NCBI GenBank assembly: GCA_021432655.1
Contig: MU271186.1
Span: 62,001-126,000 of the forward strand
DNA: 64,000 bases
Reading direction: 5' to 3'
DNA from: Atractiella rhizophila
Lineage: Eukaryota
The notes beneath the pieces are model-generated. The model was not told where the DNA came from, did no database searches, and worked only from the letters and a program-made list of their open reading frames with translations. The position numbers were made by a program, and so were the translations under genes. This document shows positions 1 to 64,000 of this stretch, piece by piece (position 1 is the first letter of the stretch; every line of letters begins with the position of its first letter).

Positions 1-804
1 GTCTATATTTCACCAGTGGCTTGGTGTGAAGGAGTTTGGATGGGTCCAAAGGATCATCATCATGTTTTAAAATAACTTTTGAGAAATCGTCCAACGAAGC
101 TGCTCTCATGCTGGCCACCAACTCATCTCTGGCCAGCATTGCTTGATGCATGCGCACATCGTGGACTTCGACCATGGCCATTTCGCGTAGAATGAAGGTG
201 GGCACGAAATTGTGCCCTCTTGACAGTGAAAGAGGCACAGAGGGGATGTTGGCTGTTTCATCAGACCAAAAGCCATCTTCAGCCGTTCAAATGGGCCAGG
301 GCAATAATGTTCGAGGTTGCTCCGAACTCTAACGAACGTGCGGACTTGCCAAAACCGTCGATCCAAAATCGTCGAAATCACACAAACCCCAAAAGCGCAA
401 TGTGATGCCGTTATTAAAATGGAGTTTAGCTTGGTTACTTCCTTGCAAACCGTTACAAACAGATCATTGGAACCGGCAACTGGCGGCGATTACCAAAGTC
501 AAAGTCACATTACTGCGCACGGTGAAAACGGCAATCACAACATCCTCTGTTGCGTGCTGTTGTTGACTGTACTTCTTTGGAGCCGGCTTCCTGATTGCCC
601 GTTTGGGTCCATGTCTAGACGGTCCAGTTCGAGTCCAGACAACCTCGACTTGAGAACAGTTTGATTTGCAAGCGGTGGGTGTTCACTGCACGTCGAAACT
701 TGAAACTTCAGGGTGCATTAGGGGTATGTTTGTGCTGACGGTCAGGAGATGCAGGAGCTTGAATCGCGGAGAATAACCTGAAGTCAGAGACGAAGAAACT
801 CAAC

Positions 805-2179
805 ATGCAAACCTCAGGTAGCCCTCAATGGAAGGATGAAACCGCTGTGCCCGACTATCCAATGTTGGGAAAGCACATTGATGCGCTCCAAGCGGCAAAG
901 AAGCTTGTTCTGGAGGAGATCGACTCGAAGGAAGGATGGGAAGGTATCATTCTGGTTCCTCCTACTCTTTGCTCAAAATCTGACTTATTCCACCACACAG
1001 ATCAGGGTGAGCGCGATGGTGTTCACTATTACAGAAAGGACGATCCTACGGACGCATACGCTGTTCCGTTCGTCAAAGGAGTCTGTGAAGTGCGTCTGTT
1101 CCCATTCAAACCGCTAAGCGCTCAAGTTTGTGTGCCAAAGGTGCCGGATTGCACTACAGACGACTATTTGGCCGTTCTACAGTTGGAGGGGATGAGGAAG
1201 ACGTGGGATGATCGTCTTGAAGAGGGCAAGATGGTCGAGCGGTTTGTCCTTCGCTTCTGAAGCACAATTCTATAATGTCGATCATCGATTCATTAGCTAT
1301 CGACTTCGCTCCTTTGCCTTTTATTCCGTCATGAAAGGCTTTGGATGGCTGGTTTGGCCACGAGATATCTTTGGTGCCCAAATCGTCGAACGGGAGGGGC
1401 CGAATGGACGTATTCATGTCATCCAAACCTCTGTCATCGACAAAGAGACACTACCAGAGCAAAGTGGGAAACAGCGAGCCGATCTTAAAGGAGCACTTTG
1501 GCGATTAACGTACGTTCCACCATCACGAAATCACGACACGTTTGACATCATTTGTATTAGTCCCAATGGATCCGGTATAACCGTTGAATACCTCGTTAGG
1601 ATTAGTTTGGGTGGGAGCTTGCCGACAGCGATAGTTTCTCAGCTCGCGAATGAGTTGCCAGGATGTACTGGTCGAGCCGTGCGTCTTCTACCCTTCTGCT
1701 AGCACGAATTGTAAACCTCTTTCATCTTCAGAAAAACACCTTGGCTAAGTGTTAGTTATTCTCGATTCTCCGTGTTGGATCAGAAACACAGCTGAATCTG
1801 CGTTGCAGTTGGACATGCACCTTATGCTCGTGCCGTTGGAGGTGAAGAGAAAGAGTTGGACGTAATCTTCAATGCTGGTACGTTTCTGTAAACACTGAAT
1901 CCAAAGGCTTTTCTCACTGTTGGGGTCATCAAAGAGAGAATTACGACTCCCGATCCAACGAAAGGTTCCGATAGTCGTCACTGGGTCTCTATCTGCAAAG
2001 GAACATCGAAGGCAACAACTTTCGAGGTCGTTTACAGCAAGAAGATGTATCCTGATGGTGTCACCCCTTCTTCAACAGACGAGAGAGTGAAGATTGACGA
2101 CGATGGACAAGGAAAGCTGACCGTGCAGGTACCGGGCGAAGTGGATGGGAGATTTGACATCAATGTTGTTCCGAAATAA
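805..2179 (+). CDS. START/Bet v1-like lipid-binding domain protein (multi-exon)
   Basis: Exon ORFs give PFVKGVCEV...DDYLAVLQLEGMRKTWDDR, YSVMKGFGWLVWPRDIFG and VEYLVRISLGGSLPTAIV, typical of fungal START domains. Short GT-AG introns; TAA at 2177-2179. Confidence 0.75.
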
Positions 2180-2547
2180 GTCTCATATCTACACCAGAAG
2201 AAATCGAAGAAAAGGGGGATTGAGGGGAGAGAAAAATGTTCGGAACAAGACAAATGCAAATATGGGGGCCTGTTTGATTGTACAAGTAGCAAGGACAGAA
2301 AGGTGCTGAAATTGGAAAAACCGTTAGAATGAAGAAATTCGATGAGTTGCACGGAATGGAGAGACTGATCAGAATTCTCAACAGCTTACACCTACTGACG
2401 CGTCCTCTGACCACAAAAAAGGAAAGAGTCTGTATACCCAGAATACATATTTTTGGTTAGTATGGAATCACAAATATTTCGTTAATCGCGAGAAACGGAG
2501 TGGGCAAGGTAATAAAAAGTTCAAGAAACGACCAGGCGATCATTCGT

Positions 2548-4390
2548 TCAAAACCTTTGAACTCGAACAATGTTTTCTTTAAGTTTCAACCCAGGAAGTG
2601 TTTCCAGCGCCGTGTCCACATTCTGAGAATACCAATCAGCAAAGCGGTCAACGTAAATGGAAGGAAAGGCAGCGAACCTTGACATATTGGAATTCGACTA
2701 CTCCTTCTCCAGGAGAATATCTATGACAATCGGCGTACCAGACTGGAGCAGCTTGTTTCGCCCATTCCGCCAGTTCTTCGGCTGTCACAACATGTGGTAG
2801 ATTGCGTAAAAGAATTCGCGCAGATTCCACTAGAACCAATATCAGTTCAGTTAATTCAATGAGCAGACGACTTACTTTCAAAAGAGGGTCCAATCATGAG
2901 CGTAGACGCTTCTTCAGGCTTATTTTCCGGCTCCTCATGCTCAGGAGTCTGAACTCGGGAAGGATTGTTGGAGACATCTGCAATTATATGTCAGTGCCAC
3001 CCATCAATGGCATGGGCGAGGCGCACTAGCAGTGTGAAACGAAGACAAACTGTTAGCGTTGGCAGCGGGGTGCTCCACGTCTTCCACGTCGTCTCCATCG
3101 ACGAGAACAAGATTGCTCACGCCTTTGCCGACAGCAGAATGCCCGCTGCTCGATTCGGATTCCGGCGCCATGTTACCGGGAGGATCTTGGTTCCTCCGCT
3201 CTCCATCATCGTTCGCATCACTCATCATTCTTTGGCGTTTGGGCTCCGGAAGAATGGGCATGTCGCGGTCGCCCTCTTCGCCGTCTTCCAAGTCATGTTT
3301 GACGGTCCTGCCATGAAAGTCCTGCGTGACGGAATAAGGAGTTTGTGGAGGTTCGACATCCATGTCCCGTCTTTCTTCAGCAAGTTCGTCCATCTTCCTC
3401 TTCCTCATTCCTCCCACCTGTGTACTGTCAAAGCCAGTATCTACGGGGCTTCTCCTGGAAAGACGCCGAGCAAGAATAGGTTCCTCGCGATCGCGATTAG
3501 GTCTATAAGTATCAGATTTGCGAAAGCTCTGGTTTTGATTTCTGTCGCTTGCGTTCTGGTTTCGGTCATTACGATCGTTGTAGTGACCTCTATCGTTATA
3601 GGGGTTACGATCGTTAAAACCATTGCGGTCGTTGAATGAGGTTCGGCCGCTGTTGCGATCGCGAGGGAAATTGCGCGAGTTGTGAGGAGGACTTTGCGCG
3701 TTACCGTCGACTTTCGCCCAGGAAGCGGTGATTGGAATAGTGTTGCAATTCAGTCGGCGCCTGATGGAGCATTGGAGAGCCTCTTCAGCATCCTACACGA
3801 TGGTCAATTTGTGTTCTCTGAACATGGGAGGAAGACTTACGCCTTCCTAAAACATGAACCGGTGGCAAAGTCATAGGAGTCAGTTGTGTCCGGTTGACGA
3901 AGATGGAAGCAGGCAGGTGAAATTCAAATCATTGGTTGATAAACTCGTAAAGGGAGATGTCAAACTCAAAGTTCGATAAAATCATCGGGACTGGGAACCA
4001 AATGCGGTGAAGCTGGTGGAAAATCGTTCGAGTTCTGGGGCAAGATAATAGAGTCTCGTCTTTATCGATCAAAGTCTTTTCTCAGACAGTCCATTCCATC
4101 GATATCAAGAGAAATTCAGAGCTTCACGGTCCCAAAAGCTTCATCAACGTAACTAACGCAAATGAACCCACCTCTCTGAAGACGACAAAGGCATAATTTT
4201 TCGATTTGATAGGTATATCGACCCTGAGAATGGGTCCAAAAGTCGACATGGTAGTTGTCAGTCCATTACAATCGACGTCCGCGTGAGGAGGATATGTGCA
4301 GTAGAGCTTGTTTTCATGCAACCCCGCTGGTTTCTTTGTGGACTGGTTTCGAGTGTCCGGATTCTTCGAGTAGGGGATCCTTGGAGGCAT
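2548..4390 (-). CDS. SR-like RNA-binding protein with two RRMs and an R/D/N-rich linker
   Basis: N-terminal RRM (FGPILRVDIPIKSKNYAFVVF). C-terminal SR-type pseudo-RRM (ILLRNLPHVVTAEELAEWAKQAAPVWYADC...GEGVVEF). Stop position approximate. Confidence 0.7.
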
Positions 4391-4708
4391 GGTGAAAGGC
4401 GATTCCTGGGTACGAGAGAGCAGTTGGTCGCTTTTGAGAGGGCGAGACAAAGGAAGCCAACGAATAACTTCTGTTTGTTTGTCCAGGGCGAGCAACAACG
4501 TCCGTGCGTTCGGACATACGCGGACCAGATTCGTCCTCGTCGTCTTGCGGATCCGCAGGCGGACGGAAGTACTCGTGCTCTCCCTTCTCCGAATAACCCG
4601 GAAATAGGATGGTTTGAATAGGATGGTTTCTGATGGTCTTAACTTTGCCCTTTTCAACCATTTACCACCTTGCTGTTTGGCCTTCAGAGCCAGGAGGAGT
4701 CCTCGAGA

Positions 4709-6985
4709 ATGTCTCAGAGTCTCTTGTTAAATCGAAGGACGAAAGGAGCGGTCGTAGTGCTCGCTGCTTTCGCTTTCCTGTTGTTTGCTTTGTGGTCGCG
4801 TTCTTTGGATGACAACTCTTGGACACTCCCAACACACGACATTCAGTTCGAGCGAATAGACGACATATACGTTCATGCGGTCCCAGAAGCTTCGAGGAAC
4901 CCGTATCCCGTTCATCCTATCCACTCGTTGATGCTGGATGCACGTAAACAGTGGGAAGCAAAGCTTGCAAGCGCTAGCAGCACTTATGAAGAAGCCGTCG
5001 TTGAAGTGAGTGTACTCACACCCTCGATATTTCATTCCTTCACGAAGCTTTCAGTACCAAAGGCGGTATCGGCGTTCTCCTCCTGAAGGATTCAGAAATT
5101 GGTTCACGTTTGCTAGAGAACATGGCGTGCAGCTCATTGACGAGTACGACCCGGTCATGGAGTCCATTCGTCCTTTCTTCGGCCTTGTAAGGAGCGACCT
5201 AAATGTGTGAACGATCTAATGCTTCTCTGCAGTCAGCAGACGAAATATTGCGGCGGAAGAAGTGGCTCATGGAAGGTGAATGGAAGGACTCCTATGCCCT
5301 AATGCGCATCCGTCGAGGAAGAATACTCGAACCCCTCGGTGCTACTTGGCGTAAAGATATTACGGATGGCCTCACAGAAATGATGGAACCGTTTGCGAAA
5401 TATTTGCCCGACATGGAGTTCGCCGTGCATTTACATGATTCATACCGTACCAGACTGGATTGGAGTGTGAGTCTCTCTCCCCTTTCTTGTCTACCGCTCT
5501 CGAACTTCTGGATAGGTGAGGAACGCGTACTGTGAAGCAGGCGACAAAGGAATGCGTATGCTTCTTCGTGGTCTGATCCCTTATTGTTCCCTTAAGGTTG
5601 TGGGCCAGTCGCAAACGAGGACGAGCTTCAGATTGATGGAAATACACCGTAAGTTACCTCATAGCATCACATAACTTTCCATGGAGATGTTAACTTTTTT
5701 TGGTTCAGGTGGTCGCACAAAGAGCGTCTGTGTCCTCCCAACTCACGCTTTCATCGCTCCGTCCTTGGTTTCGATGACATACTCCCAACAACGGATCATG
5801 TGGGTCCACCCTTCGTCAAAGACCACAGAAAAGCAATGGATTATTGCAACAATGACTTCATGTTTACGCGACACTCAGGTGTGTATTTATCTCGAACGTT
5901 TACCACTTTTACATATCCTTTAATTACTTAGGCGCTTTGACGCTCGATACTTACTTAACCAAACTTTATCCAAGTTTCGCTATGTCTGGAGCAGGTAGCT
6001 TTCCCATTCTTTGTATGTTTACAAAAGGCTGAAGCATATCATGCAGCCTTTACAGGCGACCTACTCTTCCCTCCTCCGATACAGTACAACCTCAATCCAA
6101 AGAATGAAATGGCGTTCGACGAAAAGCCGTACCACAAACTACTTTGGCGTGGATCTCTAGATGGGGTCTCGGTGCAATGGTATGTGTGAGCTCGCTTAAT
6201 GGTCAGTAATACTCATTTGAGTGGAAGGTGGACACCATGGCGTTCAACCCACCGTTTTCGGCTCACTTCGCTCTTCAATTCGAAAGACACCTCTCCTCGC
6301 TCCATCCGTGCCACTCGCAAGGACTACCGTGGAAAAGAATATCAAGTGGATGTCCTCACCAGCTTGAAAGAGCTCAACGAGCGATTTTCAGGCGTGAGAG
6401 CGACTGGGAAAGCCGTTCAGTGCGAACCTATGCTTTGCGATTTCCTTAATAATGTGACGCATTTTGAGGAGAAGATATCGAAAGAAGAAATGAGCAGGTA
6501 TCGATATGTGTTTGATACGGATGGGAACTCGTACTCGGCTAGATTTAGAACTCATCTTCAGAGTAACCAGGTGGTGCTGAAGTCGACCGTATTCTCGGAA
6601 TGGTAAGTTGGCCTGCGTTCTAAGTTCGTTTATTTCTGAGATTGTATCAGGTATCAGCCGAAGATCCAAGCTTGGCTTCATTACGTTCCGATACGATTGG
6701 ACTACCAGGACGCTTATAATGTCCTCGCCTTCTTCGATGGATATGGAGAAAATAGGGAAGGGAATCACGATGATCTTGCGCGTTCGATTGCCGAGGAAGG
6801 GAAGGAGTGGGCTTCCAAATTCTGGAGAATGGAGGATATGCAAACGTGTGCGTCCCTTTTCTCTTCCTCATCACCCTCACGGCTATGTAACTGGGAATGG
6901 GTATGCAGACTTGTTCAGACTACTGTTGGAGTATGCAAGAGTTCTCCAGCCTGACAGATCGCCTCTTTTAGATCATACAACCTAG
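4709..6985 (+). CDS. Glycosyltransferase family 90 (CAP10/Cxt1-like xylosyltransferase), type II membrane protein
   Basis: N-terminal TM; HPIHSLMLDARKQW...YQRRYRRSPPEGFRNWF...IDEYD; YRYVFDTDGNSYSARFRTHLQSNQVVLKSTVFSEW; RLLLEYAR. Confidence 0.88.
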
Positions 6986-7347
6986 GATTCGTCTTTCTTG
7001 ACGTAGGAGGCGGTTTGCTTCCTTTCAAAGTTTCAGAACTGGACAATGTGTTCTGTAGATTTGTCAGTAAGTAGATTGTGTATAGTAAACGCCATTGCGT
7101 TTCGTGATACAAAATGTGTATTTCACATAAGAACACACATTCTGACCTTCCGACCAGAAAATACTGCATTTACAAATTCGTTCAGGGGAAGAACAAGCCA
7201 TTGGCGGGCGGAGATACCAGCAAAAAGTTGGAAGGTAGCTCAACGTCAAAACAGGAACAGGTGTTCATATCTCCAGCCAGAAGCTCTGCCAAAAGCTGCG
7301 AAGGCCAGGAGAAAAGGAAATTGTGAGGACAAGAGACGTTATAAGCG

Positions 7348-8528
7348 ATGGTGCGCGATTTCACGGCAGGAATAACTTGCTAACTCCTCTTCAGGGATCG
7401 AACAAGCTCGATCTTCAGAAACGGCAGCACAGGGAGAGAGGGCAGTTGGGACATCGCAAGAAGCTAGGACTGCTTGAGAAGCACAAAGACTATGTTTTGC
7501 GAGCGAGAGATTATCATGCGAAGCAGGAGCGATTGAAGAAGCTCGCTCTGAAAGCTTCTGCAAGGAATAAGGATGAGTTTTATTATGGGATGATTAAGGG
7601 GAAAACGAAGGTGCGTCTCTTTTCTTGCGTGCTACGGGGGTTTGGGCAATGGGCTATATTCTTGAATATGTTCAGTTCACCCAACCCCGTTAAATGTCTG
7701 AACAACCGAATGTGGTGCCTTCAGAGCAAGCTGACCATACTCTTTAGGGAGGAGTACACATTGGTAGCCGAGGCAACAGCAGTCTCCCCATAGACCTAGT
7801 TAAAATCCTAAAGAGTCAAGATGCGGGCTACGTGCGAGTTCTTGCAGCTACGGAAGAGAAGGTGAGCTCACTCCCTCGCCCGTTTGAACTTTTTTCTGAG
7901 CCAAGACAGAAAATCAACCGTCTACGGGAAGAGTTAAACACGCACTTATCTTCTGAGGATCGAACCCAAAACGATTCCGATATCGACACAGAATTCGGCT
8001 TCAGTTCAGGGAAACAGACCGTCAAGCGAAAGCGGATTGTCTTTGCAGATACTGAAGATGAAGGTTGGTTATTAGTCTTCTTTTATTTTATGTTCTAAAG
8101 GTTATGTAGTAAAATCCCTAGCTAAACGTGCAAGGAAGGAGCAAGCTCCCAAACCCCCGTCGAAAACAAAACCATCCACTGAATTTGAGGACGACTTCAG
8201 CTCAAATGAGGATGAAGCCGGCAGCGTACCCGCCGATCTGGATACCGTTACCTTTCCCTCGATACAAGCTGAGCTTGAAGCGCGGCAATCCCGTCTCTCC
8301 TCTCTCAAACGAGCGTTACGAGAAATGGAGATGCAGCAAGCACTGATGGGACGGGGGAGTCGGAAGGAGGTTGTTCACGCGAAAGAGAAGGGAACACGGA
8401 CAGAAGATGAGGATCCGGAGGAAGTTTTCAACTCGAAAGGCAAGAGTAAGGTGGTACCGAAACCGTTAGAGAAGGGCATGGCGACAGGGGCGAGGGTGTG
8501 GAAGTGGAAAAGCGTTAGACGGAAATAA
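7348..8528 (+). CDS. UTP11: U3 snoRNP/SSU processome protein Utp11
   Basis: RQHRERGQ..RKKLGLLEKHKDYVLRARDYH..RNKDEFYYGM and C-terminal VWKWKSVRRK. The first coding exon is ATG only (intron 7351-7394). Confidence 0.95.
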
Positions 8529-8694
8529 TGTATGGTATGAACTTATGACATTGCATGTGATCGTTATGTATCATTGGTACGAAGCCATGTACCATATCGA
8601 GGATTGTTTTGACCGCTACCATATACATAGGAAGCATTTACGAATCTTGGACGTGCATGTAAACGCAGGGTAAACATCTAACCAACAGACAGGT

Positions 8695-9729
8695 CTAAAG
8701 CTGTTCCCTAAGCAAACTCTCCCTCCTTGTACTGTCCCCTCTGGCACGAACAGTGATCGCTCTCCCCTTCAGCGGAGCCACTATCTTGCCCTTCCTCACC
8801 ATCTGCATCTCCAACACCAGCATTGTCATTCCCCTCCCATTTTGTAGCACCCTGATCGGCCGCCTGGTAAACAGTCCAACGGTATCGGAACTGGTTGAAG
8901 TGGGGAGGGGAGAGAAAGTAGACATTTGGACGAGCATGGGAACTTTCCGACGAGGTTTTGCAGGTGGTACTGGAGGAGGTGGGAGGGAGGCGGTGGAGGA
9001 TAAACCGTGAGAAAGACGCCGTGGCCCTTCGCAAGGGAAGTCGTCTGTAAAGTCTGGTAGATTGGGAAAGTCGGGAAGGAAGAGGAGGACGAAGTCCTTC
9101 AGTGCATGGGAGGCGGACATGAAGGGAAGTGGAGGTAAAGTAGGCAGGGAGAGTTGGAGAGAACGGCGACGCATGTGCTTCGTCGGCGAGGATCGTTTTG
9201 GCGTTATGGTCGGCATGGATGCTGTGCGAGGGACGCGACTGCGCGGCGGAGGAGGTGGAGAAAATGACAAGGGTTGAAGAGGTTCGAAGACAGCTGAGAG
9301 CGGATGGGATGGAGCAGATAGAGATTGGGAACGGCGATGTGACAAAACCCGTTCCTTCCCTTTCCGCCTGTCTATCGAAGACGAAGTGGAAGAAGGTGTA
9401 GACAAAGCGTCGTAACTGCGTTCCGTTTCCGTTCCAATTAACCAAGAAGGAACATTGCGGCGCCGTGGCGTCGTGGGCTCTTCCTCCTCCTCCTCAAAAA
9501 GCGGTTTTCTCTCATCAAAGAAGTAGTCTCCCTCTGCTTCTTCCTCAGTAGACGTGGACGTGAAACTGGACAAGGTCGCAACCGGGGATGGTGATCTGTC
9601 GAGTGTGAGCTTGCTGGTAGAAGGGCCATCCGAACAGATAACTGGAGGTACGATGACAGGGCTTTTGAGAAACGCAGGTTGCCCCAGATAATTACTTTCT
9701 TGGTCGTCTGAGTTATAGACCAACACCAT
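8695..9729 (-). CDS. Hypothetical Ser/Pro-rich protein, single exon
   Basis: 344-aa ATG-started ORF, low complexity, with a more ordered C-terminus (LEMQMVRKGKIVAPLKGRA). Confidence 0.7.
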   Translation of the reverse strand: MVLVYNSDDQESNYLGQPAFLKSPVIVPPVICSDGPSTSKLTLDRSPSPVATLSSFTSTSTEEEAEGDYFFDERKPLFEEEEEEPTTPRRRNVPSWLIGTETERSYDALSTPSSTSSSIDRRKGKERVLSHRRSQSLSAPSHPLSAVFEPLQPLSFSPPPPPRSRVPRTASMPTITPKRSSPTKHMRRRSLQLSLPTLPPLPFMSASHALKDFVLLFLPDFPNLPDFTDDFPCEGPRRLSHGLSSTASLPPPPVPPAKPRRKVPMLVQMSTFSPLPTSTSSDTVGLFTRRPIRVLQNGRGMTMLVLEMQMVRKGKIVAPLKGRAITVRARGDSTRRESLLREQL

Positions 9730-10531
9730 CGTCGAAGTCTACCCACGGCACAGTTACCCCAACACCAGAATCCCAAAACAAGGGCTTACCTTGGCTATTC
9801 CTTGTCTCTTTACTTTCCAACCACCACGACTTGCTGAAGGAGAAATTGCGGGACTCTAAAGGGCTGGGGACTGCTTTTGAGGACGGTCAGACGGAGTCAT
9901 GAGCTTTGAAATAGCAGCGGCTCGAAGGTCGGGTTGGTTGGAAATGCTCACGCGCCACACGATAAGCTGTTGAGTGTTCGGAGCCGAAGTGTCGTCCCCA
10001 CCGCGAAGGTTGACACGCAAGCAAAACGTAAAAACTTAAAACTTTTCGCCCTTGTTTGGGAACAGTGCACATGATTTGTGACACTCCAAAGCCTTGATGC
10101 CAGCATGTTAGACGAGCATCTGTAGAAGTAGCGAACAGTTTACGGTGTGCTCTGGTCAGGGATGAAGCATCAGTGAAGCGAGCACTAACGACCCTCACGA
10201 CCCTCACTTTGATGACATGCGCTGACAGAAAGTGGGTCTGACTCGGAACCTGAGTCAGTGGGAAGAAAAATAAATTGTGCATCAAAGATTTGCTGTTTGA
10301 TTTGGTTTGACTTGTGCAACTTTGTTCCTTTGTGCGCTTATGTTCAGTGACCCCAAAATGTTTCACGAGGCCAAAAAGTCGATGATGATGGCATAGGGAA
10401 CATAATGAAAACAATGCATAGGCAAAGCAGGAACATGATGCATAGACAAAGCATGACTACTTCCTAATACTTCAGCTTTACTACACGTGAGCACTGGGAA
10501 ACAGACATACAAAGTAAGGAGATAGAATCAT

Positions 10532-12246
10532 TCAGGAGGCACTCGAGCTGCTGGCACCATTATTACCATGAGGTTCACTGTTCCCTCGTTTCGCCTTCTT
10601 CCGAAACGAGATTGACACTCCACCAGCCTTCACGATTGGAGGTTGCTTATTCGCGTCCCTGTTTGCGTACGCATATCTCTCGACCGTCCAATTCTCTTTC
10701 CTCCAAAACGGAACAAATTCTCCCGGTTCAGGAGGAACGTATGGAGTGGGATCAGGGGTAGAAATCCCCTCCACGAAAGCTGCAGGTTGTGTCAGCCAGA
10801 ACCAAAGGAAAGAAGAGGTGGATGAGCTCACGGATGTAGGGATTGTTTGGATTCTGGCCTACCTCTGGAGGTGTATCGGGAAGCTCAGCTGGAGCAGTAG
10901 GTTGGAGCATGGGAGGGAGTGGTCCGCGTGTGTGTGGCCCTTGACGAGGAGGAACCGGATGCCGTCTGCGCCTTTCGAGATCTCGTTCGTAGATTTGCTG
11001 CCATCGATTGACCCAGCGTTCATTCGCCTCTCGCTGTTCGGGAGGCGGACGGGAGGGGTTCGAAGCTCGCCTCGAGGATTCTGGATGACCGTCACGGATA
11101 TGAGCACGGCTGCGTTGATATCAGTTCACCTGCTGAGATACAAGAGCAATGAGAAAATTGAGAAAGTACCAATTGGGACACCGATCGCATCTCTGAAGCC
11201 ATGGTACCAAACACTCCTTGCAAAAAGCATGCGCACAGTTCAGAAGCGTCACCTCTTGGTCCAACCTCCATTCCTCTTGACAGATCGTGCATTTGTCCGC
11301 CATCATTTTCACCTTCCCCAGCTGTATTGCAGTCAGTCTCACCGTCTTAAGTTTCTTGATGTCCTTCGGGTCTGCCGGTCGTTCTTCCACTCGCTGCATG
11401 TTCTCTCGCGTTTCGTTCATCAGGTTTTCAACATCCTGCTCTGTCCCAAAATCGCTCGTGAATTGCTGAGGAGCAGAACTGCTATTGTTACGGCCACCGG
11501 CGGAGGTCGATGCGACAGGAGTGCTGTTGCGATGCGATCTGCCAGATGGCGGTTCACGAGGAGCCTCAAACAGGTTTCTGATCACGTTGGCGAACGTTGG
11601 GATATCGCTAGAGGCATCACCTCCCTCAGTTGCTAGCCGTTCAGCAAATTCACGATCTGCCGCCTCCTGTTGCCTTCGTCGCTGCTCTTCAGGACTCCTT
11701 GAAGGCCCAGAATAAGACGGTGGTCTTTGCGGGGTCCAGGACGGAGAGAATGGATCGTTGTATGGACTGGGAAAACTGTGACTTCTGGTGCTTGGTCCTC
11801 GGAAGTTGGGATTCCCTCCATAATTTCCACCTGTGCTCCTCCCTCAGCGCTCTAATTCCAAATTGGACGGTGGCAACATACCAGATCTGCTGCTACGCCC
11901 CATGTCCACCTGTGTAGTATTCTAAGCTGCTGCACATCACAACGGAACAACCCACCTGGACCAGGAGCGCCTGCTGTGGGCAACCTATGCATACTTGTTG
12001 ATGTGGTGGGAGCCATGGTTGAGGAGGTCCTTGATACGGCATTCCACAGGCCTCCAAAAACATTCAGGATGACGACTTTTTTACCAGAGGATGAATACAT
12101 ACACGGCACCTGTGAGTGATACGATGAGGATCACGATAGACTTGAGGAGGTGGTGGACGCATATCGTTCAATCCGAAGGAAGCAAGGGCTTCCTCTGCCA
12201 CTTCACGAAGAGCTCGAGCGGCAGAGCGAGGTAGATTGGCAAGCAT
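10532..12246 (-). CDS. RING-H2 E3 ubiquitin ligase-like protein (multi-exon)
   Basis: CTICQEEW..LNCAHAFCKECLVPWLQRCDRCP RING motif at ~11180-11290. Start uncertain. Confidence 0.75.
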
Positions 12247-12428
12247 TGACTTCTTATATTCGGGTGCCGCAGCAGTCAAGCCCTTGTCATGGACCTTGAT
12301 GAAGCCCTATATCTTTTGTCGCCTTCACTGTCCCTTCAAAAAGACAAAGATGCGGACGTGACATGAAAGGGCAACTGGCAAGCTGTAAGCTCAGAGTTCG
12401 GGCCTTAAACAGAACTAAGTTCTTGCTG

Positions 12429-12486
12429 TTATGCACAGCCATTAAACATACTATTCTATTATGCTGCTTATGCACAGCCATTAAAC
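12429..12486. repeat. 19-bp direct repeat TTATGCACAGCCATTAAAC x2 in an AT-rich intergenic region
   Basis: Copies at 12429-12447 and 12468-12486. Confidence 0.9.
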
Positions 12487-12984
12487 TATATTATTCTCGA
12501 ACAACGAACGCGTAGGCATGTTCGCCTTGTAGTAAAGGCCGCGAGAAACAGACAACCTAGAAGTAGAAATAGTTTTTTCTCAAAAGAACATAAGCAGTGA
12601 GTCTATTCATTACCTTTTAAGCAATTGCTCCTGTAAGAGTTCAGCATACTTTGTTTATACTCAGAAAGAGAAGTGTTAAGTGCCATCTTAGGATATTACT
12701 GTGATCGCTTGAGATTGTCGGCACTGTGGGATTGTCAGAATACCACATCTACTTCTTTAGGATGTGAAGCAGTTTGGGGAACGCGTTCGAGTTCTGCAAC
12801 GAGTTTGTGCCACCACTTAGGTCTTCGAATATATGTTAACTACGCAAGAAAAATTTGCTTGCATTTTTTCCAATTTCGGCAACACCTCCTTCGAAAGAAT
12901 TCGACGGTTGATCACACCTTCAGAATTGGACAAGTGGCTGGATGAAGTTTGGCCATATATTGACGTATCTTTCCCTAGAAAGAA

Positions 12985-14375
12985 ATGCTTGCAGTTCCTC
13001 ATCGCACCTCCTTCCACTCCGGAACTAAGCAGTATTACCACGACGTAGATGTTTGGCCTTCGGACGATCCTTCTTGTAAAGCAGCTCTGGTTTTTGTAAC
13101 TGGGAACCCAGGTCAGTCTTTCGTCTTGAGATTGCACCGGTCTAAAGTAACTTCAAGGCTTGATTTCGTACTACATCCCCTTCTTGACCTTAATTCATCG
13201 CTTGATGAACAGAAAGATCACCATTCTGTCCGTCTCGTTGCTTGGTCATACTCCTTACAGCAAATCAGCATTTTCAACTCACCTTCCGGATCTCGAGGAC
13301 AATATTCAGTCCCTATCCGAGTTTTTAACGTACCTGGCGGAACCAAACACAATCCTTCGTTTCCCTGACACGTCTCTCTACCTCATGACGCATTCCATAG
13401 ACGATCCTTCTTGTAAAGCAGCTCTGGTTTTTGTAACTGGGAACCCAGGTCAGTCTTTCGTCTTGAGATTGCACCGGTCTAAAGTAACTTCAAGGCTTGA
13501 TTTCGTACTACATCCCCTTCTTGACCTTAATTCATCGCTTGATGAACAGAAAGATCACCATTCTGTCCGTCTCGTTGCTTGGTCATACTCCTTACAGCAA
13601 ATCAGCATTTTCAACTCACCTTCCGGATCTCGAGGACAATATTCAGTCCCTATCCGAGTTTTTAACGTACCTGGCGGAACCAAACACAATCCTTCGTTTC
13701 CCTGACACGTCTCTCTACCTCATGACGCATTCCATCGGGACTTACATTACGCTACAAGCTTGGAAACGAAGTCCCTTTTCGACGGACCAGCGGATCAAGC
13801 ATCTCTATGCGCTCTTTCCCACTATCTCGCATATGGACCAAACCGCCAATTACGCCCGCATGCGCCACCTCTTCCACGCACCGATCGTGTTGTATCTCGC
13901 CCCGCTCCTCGTTTTCCTCCTCTCCATTCTCCCTCGCTTTTTCACTTACCTTCTCGTCCGGGTCTTCCAGCCTCACATGCCTGACATCGCAGCTGCCACT
14001 ACTGCTGACTTTCTATACTCTCCACAGTCGGTGCGGACCTCATTACGATTAGCGATGGATGAAATGCAGAAGGTAAAGGAGGTAGACACGGACTTTCTGA
14101 GGGCAACTAAGGAGCACATCAGCTGGCTTTACTGTCCAGATGAGAAGGATGGTTGGGTTCGAGCTTTTGCGAGAGAGGAAATACGAAGTATCGTTGCTCC
14201 GAAGCCGGATATCAAAGGAAAAGGAAAGGCAAACGGATCCGCAGCAGGGAGATTCAAGATAGCTCGAGACGACATTCCCCACGCTTTCTGTTTGGTGGAC
14301 AATCATTATCAAGAGGTCGCAAGTCAGGTGGGGATGTGGCTGAAGCAAGATGTTCAACTTGACCATTCACTGTAG
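12985..14375 (+). CDS. Lipid droplet-associated alpha/beta hydrolase (LDAH/DUF2305 family) with an internal duplication
   Basis: LVFVTGNPGLISYYIPFL, SLLGH, THSIGTYI nucleophile elbow, LFPTISHM, D-G-W-V and IPHAFC. Confidence 0.88.
13063..13735. repeat. Tandem duplication, 337-bp period, copies identical by eye
   Basis: 13063-13398 = 13400-13735; the ORF track shows duplicated peptides. Confidence 0.97.
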
Positions 14376-14603
14376 ATTTGACATTGGTCTTGGTGTGTCG
14401 ATAGATTGCGATAGCGGTTAAGACATTTTATGAAACGAAAGGCTGTAGGGATTTGCGTAGAGAACAGTGACGAAAGAAAAAGGACTGGCACAAGAAAGTC
14501 TGTTATTTACGAGAAGGAAGGCTAGGGATTGTTAACAATAAATCGCTTGAGCTTGAGAGATGAACAAAATAAGACTCATGCCAAACAAAATGAAAGTCAG
14601 TCT

Positions 14604-15684
14604 TCAAAAAGTCTGAGACTGCAGTTTATCACCCTCCATCCCACTCGCAGGAGTTCTCTTGTACCCAATCCCTAAACTTTGGTTGATAAACCTTTTTCCT
14701 GCATTCATATCGAGAACCGGTTTCTGATTTGGGCTAGGGCTAGACATGGCGGTCACGAAAGACACATCATTCAGGGATTCTGTCGGGGATCTATTGGAGG
14801 CATTTGGATCCTTTCCTTGATGAGGAGGTGTTGAGGGTGAACGTACCCCAACAGGAGGTTGTGTACTCGTTGGAGAACTCGACAGAGCACTTCCACCACC
14901 AGCACCAGCCGTGGCACTATCGATCGCAGCTTGAATTTGAGCGGAACTAGGCAGATTCCTATTTCCTCCTCCGTTTCCGTTCCCGTTCGTAGCCGCCCCA
15001 GCAAGATTGCGAAAACTAGTTCGGTGCCCAACGGTGTTTCCTCCGTCTCCTTGGTTCATGCTACCCCTCCTGCCGGTCGAGGTGGGAGAAGAGACATTCA
15101 TGCTTCCTTTGCGCGAGTGGGAACTGGCATTCGATCGAGAACGAGGACGATTTTGGACGGACGTCAGGATGTGGGTGACGTCTGGTCCATTGTAAGCTTG
15201 GATCTTAGCACCCTGATCCACTGAAAGGATAGGTGGGGGTGAGGCTAGGAGAGTAAGAAAAGCCCGTTTGGCTGTGCAATTCCAATGCATCAGCCCTTCC
15301 TCCAACAAGAATGTGAAGCAGGTGACGGTCTTACCAACTGTGGGATCATTGAAAACAATGAGGCAAGTCACATCATCGACCCATTTCAATTTGAAGCCTC
15401 CTCTGTCCTCCTCCCATTCTTGAAAGATGACCTGAATATCTCTCGTTTTCAAGTCGGGATTGAAACCAGACAGCTTCAGTATTCTGAGCCGTAACTATCA
15501 AATTACGCCCGACTTTTCCAAACAAAACAAGTACTCACCTCGTAGTAGAAACATTGGATGCCACTCCGGTTGGGTTCGGGAGAGTAGGGTTAGTAAGTAG
15601 GGACATAGGCAACGACGGAGGGAGCACAGAATTAACAGTTGGAGGACCGTTGGTTAGAGGGAGAGAGACTGGAACAGATGTCAT
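14604..15684 (-). CDS. Protein with an R3HCC1/Thc1-type RRM-like domain and a low-complexity tail
   Basis: ILKLSGFNPDLKTRDIQVIF..GFKLKWVDDVTCLIVFNDPTVAKRAF; two coding introns. Confidence 0.7.
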
Positions 15685-16377
15685 TCTTAGGGAGAAGAAT
15701 TTGGTGATAAGTTCGTCGTGTCGGACTGAAAGAGAACGAAGTGCGTTTCGTGATGGAAATTGCGAAAGAGCTTGCTACACCACATCAACGGTCAGAAAAA
15801 GAGCCATTTAGTTTACAATGGCACGAATACATACCTTTCTATGTTTCTGATGCTATCACTTGGTCGTTTCGTCGTTTCTGGTTCCGTTTGGGTGGCAGCT
15901 GAGTAGGGCTAGGGCTGCTTTGGGTCAGAAAGACTGCACGTGATATCAACACGTCTGAAACGCCTAATATCCCTCAGAACTACCATATCAAAGTTGTGTG
16001 TTCGTGGTGGGAGGTTAGTGAGAAGAAGAACTGTGGTTAAGATGGTGGGTGGTCTGTCCTTTTCTTCTTTCGGCTGTGTGTTGTCTGTTCTGTTCTAAAT
16101 CCGACTTCCGTGAAAACACTCAGAGTTTCCTGTGGATATCTCAAGATTTGGTCTCTTTATGACAAAATTTAATAAACTATAATATATATCTGTTTATTCA
16201 TACTTATTTGAGGAAAAGTGTAGATAAAACACCTGCTCCAACAGAGTTATGAGTAGCTATTGGTTTCTGCACTCTTCGAAGTCATTCCATGAGCGGTTGT
16301 ACTCCGTCGCTATATGCTGCATATTCATATATACAACCTAGCTTATTGAAAAGTATTGCTACAAGTTCTGTCCCAAA

Positions 16378-18395
16378 TTACTCCTCATCGTCATCCTCCC
16401 CTGACTCTTGCCCTTCGACGTTTAAAAAACTGAAAGCACTTGTAGTGGGGATCAATATTCCTTCCATCTCTTCACTCCCTTCTTCCTCAGAATCATCAGA
16501 ACTATCTGCGGTTCTATCCTCGCCAGACTCGTCCATAGATGAAACCTCCTCGTGTTCATGGTCCTCTCCTAGTCCTTCCATGATCTCCGTCCCTTGAAAC
16601 TCCTTCAACCAGATTCCCTCTTTCCCTTCTTCTACTCCAGTGCTTGATTCTTGGATATTGGGACTAAAAGCCCACTTGATCGCGCCAGCGTGCATTGCTC
16701 GAAGTATGGCATGACCTGCTCGATAGATATCTGGTCTTCCCGCTTTGGCTGTAATGAAACCCTGAGACTCGGCGTAAGTGCCAAGGATGTCATCAGTCGT
16801 CCAAGCTTGAGTACGCAGAGGCAGTTGGAGAATTTGTTCGAGCGGGAGCCGTTCGCAGACAAAATACATCACGGGAGCGATGTTCTGAAGTGGAATAATT
16901 CCCCCTAGAACCTATTTCATTTGTTAGTTGTGTTGAATTTATGTTCAGGAAGAGGATTACCTGAAGCTCGAACCCGCATACGCTGGGAAAGACCAGGCCA
17001 GGACCTGGTGGACTTTTCAGATCATGTCCATCTCGACTGGAGGACTCACAGTCTACGAGGCGTAATGTTGGATTCAGAAAAATTGTCTGAAAATGCTTCG
17101 TTTTTCCCGGCGTTTTCGAAGCCTTCACAACTTTGCGGCCTGTATTGCAAAAGCATCGGCGACTCTCAATCCCTAAGAATGGCATTCCTTACCTACTAAA
17201 GAGTTGAGCAAAGAGGATTTACCGACGTTCGGCTGACCGATTAGACCTATGGAGAGGAATGGTTTAATTCCTACGGTTTCTGTTTCGTGGTCTTCCAGAT
17301 CTGGAGCATCTTTGTCATTATCCTTTTCGACGTAATAACCTTGTCTGTCAAGCCAGTCAACTTGAACTCGACACCGCGGCTTCCAGCGCTGGAGTTTGTC
17401 GGGATCCTGCAGTAATTCTTTCGGAGGGGTGATCAACTCTTCATGAACGCGCTGCAGCTCAGCCATCAGAGCAGTTCGTTGCGTTTCTGAGATTCCTGAT
17501 TCGGTAGTCGCGACATTCGCTGCTAGAGCACTCAGTAATCGTTCAGACAGCCAAAGGAGTACGAGCCTTGGGTATTCTCGCCTAATGTCTTTGTTCGGTA
17601 ACTTTCTAGGAAGACACAGCGCCAGCCATCTGGCTTGAACATGTCATCGAAGTGTGCTCTCCATTGCTCAGCAAGTTTCTCTGAGACTAAATCACACTTC
17701 GTCAAGACGAGCACAACCTTCTTCTTTGGCCGTAAACTGCGGAGATGATCTTGGAGAGACATAGGAAAATGTAAGAGGGGGCAACGGACGTCAAGAAGCA
17801 CTAGAAGGATCTCTGCTGCTTCTGTAACCCTCCACAGCTGTCGCCAGACGGACAAGTTTCTCTCGAAGAAGGAAGGGGACGGTGTAACCTCGTCTGCCTC
17901 GTTTCCATCACGATTCTGTTCAGCCGGCATGTTAACTTTGTCAGAATCTTGCAGCCAGCGCCGGAACTGCCCTTCTTCATTCTTCTCCACCTCTTTTTTG
18001 CTCATTTCGTAATTCCATTTTGGCCTTTTAGGGCAAACAAACGCTTTTCCTTCCTCATGTTTATCCCAATCTTCCCTCCACTTGCCCATGATCGGATCGA
18101 CTGGACGCTGTAAAGGCTTTCTACTGTTCTCGCGAATGTAGAAGTCGAGCGTTGATTTTGGGAGCCTGATAAAGCGGGATTCGAGTGCTTTCCTCGCCTT
18201 CTGTCGCGCAACAAGTGCCGGATCGTCGAGATATGATTTCCCAATGTTTCGTCCGCCGCGCGAATACTTTGAATTCTTCACTTTCCGAGCCGCTGGACCC
18301 GGCGTATCTTCGGGAACGCCATCGCGCTTCTGTTGTCTCTTTGCTTGCAGTTTCGCTTTCTTCGCTTTTGTTGATGACGGGATCTTACGACTCAT
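16378..18395 (-). CDS. Circularly permuted YlqF/YawG-family GTPase, GNL1-like
   Basis: FERNLSVWRQLWRVTE, VLTKCDL, GLIGQPNVGKSSLLNSL, TPGKTKHFQT, LVDCPGLVFP and GRPDIYRAG. Confidence 0.9.
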
Positions 18396-18683
18396 CCTTG
18401 TTCTGTTGGGCAAAGGACGTTCGAACTAGAGCTCGTTCTCGCTGAAAGCAGCTCAGTGTTAGCGCATTTCAAAGTGATACGGAAGAGAGAGCGGCATCAC
18501 ACAGTAGGTAATTATCAAAGACAACCTAGACTTTGAAATGACGATAGAGCGTCTACTAGAAATCTCGCAGACACTGGACATCTGGTAATCGATGCCTTGA
18601 AGTATGAGTCACCAGCAGTCACATCAATCAATGTCCTCTACCACCTTGGGAATAACAGAGTGGATTTTCGTTAACACGTCCAG

Positions 18684-20502
18684 ATGTCGCTTCTTGCAGA
18701 CATTCGACAAGGCCATAAACTTCGCAAGGGAACTATAGTTCGGGATCGTTCTGCGCCGCACCTCACAGATTCGTCTGAGGTTGCACGGAAATACACAACT
18801 TCCATACTTCAAACGAATATGGAGAGCTGGCTACCCTTGCTTTCTGGTCACTCGCCAGAAACAGTCTTTATCCCACTATCGAGGGACCAGGCGACCCTCA
18901 TTACGATTGCTCATAACGATGCTTTGAAACGTGAAGATGCCATCAACTCAGCTGCCAGTGAATACGTAATGATGGGCAGGGTTTCCAGCCCACTCAATCC
19001 TCAGGAAGAGATACTGCGTACAGATTTGGGCGGAAAATTACGAAGTGTCATGGAGTCTTTCGGTGGAGGTTGCTTTGCAAAGCTATCGTCTCGTTCTCCA
19101 AAAGATGCAGCCATTTTATCAGGTGCTTTCGAACGCTGTTATCGTGACAGCGTTTCTTATCTGGATGTCACGGACGAAAATCTCAAAGTCAAGATCCTGT
19201 CCGAAATTGAAGGCGCATGTTTGAAGTTCGTCAACCCAGAAGAAGTTATTAGGGCACTCATTTTGAGCGATCGAGTCTCGCAGGTCATAACCCCCATCAA
19301 GGAGATGTTTACTCTGTTGATTCGCGGGTATTTAGGACATTTTATTTGCAGACGAACGTGAGAGTTGGGGCTTGAATATCGTGGTTAGGGAGTGGCGACC
19401 AGTTCCAATTGAGATGGCAAGTGAACCCGCTGGAGCTGATAATCTGCCGTTTTACCCGTCAGCAGGAGTTTCGCGCGTTCGTTTCGAATAAAAGGATCAC
19501 CGCTATTTCTCAGTACGCCTACGAATTCTGTTCACCGGACCTCAATGTTCCTGCATATCTGGCGCTCACGGTGAAGAAGATTCGACAATTGTTTGAAGAT
19601 TCCATTAAACCGATTCTAGACAAGCACAGCTTCGAAGAGTACGTTATCGACTTCGGAGTGAAACCAGGTGGCCAAGAAGGTGGCGACGATTGGGGAGTAT
19701 TCGTTATTGAACTCAATCCCTTCGCAGAAACAACAGATGCTGCTCTGTTTAGTTGGACCCAAGATTCTGCAATCTTGAACGGGACAGCGGAAGGCGTGGA
19801 GTTCCCAGTATTGAGGATCACTAAAGAACCTCGCAAAGGAGCTTTGCAGAAATTGCCTCAGCGATGGAAAAAGGTAATAGAGCGGGTCGACAAAGAACAT
19901 AGTGAGTTTCGCTCACCAAAAAGTTCGCTTTGTTGACTTGTAAAACGGGTGAGGAACCTCCGTCTTTTGAGATTCGGAATGGATACGAATCCGATGTTCC
20001 ACAAATCCTGGCCATACAGACGCATTATGTTCTTAACACAATTGCGACGTTCAGGACGATCCCTCCGACACTCTCTGAAGCCATTACAGCCTTCAAGACA
20101 GCCACTGCTCAAGGAAACCCTTATCTAGTCGCCTGCTCCTCTGACGCTGTTATCGGCTATGGTTACACATCCCAATTCCGTCCGCAACAGGCATATTCTG
20201 GTACAATCGAACTATCTATCTACCTCTCTCCCGATTTTACTTCCAAGGGCTGTGGCAGAAAACTCCTTCTCCGGTTAATAGACGACTTGCAAAAGAAGAC
20301 AAACTTCAAACAACTCATTGCCGTGGTAGCTGGAGATAATGTTGAAGGCAGAGGAGCTTATGAAAGGCTGTCGCAGTTTTATGAGAGATTCGGTTTTGTG
20401 AGGACAGGGACATTAAAAGGCGTGGGCCATAAATTTGGAAGGTGGCTCGACACGACTTACTTCCAACTGGATTTGAACAAGAGAGTATGTTATCGTTGTT
20501 AA
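18684..20502 (+). CDS. WH2 + Cdc123/R2K-type ATP-grasp + probable C-terminal GNAT fusion protein
   Basis: LLADIRQGHKLRK..DRSAP (WH2). FAKLSSRSPKDA, VREW, MEFRAFV..ITAISQY and FVIELNPF (ATP-grasp). ELSIYL..KGCGRKLL..FYERFGF..GHKFGRWLD (GNAT). Introns 19284-19335, 19417-19465 (GC-AG) and probably 19902-19948. Confidence 0.75.
19949..20502 (+). CDS. GNAT acetyltransferase domain (phosphinothricin acetyltransferase/YncA-like); no in-frame ATG, so probably the last exon of the upstream gene
   Basis: ILAIQTHYVLNTIATF, GYGYTSQFRPQQAYSGTIELSIY and VGHKFGRWLDT. The ORF contains no Met. Confidence 0.85.
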
Positions 20503-20565
20503 TGATATAAACGCCAGAATGAAGGAAAGTACTAAATGTCCGAAGGTTAAATGCGACACTTAGTG

Positions 20566-20571
20566 CACGTG
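20566..20571. promoter_or_regulatory. CACGTG E-box upstream of COG3 (similar sites at 15937, 47334, 57588)
   Basis: (G/T)CACGTGA lies shortly upstream of four start codons. Confidence 0.4.
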
Positions 20572-20636
20572 AGGGAATCTCTCAATTGCCAACTTGACGA
20601 AGCTGAAGCGGGCCCTTCGACAACGATAACAACATC

Positions 20637-23333
20637 ATGAGTAAACCGGCAAATCCAGCTCAACAAGGCAACGTCCGCGTTCTCTCTTTGGAGGAATGGG
20701 AGACTCTTCTCGCGCCACTCACTCCAGCCGCACGACAGAGTGTCGACTCTATTGCCAATGCAATCTCTACAAGACCAGTTCCTGAAGCAGTAGGTGCCTT
20801 GTCTATTCCGTTAAGTGTAGTAAATTCAATCTATACCAGCTGGCCCCTCGTCCCCAGCCAACACGCACACTGTCACGTCCTGGAACGCCAGTCCAACAAG
20901 ATCGTCTGAAACGACAGCCATCACGACGGGAGGTTATTCTCGGCTCTCAGTCTCCGCGACAAGGTTCGAGTCGAGCCAAATCACCTCCTACTGGCGGCTT
21001 CTCATTGAGTACACCGGTTGAAACACCACAACAGTTTTACGAGCTTTTCGCAACTGTCCAGGCGGCCATGGATTTAGAGCAAGAAGCCATCTACAGGAAA
21101 TACCTGGACGAGATACGAGGTTACATTGAACGTTCGGAAGTTGTGTTGGGGAAGCTGGAAGACGGGAGAGGCCTTCTAAAAGAAATGGAAGCGAATCAGA
21201 AATTCGTCGAAGATGGAGCCGAGGCTCTTCAAGATGCCTGCGAAGAACTCTTAGATGAACAGGTGCCTCAATTTTCTATCCGTCCAGAAATGCCCCTGAG
21301 TTGATCCAAATAGCGGTACCTGCTGCATCTTTCCGACAATATCGAACACAAACTTGGATATTTTCGCGAACTCGAATCAGCACAGAGGCTTCTCAACCAG
21401 ACCGGAGAGTCGCTTGTCCTAGAGCCAGAATTCGTCCAGATGCTAGATAAGGTGGAGTCATCCATAGACTTTCTCAAGGCAAATGTGCGTCGTTACCTTC
21501 TCCTTATTTCGTCGCATCCTTCCCTCATGCCTTGTTTTCAATCCCCTCAGCGTGATTTCAAGGACTCGGAGATTTATCTTCTGCGATTTCAGCAATGCCT
21601 CACTCGAGCCATGACTCTCCTCAAAATGTACTTCATCAACTTTCTCCGACACCTTTGGGGCGAAATATCGGCCCTCACTCTCGGGAAAGAGCTCGATCCA
21701 GTTGTTGAGGGGACACTTTTTTATGGGAAGTTTACAACGTATGCGGATACAATACGCCCATTAGTATGGGAGCTGGAGAAGCGAGCTGATAGAGAACCGG
21801 AGGAGTATAAAAGTCTTCTTGGAGAGTGTCACCAGGCATGGACTGCGACTAGAGGTCAACTCATTGGTGCAATGGTTTCAGAGGAAGTAAGGAGGATGGG
21901 GGTGGCAGAAAAAGACTTGGTCAAACTGGTGAGGTGTACAAATCAGTTAAGCTGGTGTTAACGGACTATGACACAGACGAAAACTGGCTGCTCCTACCTA
22001 CGAAACGTCTGCCAGAAAGAGTATGACCTATTTCGCTCCTACTTCGCACTGTCCGGTACTCCAGAGATCTAGTTAGCTGGCATCCCACTTTCCTCTGACG
22101 TTACGAGCTCACCTCTTCTATAGTCAGCAACTGGAGCACCTTTGTGATACTCTATACGACTTGTTGCGACCACTTATCCTCTCATCCACGCTGCCGACCC
22201 TTTGCGATCTCTGCACCGTTCTCTCCGCCATGGTCTCTCTCGATGTCTCGGACTCTGAACCGTCATCTCCCTTAGCCTCTCCCTCCCACTTCATGCATGA
22301 GCAATCCCTCCATTCTTTCCGATTCAACGTTCTCCTCTCTCCTCTCCTCGAAGATGCGCAAACCCGTCTAGTTTTCCGAGCGCAGGCTGTCCTCGAGAGC
22401 GACATCGTTCGATTTGTACCAGCTGCGAAGGATTTGGACTACCCGGAGAAGCTGGAGGGTGGAAACGGAGGCATCGCAGCCTGGAAGACCGCCGACGGTG
22501 GACTGGCTACGTTCGAGCTACCGGAAGGAGACCAAAAGGATAGCTTCTATCCGACTCTCATCAAAACTGTCTGGTTGTTGGGAAGTCTTGAAAGTCGTGT
22601 GGCGGTTTGTCTCTAGCCTCCAGGTTGCAACTTTCTTCATATGAGCATAGGGAACTATTTTTGAGGATTTTGGCAATGAAGCCGTCAGTTGCTGTCGACG
22701 CTCTTTTCATACAGCCGCAGAATCTATCGGAAAGAAAAGCCTGTTGGACTCCAAGCTGTTTCTAATCCGGCATCTTCTCATTCTCAAAGAGGTCGTACGG
22801 AACGTAGACATGGTACAAATTGACAGAGCGGTGGACTTCACTTCGTCAATAGGTTCGTGACAGCGCACTATCTGTGGCTAGGTTGAACCATTTGACAGAT
22901 GTGCTTGGAAATTTGTTGCGAGGGAAATCCAACATTCTTGACCCTTCTACGCTCTATCATTTGGCGTCCAAAGGAATGCCGAGTTTTGCAGAGAAGACAG
23001 TGGACGCAAAAAATGTGCGTAATGTTGCCTGATCAAGGATACGCCATTGACAAATCTAACAGGAACTGGAAGCTGACCTTCGTTTAGCGTGCGAAGAGGC
23101 GATCACGACAGCAACCAACGAGATTAACAAAGCAGCGGGTGAGGGAGAGGACGCGCAGAAAGCAAGAGATGCATTAAAAAGCATCCAAACTCAGTTGGTA
23201 CTTTACCTTGGAGATGAGATTCACGAGCAACTGTACAAACCAATCAAGGTAAGCTGTTCCGCTTGCTTTCCTGCTTGGAGTTCATATCCAACTTTCATTT
23301 CAGGAATGGGTCACAGGGGAATATGGTTCTTAG
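20637..23333 (+). CDS. COG3: Conserved oligomeric Golgi complex subunit 3 (Sec34)
   Basis: PVETPQQFYE, DFKDSEIYLLRFQQCLTRAMTL, LRPLIL..LCDLCTVL, DAQTRLVFRAQ, DLDYPEKL, FYPTLIKT and FLIRHLLILKE. Confidence 0.93.
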
Positions 23334-23477
23334 TCAGTACGGTACGGATGTGAACGAAGGATAGATTTCCATCTGATGCAGTTGAATGCGAGGCTAAATG
23401 CATGTTGAATGCGACTGATACAAACGAGTTAATGACCGACAACGGACGATGTAGAGTTGAATGACAAAGGAAACGCT

Positions 23478-25673
23478 TCAGTTGAGCGAAGCAGGTTCTT
23501 CGTTGAAGACTTTGAAAATATAATTCGGATCTGGATTCATAAAGTCGTTATGAACCAAGTTGACGAGATAGTAGGTGTCCATGATAGAGGTAATGAGTTG
23601 GTGCGACGGACTTGATGGCTCGTAGAAATTGGCCCATTGCCTTCCAAGCTGGAAAGCTTCGTCCTGAAACATCTTTAGTTTCAACAGAAGGATAGCCAAG
23701 GGGAAAATCACCTTCCAAGCTAAGAAGCTAACGACCTCTACAATGGTAGGTTGAACGATCTCCTTCCCGGGAAAGACCCCCCATGTCACGGCATTGGGGC
23801 CTTCGTGAGTGTTGTTTGTTGACAACTCTCCCTTTTGATTCACAGCGTAATAAGTGAGAGATGAATCGGACTCAAATCTAGATTGTAAAACTTCGAGACG
23901 TTCAGGAGACACGAAGAATTCCAAGTATGCCTGCCAAGAGTTGAAACAGTCACAAGTGAATGTAAAAGAGGGCCAACCTTTTGATACACGTAACCATTGC
24001 GTGGACCCCAACCATGAACTGGGTCGTTGCTCGGTCTTCCATTAACCACAGGTTGACTGTTGATCGTCAGATATCCTAGCTGGTTAAGGTTTGCCAGCTG
24101 TTGCGAAATGATAGTGGTTTCCTTGGAAGTTGGACCATCAGACCACGGCAAAGTCTTCACTTTTCCCCGACAATAGTTCGCAAAGAGTTCCCAGACATCT
24201 TCTTCCGAAGTTGGGGACCCCCACAGAGAGAGAGCTTGCGATTTCTACCACCCCAGTTGTCCAATTTGTGAGCGTGGAGTTGGAAAGAACATGCAGCATA
24301 CCTCAAGATTGATGTGTGCGCCATAACCGTCTCGGATATCACCAAAGGCAGGAGACCTCGAGTCTCCCCAACGTCCATTAGGGAATTCGTCCCAGCTATC
24401 GGTACGAGAGATGTAGGACTTGGCTCTGTTGGACCAGAAAATTGGGCGGGCTACATCCCGCTTAATCATTAAGCCTATCCACGGTAAACATGAGAGTGCT
24501 CACTTGTTTCTAGCCGGCGTTTGGATGTGAGGGATGGCCGCCACGGCAGAGTTTTAACGACATCGACGTGAGGTACGCAATTCAGTTCTTGCAGAAGCAT
24601 TTTCGTCGCCTTTTCAAGATTCATTGTATAAACATGTAGAAAGTTGATCCCCAGCCCGGCATTTAGGATCTTTCTGCACATATCAGCAACAATTTTTGTT
24701 CCTACATCTCGAACTTTGGCATCGTCCTCTTTGATGGGTTCGAGTTGATCAAGGATGTATCTCGGAATCAAGGTATTCGCAAACTTTGTCCGTCTCTCGA
24801 AGCTGGCGTAAGTTTGGATGGGCATGATACCAGGAATTATAGGAACGCTTATTCCAGCCGCGCGAAGCGCTCTGACCCAATCAATGAAGAGATCCGCGTC
24901 ATAGAACATCTGCGTAAAGATGAAATTTGCTCCCGCATCGATCTTCTCCTTCAGAAATTTGAGTTCCTGTTCACGTTCTAGACCGCTATCATGACCTTGA
25001 GGAAACCCAGCGACTGCGATGTCAAAATGGTCGCCGTATTTCTTCCGGATGTGTCGTACAAGGTCGATTGCATGGGAGAAACCGCCTTCAGTTGCTGTCC
25101 ATTCAGATTGGCCGCGAGGGGGATCCCCTCGAAGAGCTAAAATGTTGTGGCAACCGAACTCATATGCTTCCTTCACAGGATTTTAGACATGAAATGAAGA
25201 GAACGGTAAGGAACAGCGCACCTCTAAGGCCTTGTCGATCATCTCTACAGGCATGTTGGTGCATGTGAGATGCATGCAGGTCTCTAAGCCAAACTCGCTA
25301 TGTGCAGCCTTCACGAACTGCGTCGTTAGGTCGGAAGTTGTGCCACCAGCTCCCCAGGTGATATCTTGATCCAGTCACGTGATCAGGATACTTTAGGCAT
25401 GAATGTGCTCAACACACCTATAAAACTTGGCCCAAGGGAGCTCATCCGCTCGATACGATCATATAGATTGCTGACACCTTGCAGAGTTCTGGAACACAGC
25501 GTTGGCACTTTTTTTCAACATTATGAATGTAAGACTCGACCTACTTGGGGGGAAAGTATTCAAAGCTCCAGGCCAGCCGTCCAGACTTCTCTACGATCAC
25601 CAAGTCCATACTGACCAGTACTGAAAAGAAGAAACGTACCAGATTCCCTGAGCTTTTGAGATATCTTCACCAT
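23478..25673 (-). CDS. MET13: Methylenetetrahydrofolate reductase (Met13-like)
   Basis: [60 protein letters not shown] and [17 protein letters not shown]. Confidence 0.95.
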
Positions 25674-25939
25674 CTTCGCCTAATGATCGTTGTGGCGTCT
25701 TAACAAAAATAATTCAGCTCCCTCTACGCCGTTTGTGCTATCTATAACCGTCTTTCTGTAGACTTCAACCCAAGCTTCGACAGCTTCTTTTGAAAGAAGG
25801 AGAAGATTTCTAGTATTTATAGGGCAAGATCGTTGTGGCTGCTGATTGGTTCTACTTCTTCGTTAGTTCCGGTTTGCTTGCCAGATTAGCCCGCCGGATT
25901 GTAGTGTAGCTGAAACTGTGTTAAACTGCCACTCCACAA

Positions 25940-26796
25940 ATGACAGCTTCATGGGTCGAGTTTTGTGTTTCTTATAATGCTCCATCGTTGCTCATTATCG
26001 CTCTTTTTCTTTTATTTGTTGCTTCAATACGAGCTGCAGTTGTAAACAGGTCAGCTCATGTATCAGCGACAGCACCTACCAAAACATTGGCTGTCTTCCT
26101 TGGTTCTGGTACGCCACTCTCTCTCTTCGAAACATTTCATATCCTTACTTGTCGTAGGTGGTCATACAGCGGAGATGTTTCGTCTTATAGCTCCTCTATC
26201 CGAAGACATTTACACGAAAAGAAAGTACCTGGTCAGCGCTGGTGACATTATCAGCCTGTCGAAGATCCAGCAATTCGAGCGTGAGCGACAATCTGTTGAG
26301 AGGTCGTCTATTTTTCCTTTAGCTCGTCCTCAAGCTTCCTGGGCTACAGTACTCCGTCTTCGTCATCCCAAGAGCGCGACGAGTTCATCAATCCTTCTTC
26401 ACTGCGCCATTCACGACCAGTTGGTCTCTCGCGCACTGCCTGTTTGTAGTCGCTATCCAGCCCATCTTGAGCGGAGAGCGCGCTTTTGCGGATGTAGTGC
26501 TTTTAAACGGACCTGGTTCCTGTGTGCCAATCGCCATTGCCGCTCATCTGCCACGCGTCCGTAGCCCCAACTTGGCGTCTCCTCTAACATTTCCTTCGCA
26601 GCTCTTTCTCTACCGCTCTCCAAAGGTTGTATACATCGAATCAATTGCCCGGATTACTTCTCTATCTCTCAGCGCAAAAATCCTTCGAAGCCTGAATTTG
26701 GTTGATGAACTATGGGTCCAGTGGGACGAGTTGGCCACAAAACTAAACCAGAAATCACGCAAGAATAAAGTCCTATGCGATGGCTGGCTAATATAA
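25940..26796 (+). CDS. ALG14: UDP-GlcNAc transferase subunit Alg14
   Basis: N-terminal TM, VFLGSGGHTAEM, IPRARRVHQS, DVVLLNGPGSCVP, YIESIARITSLSLSAKIL and WVQW. Confidence 0.93.
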
Positions 26797-27301
26797 ACTC
26801 TGAGCTTCAGTCGTGCGTCCTTGCAAAAGAGTTCACTTTGATTGACATTGGAGAAGGCACCTGGTACAAGGACCTCTCAACGCCCCCCCGATTCACAAAT
26901 TGGAAATATTATTGCCTCTCCGTTTTACATCCCATAACAGCGATTGAAATGGCAGATAAGGTCCATCAATATTTTCACACACCAACTCTACGGTGCATGC
27001 AACATCTTTTACTCCATTGATAACGGAGTCGAACGCCAGTTGAGCGCAGACGGTTCATGGCGCTGAACTGATAAAAATCAGGAGGATACCCTCACTGTAA
27101 GGCAACATAGACGTAGATCAACGCAATCAGATGACAGAATCCAATACTACCTCAACATATTCCCACCAGTACAGACGTTATTATTGGTTCTTTCTCACTA
27201 CTGAATCGTCCCTGATTTGTTGATATAATCATATTGGTTGTACATAACTTGAGAACTGACACTTCCTTCTACATTGATCATTACCAAGCCCAGGAGCAGA
27301 T

Positions 27302-28397
27302 TTACTTGCGATTCTTCGGCTTCCAAAGCCCCAACGTATGTCCGATCCTGGATGCCATCGAATGTAAGCATCATTTGTGCTGTTTTAGGATGTAAATACC
27401 TACCCAGCGTTGATGTTGCACGTAAGAGTGGCCAAGTGTTTCAGTATGAGGATAAAGTAGAATATTCCTGGGATCACGAATGATAGGATGGACTCCGGCT
27501 ATTGCGCATGTTTAGCTCCAGAAGCTATCTCACTGAATGCTCACTTGGTAAAAGTCCTGCAACGCTTTGTGCTTTAGTTTGCACTCTTCGGTGTGATAAC
27601 TAACCTACCTCCTGACCGCGAAATCAATTTATCTCCCTCTGTCATGCCTCAAAGGACGAACCTGCTTCCGAATTTTATAGACGTGCTTCCCTCCACGTTC
27701 CTCTTTAGTTAAGGTCAGCACCACAACCAGTCGCACTGTGGCACTTCTGATTGGTAGGAAATAGGTGCAAGTCTGGGTGCAGTCTACGACGAGTCTTGAT
27801 CTTGAGTCGTTAATCGCGACGTCGGTAACAGTCATTTTGGTCCAGGGGAAAACTGCTGTACTTTCAATGCATGCCGTGGAAGGGTGGTAGATATTTACGG
27901 ATGCGATACCACCTTTGTAATGTTGAGCTCTAGCGATTTGATGAAAGGAGCTACGCACGTATAGATTCCAATAATGGATTCTAAACTGGACGGCCTTTGA
28001 CGTCCTCAGGTTGCATTTTCGGGTTGTTCAATGGAAATTTCTCACCCAGAAAGCACACGGCACAGTGGGTGATCAAAGGCTGTTTTCTGCTCAAAGCTTG
28101 CTTGACAGGCTCAAGCGTCACTTACCAGCATCTGCTCAATGGTCCCACTTCAGCAAGCGTGATCCTTGGAAATAGCTGTGACAACTGACCTCGTGTATAT
28201 GTCCTCTGCAATGTGAGCAGTTGCTCGTCCCTGTCATCCTTCAGAGCATCAGTTTTTCCGTCATAGCTTTTCAAGCACAGTAATGCGTACGGGCTGCCCA
28301 TTGTCAGGGTGCGCACAACTCCTTCAATTTCTCGAGCTGCGAGGAACTGTTATCTTCGTGTTTAGCATCAGGCTGGAATATTACCTGGGTCCTCCAT
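27302..28397 (-). CDS. Conserved small fungal NTF2-like (SigF-like) protein with many short exons
   Basis: Spliced by eye: MEDPAREIEGVVRTLTMGSPDEQ..FDHPLCRV..VRLVVVLTL..YKIRKQEDFYQPESILSFVIP..GLWKPKNRK*. Confidence 0.72.
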
Positions 28398-28717
28398 GCT
28401 AGCTAACAAACCTCTTTCTAAAGAGCACAGAAGCGACGTAGTTGGTGAAATTTATGAAATGAAAGCTCGAAGCTCAATGTTGCTTTGTTGCACCTGAAAG
28501 AAGGAAAGGTTGACGTCAGAAGAAACTAAACCAGAACTAAGGAAGTCCTAACCCTATCTGCATTCGTGCAGTACGCACGCAAGATCACAACAACGCGCCA
28601 GCAGGCAGACAAGGAGAAGTCGAGAGGAACTTGTGCTACGGAGCCTAGGATAATACGAGGAAAGGTGCTTTCGTCGAACTATCTGAACAGTGAAGAAAGA
28701 AATTAGAGCCAAGCACA

Positions 28718-30664
28718 ATGTCGGACGATGAATTCATGGTTCGTACCTTCTACCAGCGATCGAACGGGGATTGAGAAGAGAGCAGATGAACGACGCGGTC
28801 GATGATGAGGTACTTTGCGCGTGCTCTTCCAGTTAAAACTCACGTATCGCCATCATAGGATTATGACTTCGACTATGGGTCAGACGATGGAGATGATGGG
28901 GATCCAGGTCTTGAAAACAGCTATTACAACGCCAAAGGTACATTCTCCCCTTCCTGGAAAAGGAGCAAGTACTAAAAGGTATTGGCGTGAAGGGAAGAAG
29001 GAGGATAGTCCTGAGCAAGCTGTCAAGGAGCTGCAAGAAGTGGTGAGGAAAGAAGCAGAGGAAGGTAAAGGGGAATGGTTTGTGGTCAGCTGTATCTTCG
29101 TAATTCGGTCTGATATCTCAGTACAGGGGCTTCAAAGCTCTGAAGCAGCTGACGAAGATATCCTTCCAAATTCTGAAAAACTATGATGCCGCCCTCAAAT
29201 ATTACACGGAGCTGTTGACATACACGAAGTCAGCGGTGACGCGAAACGTGGCTGAGAAGAGCATCAACGGAATCCTCGACTACGTTTCTAACGAGAAAGG
29301 ACTGGTCACCCACCAAATGCGGAGTTGGTATGAAGTCACGGAGAAGGCACTTAATGAGGCAAAGAACGAGGTCCGTTCTCATCTTCCCGCATGTTCATGG
29401 CTAACTGACAGGTAGCGATTATCTGTAAAAATAAGTCTCAAATTGGCGAAGCTCTGGCTCGATCGACGCGAATATCCTCAGCTTGTTACTGTGCGTAAGC
29501 TTCTTGCGTGCCAAAGGAATCTGCTGAGCAACGGGGTAGCTGATCAAGGAACTAAAAACACTATGCGCGCCGACAGCAGCTGAGTTAGCATCTTCTGCTG
29601 GTGTGGACAACACGAAACAAACCCAGCTGTACGAAGTCATGAGTTTGGAGATTTTGATGTATACGGATACAAAGCAGAATAAAAAGCTCAAGGTTGGTAT
29701 CTCTGTTTTGTTCTCTTTCAGATTTTGAATCTGAGAACAGGAGGTCTACAATCAATCGAAAGGCATGAAAGATGCGATTGTGCACCCCAGGATTATGGGA
29801 ATCATGAAGGAATGCGGAGGCAAGATGCACATGAACGAGAGTACGTGCGATCTTGTCTCATACATCCTGGAATATCTAACCGCACGATGCTTTGCAGAGG
29901 AGTGGTCCGAGGCACAGGAAGATTTTTTTGAGGCTTTCAAGTCATACGATGAGGCGGGATCGTCACAACGCACTCAAGTACTCAAATACCTTGTCTTAGC
30001 GCATATGCTCATGGACTCGGAAATTGATCCTTTCGATTCTCAAGAGACGAAACCGTTCGTCTTATTGTCACTACCTTGATCTCACTTGGAACTCATTATG
30101 TTTTTTAGGTATAAAAATGACCCAGAGATTCAAGCGATGACGAACCTCGTGCAAGCATATCAGCATCGAGATGTACACGAAGCCGAGAAAATCCTCGCGA
30201 GTAACCGAGAGACGATTCAAGGAGATCCTTTCATCCGTTCCTTCATTGACGACGTCCTACGCAGTCTTCGCACCCAATGGATTCTAGAACTCATCAAGAC
30301 TTATGAGCGGATCGAAATTTCTTACCTCGCCAATCAACTGCGCGTCGAAAAAGAAGAAGTAGAGGATATCCTTGTCGGCCTTATACTCGATGGCAAGGTG
30401 AAAGGTAAAATTGACCAGGTTACTCAAAGGTTAGAGCTGGAGAAGAGGTTCGTTTGAACTACCTGTGCGACATCAGAAACTGATGTTCTTCCTAGCAAAA
30501 TGCAAGACACGCGGCGATATCAAGCATTGGATCGATGGACAGGACAGGTTGAAAACTTACATCAATCCATGTTTACCAAAGCTACGAATGGCCTGACAAC
30601 TGGTAGTGGAGGCGGAGGAGGGATGACGTTTGCGTTGGACGAACCGATGTCGGTGTTTGGGTAG
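28718..30664 (+). CDS. CSN2: COP9 signalosome subunit 2
   Basis: [59 protein letters not shown] and [20 protein letters not shown] domain. Confidence 0.96.
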
Positions 30665-32240
30665 CTTTAGATGACTTGAAGCTTTGGTTCGTCTTATCAC
30701 TTGTACAACAGCATTTGCAGCCCTTGTTACCATAAAGTGAAAGTATGTAGGAGTCTAGTCTGTAGTCGATCTGTGTTCAGCAAGCCCGACCCGCTCCACC
30801 ATTCTTGGTCAACGCCTTGCATACATCACGCTTCCGTGATGTTTGTAATCCTTGGGATGACGCAATATGGTAGATGCTGTTTCCTTTGGCAACCTGTTGA
30901 AATGCTCGTTTTGAAGCGCCGTCAGGAACCGCAATTTGGTGCTTCCCGCCTTTCATCTTAGGTGCCATTCACACATTCACACTGGAGGCTAGAGCAGAAT
31001 TGAATACTAGCTGGCTAGAATCTCTGTTGGAACGGACTGAAGGAACAGGGAAAAGCCCCTGCTTCTTCATAATGCCTCCCCTTCTACACCTGCGCTTCAG
31101 CTGCTATAAACTTCTTCAAGTTCCTTATTCTTCCCTTAAATATCCTACAGTGCACAAAGGCCGTTTTTAGGAGTTTGATATTCGGGAATCGAGTAAATTC
31201 CAAAGATCTCACTTTCGGACGGAGTGGAAGTTCGAGAGGGGGGAGTTGTCCCTTTAGAGCCCATGTGAGCCTTTTAAAACCGAAAGACACAACTATTGAC
31301 GAAAATCTGTGGATCTAGAAATCCTAGGGGATGGACAGCTTTGACTTTTTATGATATAGTTACTTTAATGCGAGCTTACGATGCCGACGGCGTAACTGTA
31401 CTATTGCTCTTCTCTCTCCGCGCCGTTATCTGCTAACTTATCAGTCAACTCAGAGACCTGCTACCGCTGATCTCGACATATCACGAATTCCTCTGTGATG
31501 GAACCAGAGACCTCTCTCACCGAAGTGTAGAAGATTCCTTCTATGGATTGAGTGCCCATTTCCGATGGAAATTGTCAACCAGCAATTAGTCCTGCGGAGT
31601 ATAAAGGCAAGGGTTCATGATCGTGTGAGCTTTTCGACTATAATGTCATGATACCGGGCCCTCACTGTTTAGGACACTAAAATCATCCAAAAGTAACATA
31701 ATTTCCAGAACCAGCCCCCATTGAATGACTTCAATTGAGTATGCTTAGACTATTCGAAGGACTTCATTCTGTCTATAAGCCAATTTGGTGCAATCGTTCT
31801 TGTATTTCGGCATTTTGGGCTTGTGGTACAAAGTTACTGCAAAAGATGACTAACATATTTCCCTTGTTTCATCTGTCGTAAAATTTATGACACGCGACAC
31901 GACAATTGGAGCAAATTTATGACCTAGTAATTGAGTACTACTAGTGTATATAATAAGGTCAGCGAAGTTGTTACTGCACATTGCTGTGCTACTGAATGGG
32001 GATGGGAACCGGCTATGAGGCGCCACCTGTGAGGGAATAAGTATCATGGAAACTTGCTGGGAACTGCCTCTGTAACCAGTTCTGTGACTAAGCATCTACT
32101 TCCTTCAGTGTTTAGTGGTCGCATTGATTTTCCAGCGCTCGTAGTGAGTGTCTTGATTGAGCACCGTACCCCCATCTCTTCAAGCTCCTGCTGATTCACT
32201 GCATGTCCAACGACCAACAGCCTGAGTTAAATTACCCGAG

Positions 32241-34549
32241 ATGGAGCCAACTTGTAATCGATGCCAAAACCTCAGGATACACTGCACGCGTATGCCGCCA
32301 TCCGTATCCTGCAAGGCGTGTTATGTCGCAAAGGCATCGTGCGAGTACACCTATCGTGCGGTTGTGCGTAGAGGACGTCAGGGGTGAGAAAGCTATCTCA
32401 GTACACTGTGCCCCTCGCGCTTATGGGATGGAGACTAGAACTGGCGTCGATCTAAAACGACTGAAGCAAGAGTACTCCAGCTCTTCCGCGCTACGGAGCG
32501 ACATACGATATCAAGTTCAGCCCAATAGAAAGCTTAAACCCACCAAGTCTACTGCTAGGTCAAATACGCTAGAGACGGGATTCCTTGGGTGCCTGAATCT
32601 CGGTTTCTCTACTTCAAGCAACCGTCTCCTGACGCAAGAACGAACAAGAATCCTCTCTAATCATCTTCTTTTGCTCGCCCATCTTGAAGATGTTACCGAA
32701 ATTCTCTTCGAGCCCACGATCGCAGGGTCACCTCTACCATCCCTGATTCCATACGAGGACATCGTCCGAGATCCGCGCGCTTTGGATGGATGCGCTAATA
32801 TTCTCCTTGCTCAATGTATGGCATTGGCAGCGTACCTTTCTCCTCACTCCGAGTTGCTAGGCGACCTTGCTCAGCCAATGCCAGAAGGCTCCCATGAATC
32901 TTCTGCAAAGGACTATCGCTTCGTCAGCAGGAACAGATACGCCGCCGCCACCACTTTGACAAAACATGCCTTCTCCCTGGCACTCGATCCAAAATCTCCA
33001 CTGCAGAAGCCTACCGAGCGAAGTGTTGCCATTCTTCTTCGATTGGTGTGCACTTTCTCCCTAGCTTCTGCGTTGCCTTTCGAAGGCTTAGCGGCGCTTA
33101 CTCTTTGCATTCGACATTTCGACATGATTTGGCGATCCTCAAATTCAACAGAGCGAGAGCGTTTGAAAACCTCCTACCTCGAATATCTAATTCCAGTGAG
33201 TCAGTTACCTTCAGCACTGGTACCCTTGGAGGACATACGACATCTTACAGCTCGATTCGGATGTGCATTTTACATTTGGAGGAAACTTGGATCTGTATGT
33301 GTTCTCTACACCAATGCTTACATCTGACAAGTCATCAAAGGACAGAGAGGCACTACCGTCGATACTATCCATCTGCCGTTTCAAAACCTGATTTTCAAGT
33401 TTTTCTGGATCCATCAGCGTTTGCATCCATTCCTGTACCACCTGATGGTAGCATGACTTCGCTAGATATGTTCTGGGCCAGCCTAGAGTCAGTCCAACGA
33501 ACGATGTGCACCCTAGGCAAGTGATGACCTTTGTGCGGATCTTGACCTAATGTCTCCTCAGGCGAGGCGATGCGCCGAAAGGACGAATCTGCAGTCAGCG
33601 AGATGTTGTTGCGCACCTGGCATTCCCTAAACGCCCTCATCGCTTGGCGAATGAAACATTTAATGTTTCAGTTCAACTTCACGCCGCCAAAAACGTATTC
33701 GCTCTACGTATATCGAGAGAGCGGAAAGCTAGAAAATTCGACCTGGACTCACTTCATCTTGAATCGCCTGCTTAAAGGCTGTTGTCGCTGGTTAAAACGA
33801 TTTGATGAAGCAAGCAAATTGTTCCCCAATAATCAGGGTCTCCAAGTCTTGGATGATCGGGCAGCATCTTTTCAGACGAAAATTATTGAGGAAGCTTTGC
33901 TTTATGCGTTCTCTATCCTGCGTTTCAAACGTTTGATCAACCATCAATCAGTTTTCTCCCCAAACAGAGAAAAAGAGCCTTTATTTGTCGTAAGAGCTTT
34001 CACTATAATGGGAAACAAGGACCGCGCTCCTAATTAAAATCTAGCTTCAAGACATACCTGGAGGATTTCGAAACGTTGCTCAATTCCTTCGATCGTTCCC
34101 CGGTTTGAGCGTACACATTGCCTCGTAAGTTACTCCTCGGATCCTTATTGCTTTGACCCCCTCGAACAGGCTAATCAAGCAAATGAAATTTTTGAGCTGG
34201 AGATATCACTTTCTGGGAAAGGAGCTCGATGCTTTCGAAGAGGAGCTGGGACTAAGAACAATAGCAGATGCGCCGGATGTCGAATCGGTAGCTCTTGCTT
34301 CTGTTCACGACTGCAACCCTTGACATTGTTTCTCAGTTGAAAGAGTCCGAACCTGGTACACCAAAGCTAAATGATTTTCATTCGACCCTTGATTTCCTCG
34401 ACTCACACTCTGGCCATGGTTTCTTTCTTACAGCATCACAGAATTCACCTTCAGAATCACCGGTTCCTGCTCACAACGAAGCGCCGTCACCAACACTGGG
34501 AGACTTTCCGCTTACCTTGGAGAGCTCCCACGAATCCTTCCATGTATAG
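32241..34549 (+). CDS. Zn(II)2Cys6 fungal transcription factor (multi-exon)
   Basis: Exon 1, absent from the ORF track, reads MEPTCNRCQNLRIHCTRMPPSVSCKACYVAKASCEY (Cx2Cx6Cx8Cx2Cx6C). Long downstream exons follow, with a probable GC-AG intron near 33517. Confidence 0.8.
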
Positions 34550-34734
34550 CTCCCCAAGTGCTCTCTACCTTAGCAATCCAATGATGTTTTCTCGATGCAG
34601 AGTCAAGTCGAAGGCATAAGGCACATAGAATTAATAGCGTATACTGGTAAACAGAACTAACGCTCAAACCACATGAGGTAACATGCAGATGGCTGGTACA
34701 AATTCTAAAAGATTCACAAGAAGATGGAGAATAC

Positions 34735-35578
34735 TAGAAGATTTGGTTGAAATCACACCGTAAATTGGCCTCAAGGTTACTTGGATCATTGTTAGCAATG
34801 AAGTCGACACCTCCTTGAGCGCCGTTGCTGGCGCTCATGGAACTTGAAAGTAAATCTGCAAGTATTTGATCTAATGTGGGTTCAGGTTCAATTTGATCTA
34901 ATATGGCCTCAGGTTCAGGAATAAAATCTCGACTCGATGACGAGACGACTGACAGTTAAGAATGCTTAAGATATTAGGACAGAATTGAACTGGGCCATCA
35001 GTAGGAGTGGCTACTTCGTTGGCACCTTCAATCCATCAGTGTGTGCGAAGTTGAAAACAATCGTCTTACCCATTTGTATGTCCAGGTCGGGTGCCGGCTG
35101 CACACACGATGGAACGGCATCCTGTGGCATCGATGGGACGTAGGACGGGCTCGGTGGTTGCTGTCGGATAGCATCAGCTGCTGGTACCACATTCATATTC
35201 CTGGCCGCCGCGTCGTCTGCCGAAGCTGGTCTTTTAGAAGGGGTGTGACGGCTCGGTCGGGCTCTTTCATTGGACCTCGCATCGTCGCTTGGAGCAAGTC
35301 TTCTCCTGGAGGAATCACTAATCAATCAATGTCTCCTCGCTCCTGGAAAGAGTGCACTACATTTGAACCAACTCGTACCCTGCTTCGTCATTAGTGAAAC
35401 TTGACCAAGCGTAATAAACATTCCTACGCACCTGATCTCGCAGGGATGCATTCTGGGATGTCGGCTTTCTTACACTCCTCACAGGCTTCGCCATCACGGC
35501 AACACCTCCTACAAGGCACAGCAATATTACGAGGATGAACGGCGACGAAGTAGGACATACACTTTTTTCAAGCGACAT
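34735..35578 (-). CDS. Possible small hypothetical protein (hydrophobic N-terminus, Pro-rich middle)
   Basis: Chain of minus-strand ORFs (35357-35578, 35011-35325, ~34735-34930) separated by intron-sized gaps. Imperfect 27-bp repeat at 34865-34918. Confidence 0.35.
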
Positions 35579-36899
35579 CGTTGGCCTTGAAAGGATTCAG
35601 TATCGAAAGCAATTGCACTGAAAACTCACAGGGAAATTGATTTTTTGGTTTGCTGGGCTTGCGCGTCATCCTGTCTGTTTCTTCCAATGCTGGACAAGAG
35701 GCGTTTTATATAAGGAGGACTAGGTTCTCGCCATACGCCTCAAGCCGCACACGTTATACACAGATGTTGCCTGTAACGTGTCGAACAAAGCCAGCGAAAG
35801 GTACATGGCAAGTGCCGTGTCAATGGTGGTTGGGGATGGGTCAGATGGTCGTGTAGGACGAAAAGATCGTTATGAATATGGAGGAATAATTGTGTGAACA
35901 GTAAATCAAGGGGAAGACCGTTGCAACATGAGCAAAGCGGATTGAGATTAGAGCCCGTTGGGGGTACATTTGTAAGTTTAACCATCTCGAAACTGACAAG
36001 GGGCACATAGAGCATCAGAGAACAGAGCACAGGACACCTTGGTTCTTTCGGACCAAACGAGTTTGTCAAATAGAGTGACTGAGAGCTCGGATGACAAGTC
36101 ATATGGCCTTCGAATCAAACGTACTCTACGCTGTGTGATGCGGCAGCGTCAGGAGAAACAAAGCTCCCAGGACACGCAGGACAGGTCATTCTGTATGAGT
36201 TAGCTTTGCAACAGGTGGAGCTTGGGTTGGACCTGAGTACAACGAAAAATCGTTTCTTCCATCCCCGCCTGGGACAGATCCGGAACCGAATGCAAAAAGC
36301 TGGCTGGCACTACTCCTCATCTGTAACCTCAATGTACCAATCCTCATCCTAATCCTCATCCCTTTGTAATAACTAAGAGGAGAGAGACATCCATACCATC
36401 GAGGAGACAGCTTCAGACCTTGTGAAGCGAAACGTCCACATTTTCCATCCTTCACGCGCAATTTTCGGAAACGCCCAAGTTTCAATCAGGCTAAGGGCTA
36501 GACAAAGCAAGAGGACATCAAAGCTGCCTTTCAGGATTCCTGGGTCTTTCTAGGCGCTGTTCCAGCTTTTATACATTTTTTGGGGGGTGCTGTCAATGAT
36601 CACATGAACCGAACCTGCCTTATCCCTTTGTTCTCCAAAGAAGGTCGCACGTTCGGTCATCGAACTCTTGGAATCGACAGATTCGAGGGTCGACCTTGAA
36701 GAGCCCTAATCGGCCTCTTCAAGCGCCATCATACAAGGGTCAGAGCCATGGAGGATGGGATGCTCTGTCTGCCCCAGTGAGAGGAGAGGAATGGAAACTT
36801 TGTGTTGCTCGACTTGGGAGGACGTTTTATGCACGTAGAAGCAGGTAATTGCAGGTATGTGGTCTTGATGGCTTTTAAAGCGTATCAGGAAGGGATAAA

Positions 36900-37420
36900 T
36901 TGGTGTACTTTCGAAGACTTCAGAGTTTTCATGAGGAGCAATACACTGACGCCCCGCAAACGATGTCAGAGATGGGCACAAAGTCTCAAACAATGCTCCT
37001 TAGAGCCTCGTTGTTCTGGATTTGCTCTGAAGCTTGAAACGTCGATGGTATTGACGGTCTGTTGTGCTGACGCCGCCGACGTTCCACTTGCCCACTTCCA
37101 TGCAGCGCCAACTTGGCCAGAATCTAAACACCAGAATAATCTCGATGGTGATTGGATGTGGATCCCTTGGGTTGGAAGTATCTTGTTGTGATCTCGATGA
37201 AGTCAGGCTGCAGGCTGAAAAAGCAAACAATACAAGAGCACGTGCGATGGATCGTAACGGCCCTTCACAGATCCAACAGACTTCATTTTGCGTCTGAAAA
37301 CGTCATGAAGAGCAACCATCAAAATCCAATCCATTAAGCAATCATCGAAATCATTCGATAAGCTGCTTAAGAGTTGATTGTAAGTTGCAAGTGGATTCAT
37401 CCGGCGGAAGGCTAAAACAT
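36900..37420. pseudogene. Diverged copy 1 of an unidentified gene-like segment (paralog at ~41050-41520)
   Basis: TTGGAAGTATCTTGTTGTGATCTCGATGAAGTCAGG at ~37172 is near-identical to ~41292; flanks are collinear. Confidence 0.5.
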
Positions 37421-38071
37421 GAGCCGGGAGATCAAATGGTGCAAATGGTGAAGTGAATATGTTGCGCAGCGTAAAATGCAAAACAAGGATGCCGGCCTTA
37501 TTACATGGTGTGTCGAAAAAGGCAATACATCAGAGATAGAAGGCAACAGTTGGCATGGAAATCTCGCACCTCTTTCACCTCACCCTCACTCAATTGCAAA
37601 ACCTGATCCATTCCTCATTGCTCCCTTCTCAATCGCCCATTGTTACATTCCTCTAATCAAACCACATCACAATGCCGATTTCAGGTTATGATAATGGATC
37701 GCAGTGATAACGGAAAGCAAAACTAAACTGATACTGGCGTGGATGCGGCGAGAGAGCGCCACGGAGAAGGGTTATTAGCATAGTCTGCGGATGCTCCTCG
37801 TTGAATTGAAAGGCGATGTGGTAAAAGTGTGCGTCGGGGCCGAATTTGTAAAATATACAACCTTCAATCACTTTCGCTTCAACGATGATCGATGATCGAT
37901 GATTAATGATTTCTGAAATCATTCGAGATGACAAGTTGACGGGATGCTTGATTTCCGCTTCCGCTACTCAGTGTACTTACTTCATAGAACGCTTCTTCGG
38001 TTTCTAAATGTCTAATTCTCCTCCATGCTTCATTAGTTAGCTCAGGATGTTTCAACCCGTTTCCAAGTTCA

Positions 38072-38415
38072 GTGCGGAAAGAATGGCACGTGAAGTATCT
38101 GAAGGAAGAAGAGAAATGGATTGCACATGGCGGAAGTCAGGTTGCCATTTTGTGGTTAGATTTAGCTATTCTCTCAAGCTCATATGATCATCTTTTTCTG
38201 ATACTGGGACACCAGAGTTACTACTCCCTTGGCTCCGTTGGCAGGTACGTCTACCTGGCCCGCTCCTGATGATCAGAGAGATAGAGTTGACGTTTCGAAA
38301 GGTGGTGGTGGTCCCATCAATACCATCAGCGTTTAACTCTGCAGCGGTACACCAGTGGTGAGCAGAACAATGGTTTGGGCATTTCGTTGAAGAGGAGAAA
38401 CATCACGAAACCTGA
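38072..38415 (-). pseudogene. Degenerate fragment of the RPS5 3' half, including intron and 3' flank
   Basis: GTTAGATTTAGCTATTCTCTCAAGCTC, TTGACGTTTCGAAAG, TACCATCAGCG and GTACACCAGT match RPS5 at ~43420-43800 in the same order, with indels. Confidence 0.8.
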
Positions 38416-38699
38416 AAGAGGGCAGGTAGGTACACTGATCACCGCTCGCATCAACTGCCCCAACATCTGTGATCAGATGGCATCACGGAAGCGGCCGCCA
38501 CTTTCCAACCATCCGCTTAACCTGGAGAACTCCCAATAATATTTCTCAATGTAGAATCATATGATTTTATGATGCTGTAAGACTGATCTCGTAAGAATGC
38601 TCTACCTATAGCCACAAAGTAACATGACGGGCTCTGTAATGAAGTCTACATACAGGATTCACAAGAAAAAGATCAGTCGACCTTGTTAACAGGGTACAT

Positions 38700-39677
38700 A
38701 TTCAGGAAACTCCGCCCCATTCCACTTGGACTGAGGTCTAGATCATCGTCAGCAAAGGAGGTCACTCTCAACTCTCCACTTGTAAAGGAACTCATTAGGC
38801 GCAGAAAAAGGAAATTGAGACGGATTCACGAACATATCCACTAAGCCTTCGCTCCAATCAAACTCCCCTTTTGCTTGACCATCGGATTCAGGATTTCTGC
38901 TGAAGTTAAGACTGCCATCGGAAATCTGAGGAATTAAGTTTCTGAATGGAAGTTCGGTAGTCGGAGCAGCAGTCCTAGCGTTGAAACCTCCACGATACCA
39001 GTCAGCCTCTGTCGAATTGGAGAACAGATCCTACCCATGCTGGCAGCCTCTTGCACTAAGGACACAACGTCATCGTGTCGTGTTGACGGATGAGAGGATG
39101 GATTCGGCAGCCCAATCGGTGGAAGGATAGGAGGAGGAAGCGTGGCACCAAATTCTTGAAATGCGTTAGCTTTCGTTGAATAGGAGGAGAATCATCGTAC
39201 CCATGTAAATAACAGCCTGCTCCAAGGATTGAACAGCACCCAACAGCATTGGTGTAGCGGAGGATAGATAGAGATCGGGCAGCTGCATCAGCTGTAGAAT
39301 GGCTGAACGCACCACATCAACCGATGTTGGAACGTCGTTTGGAGAGCTTTCTTGCGGAGAACTCGGGTCACCGCTTACTGGTTTTTTTTTTCTAAACTCG
39401 CATGATGTTAACGCTTCTCATTCCGAGGAGGAAGACGACATACACTGGGACGAACTCGATGCCTATGCCGCTTTCAGTACAACTTGCTGCAGAGTAACGA
39501 ATAGTCCTACAAACCTCCTTTCTCAGCGTTGCAGCTAGTCGAGCCCAGTCTTTCCTCACACCGAGAGCAGACTCCTTTCTCAATCCGAGCCTCAAGATCA
39601 CACTTCCTACAAGTGCATAACAGTATGAGCAGGGAAAGGAGGTGGAAGGAGGGAACTACACTTTGGCTGCCCGACAT
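38700..39677 (-). CDS. Possible hypothetical or decayed gene with a Cys-rich N-terminus
   Basis: CSRCEERLGSTSC segment, splice-like signals and helical ORF pieces. Frame is ambiguous at a T-run near 39382-39391. Confidence 0.25.
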
Positions 39678-41049
39678 GACTGACCTGAAATGGATTCAGT
39701 AACGGAAGCGTTTGGGCGAGGAGCTACTCACAGACAAATCTGCTCCTCTTGTTATTTTGGCTTGGAATGCTGTTTACTTTCTTCATCCTTTCAGATTGCT
39801 GAGCTTGCAGAATAGTAAGGGCATTTTATAGCCTGGGGTAGGGTAGTAGCCTCTCGCCTGGAGCCGTTGAACGTCGCATACGATACTTCCTTTAACGAGA
39901 AGAACAAAGCAGTCAATGGGATCATGAACAAATCCCCGTCTAGGCTGATCGTGGATGGTGTATTGAACATACAACTCGCAGGGCTCGTTGGGAATATTCG
40001 AGTATGACTGTGTAAACAATTTATCGAGCTGGTACCGTTGCTACAGAGCTAGACATGATGTGGCTTCTGTCTCCCTTTCCAGCGCTTTCTGCCGACTACC
40101 GAGCAGCTCGCCATTCTCGAATCGGACCAGCAGGACGCAGAAGGATGGAGCACAGGACACATTCATTGTGTCGAGACGAACGAGTAAGCCATTGGTTGCG
40201 GCTGAGACGTTTGACTCCCAAAATTCAGTTAAATTCACACGCGAGGTTGTAGAAACGTCTTCATCGCTTCTGATGCAAACGCCAGAAGGGACGAAGCTCT
40301 CAGGTCATGGGAGCCGTCGCAGACCATCATTACAGCTCGTTTCAGCCTCCACAGGGCTGGCTTGGGTTGTAGCGCTCGGAAGGGCAGAGTTTTGTTACAG
40401 GGTCAAAGTCACATGACCCTTGCAAAAACCCCAAACCTCACCGAAACCCAACAGACGACTGCAAGAGCTCCTCATCCTCCCCAGTACAGTCACCAGTCCT
40501 CACACCTTTGCAATAACTAGGAAAAGAGATGTATCCGCACCATCCAGAGAAGGCTCTCAAAGCAATAAGTAAACTTCTACGTTTGCCTCTCCTTCCGCAC
40601 TTCAGACATCAGGGAACGACAGCGTTTTCAGTTGGCCTGGAACGCAGAGCAAGTGTTCTTCAGAGAGCAAAATGATTCTCTCAACGTATGTTCTAACTTA
40701 TCTATGATTTTCTGGGGACCTGTCACAGATCACGCGTTTGAATTCAAAGGATCATAACCCCTTTGTCACACCATAAACAAGGTCGAGCTTCGATCAGCGA
40801 GGCTCTTGGAATGCCGACAATTTCCAAGGCGGTCACGTCGAGACGCTTCATCGTGCTCCATCATTCACACTATCAGACGGCCGAACTGAAGTCTCCTCCC
40901 AGCCAAGATGAACTTGCACTGTTGCCCTCAGAAGACTACCAGCAGCGTGATTAGCTGGGAGAACGTTGGATGCTCGTGAGTGAGCAGCAACGGCAGGTGT
41001 GTGATCTCTATGGATCGCTTGTGATCTGTATCACAGAGGGCGTGCGTTC

Positions 41050-41520
41050 AGCTCTTGAGTGAACTTCACAAATCTCCTACAAAAAGTTGCTAGAGATGAG
41101 ACAAAGGCACAGATGATGTTGCATCGAGCCAAAAAGTTCCAGAATTTATGCTGAGGATTGAATAGCTACAAGGCGATGCCCTCGCTGATGTTCAACCCAT
41201 CTCGCCTTTTGAGCTTCAATTTCAGTGCGAATACATAATGCACAACACGGTGAAAGATTTGTGATGGTGATTGGCGTGCGCATCCCTTGAATTGGAAGTA
41301 TCTTGTTGAGATCTTGATGAAGTCAGGTCTGGGCGCCTCAGAATTTATACTGAACGCACGTCAACAGCTTCCAACAGTTCATCACAGATTATGTAGTTCA
41401 CGTATGAAAACGTCAGAGGAATGGATTGAGGACTTGACATGCTTGACATGTTGAACCACGCCGTTCAGCTGCTCAAGATTGCGCAAGATTATGAGTAGTC
41501 TGATGAACCGGAGGAGAAGT
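41050..41520. pseudogene. Diverged copy 2 of the segment at 36900-37420
   Basis: Shared blocks GATGGTGATTGG, ATCCCTTG, GATGAAGTCAGG and TGAAAACGTCA; the homologous frame has stops. Confidence 0.5.
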
Positions 41521-43536
41521 TCGTAGCAAGTCCCTACATCGCATGTTTTGGATCCATTCATTCCGGGATGATGACACCATGAGCTGTTTTGAGCTCAAAT
41601 GAGCTCAGCGTCGAATGGTGGCGTTCAAGACCCTGTAGGCCGTGTGCCAGTGCCAGTGCGAGCACAATCGAAGTAGGAGCTCCCAGCAACGAACACGGGC
41701 ATCACAGCTTGCAGAAGGCAACACTTTCCACCAAAAAAAAACATTCAAACCTCGCACCTCTAGTCCCTCACTCGTTTCAAAGCCATTCCCACCCTTGGAT
41801 CATTCCATCGTTACATACTATCACAGTCCTCCCAGAATGAGGAGGCATCGTTGACGACAGATCGCTGGCGCAACAAAAGGCGTCAGGAAAGCTATGAAGA
41901 GTTTAGAGGCAATGAGAGAGGAGAGAGGGAGAGGATAAAGAGTGATTAAGAGGAAAGTCGTTGCTGCACTAAAAGTGAAGCTAATTACGTGTAATCGGAA
42001 CCGCAGACACAGCAAAGTGTCATGGACACGGGTCCTTTTCATGGCGACCCCATGCCTGATAACTCGCCGCTAGCTCGTTCCCTGACTGAAATATTACCAG
42101 TTGTTATCCCACCTGTGATCCAACGTGAACGTGTAGCACATGGAAAGGAGGAATTCACGTCATCCACCTCGAACACTTTCTTGCAGATTTTCTGATCATA
42201 ATGTCGCTTTTGGCAGCAAGGGACGATCGCAGCGACACAACTGCTGTCCACTTGCTCCTGGCTGCTTTTCTAGTCGAATGGCCAAGGAAGTTTCCAACAG
42301 TCACGTTCGGTCACGTCGCTGCTCTCAAACTCCAACTTGAGCTTCATAAATATCGCTCTCCTTTAGACTCTGCCCTTACGCCTTCCATCCTCCGCACCAA
42401 CTGTTCGCCTTCACACTATCTGTCGAGAGCACAACTATTCAAGAGGACGTGCGAATGACGGAGTGGGAAGAACAATGAGCTACTAAGGCCTTCAATGAAG
42501 CTTCACCAGTGGTTGCACTTGTAAAAGGTGGGCATCTTCACATTGAAGCGAGCATGGCCATTGGAAGTACGTCCTTTTCATTCACCCTCTTATTGTGTCT
42601 GAGATTGTCGCCGTTAGGACGATTGTCTCGACAATTCAACAGTTGTCAGGCTCAGTGAATGATGTTCTTCCCTCTTCACGGTAGGAGTCTGCTGTAGTAA
42701 CCGAAAGCGTAGCCACATCGCCCGCCCAGTTACGTTACCCTTTGTTGTGTTAGGACATGAAACTAGCTGCGCTAGACGTGGATGGGCCTGCCCAGCTCTG
42801 TAGCGAGATTCGCGGGAAAGTTTACCTTTCGAACTGTCTAGTGGATACCTTCTGAGGCATGGAATATATTATAATCGAAATACTGCAATAAATCAGTATT
42901 TCACATTTTCTCGTGTCTAAATATTGTGCACAAATTGCCAACAACTAGTTCAAGAGCAAACCAGGAATACGTGTACCGGAGGCTTAAAGACTGTCATCTC
43001 AGTGCTTGTTCAAGTTGTACAGTTGTACTGAGAGTAAACTTCCTTTCATTCCTGAGACTCCAGAACTGTCAACCTGTCCCAACCACTCGTCCTGTCCTTT
43101 CCGACTCGATCGATCACAGCTGTAGTTCGGGTTATCTTGGAAGCCAACCGCGTCCTGGGCTGTTTTGAATGGAAATTGGATCCATTCCAAATGTGGGGAG
43201 GCGTGTACATCTGCTCAGGCAAAACCTGGCAAAGATTGTAACCAAACAAGCTGGAAGATGGGAATGTGGATAGACGGTCTTACGAAGGAAAGCATTCCAT
43301 TCTTTCGATCAGTTCCTGCTCCCTTCACGGTTACTTCCTGCACTTCCGCCGCCGTAGAACCATTCTTGAGTTTCCAAATGTGTGAAGACCTTAATCTTTA
43401 GTGTGTTACTTCCAGCCTCAGTGTGAGCGTGCACAAGATGGCATGTCAAGGAAAAGACGAAATGGATTGCATGGCGGGAGTCATAGCACATAAGTAGAGA
43501 TCCAACCATCCGAACAGTCGGTGCGATTTTGTAGGA

Positions 43537-44399
<863 letters not shown>

Positions 44400-44787
44400 C
44401 CTTGCCTCCTCCTGTAGGATTCCTTACCGTAGGTTTGCGAAGCGGAAGAACTAGAGATCGTGCAAAAAAATAGCAAAGCCCCAAATTTGTCTTGACTAAG
44501 GTTTGTCTACTTAGATCAATCCGCGCATTTCCGATAAAGTCTGATCCCGGTGTTTTGCGCCTGACCCTGCCTAACCGGCGGTTCCAGCCATCTCCAGCCA
44601 GCTTTCGCCACCCACTACTGAAAGTATAAGACAGGTCATGCAGCATAAAAAATCTCCAATGACATCTCTCCCACCATCCATCCGCTGGAAGCCTGAGAGT
44701 AATAACAGCCACAATTGCATAGTTCGCTGTGTCTTTCACAAGGAAGTTGGATGATAATTCGCTCGGCTCCATCCGTGTCCAAGCAAC

Positions 44788-47093
44788 ATGTTCTTGTCGC
44801 GTTCTCCCTCTTCCAGTTACACACGAACAGTTTCATGCGAACGTTCCTCTTCATCAAAGGGTGACGACCAATTCGAGTTTTCCGCTACAAAACGGCCAAA
44901 GCGACCAACGTGGAGCGAAGGATCGCAACTCCCCATTCAGAAACGCGAAAATCACAAGAGGCAGAGCTCTTTACAGCTTTCCAGTGCAGCCGCCTTTGTC
45001 CCCTTTTTACGAAGCAGAAAAGTCTCAATTTCATCAGAAGTCTCTTCCTCTTCTTCTGCAACTTCGACGTCTGGTTGGACCAAATTTTCCAATATGATGG
45101 ACTCGCCACTTTCACCTTTCCCTTCCAGCGGTTCAGGAAAGAACAGCAAGCTTAGGATGCTGCGCAGGAGAAAGAGCACTGACTCCATGGATTTCGAATG
45201 CAGAGGCGAGGACCTCGACTACCATTCCGACCTTAGTGGCTGTTGGGAGGATGGGAATCGGGGGTTGCCTGGCACCCCGTCGCTCGAGGGTGACGGTCAT
45301 AAAACTCGAAAGCTACTTGGAGTAGATGGCGCGGGATACTTCACAAATTCTGATCGGAGCTCTGGAGAGTCGTTCAACAGCATCAATTCGAATGTGCGTC
45401 TTCTCTTTGCCCCAGCAGACGATGCTTTGTATCTTCGGATCTCCTGCCACTCACTCTTATTTTGGGGTGTGCAGAACCTTTCAAGTTCACAGCCTCAATC
45501 AGGCTATTCTTCGAATCGCACCTCCGGTGAATCGTTTGATGGGGTTTGTCTTTCATCGCTTTCTGCAGTGCTTCGTCTGAGGGATATATCAGACTTCACC
45601 AGGCCTGAACATCATCAAATCTTTCAACGAACACCATTTCAATCGAGCGCCACGCTCCCACTCGCAAGAACCACAAAATGTGCGCTCTCCTCCTTTTCTT
45701 ACAAGCACAAAACTGATGACATGGAAACGGGTAGATTCGTCCCTCCACCGCATCAGGTAAAATGAGCATAGCAGGTCACTTCGTCCGCCGCTCCGAGAGC
45801 GCAATCAGCATCAATCCCGTGCGTAACTCTCTTCCCTTCCAATATTATTTCTCATGTCAAGTTATCCCCCAGGTTCGTCCATCAACCGCCAGCGGCACCT
45901 CAGCAGCAAAATTCAACGCTTTTTCCCATGCCTACGCTCCCACTCGCAGCTTCACCTCCGTACCCACGAACGAAGTAGCAGAAGATGTGCTCGTCACCCG
46001 TCCTTCAGAACCTCGTCGAAACCAGCGATCTAGCTCGTTCAATGCCTTCTCCCACGCGGCACCAAAACGTCCTCCCCGTCCAGAACGCGGACTGTCCATC
46101 CTCTACTCCGACGACCAGACGATTATTCCTCCTACCACTGAGCAGGTGGACTTGAAGGAGAACTCGGAAGCTCCAGTTTCAAACGATCTCCCTCCATCGT
46201 CTCCCGTTGAACCATTCAATGCTTTTGCTCATACCTCGAAAAGACGCTCGCGTCCTAATTCAGCCGAACACAACGTCACTGTCGTCCCTCCAACGCCGGG
46301 TGCAGAAACCAACGTTGTAGAAGAACCGGAACCAACAGCAGAGCCAATCAAGGCTCCAACCCCACCTCCTGCTGGACCGTTTAACCCTTTTGCGCACGCG
46401 CCTAGACGTCCTTGTCCCAAGCGACCTTCGCAGGCGTCTCTTGCTTCTTCCTCTCCCCCTGCTCCGCAAGCAGAGCTTCAGTCGGAAAAATCCGATGTCG
46501 TTGCAGCGCCAGTACCCATTCCTCCTCCAGTGACTGAGCCGTTCAACGCTTTCTCTCACCTGAGACGCTCTTCACGTCCAGAGAAAACCCCATCACCGCC
46601 TCCGCCCGCAGCTCCTGCTGAAAAAATTGCGAAGGAGGAGGGACAGAGGATGGAAATTTTCAATGTCTCTTGGGTTAATACTCCTGCGGCTGCTCCCGCA
46701 CCAGCGAAGATTAAGCCGCCTGTCGACCGTTCATGTAAACCAACAGTCGCACTGCAAGCTGAGGCGGAAGCTGTGGCTGTGGATCAAGCGGAGCCTGTTG
46801 TTGCTGCGGTCAAGGTTGAGGAGGAAGAAAAGATTGAAGAGAAGGTACCTGTACCGCATGTGAGGGAGCAAGGAATATTCAACATGACGTGGAAGACGAA
46901 ATTGGAGGAGATGAAGAATGGCACGCTGAGTGATGCCCCGCCGTTCATCACTTCCACCGACGGCACTCCCACTCCGGAGACTTCTGCAACTCTGGTTGGA
47001 ACAGGAACGGATATTACGCCGCCATTCGATCTAGAGCTTGAGGAGGAGGAGACACTCGTGTTCGATGGTAGAGCGTTTGTGAAACAGAATTGA
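44788..47093 (+). CDS. Hypothetical disordered Ser/Pro-rich protein with five FNxFxH motifs
   Basis: Long ORFs 44788-~45390 and ~45873-47093 linked by short exons and introns. Confidence 0.7.
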
Positions 47094-47369
47094 TAACCAA
47101 AAGTATGGACACTTCAGACATTTCCACCGTGAATCCTTTTTCAGCATCGATTACTTACACCAATCTAGTTGCATGTCGTCTTGTATCACTGTCATATTAG
47201 TTCAGCATTGTAACTTGTTCCTTTCTCACTTTTCGCGTCGGCGACCGTACGTACTATTGTTGATTACTCTTGCTGCCTGCAAAATTATTGCGAGGGGGGA
47301 GATTAAACTAAGACGCAATAGAAAATCGGGAAGCACGTGATCCTCGCTGAGAAATCGTAAACGACGAAA

Positions 47370-48312
47370 ATGTCAACTCCAGCCATCGTATCGCGACTTT
47401 CTCGAATAAAGCACATCCTACTCGTCCTATCTGGCAAAGGAGGTGTGGGGAAATCAAGTATAAGCGTCCAAATCTGTCTTTCCCTGTTGCACCTCCATCC
47501 TTCCTCCCATGTTGCATTGCTCGATGTGGATCTTACTGGGCCTTCGATCCCACGCATGTTGTCGCTCACTGGAGAACCTGTCTATCAATCTACGGAAGGT
47601 TGGGTACCTGTAAAGTGCGAGGTGCCACAGGACGTGAAAGAGAAGGGAGGGAAGTTGGAAGTGATGAGCTTAGGATTCTTGATCAAGGATGGAAGGGAGG
47701 GTGGAAGCGTGGTGTGGAGAGGTCCGAAGAAGGGTGGAATGATTGAGAAATTTTTAGGAGAAGTACGATGGGGAGAGGCAGATTGGTTAGTTATAGATAC
47801 GCCACCAGGTGAGGTCAATCTTTTCCTACTTCGAGCTGACTAGGTTCTAAGGCACTTCGGACGAACATATCTCTCTTTTAGAATATATCACTCCTCTACT
47901 TAACCCGTCTCTTCCTTCCGCACCAACTCTTCATTCCGTCCTCGTCACGACTCCTCAGTCGATATCTCTCTTGGATGTGTCCAAAGAATTGAATTTCTGT
48001 CGTCGAGTCCAGCTCCCGGTTCTCGGTCTCGTCGAGAATATGTCAGGATACGTCTGCCCTCATTGTGGAGAGATTGTCGGGATCTTTGGAACAGGTGGGG
48101 GAGAAGACTTCTGCAAGAAGGATGAAGAGGGTTTGCGATACTTAGGCAGGGTTCCCATCGAGCGAGAGCTGGGCGCTATCCTGGACGGCAGCGACTTGAG
48201 GGACAAAGAGAAACCGTTATTGGAGAGGTATCGAGGCACAAATACTTTCCCAATATTTATTCGGATAGCGGAGACCATTTCTGGCTTGATACGGAATGTA
48301 GAAAATGCATAG
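47370..48312 (+). CDS. CFD1: Cytosolic Fe-S cluster assembly NTPase Cfd1 (NUBP2)
   Basis: [42 protein letters not shown] and [12 protein letters not shown]. Lacks the Nbp35 N-terminal Cys cluster. Confidence 0.93.
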
Positions 48313-48399
48313 AACACCTTGCACTTCTACTTGTTGTAAAATGACATGGATATGCTAAATGCTAACTCTAACTGCACACCTTACGAGCAAATAAACACA

Positions 48400-49410
48400 C
48401 TATCCAAACCTCCTCTCCAGTCTTTCATACACCCACCAAATGATTGCACTACTCGGAGCGCTCCTTGCGATGGTAACTCCCATGCCAGCGTAGAAGCCGC
48501 GCACACCTCGCACTTTCCAAATTTCTCTCGCTTTTCCCCAGAAAGTACTTTTCTTCAACCCATTCTCTTCCTCGGTTTGGATAGCGCTCTTGATACAATC
48601 GGCAGGGAAGAATGAGACGTTGTAAGCTACACCAGCGAGAGCGCCAGATGTGAGGAGCTCAGGTGTCGAGAGAGGGGTTTGAGGCGAGGAATGTCGTGAT
48701 TGAAAGAACGCTTTCGAATAGCTGAAAACGGTAAACCACGCCATACCTCCTCCCGTCTCCCGTATTAGGGTCCCCGTCTGACCCAGCCAGAGTCCTCGAA
48801 CTCCATGGTCCCGCAAGACTCCTTGGAACATCTCGACGGGTCCAGGGGCACTGGCGAGTGAGAGAGCCGGTTGGAGCATCTGCACTTGTAGACGACACTT
48901 TATGAGTTCGACCGGCGTGAGGACAAAAGAGGCTGAGCAACCGGCGAGGGCGGAAGAGACGAGGAGAGGTCCGATTGGTGGGTTTGTGGATGATGAAGCT
49001 TGAGGTGCGAGGAGTGCTAGTGAGGACCGGTAGACGAAGAAGAGAGTTGCGTTTTCAAGCATAGCGCCGAGAACTGGCATGGAGAGTCCCTACAATATTG
49101 ATAAATGACTAAACAATCCAAACTTATAGTCCTTTAATCGCTCACGCGGTAGAGCCCACGGAAGCCTTCATGCTTCACGGTTCTTATGGCACAGTCTACA
49201 GGACCTCGAAAGGTTTCTTTTCCCGTTGCATCGAGAGGTTGGGACTGTAGTCGCACTTTGACGAGGTCGAAGGGATGCTCAAAGACTTTTGAAATCATCC
49301 CTGCTGCCTGATATCCCGTCAATACCCCTGGAAAGTCCAAAGGGGAGCGGAAGGCATACCGAACCATAGGAGATGTCTTTCAAGGCAGCATTAGTTCGTT
49401 GCTCCGACAT
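48400..49410 (-). CDS. Mitochondrial carrier, ornithine/basic amino acid type (Ort1-like)
   Basis: EHPFDLVKVRLQ, PVELIKCRLQ and PADCIKSAIQ signatures; ENATLF, RETGGG. Confidence 0.9.
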
Positions 49411-50005
49411 GGCGACACTTCAGTGGAACAGAGTCTGTAAAATTTGCTGTGTCTGTTCGATAGACAGCGAAGGGAACAGGGCAAAGACGATTGCGGCTGA
49501 TCCCAAACGATGAACTTGAAGTTGTGGTCAGCAAAATGCGAGACAAGTTGAGATAGAAATACAGAGTTTGCGTTCTCCTTCAACTTGATTTTCACCGTTG
49601 TCGGCGCAGAGTCGAATGGCAGGATCAGACGGCGCAGCAGACGGCGCAAGGAAAGAAATGTTGTCTGATGTTGGATGTGAGAGATATTGGTTCGGCGTTG
49701 GGAGATTAAGGTTACACCAAACTCCTTCCCGAGAAACAGCAACCTTATTCTGAAGACCAAGAGCAACTCTTTCTCCATCAGGCATCGTCGCATCGTCGTT
49801 TCTTTCAACCCTTTGTCATTTGTGATGTGACTAGCTAGAGATACATCGACGTATTAAGCTAATTTTGCCGAGCAGCTAGCGAAACAGAGACACGGACGAA
49901 AGCTGAAGCAAGAGCATTTGCATCCGTGAAGGAGAGAACTTGAGACAGACGCGCAAAATGAACAACCATGAAGAAAACGTCATACATAGGGGTCTCGAGC
50001 CTTTT

Positions 50006-52513
50006 ACTGTAATGTTTTGTGATCGCGTCCGACTTCTCTCTTCTCCAACCTCGAAGTTTTCGGCCAGCTGCTTCTGGCGACAAGGGAAAGGGAATAAGGA
50101 ATGAACCAAGGAATTGATTGCGAATCCAGGTAAGGACCCTTTCAGAAAAATGCCTCATTATGAACAACGAAATCTCAAGGAGAAACGAGACAACTATACG
50201 GCCCATGGAACCGCATATGGAGCCTCGAACATCGCTCTCATCCAACAGCTCATGGTATCAGAGTCACCAGTCCAGTCTTGGGAGGGAATGGGGTGCGAAG
50301 ATTGACCAACAAATTTCAACGGAACATGAGGAAAGCATCGAGGACGCTCAAAGGGAGATTTCAAACCCAGAAGAGGCGACCCCTTCGCAGGCTTGTCTCC
50401 CGTTGACCCAGTCAAGGACTGAAGCCGCTCCATCGCAAAAGCCAATTTCTCTTCCAATCCCAATTCGACCTTCCCTCATATCCAACCCTTCTTACCCGTC
50501 GACAAATTCGCCACTCTCTTTCCCACCGGAACTGACGATTATATCAAGGTCCCGCCATTCCTCTCCTACCTCTACTCCTCCACTTTGGGCACCACAATCT
50601 TCTAGCCCTTTCCCCTCCGTCGCTCCGTCCATCTCCCAAGCATCAGTATATACCGATGCTACAGGAAACAACCGTCCGCCCACTCCCCAACCTTCATCTG
50701 TCATTTTGAAGCGTTCCGATTCGGCTGGAAAAGGACCTCACGATCTCCCGCAAACTCACTTTCAACACGATCCCAGCCGAGAACTAGGGTCATCTTATAG
50801 TCCAACGGATGATGACCATGATCAGAAGGTGTTTTACAGACTTCGAGAGCAAGGGAGGGATCAGAGCATGAGCGAAATCGACATTTGGAGGAGGACTGTG
50901 ATGAGGACACGAAATTCGAACCTGGAGACAAGAAGTTTGGAACGGTTCAAGGATCAAAACTCTGATCTTGAAAGTGGAGACGATGCAGCTGATGAAGCCG
51001 AAGAGGTAAATGCAAGATTGGGAACGGTCTCTGATCCCACTCCACTCCTTGGACAGGAAGAGACAGACCACAAGCTGCCCACGCCGCTCAGGAACCTCAA
51101 GCTCTTTATTTCAACATCCGTCTGCTTCAACACCATCATTCTTTACGCTTCTATCCCCACTACTTTTTCTTTTAAGTCACTTCCCGGATGGATCGTAGCT
51201 TTGCTGGAGTGCTACCTCATTGGCAAGATTTCATTGGTTGGTTTTCTCCGTTCTTCACTGTAATGTTTTGTGATCGCGTCCGACTTCTCTCTTCTCCAAC
51301 CTCGAAGTTTTCGGCCAGCTGCTTCTGGCGACAAGGGAAAGGGAATAAGGAATGAACCAAGGAATTGATTGCGAATCCAGGTAAGGACCCTTTCAGAAAA
51401 ATGCCTCATTATGAACAACGAAATCTCAAGGAGAAACGAGACAACTATACGGCCCATGGAACCGCATATGGAGCCTCGAACATCGCTCTCATCCAACAGC
51501 TCATGGTATCAGAGTCACCAGTCCAGTCTTGGGAGGGAATGGGGTGCGAAGATTGACCAACAAATTTCAACGGAACATGAGGAAAGCATCGAGGACGCTC
51601 AAAGGGAGATTTCAAACCCAGAAGAGGCGACCCCTTCGCAGGCTTGTCTCCCGTTGACCCAGTCAAGGACTGAAGCCGCTCCATCGGAAAAGCCAATTTC
51701 TCTTCCAATCCCAATTCGACCTTCCCTCATATCCAACCCTTCTTACCCGTCGACAAATTCGCCACTCTCCTTCCCACCGGAACTGACGATTATATCAAGG
51801 TCTCGCCATTCCTCTCCTACTTCTACTCCTCCACTTTGGGCACCACAATCTTCTGGCCCTTTCCCCTTCGTCGCTCCGTCCATCTCCCAAGCATCAGTAT
51901 ATACCGGTGCTGCAGGAAGTAACCGTCCGCCTGCTCCCCAACCTTCATCTGTCATTTTGAAGCGTTCCGATTCGGCTGGAAAAGGACCGCACGATCTCCC
52001 GCAAACTCACTTTCAACACGATCCTAGCCGAGAACTAGGGTCATCTTATAGTCCAACGGATGATGACGATGATCAGAAGGTGTTTTACAGACTTCGAGAG
52101 CAAGGGAGAGTGAAGGATCAGAGCATGAGCGAAATCGACATTTGGAGGAGGACTGTGACGAGGACACGAAATTCGAACCTGGAGACAAGGAGTATGGAAC
52201 GGTTCAAGGATCAAAACTCTGATCTTGAAAGTGGAGACGATGCAGCTGATGAAGCCGAAGAGGTAAATGCAAGATTGGGAACGGTCTCTGATCCCTCTCC
52301 ACTCCTTGGACAGGAAGAGACAGACCACAAGCTGCCCACGCCGCTCAGGAACCTCAAGCTCTTTATTTCAACATCCGTCTGCTTCAACACCATCATTCTT
52401 TACGCTTCTATCCCCACTACTTTTTCTTTTAAGTCACTTCCCGGATGGATCGTAGCTTTGCTGGAGTGCTACCTCATTGGCAAGATTTCATTGGTTGGTT
52501 TTCTCCGTTCTTC
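50006..52513. repeat. ~1.25-kb tandem duplication with substitutions and a 6-bp indel
   Basis: 50006-51256 matches 51257-52513; the offset changes from 1251 to 1257. Confidence 0.97.
50101..51263 (+). pseudogene. Truncated duplicate (or alternate allele) of the downstream membrane protein gene
   Basis: Same protein as the 51352 gene but it stops at the duplication junction (FLRSSL*). Confidence 0.7.
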
Positions 52514-53753
52514 TCACAAGGCAGCAATAACGTTTACACGTTCACGGCTGCCACAGGGTACGGCCTCCCCGCATCGAGGTATCTACTACACAGTTTTTGC
52601 AGCCGCCTTCATTGGCCAAGTTGCATCTACTTGCGAAGACATCATCTCCCGTCGCTGCCTCGAGAATGGCCCTGTTCACTTCAAATTGCTAGGATTTATA
52701 CTTCTAACGATGCTCGCCTTGTGGAGTTTGAGAGGGTACCATGCAAACTTGGACAAGATTATGATGGACAAAAGGTTTAAGAACTCGGAAAGAAACAAGA
52801 CTGGGCTGAGGGATGGTGCGTCATTCACAACAGCGTTGCGTCAAAATTGACAGAGGCAGCAAGCCGTATCCACGTCACTTGTTGGGACCATCAACAGATT
52901 CATGTCCCAAGTAATCGATAACCTTCGCCCACGAACACGGCCGTCTCAGCTTCTCACCTCCGGTGGAGACAGCAAGCTATCTGTCAACTATGGGGCTTTG
53001 TCTCATCTCCATCACCAAAGAGCCGAAAGTTGGTTTTCGGAGCATCCTCAAGCTTCAGGTGATGACGTTTCTCCGCCTCTTATCACTTTGGACGACATGC
53101 AACAGACAACTGTCGAAACCGTGCACATAGACTCCGAAAGCCTCCCTCCCTCGCCCCCAACGGAGACTCTGGTTCAGAATCTCGATGTTGAACGGTCAGG
53201 GACCCAACAGCAGTGGCTTTCGGACTCTAAAGAAACGTGACCAAGGAAAAAATCTCAGAGAAGAATATTTCAGCAGTGTCTCTTCACGGGGAAGCGCACC
53301 GGTGGCTGCCACGATGGGAACCCTTACAGATCCAACTCAGGAGGGGTGACCCACTCTCATCAGCAAAATATCTCTCAAGAATCCCCGACGATTACGATTT
53401 CTTCATCCTCTCCGAGGTACGAACGGCACCGCTGCCTGTCCCCAACACCGTGCGAAGAAGGAGCAAAGGTATTGCCTGTACCATCGGACGAAGAGGAGGA
53501 AGACTTTGTGTCGACTGAAGAGGAAGCGAGCTTCACAGCCTTTCTGCAGCCAACATCAACCTTTTCTACTGCGTCAACGTCACCAGTAACATTGCAGCCG
53601 TCGAGAAAAAGAGTGACATATGTGCGGATGATGGATGGACGGCTCGTAAGGAAGCTTTCCACCATCGAAAGTCTAGGTGATCTGGAAAGAAGGAGGAGGA
53701 AGAAAGTCTGCCGTTTGATGAATGAACACTTTGCAGGTCCGGATCCTCTCTAA
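51352..53753 (+). CDS. Hypothetical membrane protein (~4 TM) with disordered termini
   Basis: Introns 51381-51430, 52816-52863 and 53195-53245 join the ORFs in frame. Hydrophobic segments at ~52360-52735. Confidence 0.65.
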
Positions 53754-53971
53754 TCATTTCGCATTCATTCTCAGAGTCCATTGCCCTTACAAACGCCATT
53801 ACTTTCTAAACATCTGAATCATTCGAGGCCTGTTGCAACTACGCATATCACTTACTGTACATGCTACATAGAAGTTGTCCTCGAGTCGTGTAATCCCCAT
53901 GGCACAAATACTTGCATGGTACATATTTTATACTGTGTTAAATCTAGTTAAGTCGTTGTGGCTCGACTGGG

Positions 53972-54160
53972 NNNNNNNNNNNNNNNNNNNNNNNNNNNNN
54001 NNNNNNNNNNNNNNNNNNNNNNNNNNNNNNNNNNNNNNNNNNNNNNNNNNNNNNNNNNNNNNNNNNNNNNNNNNNNNNNNNNNNNNNNNNNNNNNNNNNN
54101 NNNNNNNNNNNNNNNNNNNNNNNNNNNNNNNNNNNNNNNNNNNNNNNNNNNNNNNNNNNN
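53972..54160. other. Assembly gap (N run)
   Basis: Run of n characters. Confidence 1.
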
Positions 54161-54194
54161 ATATTCCTATTCTCTTAACTAACACTTTGTAAGT

Positions 54195-57100
54195 TCACGC
54201 TCGCTCGGATGAGAGCTTCAGCTGGAAATTTGTCTGATTCGGCATCGATATCGCAAGCTGCAATGTTGATGTGAACTTAGAAGTTAGCCGCGATGGACGG
54301 ATAAACTTGGAGCATCCTCCCATGATCTTCCCGTGTCCCGAGTATTTCGCCTGTAGGGCCTCAAACTTCAAACATATATTAGTATCCATCAACGTCCCCA
54401 AAACACCCCTGTTGCTCAAGGAAACCATGAACATTTTCCACTGCGTCTCCAACGGAGGTTCTTCCCACTGAGGGATCAAGCTTTTCTTGAGAAGAATGAC
54501 TTGCTCCCTCCTCGTCCTCACGTCTTCTAATGCTTCGTTTACCATCTTCAGCCTCTCAAGATTCACCCCTCCTTCCCACGAGAATCTCCTGGCAAGGAGT
54601 TTCAGCCTGTTGAGGTGTTGGTGAGTTTATTTCCCACAAGCGGAGGAGTGCGAACGAACGTGTTTCCTTGTTCCATCCTCTTCTCAAAGACTGAGTCATG
54701 TGCGTCAATCAGATAATCTCTGATGTAGACAAATCCTCTTGGGAGGAACTCGAAACTCTTCCACCACACCTGTCTTAGATGAAACATGGGGAGGTGGTCT
54801 CGCATCTGTTCATTACCTCATTGGGGTTAAGATGGGGATGGTCGAATTTTCGCTTGGACCCACCTTGGTACCCCAAGTCAGGTAGGCTGCAACTGCATGT
54901 ACCATCCCATCAACCTTGATTTTCATCTTGTCATGCAGACCTCTCATTCTCTCCAAGACTGGCGATGCCTCGGATCCTTGGGATGCCAAAAGCAAGACAT
55001 CCGTCAAACAAGAGAACATGTAGAAGATCGAGACTGCCGTCCTCGCAAGGTCATCCACAGTGACCGAGAGCGATTCGTCTCCCCACTCCTGCGTTCTTCG
55101 CAATGTAGGGCTCTGGTGGAACTCGGGAGGTCGGTGAGAATCATATTCCTTCTTTGACGATTCTTCCACTACCTGCTCCTTGTCGTCTGGGTCAATTTGT
55201 ACGACCTCTATCGTTGTTGCCGATTTTGGCGGTGCAAAGGTATCACAAGCTGAGAGGGAGGAGTCGTGGTAGAAGGATGTGGATGAACGCCAGTCCTGTC
55301 GATCGCACCACTTGTTGAACATGGACGATAGAAGGTGGAAAGCTGTCAGAGGAGGAAGTTGACGGGCAGTGTACACTGCGGTAGTCACGGATCAAATATT
55401 ATAAGGGTCACAAAGAGCACCCTCACCGCATACACAAGTCATTCGCTCAATGACCAAACTGGTAGCCCATACTGCGTAGTTATTGGCGACAGTGTATTGG
55501 TAGAGCGGAGGAGGAATGCGTACCTAGTCGATGATGCTCCTTTAAGCTTTGTGGACGAGGCACTGCGTCCTTTCCTGGCCAAGTCGCGAACATAGACGCG
55601 GGGATAGAGGGGTCCGCTTTCAGGACCTCAAGAATGATATTGTCCGATCTGTGACCACAGGTAAGATCGTGGATATGGCCAATAGGACAGACACACATAT
55701 AAGGCAACCTCTCACCCCGTATAGCCAAATCCGCATCTCTTGACAGAAGACGTTCGAAAAGTTTCGCACGCTCCATCTCATCCTTGAAATATCGTTCCTC
55801 CGAGTTCGCATTCGAATCTTCGTCTGCCTGTCCTTGGAATATGATTTCTTGCTCAAGGAATGTTTGACGTTCTTCTGACGAGGCAGAAGATGGAGGGCTC
55901 CTGGGAGAGGTGGAGCGGCTGCTTCGGGAAGTAGAAGACGTGCCCGCTGTGATCGAAGTTGAAATGGTTGGAGGACCAGTGGGAGATCCCACTGGTATTC
56001 GAAGGAAATGTTCGAATCCCCAACGTGCATAGTCATCGCAAGCACCTTGTGCTCCACTGTCAAACGCCGAAAATGAGAGGGGTCAGCAGCATACCTTTGA
56101 CATAACAGGAATTGATGACCCCCAGATAAAAATCCACAGTTTCCTTACTCGGTTGGATCATTCCACCTTGTTCGTTCGCGTAGATGAACTTCTCCCTCAA
56201 CCGCACTATTTCGTCCGCCGCTCGCTCTCGTGCCTCTCCAAACTTCCAGATATCCTCTTCTGTTGTCCAGAGAGAGCTAGGGATTGAATTTGCCAGAGCG
56301 GGACCGATGATTGTCTGTTGCGTATTGTGTCAAAACCCGAACGCCTCACGCAGAGAATCAAAGAACGCACAGAGTGGGAAGTGCATTTCGTACCTCGAGC
56401 ACAGTAGACGAGAATGCGTAGCTACGATGGAGAAACCGTAAATAATGTAGGTAACGTAAAAATGAAGGACAAACTTTCTCTAAGGTCGAAAGATCTGGCG
56501 AGTGTATGTTCCGTCCACATCTTTCGAAGGCAAGGAAGAGGTTTGGATATTGCAGTGCATGGTAGTTACCAATACTAGGTTTCTGAATATCTAGTCCCAC
56601 TATCATACCCGATCCACAACATCAATATTAGTCTCCACAGAATCTTCAAAGGGAGCGGGAGAACAGAAGAGGAAAGACGGACTTTGTAACAGATCAGAGA
56701 GTAGGTACGAGTTCATCTCAACCTTAATCAGCTGATTTTCAGACGTGCTGGGAACTCCAGTCATCATGTTCTCGAGGAGCTTCTCAAACTTTGCTTGGTG
56801 CCTGCGATATTTTTCGTCCTCTGGTCGGACAACAGTTCTGCGTGCATTCCCTTTACTTGAACCCACATCACTGGTGGTACCGCTGGTCCCGTAAACGCTC
56901 TTTGCTTGCTCAATCCTACAAGCAGACTTCAGCATGATTCGGTTTCGATGCATTACGCAAGCGGACGGCACACCTCTTTCCAGTCTTTGGGCCAGTTTTC
57001 TTCCGTTCATATTCGTAAGTGCATCTGTCCCGAGAATTATTTCAACTTATCCCTGTTACTGTAGGTCCGGGCGACAAACTCTTTACCGCGGTCTCGACAC

Positions 57101-57223
57101 CATTGACACGTCGTCTCTCCTATTCGGCATTCTTCTCATCAGGACTATATGTGTTTTGGAGAAAGACGAGAATGCACGCACCCTCCCCTTTCTTGCAGCC
57201 TCGCCGTCCTCGTCTGCAGGCAT
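54195..57223 (-). CDS. Large multi-exon hypothetical protein
   Basis: Consecutive minus-strand ORFs separated by ~50-nt GT-AG introns (YHALQYPNLFLAFE, AAYLTWGTK, EFLPRGFVYIRDYL). No family recognised; ends approximate. Confidence 0.6.
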
Positions 57224-57667
57224 CGCACGACTGTTTAGCCATCGTTGTTCGTGCTTTGAGCTAAGAAGTCGGACAGTTCGTTGAGGTTGATATTCAGGCC
57301 ACCAAGGGAGGCGCAAGACTGATGACTCGCTCTGGGAGATTAGGAACGAAGAATGCAATACGCATGCAGAAGTGTTCAGAATGATGTTCCAGGATCAGGG
57401 AACGGCTACAGCTTGGGAGCAAGGGCTTACAAAGCGTCGCAGGTGTTAAGAACAATCTTTAGGAGGAGAGTCAAAGACTGATGGAATCGTAATGAGCAGT
57501 CAAGTATTATTGATGGTTGTCAAGAAACGTACATCCAAGTCTTCAGTTCCAGCATGTGCGGAAATTTGACAACCGCCAAAGGACCATCACGTGATTCAAC
57601 CTTGTTGATTCTTTTGCTTTGCAGATTCCTTTAGTTGCCAGTGAGACCCATCAAAGGGTACAGGCTC

Positions 57668-59377
57668 ATGCGCTTCAGTTTTGCGGCGTTTCCAAGGGTA
57701 CTGAAGCGTATTACGCGAAATATGGAATCAGATCCATCCCTCGACAATCTCTCTCGCGACGAGTTGATCTCTACAGTACGGTCACTGCAGAGTCAGCTCA
57801 CACAGCTCCAAAATCAAGCCGCATTGCCTTCTGCGTCAGAGAATGCATTGCAAAACAGTCAGGTGGAGAAGGAGAAGCCTTATTACCCTTCCCACCATCC
57901 CCAGTACATTCGCACGAAAATTGCCCTCCTCTTCTCTTATCAAGGGTCACACCACACAGGTCTCGCGTATACTCCGATGCAAAACAAAAAACCGACCGTG
58001 GAAGAAATGTTGCTTCGGTCGCTCCTCAAATCCAAGCTCGTCGACCCGGTTTACGCGGACAATGGGACAATGGATCTTCAGCGAGTGTTGGAGGGATGTG
58101 AGTGGGAAAGGTGCGGAAGGACGGACGCAGGTGTGAGCGCGGCGGGTCAGGTGGTGGATCTTATGATTTATACGAGGAGACGGAAGCTCGCTGGCTTGGA
58201 TTCGAGCCAAATGGCAGAACCGGAGCACGTCCCGTATCCTCTCATCCTCAACAAGCTTCTCCCACCTTCGATAAGGGTTCATGCCTGGTCTGAGGTTTCA
58301 GATAACTTCTCCTCTCGCCATTCGTGCACGTTTCGGCACTATAAATATTTCTTCACCACCTCTCTACAACCGCCACTCTTCTCCTCCTCGTCATCATCAA
58401 TGACTGACCAAGTCTACTCATCGATGTTCTCTTGTCTACCTCCCTCGACAGAGCGCACGATGTCCCTATCCATACCTCTCATGCGTGAAGCTGCCTCTTG
58501 TTTTGTTGGCACACACGACTTCCGGAACTTCTGTCGAGTGGATGCCTCAAAGCAACTCACTCATCACATCCGCAACATCTACCGTGCCAGCATTGACCCA
58601 ATCGACGAAAGCGCCGGCTTATATTGCTTCAACCTCGTTGGCTCTGGATTCCTCTACAACCAAGTTCGGCACATGATCGCGCTGCTCTTCCTCGTCGGCC
58701 AGGGCCTCGAACAACCAGATATCGTGAAGCGCCTGCTCTATACTTCCCACGCTCCGCCTCTTCCACCCGAATTTTTCACCGTCGTTCCAGGCATGCGACA
58801 ATTCACAGAAGCATCTGATTCTAGCCTCATACCCGCTGAGAGAACGGAAGGGGATAAGGAGGGATGGGAGAAGATAGATAGGAAGCCAAACTACGAGATA
58901 GCGGATGGAGAACCGCTCATGCTTTGGGCTTGCGGGTTCGACGAGAAGGATGTGCGTTGGCGATTCGATGCAAGTGAACCCGATCTAGAAATAGCCAAAG
59001 GAGAAGTTGTGGGAGTGCCATGGAGGACAAGACCGCTCTATGCCCAGATGCATAATCGTGCAACTGCTTTAAAGATCGAGGGTTTGTTAGCGGATCATGC
59101 TTTACTGGCGTTCCTGGATTCCATTCATGCCTCCACCAATGCTTCTGCAACGACGGTTCAAGAGGCAGCGAACCTGAAAGGACAGTATCTCCAGAAATCA
59201 TTAGCTAAATCGTCGTTCCAAAAATATGTCCCGCTACTAGAAAGGAACAGGGGAGAAGATTTCAGTGTTGTCAACCGGCGCTGGATGGAGGGAAAAGGGA
59301 AGAAGAGGTTGGAAAAGGTTAATGCTAAGAAGGCTCAAAAGTCGTCTGATGCGGAGACGGCGAAGGGTGATGCTTGA
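57668..59377 (+). CDS. PUS3: tRNA pseudouridine 38/39 synthase (Pus3/Deg1), intronless
   Basis: KIALLFSYQG, RCGRTDAGVSAAGQV, FSSRHSCTFRHYKYFF, GTHDFRNFC and GSGFLYNQVRHM. Confidence 0.93.
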   Translation: MRFSFAAFPRVLKRITRNMESDPSLDNLSRDELISTVRSLQSQLTQLQNQAALPSASENALQNSQVEKEKPYYPSHHPQYIRTKIALLFSYQGSHHTGLAYTPMQNKKPTVEEMLLRSLLKSKLVDPVYADNGTMDLQRVLEGCEWERCGRTDAGVSAAGQVVDLMIYTRRRKLAGLDSSQMAEPEHVPYPLILNKLLPPSIRVHAWSEVSDNFSSRHSCTFRHYKYFFTTSLQPPLFSSSSSSMTDQVYSSMFSCLPPSTERTMSLSIPLMREAASCFVGTHDFRNFCRVDASKQLTHHIRNIYRASIDPIDESAGLYCFNLVGSGFLYNQVRHMIALLFLVGQGLEQPDIVKRLLYTSHAPPLPPEFFTVVPGMRQFTEASDSSLIPAERTEGDKEGWEKIDRKPNYEIADGEPLMLWACGFDEKDVRWRFDASEPDLEIAKGEVVGVPWRTRPLYAQMHNRATALKIEGLLADHALLAFLDSIHASTNASATTVQEAANLKGQYLQKSLAKSSFQKYVPLLERNRGEDFSVVNRRWMEGKGKKRLEKVNAKKAQKSSDAETAKGDA

Positions 59378-59792
59378 CATTTGGAAAACTTCAATATTTA
59401 ATGGATGCTTGTCCGCTTCTCCGTAACATTTCTTGCCATCTTGCTGATCAAGATAATTGAGTAGGCCCATTGCATTCTTGAGGGGACTATGGAAGAATAG
59501 AGGTTAATTTGTTATTCTGTTTCATTTTGAGATCACTCCATATTTACATTGAGGGTATGCAGGGCTTGTTACAAGGAACAAATGTGGTAGCAACATGTTG
59601 AACACAGTTCTAAATAGTCCAATCCAAACAGGACATGAGACTAGAGGTGGACGCAGCAAGCAAAATGAAATGACGAAAACACTTCCAAAAAAACGATTCA
59701 AAAGTAAAGAATCTAATAGCAGACTCGAAGCGAAAACAAAAATGTCTAATGCTAGCGAAGTGGCTTCAATCAAGCCTCCTTTTCTTTGATTG

Positions 59793-62208
59793 TCATCGTC
59801 CCTCCTGTTCTCTGAGACCAGAATCGGCGCGCCGCTTCTTGTTCCCCTCCAATCCGGCAATACCAGGCTCAAGGGGAGGAGTGGCATCGAGAATGCTCCT
59901 CAAACTGGCTTCTGCACCTCTAGGGCTCGTCGGCGTGTTCCTCCCACTTCCGAACCCATTCGAATTTCTTGAACCTGGTCTCGAAGCCCCTGTGTCGAAC
60001 GTTGGACTGGCGACGCGGAAGAGCGCTTGAGCAGGAGAGAGCGTAGGAGGGGGAGAGGAAGCGCGGTGAGAAATCGAGCTGTGTTGTGGAGGGGGAGAGC
60101 TGGCTCGTCGAGCGAGTATTTGAGAGGCGGTAAGAGTCGGGTCGAGCGTTGAAACTGAGGGGAAAGCGGGCAATGGTAAGGAAGAGAGCTTAGGGGATGG
60201 GAAGGGAGATGTGGGAGAGTTGACGAGACGTGGTGTCGAAAGAGCATGTGAAAGGTTGGATGTGTGTGATGAGAGCGCCGGAGACGGGTGTGCTGTAACT
60301 GGTGGCGTATTGAGAAATGGTCCAGTCGAATCGTACATAACAGGAGAAGGAAGGAGATCTAGTCTCTCACCATTGGGATCCTGTGCAAAAGCTGAATCCA
60401 TCCACTGTCTATCTGTATTAATCGTGGGAGAGGAGGCGGTGGGATCCGTGACGCTTCTCAGCGCTCGGCTCGACGGGATCCCCAATCCAACATTGGGATA
60501 ATCTGCTGAATTCTCGAACCTTGGAAGGCCTAATCCGACACCAGATATCATGTGCTCCCAGTTTTCTCCTGGTCCTTCGTAGCGGCTGAAGGACCAAGAA
60601 TCTGCAACCTTGCTGTCCGCAACACCGACAGGGGTCTCAGTGATCACCTTAAGGGTTTCGTTCGAGTCTGGAGTGCGAGAGGCAAAAAGAACTCTAACGG
60701 TACGATAGAGGTAAATTTTTGGCGGGCGTTGCCGTCGAGGAGGATTGTTTGGGTCATGGGTGGAAGAACGAGGGCGAGAAGAAGCGGATTCAGGATGTGC
60801 GGGGGAATTTGAGACGCTTCGATTGGAGTTCGAACGCTGCTTGAAGGCCGATGATCGAGTTCCACGAGCAGGCGGGGAGCAGAAGTACAGATGGACGGCA
60901 TATCGAAGACTTTCCTTCGTAATCTTGTCCCCATCTTGTTGCTGCACTTCCAGTCCCGGTGTGTGAGGCGGGGAGCCTGAGTTGGAGGTTGGTACAACAT
61001 AGCTTTTCTGTCGAAGGAATGTCTTCGAGCCGCTGGGCATTGAGGTGAGATCGTAAGGCACGAGAAAAACTTTGACTGGTGTTCGATTCGGATTCTTGAC
61101 GATGAGTTGGAGTTGGCCCTTAGGAGGAATCTGATAGCCCGGAAACGAAGGCGCCGGTTTTAAGCTAGAAGAAGACGTAGAGTTTGACAAAGAGATATCG
61201 CTGCCCAATGCCTCGTCAAAATAATGCTGCTCGATATCGATCGTGCCGACATATGGCGTCCCGTTGCCATCTTCAGTATTGTAAAACTGCGCTCCAAAGT
61301 CCAAATTAAGGTGAGGTGGACACTTCAATCCCTTTGGAACATTTGAGCCAGTCCCAATTACGCCGATATCGACTTGAAACGGAAGAGGTTGAGAGGGAGG
61401 AACAGCCGACATCCGTCCTGACAGGAGAGAATTCTCGTAAGACCCCACAAAGGATCCAAACGAGCCAGATCCTATCGGTGAACCCGGAGAAGGATTAAGG
61501 AGTCCACTTGACGAGTAACTTCTCCCCAAGCCTCGAGAGGTGGGTGAAACGGAAATAGACAGGGAGGAGTGAGAACTTCTTGTAGACAAAAGCGACGTAA
61601 CAGATGTTCGGCGTCTCTGACGGACTGGTGAGAGGCGACTGCCATGAAAGGGATCAGATGTGGCTTCTGGAGAAGCAGTGATAGGATTTTGACGCAATGC
61701 GTTTGCTGGCCCATCGAGAGGGGTGAGCTTGAGCTTGACGATCCGATGTGTGACGGTGGCAAATAAGGGTCGTTGCTGGTGTTGGAATAGTATGACATTG
61801 GTGACTTTCGAGGTATATTGATCGGTTTGGAGGAGGGTGAATCGCTTTCGGAGTCTTGGGAGGAGGAGGTATAAGCGGATTTGGAGAGAGGGCTCGGGTG
61901 GATGGGAGAAGCTAGACCTGCGGAAGAAGCTGTGATAATCAATCAGCTCTGACTCTGCTTCCTATTTATTTAATGCAAGCCCCAACCAGAGCTGTAGGCT
62001 CCACACGACCCAAGAAATTTCATAACCAAACGGGATGAGATAGCTCACCTCGCCTGATGGAATTTGAGGGTGGGGAAATCTGGATGCCCAATTTACGCAT
62101 GACATCCCTCCCGATCCCAGTCGTAGGATCATTCTCCTCCACACCTGCATTCCTCACTTCCAATCCTTCCAAATGTCTAGTTTTCACAGCTTCATTTGCT
62201 TGCACCAT
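59793..62208 (-). CDS. FAM214/ATOS-like protein (DUF4210 + Chromosome_seg domain), with an apparent frameshift near 61716
   Basis: SFVGSYENSLLSGRMS, KCPPH, PYVGTID, GQLQLIVKNPNRTPVKVFLVPYDLTSMP..KTFLRQK and LRYAVHL. Confidence 0.85.
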
Positions 62209-62760
62209 CCCTGTTTAATTCCGTCCAAACGTGAAAATGGTCATCAGCGTCAAAGTCGCAACAATGGCGAGCTCAGCCGAAAGCTTACCGTTGAAGATTG
62301 TTGAAACACTGTCGCAGAACTAATGTCGGTACTGTGCTCCCCTGAGGTTGGAGCAGCTGTGCAGGCGTCGAGTGGAGGGGCATGAGGGTTTGGTCGCTTT
62401 ATAAGGCTTTGTCACTTCGCTTCAACTTCCGATTCACTGGCTCCGGCGAATTCGGCACAAACCAGGCGGTTTGAGGAAGGATCAGGAACGACTTTGAGCC
62501 AGCAAACGGATCAGAATAGGTTGTATAGGGTCGTATTTTGCATATACACAGAGACATTACATGGGTGACGGCGAATCCAAGTCCTTTAACTAGTGTACAC
62601 GAGCTTGAAGAGAAAAAGATATAAAGTATGACTGACGTCCAGAAACAAGGCTGGCTGAATTGTCCACTGAGAGAAATTTAAGGACAGATGGGGGTACCGA
62701 CGACAAATCGTTGCTATAACCATTGAGCATCACACTGAATCATGAACTCGAATCTAAGAT

Positions 62761-64000
62761 CTAATAGCTCGGAGGCCGTGTCGGTCGTGCAGGCTCGTAA
62801 GGATTTGGCCAGGTCCTAGTAGAAACATAGGATGAAGGAGTTCCTCCAACACCCAAAGTGGCCTGAGATCCTTGTCTCTCCTGATGGGCTTGAGATGGAT
62901 CTCGAGAGGAAATATGTGAAGGAAGACCGGGAAGGGTGGCGTCGCGTCCATGGCCGTCCATCGAGGCTGGCGGCTCGCCAGGAGGAGCAGAATAATGGCT
63001 ATCTGCACTATAGACGGAAGAGCGAGTATCCTCTTGTCTCTCCTTATCCCTCATAGCTCCCCCTCCAACCAGTGCTGCTGATACACCGCCTGGTGGCGGT
63101 GGTGGCGCCACCGAAGACGGAATCGAAGGAGGAGTACCGGGATTACTAGACTTGGGGAGAGCCGCGATCTGCTCGTAGGGATTGGCGACGGGAATAGTGG
63201 GGGCTCGGGAAGGGGCTAGAGAGGGAGCTTGAGGAGGAGATCGAGTTCCAGGAGGCGGAGGACCATAAGGAGTGTAGTAGTTAGAACCAGGGGGTCCAGG
63301 AGGGGGAGCGTAAGCGCCAGCATAACCGTTAGGCATTCCCGGAACCTGTGGACGAGGCATGGGAGGGGGAGGGCCTTGCGCTTGACCGTCGTACATTGAC
63401 CTGAACGGTTCTCGAGAGCTGGCGGTGCTGCCTGACTGCTGTCTCCGTGGACTCGGTTGGGCAGCGTATGGATCATACGGCGCCTGATTCCCATATCCTC
63501 TCGATGGGCTCTGGTTGGGTCTTCCAGCATTCGGACCCCGACCGTATCCCATCCCGACACCCGACACCCTCTCCTCGTCATCCGACTCCCTCATCGCAGT
63601 CAGAGGGACCTGTTCGGCATTGTTCCCATACTCCGCAAAAGCAGGCAGGTCCTTCCCATTCTTACTCTTGCTCCTTCCGAAGCTGTTTCCGAAATTGGGG
63701 ACGTAACCCGTGTTGGCTCGAGCCTTTTCAGCCGCAATGGCGTCCTGTCGCATGTTTGAAGCGAAGGCGGGATCCATGCTTGGCTTCCACTTTTCGTGTT
63801 CGGGATTTCGGTTCGAACGTTGACGAATACAACATCTCCCGCACCCGAAGAAGCAACCGGAGAGGGAGAGGAGGATGGCGGCTGTGAGGGTGAGCCAGAT
63901 GGCGTTCCCAAGCTGCGCGTTGACCGTGGTGCTGTCTCCTGTGTCCGAACTATTGATTCGGGACTTGGCGATGGAGAAGGTGATGATGTCGAAGATGAAA
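62761..64000 (-). CDS. SUR7/PalI (Rim9-like) membrane protein with a Pro-rich tail, 5' partial
   Basis: Frame is open to the window edge: FIFDIITFSIAKSRIN..AQLGNAIWLTLTAAILLSLSGCFFGCGRCC, then a long Pro-rich tail. Confidence 0.8.
   Translation of the reverse strand, partial: FIFDIITFSIAKSRINSSDTGDSTTVNAQLGNAIWLTLTAAILLSLSGCFFGCGRCCIRQRSNRNPEHEKWKPSMDPAFASNMRQDAIAAEKARANTGYVPNFGNSFGRSKSKNGKDLPAFAEYGNNAEQVPLTAMRESDDEERVSGVGMGYGRGPNAGRPNQSPSRGYGNQAPYDPYAAQPSPRRQQSGSTASSREPFRSMYDGQAQGPPPPMPRPQVPGMPNGYAGAYAPPPGPPGSNYYTPYGPPPPGTRSPPQAPSLAPSRAPTIPVANPYEQIAALPKSSNPGTPPSIPSSVAPPPPPGGVSAALVGGGAMRDKERQEDTRSSVYSADSHYSAPPGEPPASMDGHGRDATLPGLPSHISSRDPSQAHQERQGSQATLGVGGTPSSYVSTRTWPNPYEPARPTRPPSY

Follow-up and report, generated by a model that had tools for sequence, protein, structure and literature searches.

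A four-exon gene of Atractiella rhizophila probably encodes a 556-residue, three-part cytosolic enzyme in which a WH2-like motif, a non-classical CDC123 ATP-grasp domain, and a GNAT of the phosphinothricin acetyltransferase (PAT) type are joined in a single chain, and we give this reading, as the best explanation of the whole, a probability of roughly 60%. The gene occupies positions 18684 to 20502 (+) of the window, by which we mean the entire 64,000-nucleotide stretch of DNA that was analyzed, and all coordinates refer to it. Its features are as follows.

18508..18559 (+): a 52-nt stretch with GT..AG ends, possibly an intron of the 5' leader
18684..19283 (+): exon 1, residues 1-200, with the start codon, the WH2-like motif, the region ahead of the ATP-grasp, and the FAKLSSRSPKD strand/loop
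18687..18767 (+): WH2-like motif, residues 2-28, with the short helix SLLADIRQG, then LRK and DRSAP
19074..19106 (+): FAKLSSRSPKD, residues 131-141, with K133 and K140 assigned as the R2K-defining lysines
19284..19335 (+): intron 1, 52 nt, GT..AG, based on the public gene model and an unbroken homologue alignment over the junction
19336..19416 (+): exon 2, residues 201-227, holding R218 of VVREW
19417..19465 (+): intron 2, 49 nt, GC..AG, from a joint in an RNA-derived contig
19466..19901 (+): exon 3, residues 228-373, the kinase-like half of the ATP-grasp, with EFR (228-230), D289, and E309-x-N311 (19709-19717)
19902..19948 (+): intron 3, 47 nt, GT..GG as placed, from RNA-derived contigs
19949..20502 (+): exon 4, with a linker, the PAT-type GNAT, and the stop codon TAA (20500-20502)

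Gene structure and the frame of the fusion

The ATG at 18684 opens MSLLADIRQGHKLRKGTIVRDRSAPHL, and an in-frame stop lies immediately 5' of it (ORF 18675..). The motifs quoted in the first-pass annotation are all present where it had placed them (FAKLSSRSPKDA, IVVREW, PIEM/EFRAFV..ITAISQY, and FVIELNPF), and its four-exon model of about 556 residues holds, with introns 2 and 3 corroborated by RNA joints and intron 1 by the public model and homologue alignment. That public database model (P0001), named as a hypothetical protein of A. rhizophila, is 377 residues long and is 100% identical to residues 1 to 200 encoded by exon 1. It places intron 3 at 19902-19953 (52 nt, GT..AG), such that a stop is reached five codons on and the protein ends in ...KEHRTSVF.

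Splicing was read from assembled contigs, a form of evidence that cannot reveal minor isoforms. Run X3 is a metatranscriptome on record, and X4, the kind of which is not recorded, is taken as RNA because three intron-sized skips are present in it. The intron 2 joint (19415->19465, with two slidable letters) is seen in one X4 contig, and the joint 19901->19949, which skips 47 nt, is found in contigs of both X4 and X3, runs that come from different studies, with 80 (X4) and 21 (X3) letters on the shorter side. One skipping contig wholly explains the X4 depth in both bins flanking intron 3. The skip brings the D123 frame into register with that of the GNAT, which lacks a Met, and the product is therefore the 556-residue protein; the three-part architecture and the exact frame of the fusion are supported. 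A different intron 3, with the donor GTAATA at 19874 and an in-frame acceptor at either 19923 or 19953, was rejected because 19874-19901 is covered continuously by the contigs, which join 19901->19949.

Around intron 1, none of the RNA-derived contigs bridges 19244-19334; in one X4 contig, 10 loose letters before 19335 have their sole window match at 16034, an unrelated place, with no excess above chance. Runs X1 and X2, the kinds of which are guessed, cover 20131-20411 and 20699-20789 (X1) and 19057-19216 (X2), each at a small share and without joints, and they were used solely for one sequence difference. The RNA contigs differ from the window in five places, and four of these differences are synonymous. 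We also note a 2,008-nt X4 contig with a joint at 18504->18557 (cut +3) that marks the possible leader intron; this contig could belong to either the CDC123-like gene or the divergent upstream GTPase gene.

The public model could nevertheless be right, in which case the protein would have the WH2-like and CDC123-like parts only, the Met-less GNAT ORF would be an untranslated relic of a once-separate, possibly bacterial-derived gene, and the 47-nt junction would be a cDNA artifact or a strain difference. The sole GT..AG intron here is indeed the 52-nt one at 19902-19953, with its strong GTGAGT donor and a stop after five codons, but among the X4 contigs shown there is none that covers the intron, retaining it, or has the 52-nt form. 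The observed junction is flanked by a direct repeat, GTGAG, that lets the cut slide by up to 5 nt with GT..AG in no placement, and reverse transcriptase template switching can yield junctions at short direct repeats without GT..AG; the identical 47-nt skip was, however, assembled from two runs of different studies. Similarly, although the checked relatives carry no GNAT, a 198-codon stop-free frame that keeps every invariant residue of its family would make an unlikely relic, and its composition is host-like. On balance we consider a relic GNAT quite improbable. On the preferred reading of a spliced, translated fusion, the public gene model is truncated, the predictor having chosen a GT..AG intron in place of the 47-nt skip present in the RNA, with the result that the domain fusion has been hidden.

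The ATP-grasp domain and its fused GNAT

The middle of the protein matches the D123 family of Pfam (PF07065) at 74.4 bits, well above the cut-off of 24, with an E value of 2.2e-11 from exon 3 alone, and a profile built from 48 relatives matches human CDC123 (8phd) at 1.5e-30. In a Foldseek search with the AlphaFold2 (AF2) model (pLDDT 93.3), Cdc123 chains take ranks 1 to 10 (E ~1e-13), followed by RimK, LysX/ArgX, and Ddl; the structural alignments to Cdc123 have TM scores by target of 0.60 to 0.75 at 18 to 20% identity. The R2K set consists of a lysine in strand 2 of the RAGNYA fold, a second K/R in the next loop, and a conserved Arg, Asp, and ExN (PMC4431377). The corresponding residues are present as K133, K140, R230, D289, and E309-x-N311, the roles of K133 and K140 being assigned by motif position and not from a structure overlay. 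S135, R137, S138, K140, R218, E228, R230, E309, and N311 are invariant in the 48 relatives, and F131, D141, and D289 are nearly so. These matches place the domain in the CDC123/D123 family as an ATP-grasp with its catalytic residues intact; the first-pass annotation had assigned it to the Cdc123/R2K clade by its motifs.

It does not appear to be an ordinary CDC123. D123 is the best Pfam family and Cdc123 provides the best structural matches, as would be expected of a protein that assembles eIF2 and has incidental N- and C-terminal parts, but the PF07065 score is just 74 bits, and S. pombe Cdc123 is matched at 3.4e-9 over only 120 residues (208-328). Twenty proteins of ~358 to 400 residues from Mycena, Roridomyces, Favolaschia, and Flagelloscypha (one is unnamed) are matched far more strongly, at 3.8e-99 to 3.7e-64, the Mycena-type relatives falling between about 1e-99 and 1e-87. 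The closest relatives are also patchily distributed, among Mycena-type agarics, Arcella, a Physarum transcript, and protists and not in fungi at large, whereas classical CDC123 is universal, slowly evolving, and single-copy (PMC4431377). Compared with the classical eIF2 assembly factor (S. pombe 4zgn/4zgp and human 8phd), the Atractiella protein shares the fold and the ATP-binding residues but is distant in sequence, and it adds the WH2-like motif and the GNAT. An ordinary eIF2 assembly role is thus highly improbable, and the earlier view of the domain as a non-canonical CDC123 relative is supported by these comparisons. Other members of the clade carry FYVE and DSPc targeting modules.

Burroughs, Zhang, and Aravind described in 2015 a second, non-classical set of CDC123/R2K.1 proteins that, from phyletic pattern alone, may modify the actin cytoskeleton (PMC4431377). 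The Atractiella protein has in common with this set the D123 domain and R2K residues, fast evolution, and a patchy spread in amoeboid and other eukaryotes; Arcella and a Physarum transcript among its relatives point indirectly to this set, which is expected to group with Legionella and giant-virus versions and apart from classical CDC123. The set is predicted to act as peptide ligases, and a link is drawn between R2K ligases and GNATs, which might cap the ligation product. In the part of that account consulted, neither members from Atractiella or Mycena-group fungi nor a GNAT fusion are described, and a WH2-like motif is not mentioned. Demonstrated ligase activity was found for no CDC123-family protein in the portions of the literature covered.

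The C-terminal domain matches Acetyltransf_4 (PF13420) at 63.7 bits against a cut-off of 24.3, so that the profile check suggested in the first-pass annotation comes out clearly, and the absence of a Met of its own, also remarked there, is exact: the frame 19906-20502 contains zero Met codons. Phosphinothricin N-acetyltransferases in the PDB match the whole domain at E values of 1.7e-28 to 1e-17, the best being 9igk (residues 3-170 to 6-166). The domain retains all 19 columns that are invariant in a 24-sequence alignment, including E83, Y87, and GxKFGRWLD, and TIELSIY and KGCGR are present; the Glu of T-x-E-x-S-x-Y, the G-x-G acetyl coenzyme A loop, and GxKFGRWLD are what we take to be the conserved functional residues of PAT-type GNATs. 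By profile and residue conservation, then, the domain is a PAT-type enzyme. Enzymes of this phosphinothricin/methionine sulfoximine type are known to acetylate free glutamate-like amino acids at their alpha-amino group, and not protein lysines, and the domain is therefore a poor fit to protein modification. Its presence in the fusion narrows the candidate chemistry to a glutamate-like moiety with a free alpha-amine.

PAT, BAR, YncA/MddA, and PA4866 (9igk, 4jxq, 5dwm, 2bl1, 3dr6, and 5t7d) match the Atractiella GNAT over its full length, but the latter lacks its own start codon, follows an ATP-grasp in the same chain, and carries a short insertion (DNVEGRGA..) and an L for D/N after the conserved Glu. 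The PAT-type relatives listed are free-standing proteins of 144 to 195 residues, and those with an organism name are bacterial, as are the nearest Atlas clusters. The composition of the GNAT part (GC 0.459, GC3 0.454) is close to that of the D123 part (0.472 and 0.465) and thus host-like. The insertion recurs in one relative, P0018, which may be eukaryotic. A horizontal origin of the GNAT was considered, the named relatives being bacterial, but with a host-like composition and a possibly eukaryotic P0018 we make no such claim.

No GNAT is present in any of the 58 relatives with Pfam lists, nor in any of the 6 that are long enough among the 149 other representatives listed, and the fusion is thus without a second, independent occurrence. 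The first-pass annotation knew of no described protein with the entire architecture. This needs to be divided, as the combination of a WH2-like motif with a CDC123-like domain is the common form of a whole uncharacterized eukaryotic clade, and, on the domain content of these relatives, only the GNAT is particular to the Atractiella gene.

The N-terminal WH2-like motif

In WH2 motifs, a short amphipathic helix at the N-terminal end gives way to an extended motif of the LKKT/V type (PMC5792643), and the N terminus described here has this form, with a helix at residues 3 to 8 and an extended stretch after it in the AF2 model, and with SLLADIRQG-HK-LRKG in the sequence. The order and spacing of the amphipathic helix, L[KR]K, and D.SAP match those of WIP-type WH2 motifs. 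In profile searches of the PDB, the WIP WH2 peptide (2a41_C) was the top non-Cdc123 match twice, with E values of 0.63 and 0.44. The Pfam WH2 profile (PF02205) gives an E value of 0.0011 and 19.0 bits with exon 1 and 16.3 bits with the 377-residue model, both below the gathering cut-off of 23.1. The identification of a WIP/verprolin WH2 signature in the first-pass annotation thus stands as to its elements, its conservation in the clade, and its modeled form, but not by the Pfam cut-off. The resemblance to a WIP-type WH2 is supported by the sequence and the model together.

Among relatives, Pfam WH2 is matched at E ≤ 1 by 6 of 16 and at E ≤ 0.1 by 8 of 48, the best E value being 2.2e-5. At E ≤ 0.01, a hidden Markov model (HMM) built from the 30 N-terminal columns detects the motif in 54 of 95 full-length-like relatives and in none of 259 controls, of which 202 were shuffled relatives and 57 were GNAT homologues; the other 41 full-length-like relatives have no match at this threshold, and of the sequences outside the HMM build, 25 of 66 carry the motif. 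On this pattern of conservation, the WH2-like motif is a hallmark of the clade. Polyproline runs lie just 5' of the motif in relatives P0152, P0156, P0169, and P0182, as in verprolin/WASP-type actin regulators.

Structure prediction with actin, another of the checks suggested earlier, was positive. Residues 1 to 42 with a 375-residue actin, itself a metagenome-contig sequence and not one from Atractiella, gave an ipSAE of 0.84 in all three runs, compared with 0.02 for the best of three controls, a level attained among solved complexes by 51 of 78 and among mismatched pairs by 2 of 108; contact agreement was at least 66% and partner pLDDT at least 67. In the predicted pose, residues 2-8 contact actin 143-148 and 341-355, residues 13-15 contact 23-25, and residues 16-28 contact 26-32, 55-60, 93, 204-214, and 243, which follows the canonical WH2 path on actin given in PMC5792643. 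The prediction resembles solved WH2-actin complexes and may therefore reflect memory of them, and the score is to be read as likeness and not as binding. We infer from the model that the motif would bind actin. Relative to WIP/verprolin (2a41 chain C) and thymosin-beta/WH2 (PF02205) motifs, the helix, L[KR]K, and the D-R-S-A-P spacing are held in common, as is the canonical predicted pose, but the Atractiella motif has LRKG in place of LKKT/V, falls below the Pfam cut-off, and forms the first residues of an enzyme and not part of a proline-rich regulator.

The architecture may also be real and the motif a WH2 look-alike that binds a partner other than actin, such as a substrate protein or the body of the protein itself, with a target that is noncytoskeletal or a small molecule. 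The subthreshold Pfam score is in keeping with this, but all three elements of a WIP-type WH2 are in the right order and at the right spacing, and the WIP peptide is the top match in the PDB outside the family. The segment has a pLDDT of ~76 in the monomer model, which is not very low, such that it may pack on the domain; set against this is the canonical pose and the 0.84 versus 0.02 of the actin complex. The many relatives with a degenerate motif or none (41 of 95), the presence of FYVE and DSPc as other targeting modules, and a type of GNAT that points to free amino acids all favor the look-alike, whereas the polyproline upstream of the motif in some relatives does not. We judge a non-actin partner to be unlikely.

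A candidate modifier of actin

The preferred reading of a WH2-tethered enzyme may be set out as follows. Residues 2 to 28 would be a WIP/thymosin-like WH2 motif, residues ~30 to 372 an ATP-grasp of the fast-evolving, non-classical CDC123 (R2K.1) branch with all residues of active R2K enzymes kept, and residues ~378 to 556 a PAT-type GNAT joined in frame by the 47-nt removal. By analogy with other ATP-grasp ligases, the middle domain would use ATP to activate a carboxylate for amide bond formation, and the GNAT would acetylate an alpha-amino group. The pairing of WH2 and ATP-grasp is probably ancestral in the clade, with the GNAT as a lineage-specific addition. Speculatively, the target of the ligase may be actin itself or a protein bound to it, and the GNAT, equally speculatively, may cap the ligated residue or act on the amino acid substrate. 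In its fullest form, in which the non-classical CDC123 clade of protists and a few fungi comprises ligases that hold G-actin by the N-terminal WH2 while attaching a short peptide or a single amino acid to it, and the Atractiella GNAT then acetylates the alpha-amine of the added glutamate-like residue, the proposal is a tentative one that we hold to be unlikely as it stands.

The role as an effector or toxin that had also been suggested found no support in the sense of a secreted protein, as the N terminus is a WH2-like motif and not a signal peptide, and the neighbors are housekeeping genes. These code for Utp11, a RING finger protein, a lipid-droplet hydrolase, an MMR_HSR1 GTPase, COG3, MTHFR, Alg14, and a PCI protein. 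Among the 53 ORFs scanned of 103 that have at least 110 codons (window 109 to 40413), there is no functional cluster or actin gene.

We found no description of the WH2 and CDC123-like pairing in the literature searched. Searches combining ATP-grasp, WH2, and actin, or D123 and WH2, gave nothing related among the matches listed; titles and abstracts on CDC123 and Legionella effectors from 2016 on were likewise unrelated, and those on the Atractiella rhizophila transcriptome were of taxonomic work only. A further parallel is with tubulin tyrosine ligase and the TTLL glutamylases, ATP-grasp enzymes that add amino acids to a cytoskeletal protein, an analogy that is named in PMC4431377. They belong to another ATP-grasp family and have tubulin as their target, whereas the would-be target here is actin, and the analogy is mechanistic only.

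The ATP-grasps of the CDC123 family are without a demonstrated ligase substrate, and the link of their second eukaryotic branch to actin is a speculation of 2015 (PMC4431377), which the conserved WH2-like motif at the N terminus of the branch makes concretely and cheaply testable. If actin binding and modification hold, a class of actin modification not seen before would come to light, one that parallels the tyrosination and glutamylation of tubulin; should the fused GNAT also acetylate the added residue, a single polypeptide in Atractiella would write a two-step mark.

Gene model and RNA junctions

A single mRNA codes for a WH2-like motif followed by two intact enzyme domains, a CDC123-type ATP-grasp and a PAT-type GNAT, a reading to which we give a probability of about 0.85. 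The exons of the 556-aa product and the skips in the contigs of sequencing run X4 are as follows.

Gene features (window coordinates)
18504->18557: X4 skip, upstream of the ATG
18684-19283 (+): exon 1
19336-19416 (+): exon 2
19415->19465: X4 skip, equal to 19417-19465 (GC..AG) after an allowed slide of 2
19466-19901 (+): exon 3
19901->19949: X4 skip
19949-20502 (+): exon 4

Exon 1 matches, with 100% identity, a public 377-aa protein that carries the name 'hypothetical protein BT69DRAFT_985412 [Atractiella rhizophila]', and an in-frame stop precedes the ATG at 18684 (ORF 18675..). Every motif quoted in the first-pass annotation is found in this gene. The public model terminates in ...KVIERVDKEHRTSVF, which fits excision of 19902-19953 (52 nt, GT..AG) with a stop five codons downstream.

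Contigs of four public runs were aligned to window 18400-20800. The kind of run X4 is not on record, and it is treated as cDNA because its contigs show three intron-sized skips. The third of these, 47 nt, is also present in X3, a metatranscriptome from another study, with 21 letters on the shorter side. It leaves one copy of a GTGAG repeat and reads ...KEH-SEEPPSFEIRNG..., exactly the frame from D123 to GNAT that had been proposed from the sequence, with a spliced product of 556 aa. X4 depth in the two bins flanking this intron equals the contribution of one skipping contig, and an intron-retaining contig is therefore absent among the X4 contigs shown. The 52-nt public intron and the 47-nt RNA skip differ by one copy of the 5-nt direct repeat. 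We note that no RNA contig covers the third intron itself and that, in the window, its acceptor reads GG as placed. The ends of the 47-nt junction are GT..GG as placed and TT..AG at the other slide extreme, with GT..AG in no placement; possibly the RNA-source strain has an AG that is absent from the window, or the splice is truly non-canonical. A template switch at the 5-nt repeat could also produce such ends, but is unlikely because both studies assemble the 47-nt junction as the sole form.

Intron 1 (19284-19335) is bridged by no RNA contig among the four runs, and its basis is the public model together with an unbroken alignment of SDRVSQ/DILFA to SERVWQDMTLA in relatives. The RNA contigs differ from the window at five positions, four of which, including the one in the GNAT part, are synonymous. 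The sole non-synonymous difference seen (18772, G in an X4 contig of depth 5.3 and C in the window) changes Ser30 to Trp directly after the WH2-like motif and could reflect either an allele or an error. In GC and GC3 the GNAT part (0.459 and 0.454) equals the D123 part (0.472 and 0.465). A 2,008-nt X4 contig spans 18400-18504 and 18557-18643, omitting 52 nt (18508-18559 after a slide of 3; GT..AG on the + strand), and extends leftward across a divergent, minus-strand GTPase gene, reflecting either a spliced 5' leader overlapping the neighbor's start or the assembler's merging of two overlapping transcripts. Farther along, 53972-54160 is an assembly gap of 189 N.

The ATP-grasp and GNAT parts

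The middle domain is a CDC123-family ATP-grasp and, to judge by its residues, looks catalytically competent, because both profile and fold match this family and the R2K residues are kept. Pfam D123, the profile expected from the first reading, scores 43.9 bits on exon 3 alone and 74.4 bits on the 377-aa model, and a profile built from 48 relatives hits human CDC123 (8phd, E 1.5e-30) and Schizosaccharomyces pombe Cdc123 (1.3e-25). An AlphaFold2 model from the 48-relative alignment has a mean pLDDT of 93.3 and pTM of 0.88, and with it Foldseek ranks Cdc123 chains 1 to 10 (E ~1e-13), followed by RimK, ArgX/LysX, and D-Ala-D-Ala ligases. The residues expected of an active R2K ATP-grasp, as listed by Burroughs, Zhang and Aravind (PMC4431377), are all found: K133 and K140 (FAKLSSRSPKD), R230 (EFRAFV), D289, and E309-x-N311. 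Across 48 sequences there is no variation at K140, R218, E228, R230, E309, and N311, and almost none at D289.

The last exon matches Pfam Acetyltransf_4 (63.7 bits), in agreement with the predicted acetyltransferase, and its frame (19906-20502) indeed contains no Met. Along its full length it aligns with phosphinothricin N-acetyltransferases in the PDB (9igk, E 1.7e-28; also 4jxq, 5dwm, PA4866 2bl1, YncA 3dr6, and 5t7d). The GNAT relatives are free-standing proteins of 144 to 195 aa, the closest at 41 to 45% identity, and where the source supplies a name it is phosphinothricin acetyltransferase or L-amino acid N-acyltransferase YncA; in a 24-sequence alignment the window protein is included in 19 of 19 invariant columns. 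Enzymes of the phosphinothricin-acetyltransferase type act on free amino acids resembling glutamate, which they acetylate at the alpha-amino group. One GNAT relative, P0018 (184 aa, 34% identity in one comparison and 37% in another), has the same insertion before the last helix as the window protein and the same T-x-E-L-S-I-Y form, and may be a eukaryotic member; if so, it weakens a simple 'recent bacterial transfer' reading of the GNAT.

Among the ATP-grasp relatives, a GNAT is present in none of 58 other proteins that have a precomputed Pfam list, and in none of the six representatives of at least 480 aa among 149 others listed, which carry a DSPc, FYVE, or Rad51-like part instead. Other gene models could conceal such a fusion, in the way the public model does here, but the Mycena-type proteins terminate at the end of the D123 part.

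The WH2-like motif and its predicted actin complex

Pfam WH2 matches residues 3-24 of exon 1 with E 0.0011 and 19.0 bits, below the cut-off of 23.1. The N-terminal consensus of 16 relatives is MSLLxSIRxGxxLRKVGIxHDxSAP, kept in protist members (e.g., ...KLRKTEIKHDASAPKL and ...KLRKTETKESKAPNV), and many representatives start with forms like ...KLKKVETDDRSAPQ or ...KLRRTATVDKSAPH. We searched 202 family proteins with an HMM of the first 30 columns of alignment A2 (selected for motif presence, so that the HMM set is biased). At E<=0.01 it matches 54 of the 95 full-length-like relatives (Met start and at least 100 residues ahead of the SRSPKD anchor), 25 of the 66 outside the HMM set, and none of 259 controls (202 shuffled relatives and 57 GNAT homologues); at E<=0.001, 49 of 51 matches begin in the first 11 residues. 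Many of the 41 full-length-like relatives without a match have degenerate L[KR]K forms. With Pfam WH2 itself, 6 of 16 relatives give a match at E<=1; in the set of 48, eight do so at E<=0.1, the best with 2.2e-5. The first non-Cdc123 match in both PDB searches is the WIP WH2 peptide 2a41 (E 0.63 and 0.44; residues 2-27 on 7-31), which alone is not significant, and the AlphaFold2 model begins with a helix (3-8) and an extended stretch (9-29).

In four relatives (P0152, P0156, P0169, and P0182) runs of 4 to 7 prolines are found shortly upstream of an L[KR]K-type motif. Such an arrangement characterizes actin regulators of the verprolin/WASP type, which recruit profilin-actin.

A degenerate pattern based on a conserved actin motif was used to scan metagenome contigs and yielded an uninterrupted 375-aa actin ORF (L052:252-1376:-; Pfam Actin, 495 bits). 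Its predicted complex with residues 1-42 has an ipSAE of 0.84 in three of three runs, against 0.02 for the best of three controls; 51 of 78 solved complexes attain the same mark, as do 2 of 108 mismatched pairs. Contact agreement between runs is at least 66% and partner pLDDT at least 67.

Predicted contacts (partner residues, then actin residues)
2-8: actin 143-148 and 341-355
13-15: actin 23-25
16-28: actin 26-32, 55-60, 93, 204-214, and 243

With the usual assignment of actin residue numbers to subdomains, these contacts trace the canonical WH2 path on actin described in PMC5792643. As WH2-actin complexes have been solved, the score marks likeness to them, possibly through model memory, and does not demonstrate that this copy binds. 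We consider it fairly probable that the gene product binds actin.

Relatives and possible function

Closest to this protein are 20 from Mycena, Roridomyces, Favolaschia, and Flagelloscypha and one without a name (E 3.8e-99 to 3.7e-64, 40 to 46% identity, 358 to 400 aa), whereas the single-sequence match to classical Cdc123 reaches only E 3.4e-9 (residues 208-328), bearing out the view of this gene as a non-canonical CDC123. A tier at ~30% identity holds an Arcella protein, a Physarum transcript, EukProt/MMETSP protist transcripts, and many metagenome proteins; an exhaustive search gives 1,760 representatives at E<=0.001, of which 709 reach 1e-10 or better and 30 reach 1e-30 or better. This pattern fits the rapidly evolving 'second set' of CDC123 members in amoeboid eukaryotes, Legionella, and giant viruses, for which modification of the actin cytoskeleton is raised in PMC4431377.

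The clade's ATP-grasp seems to be paired with a variety of targeting or partner modules, as it is fused to a dual-specificity phosphatase domain in P0202, to FYVE fingers in P0248 and P0255, and to a Rad51-like part in P0258, possibly a merged gene model. In a rotifer-rich ESM Atlas D123 cluster of 216 members, 13% have PF06094 GGACT (gamma-glutamyl cyclotransferase-like), which together with the glutamate-analogue-type GNAT hints at gamma-glutamyl chemistry, as a lead only.

We suggest that the WH2-like motif would dock the enzyme on G-actin, placing the ATP-grasp active site near the subdomain 2/4 face, because the linker from motif to enzyme is only a few residues. Speculatively, the ATP-grasp could then form an amide bond to actin or to a protein bound to it, with the GNAT acetylating the free alpha-amine either on the added residue or on an amino-acid substrate; such acyl capping by GNATs is proposed for bacterial R2K.3 operons in PMC4431377. 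Actin as the ligation substrate itself is rather doubtful.

Each part of the gene product belongs to a known family. The architecture was thought to be undescribed, and the combination of WH2-like and CDC123-like parts was indeed not found in the literature searched, but across a large clade it is the usual form; a second example of the additional GNAT fusion was not found among the relatives examined. The finding corrects a public gene model that was cut short (377 aa to 556 aa), and it makes a decade-old speculation on the non-classical CDC123 clade directly testable by experiment.
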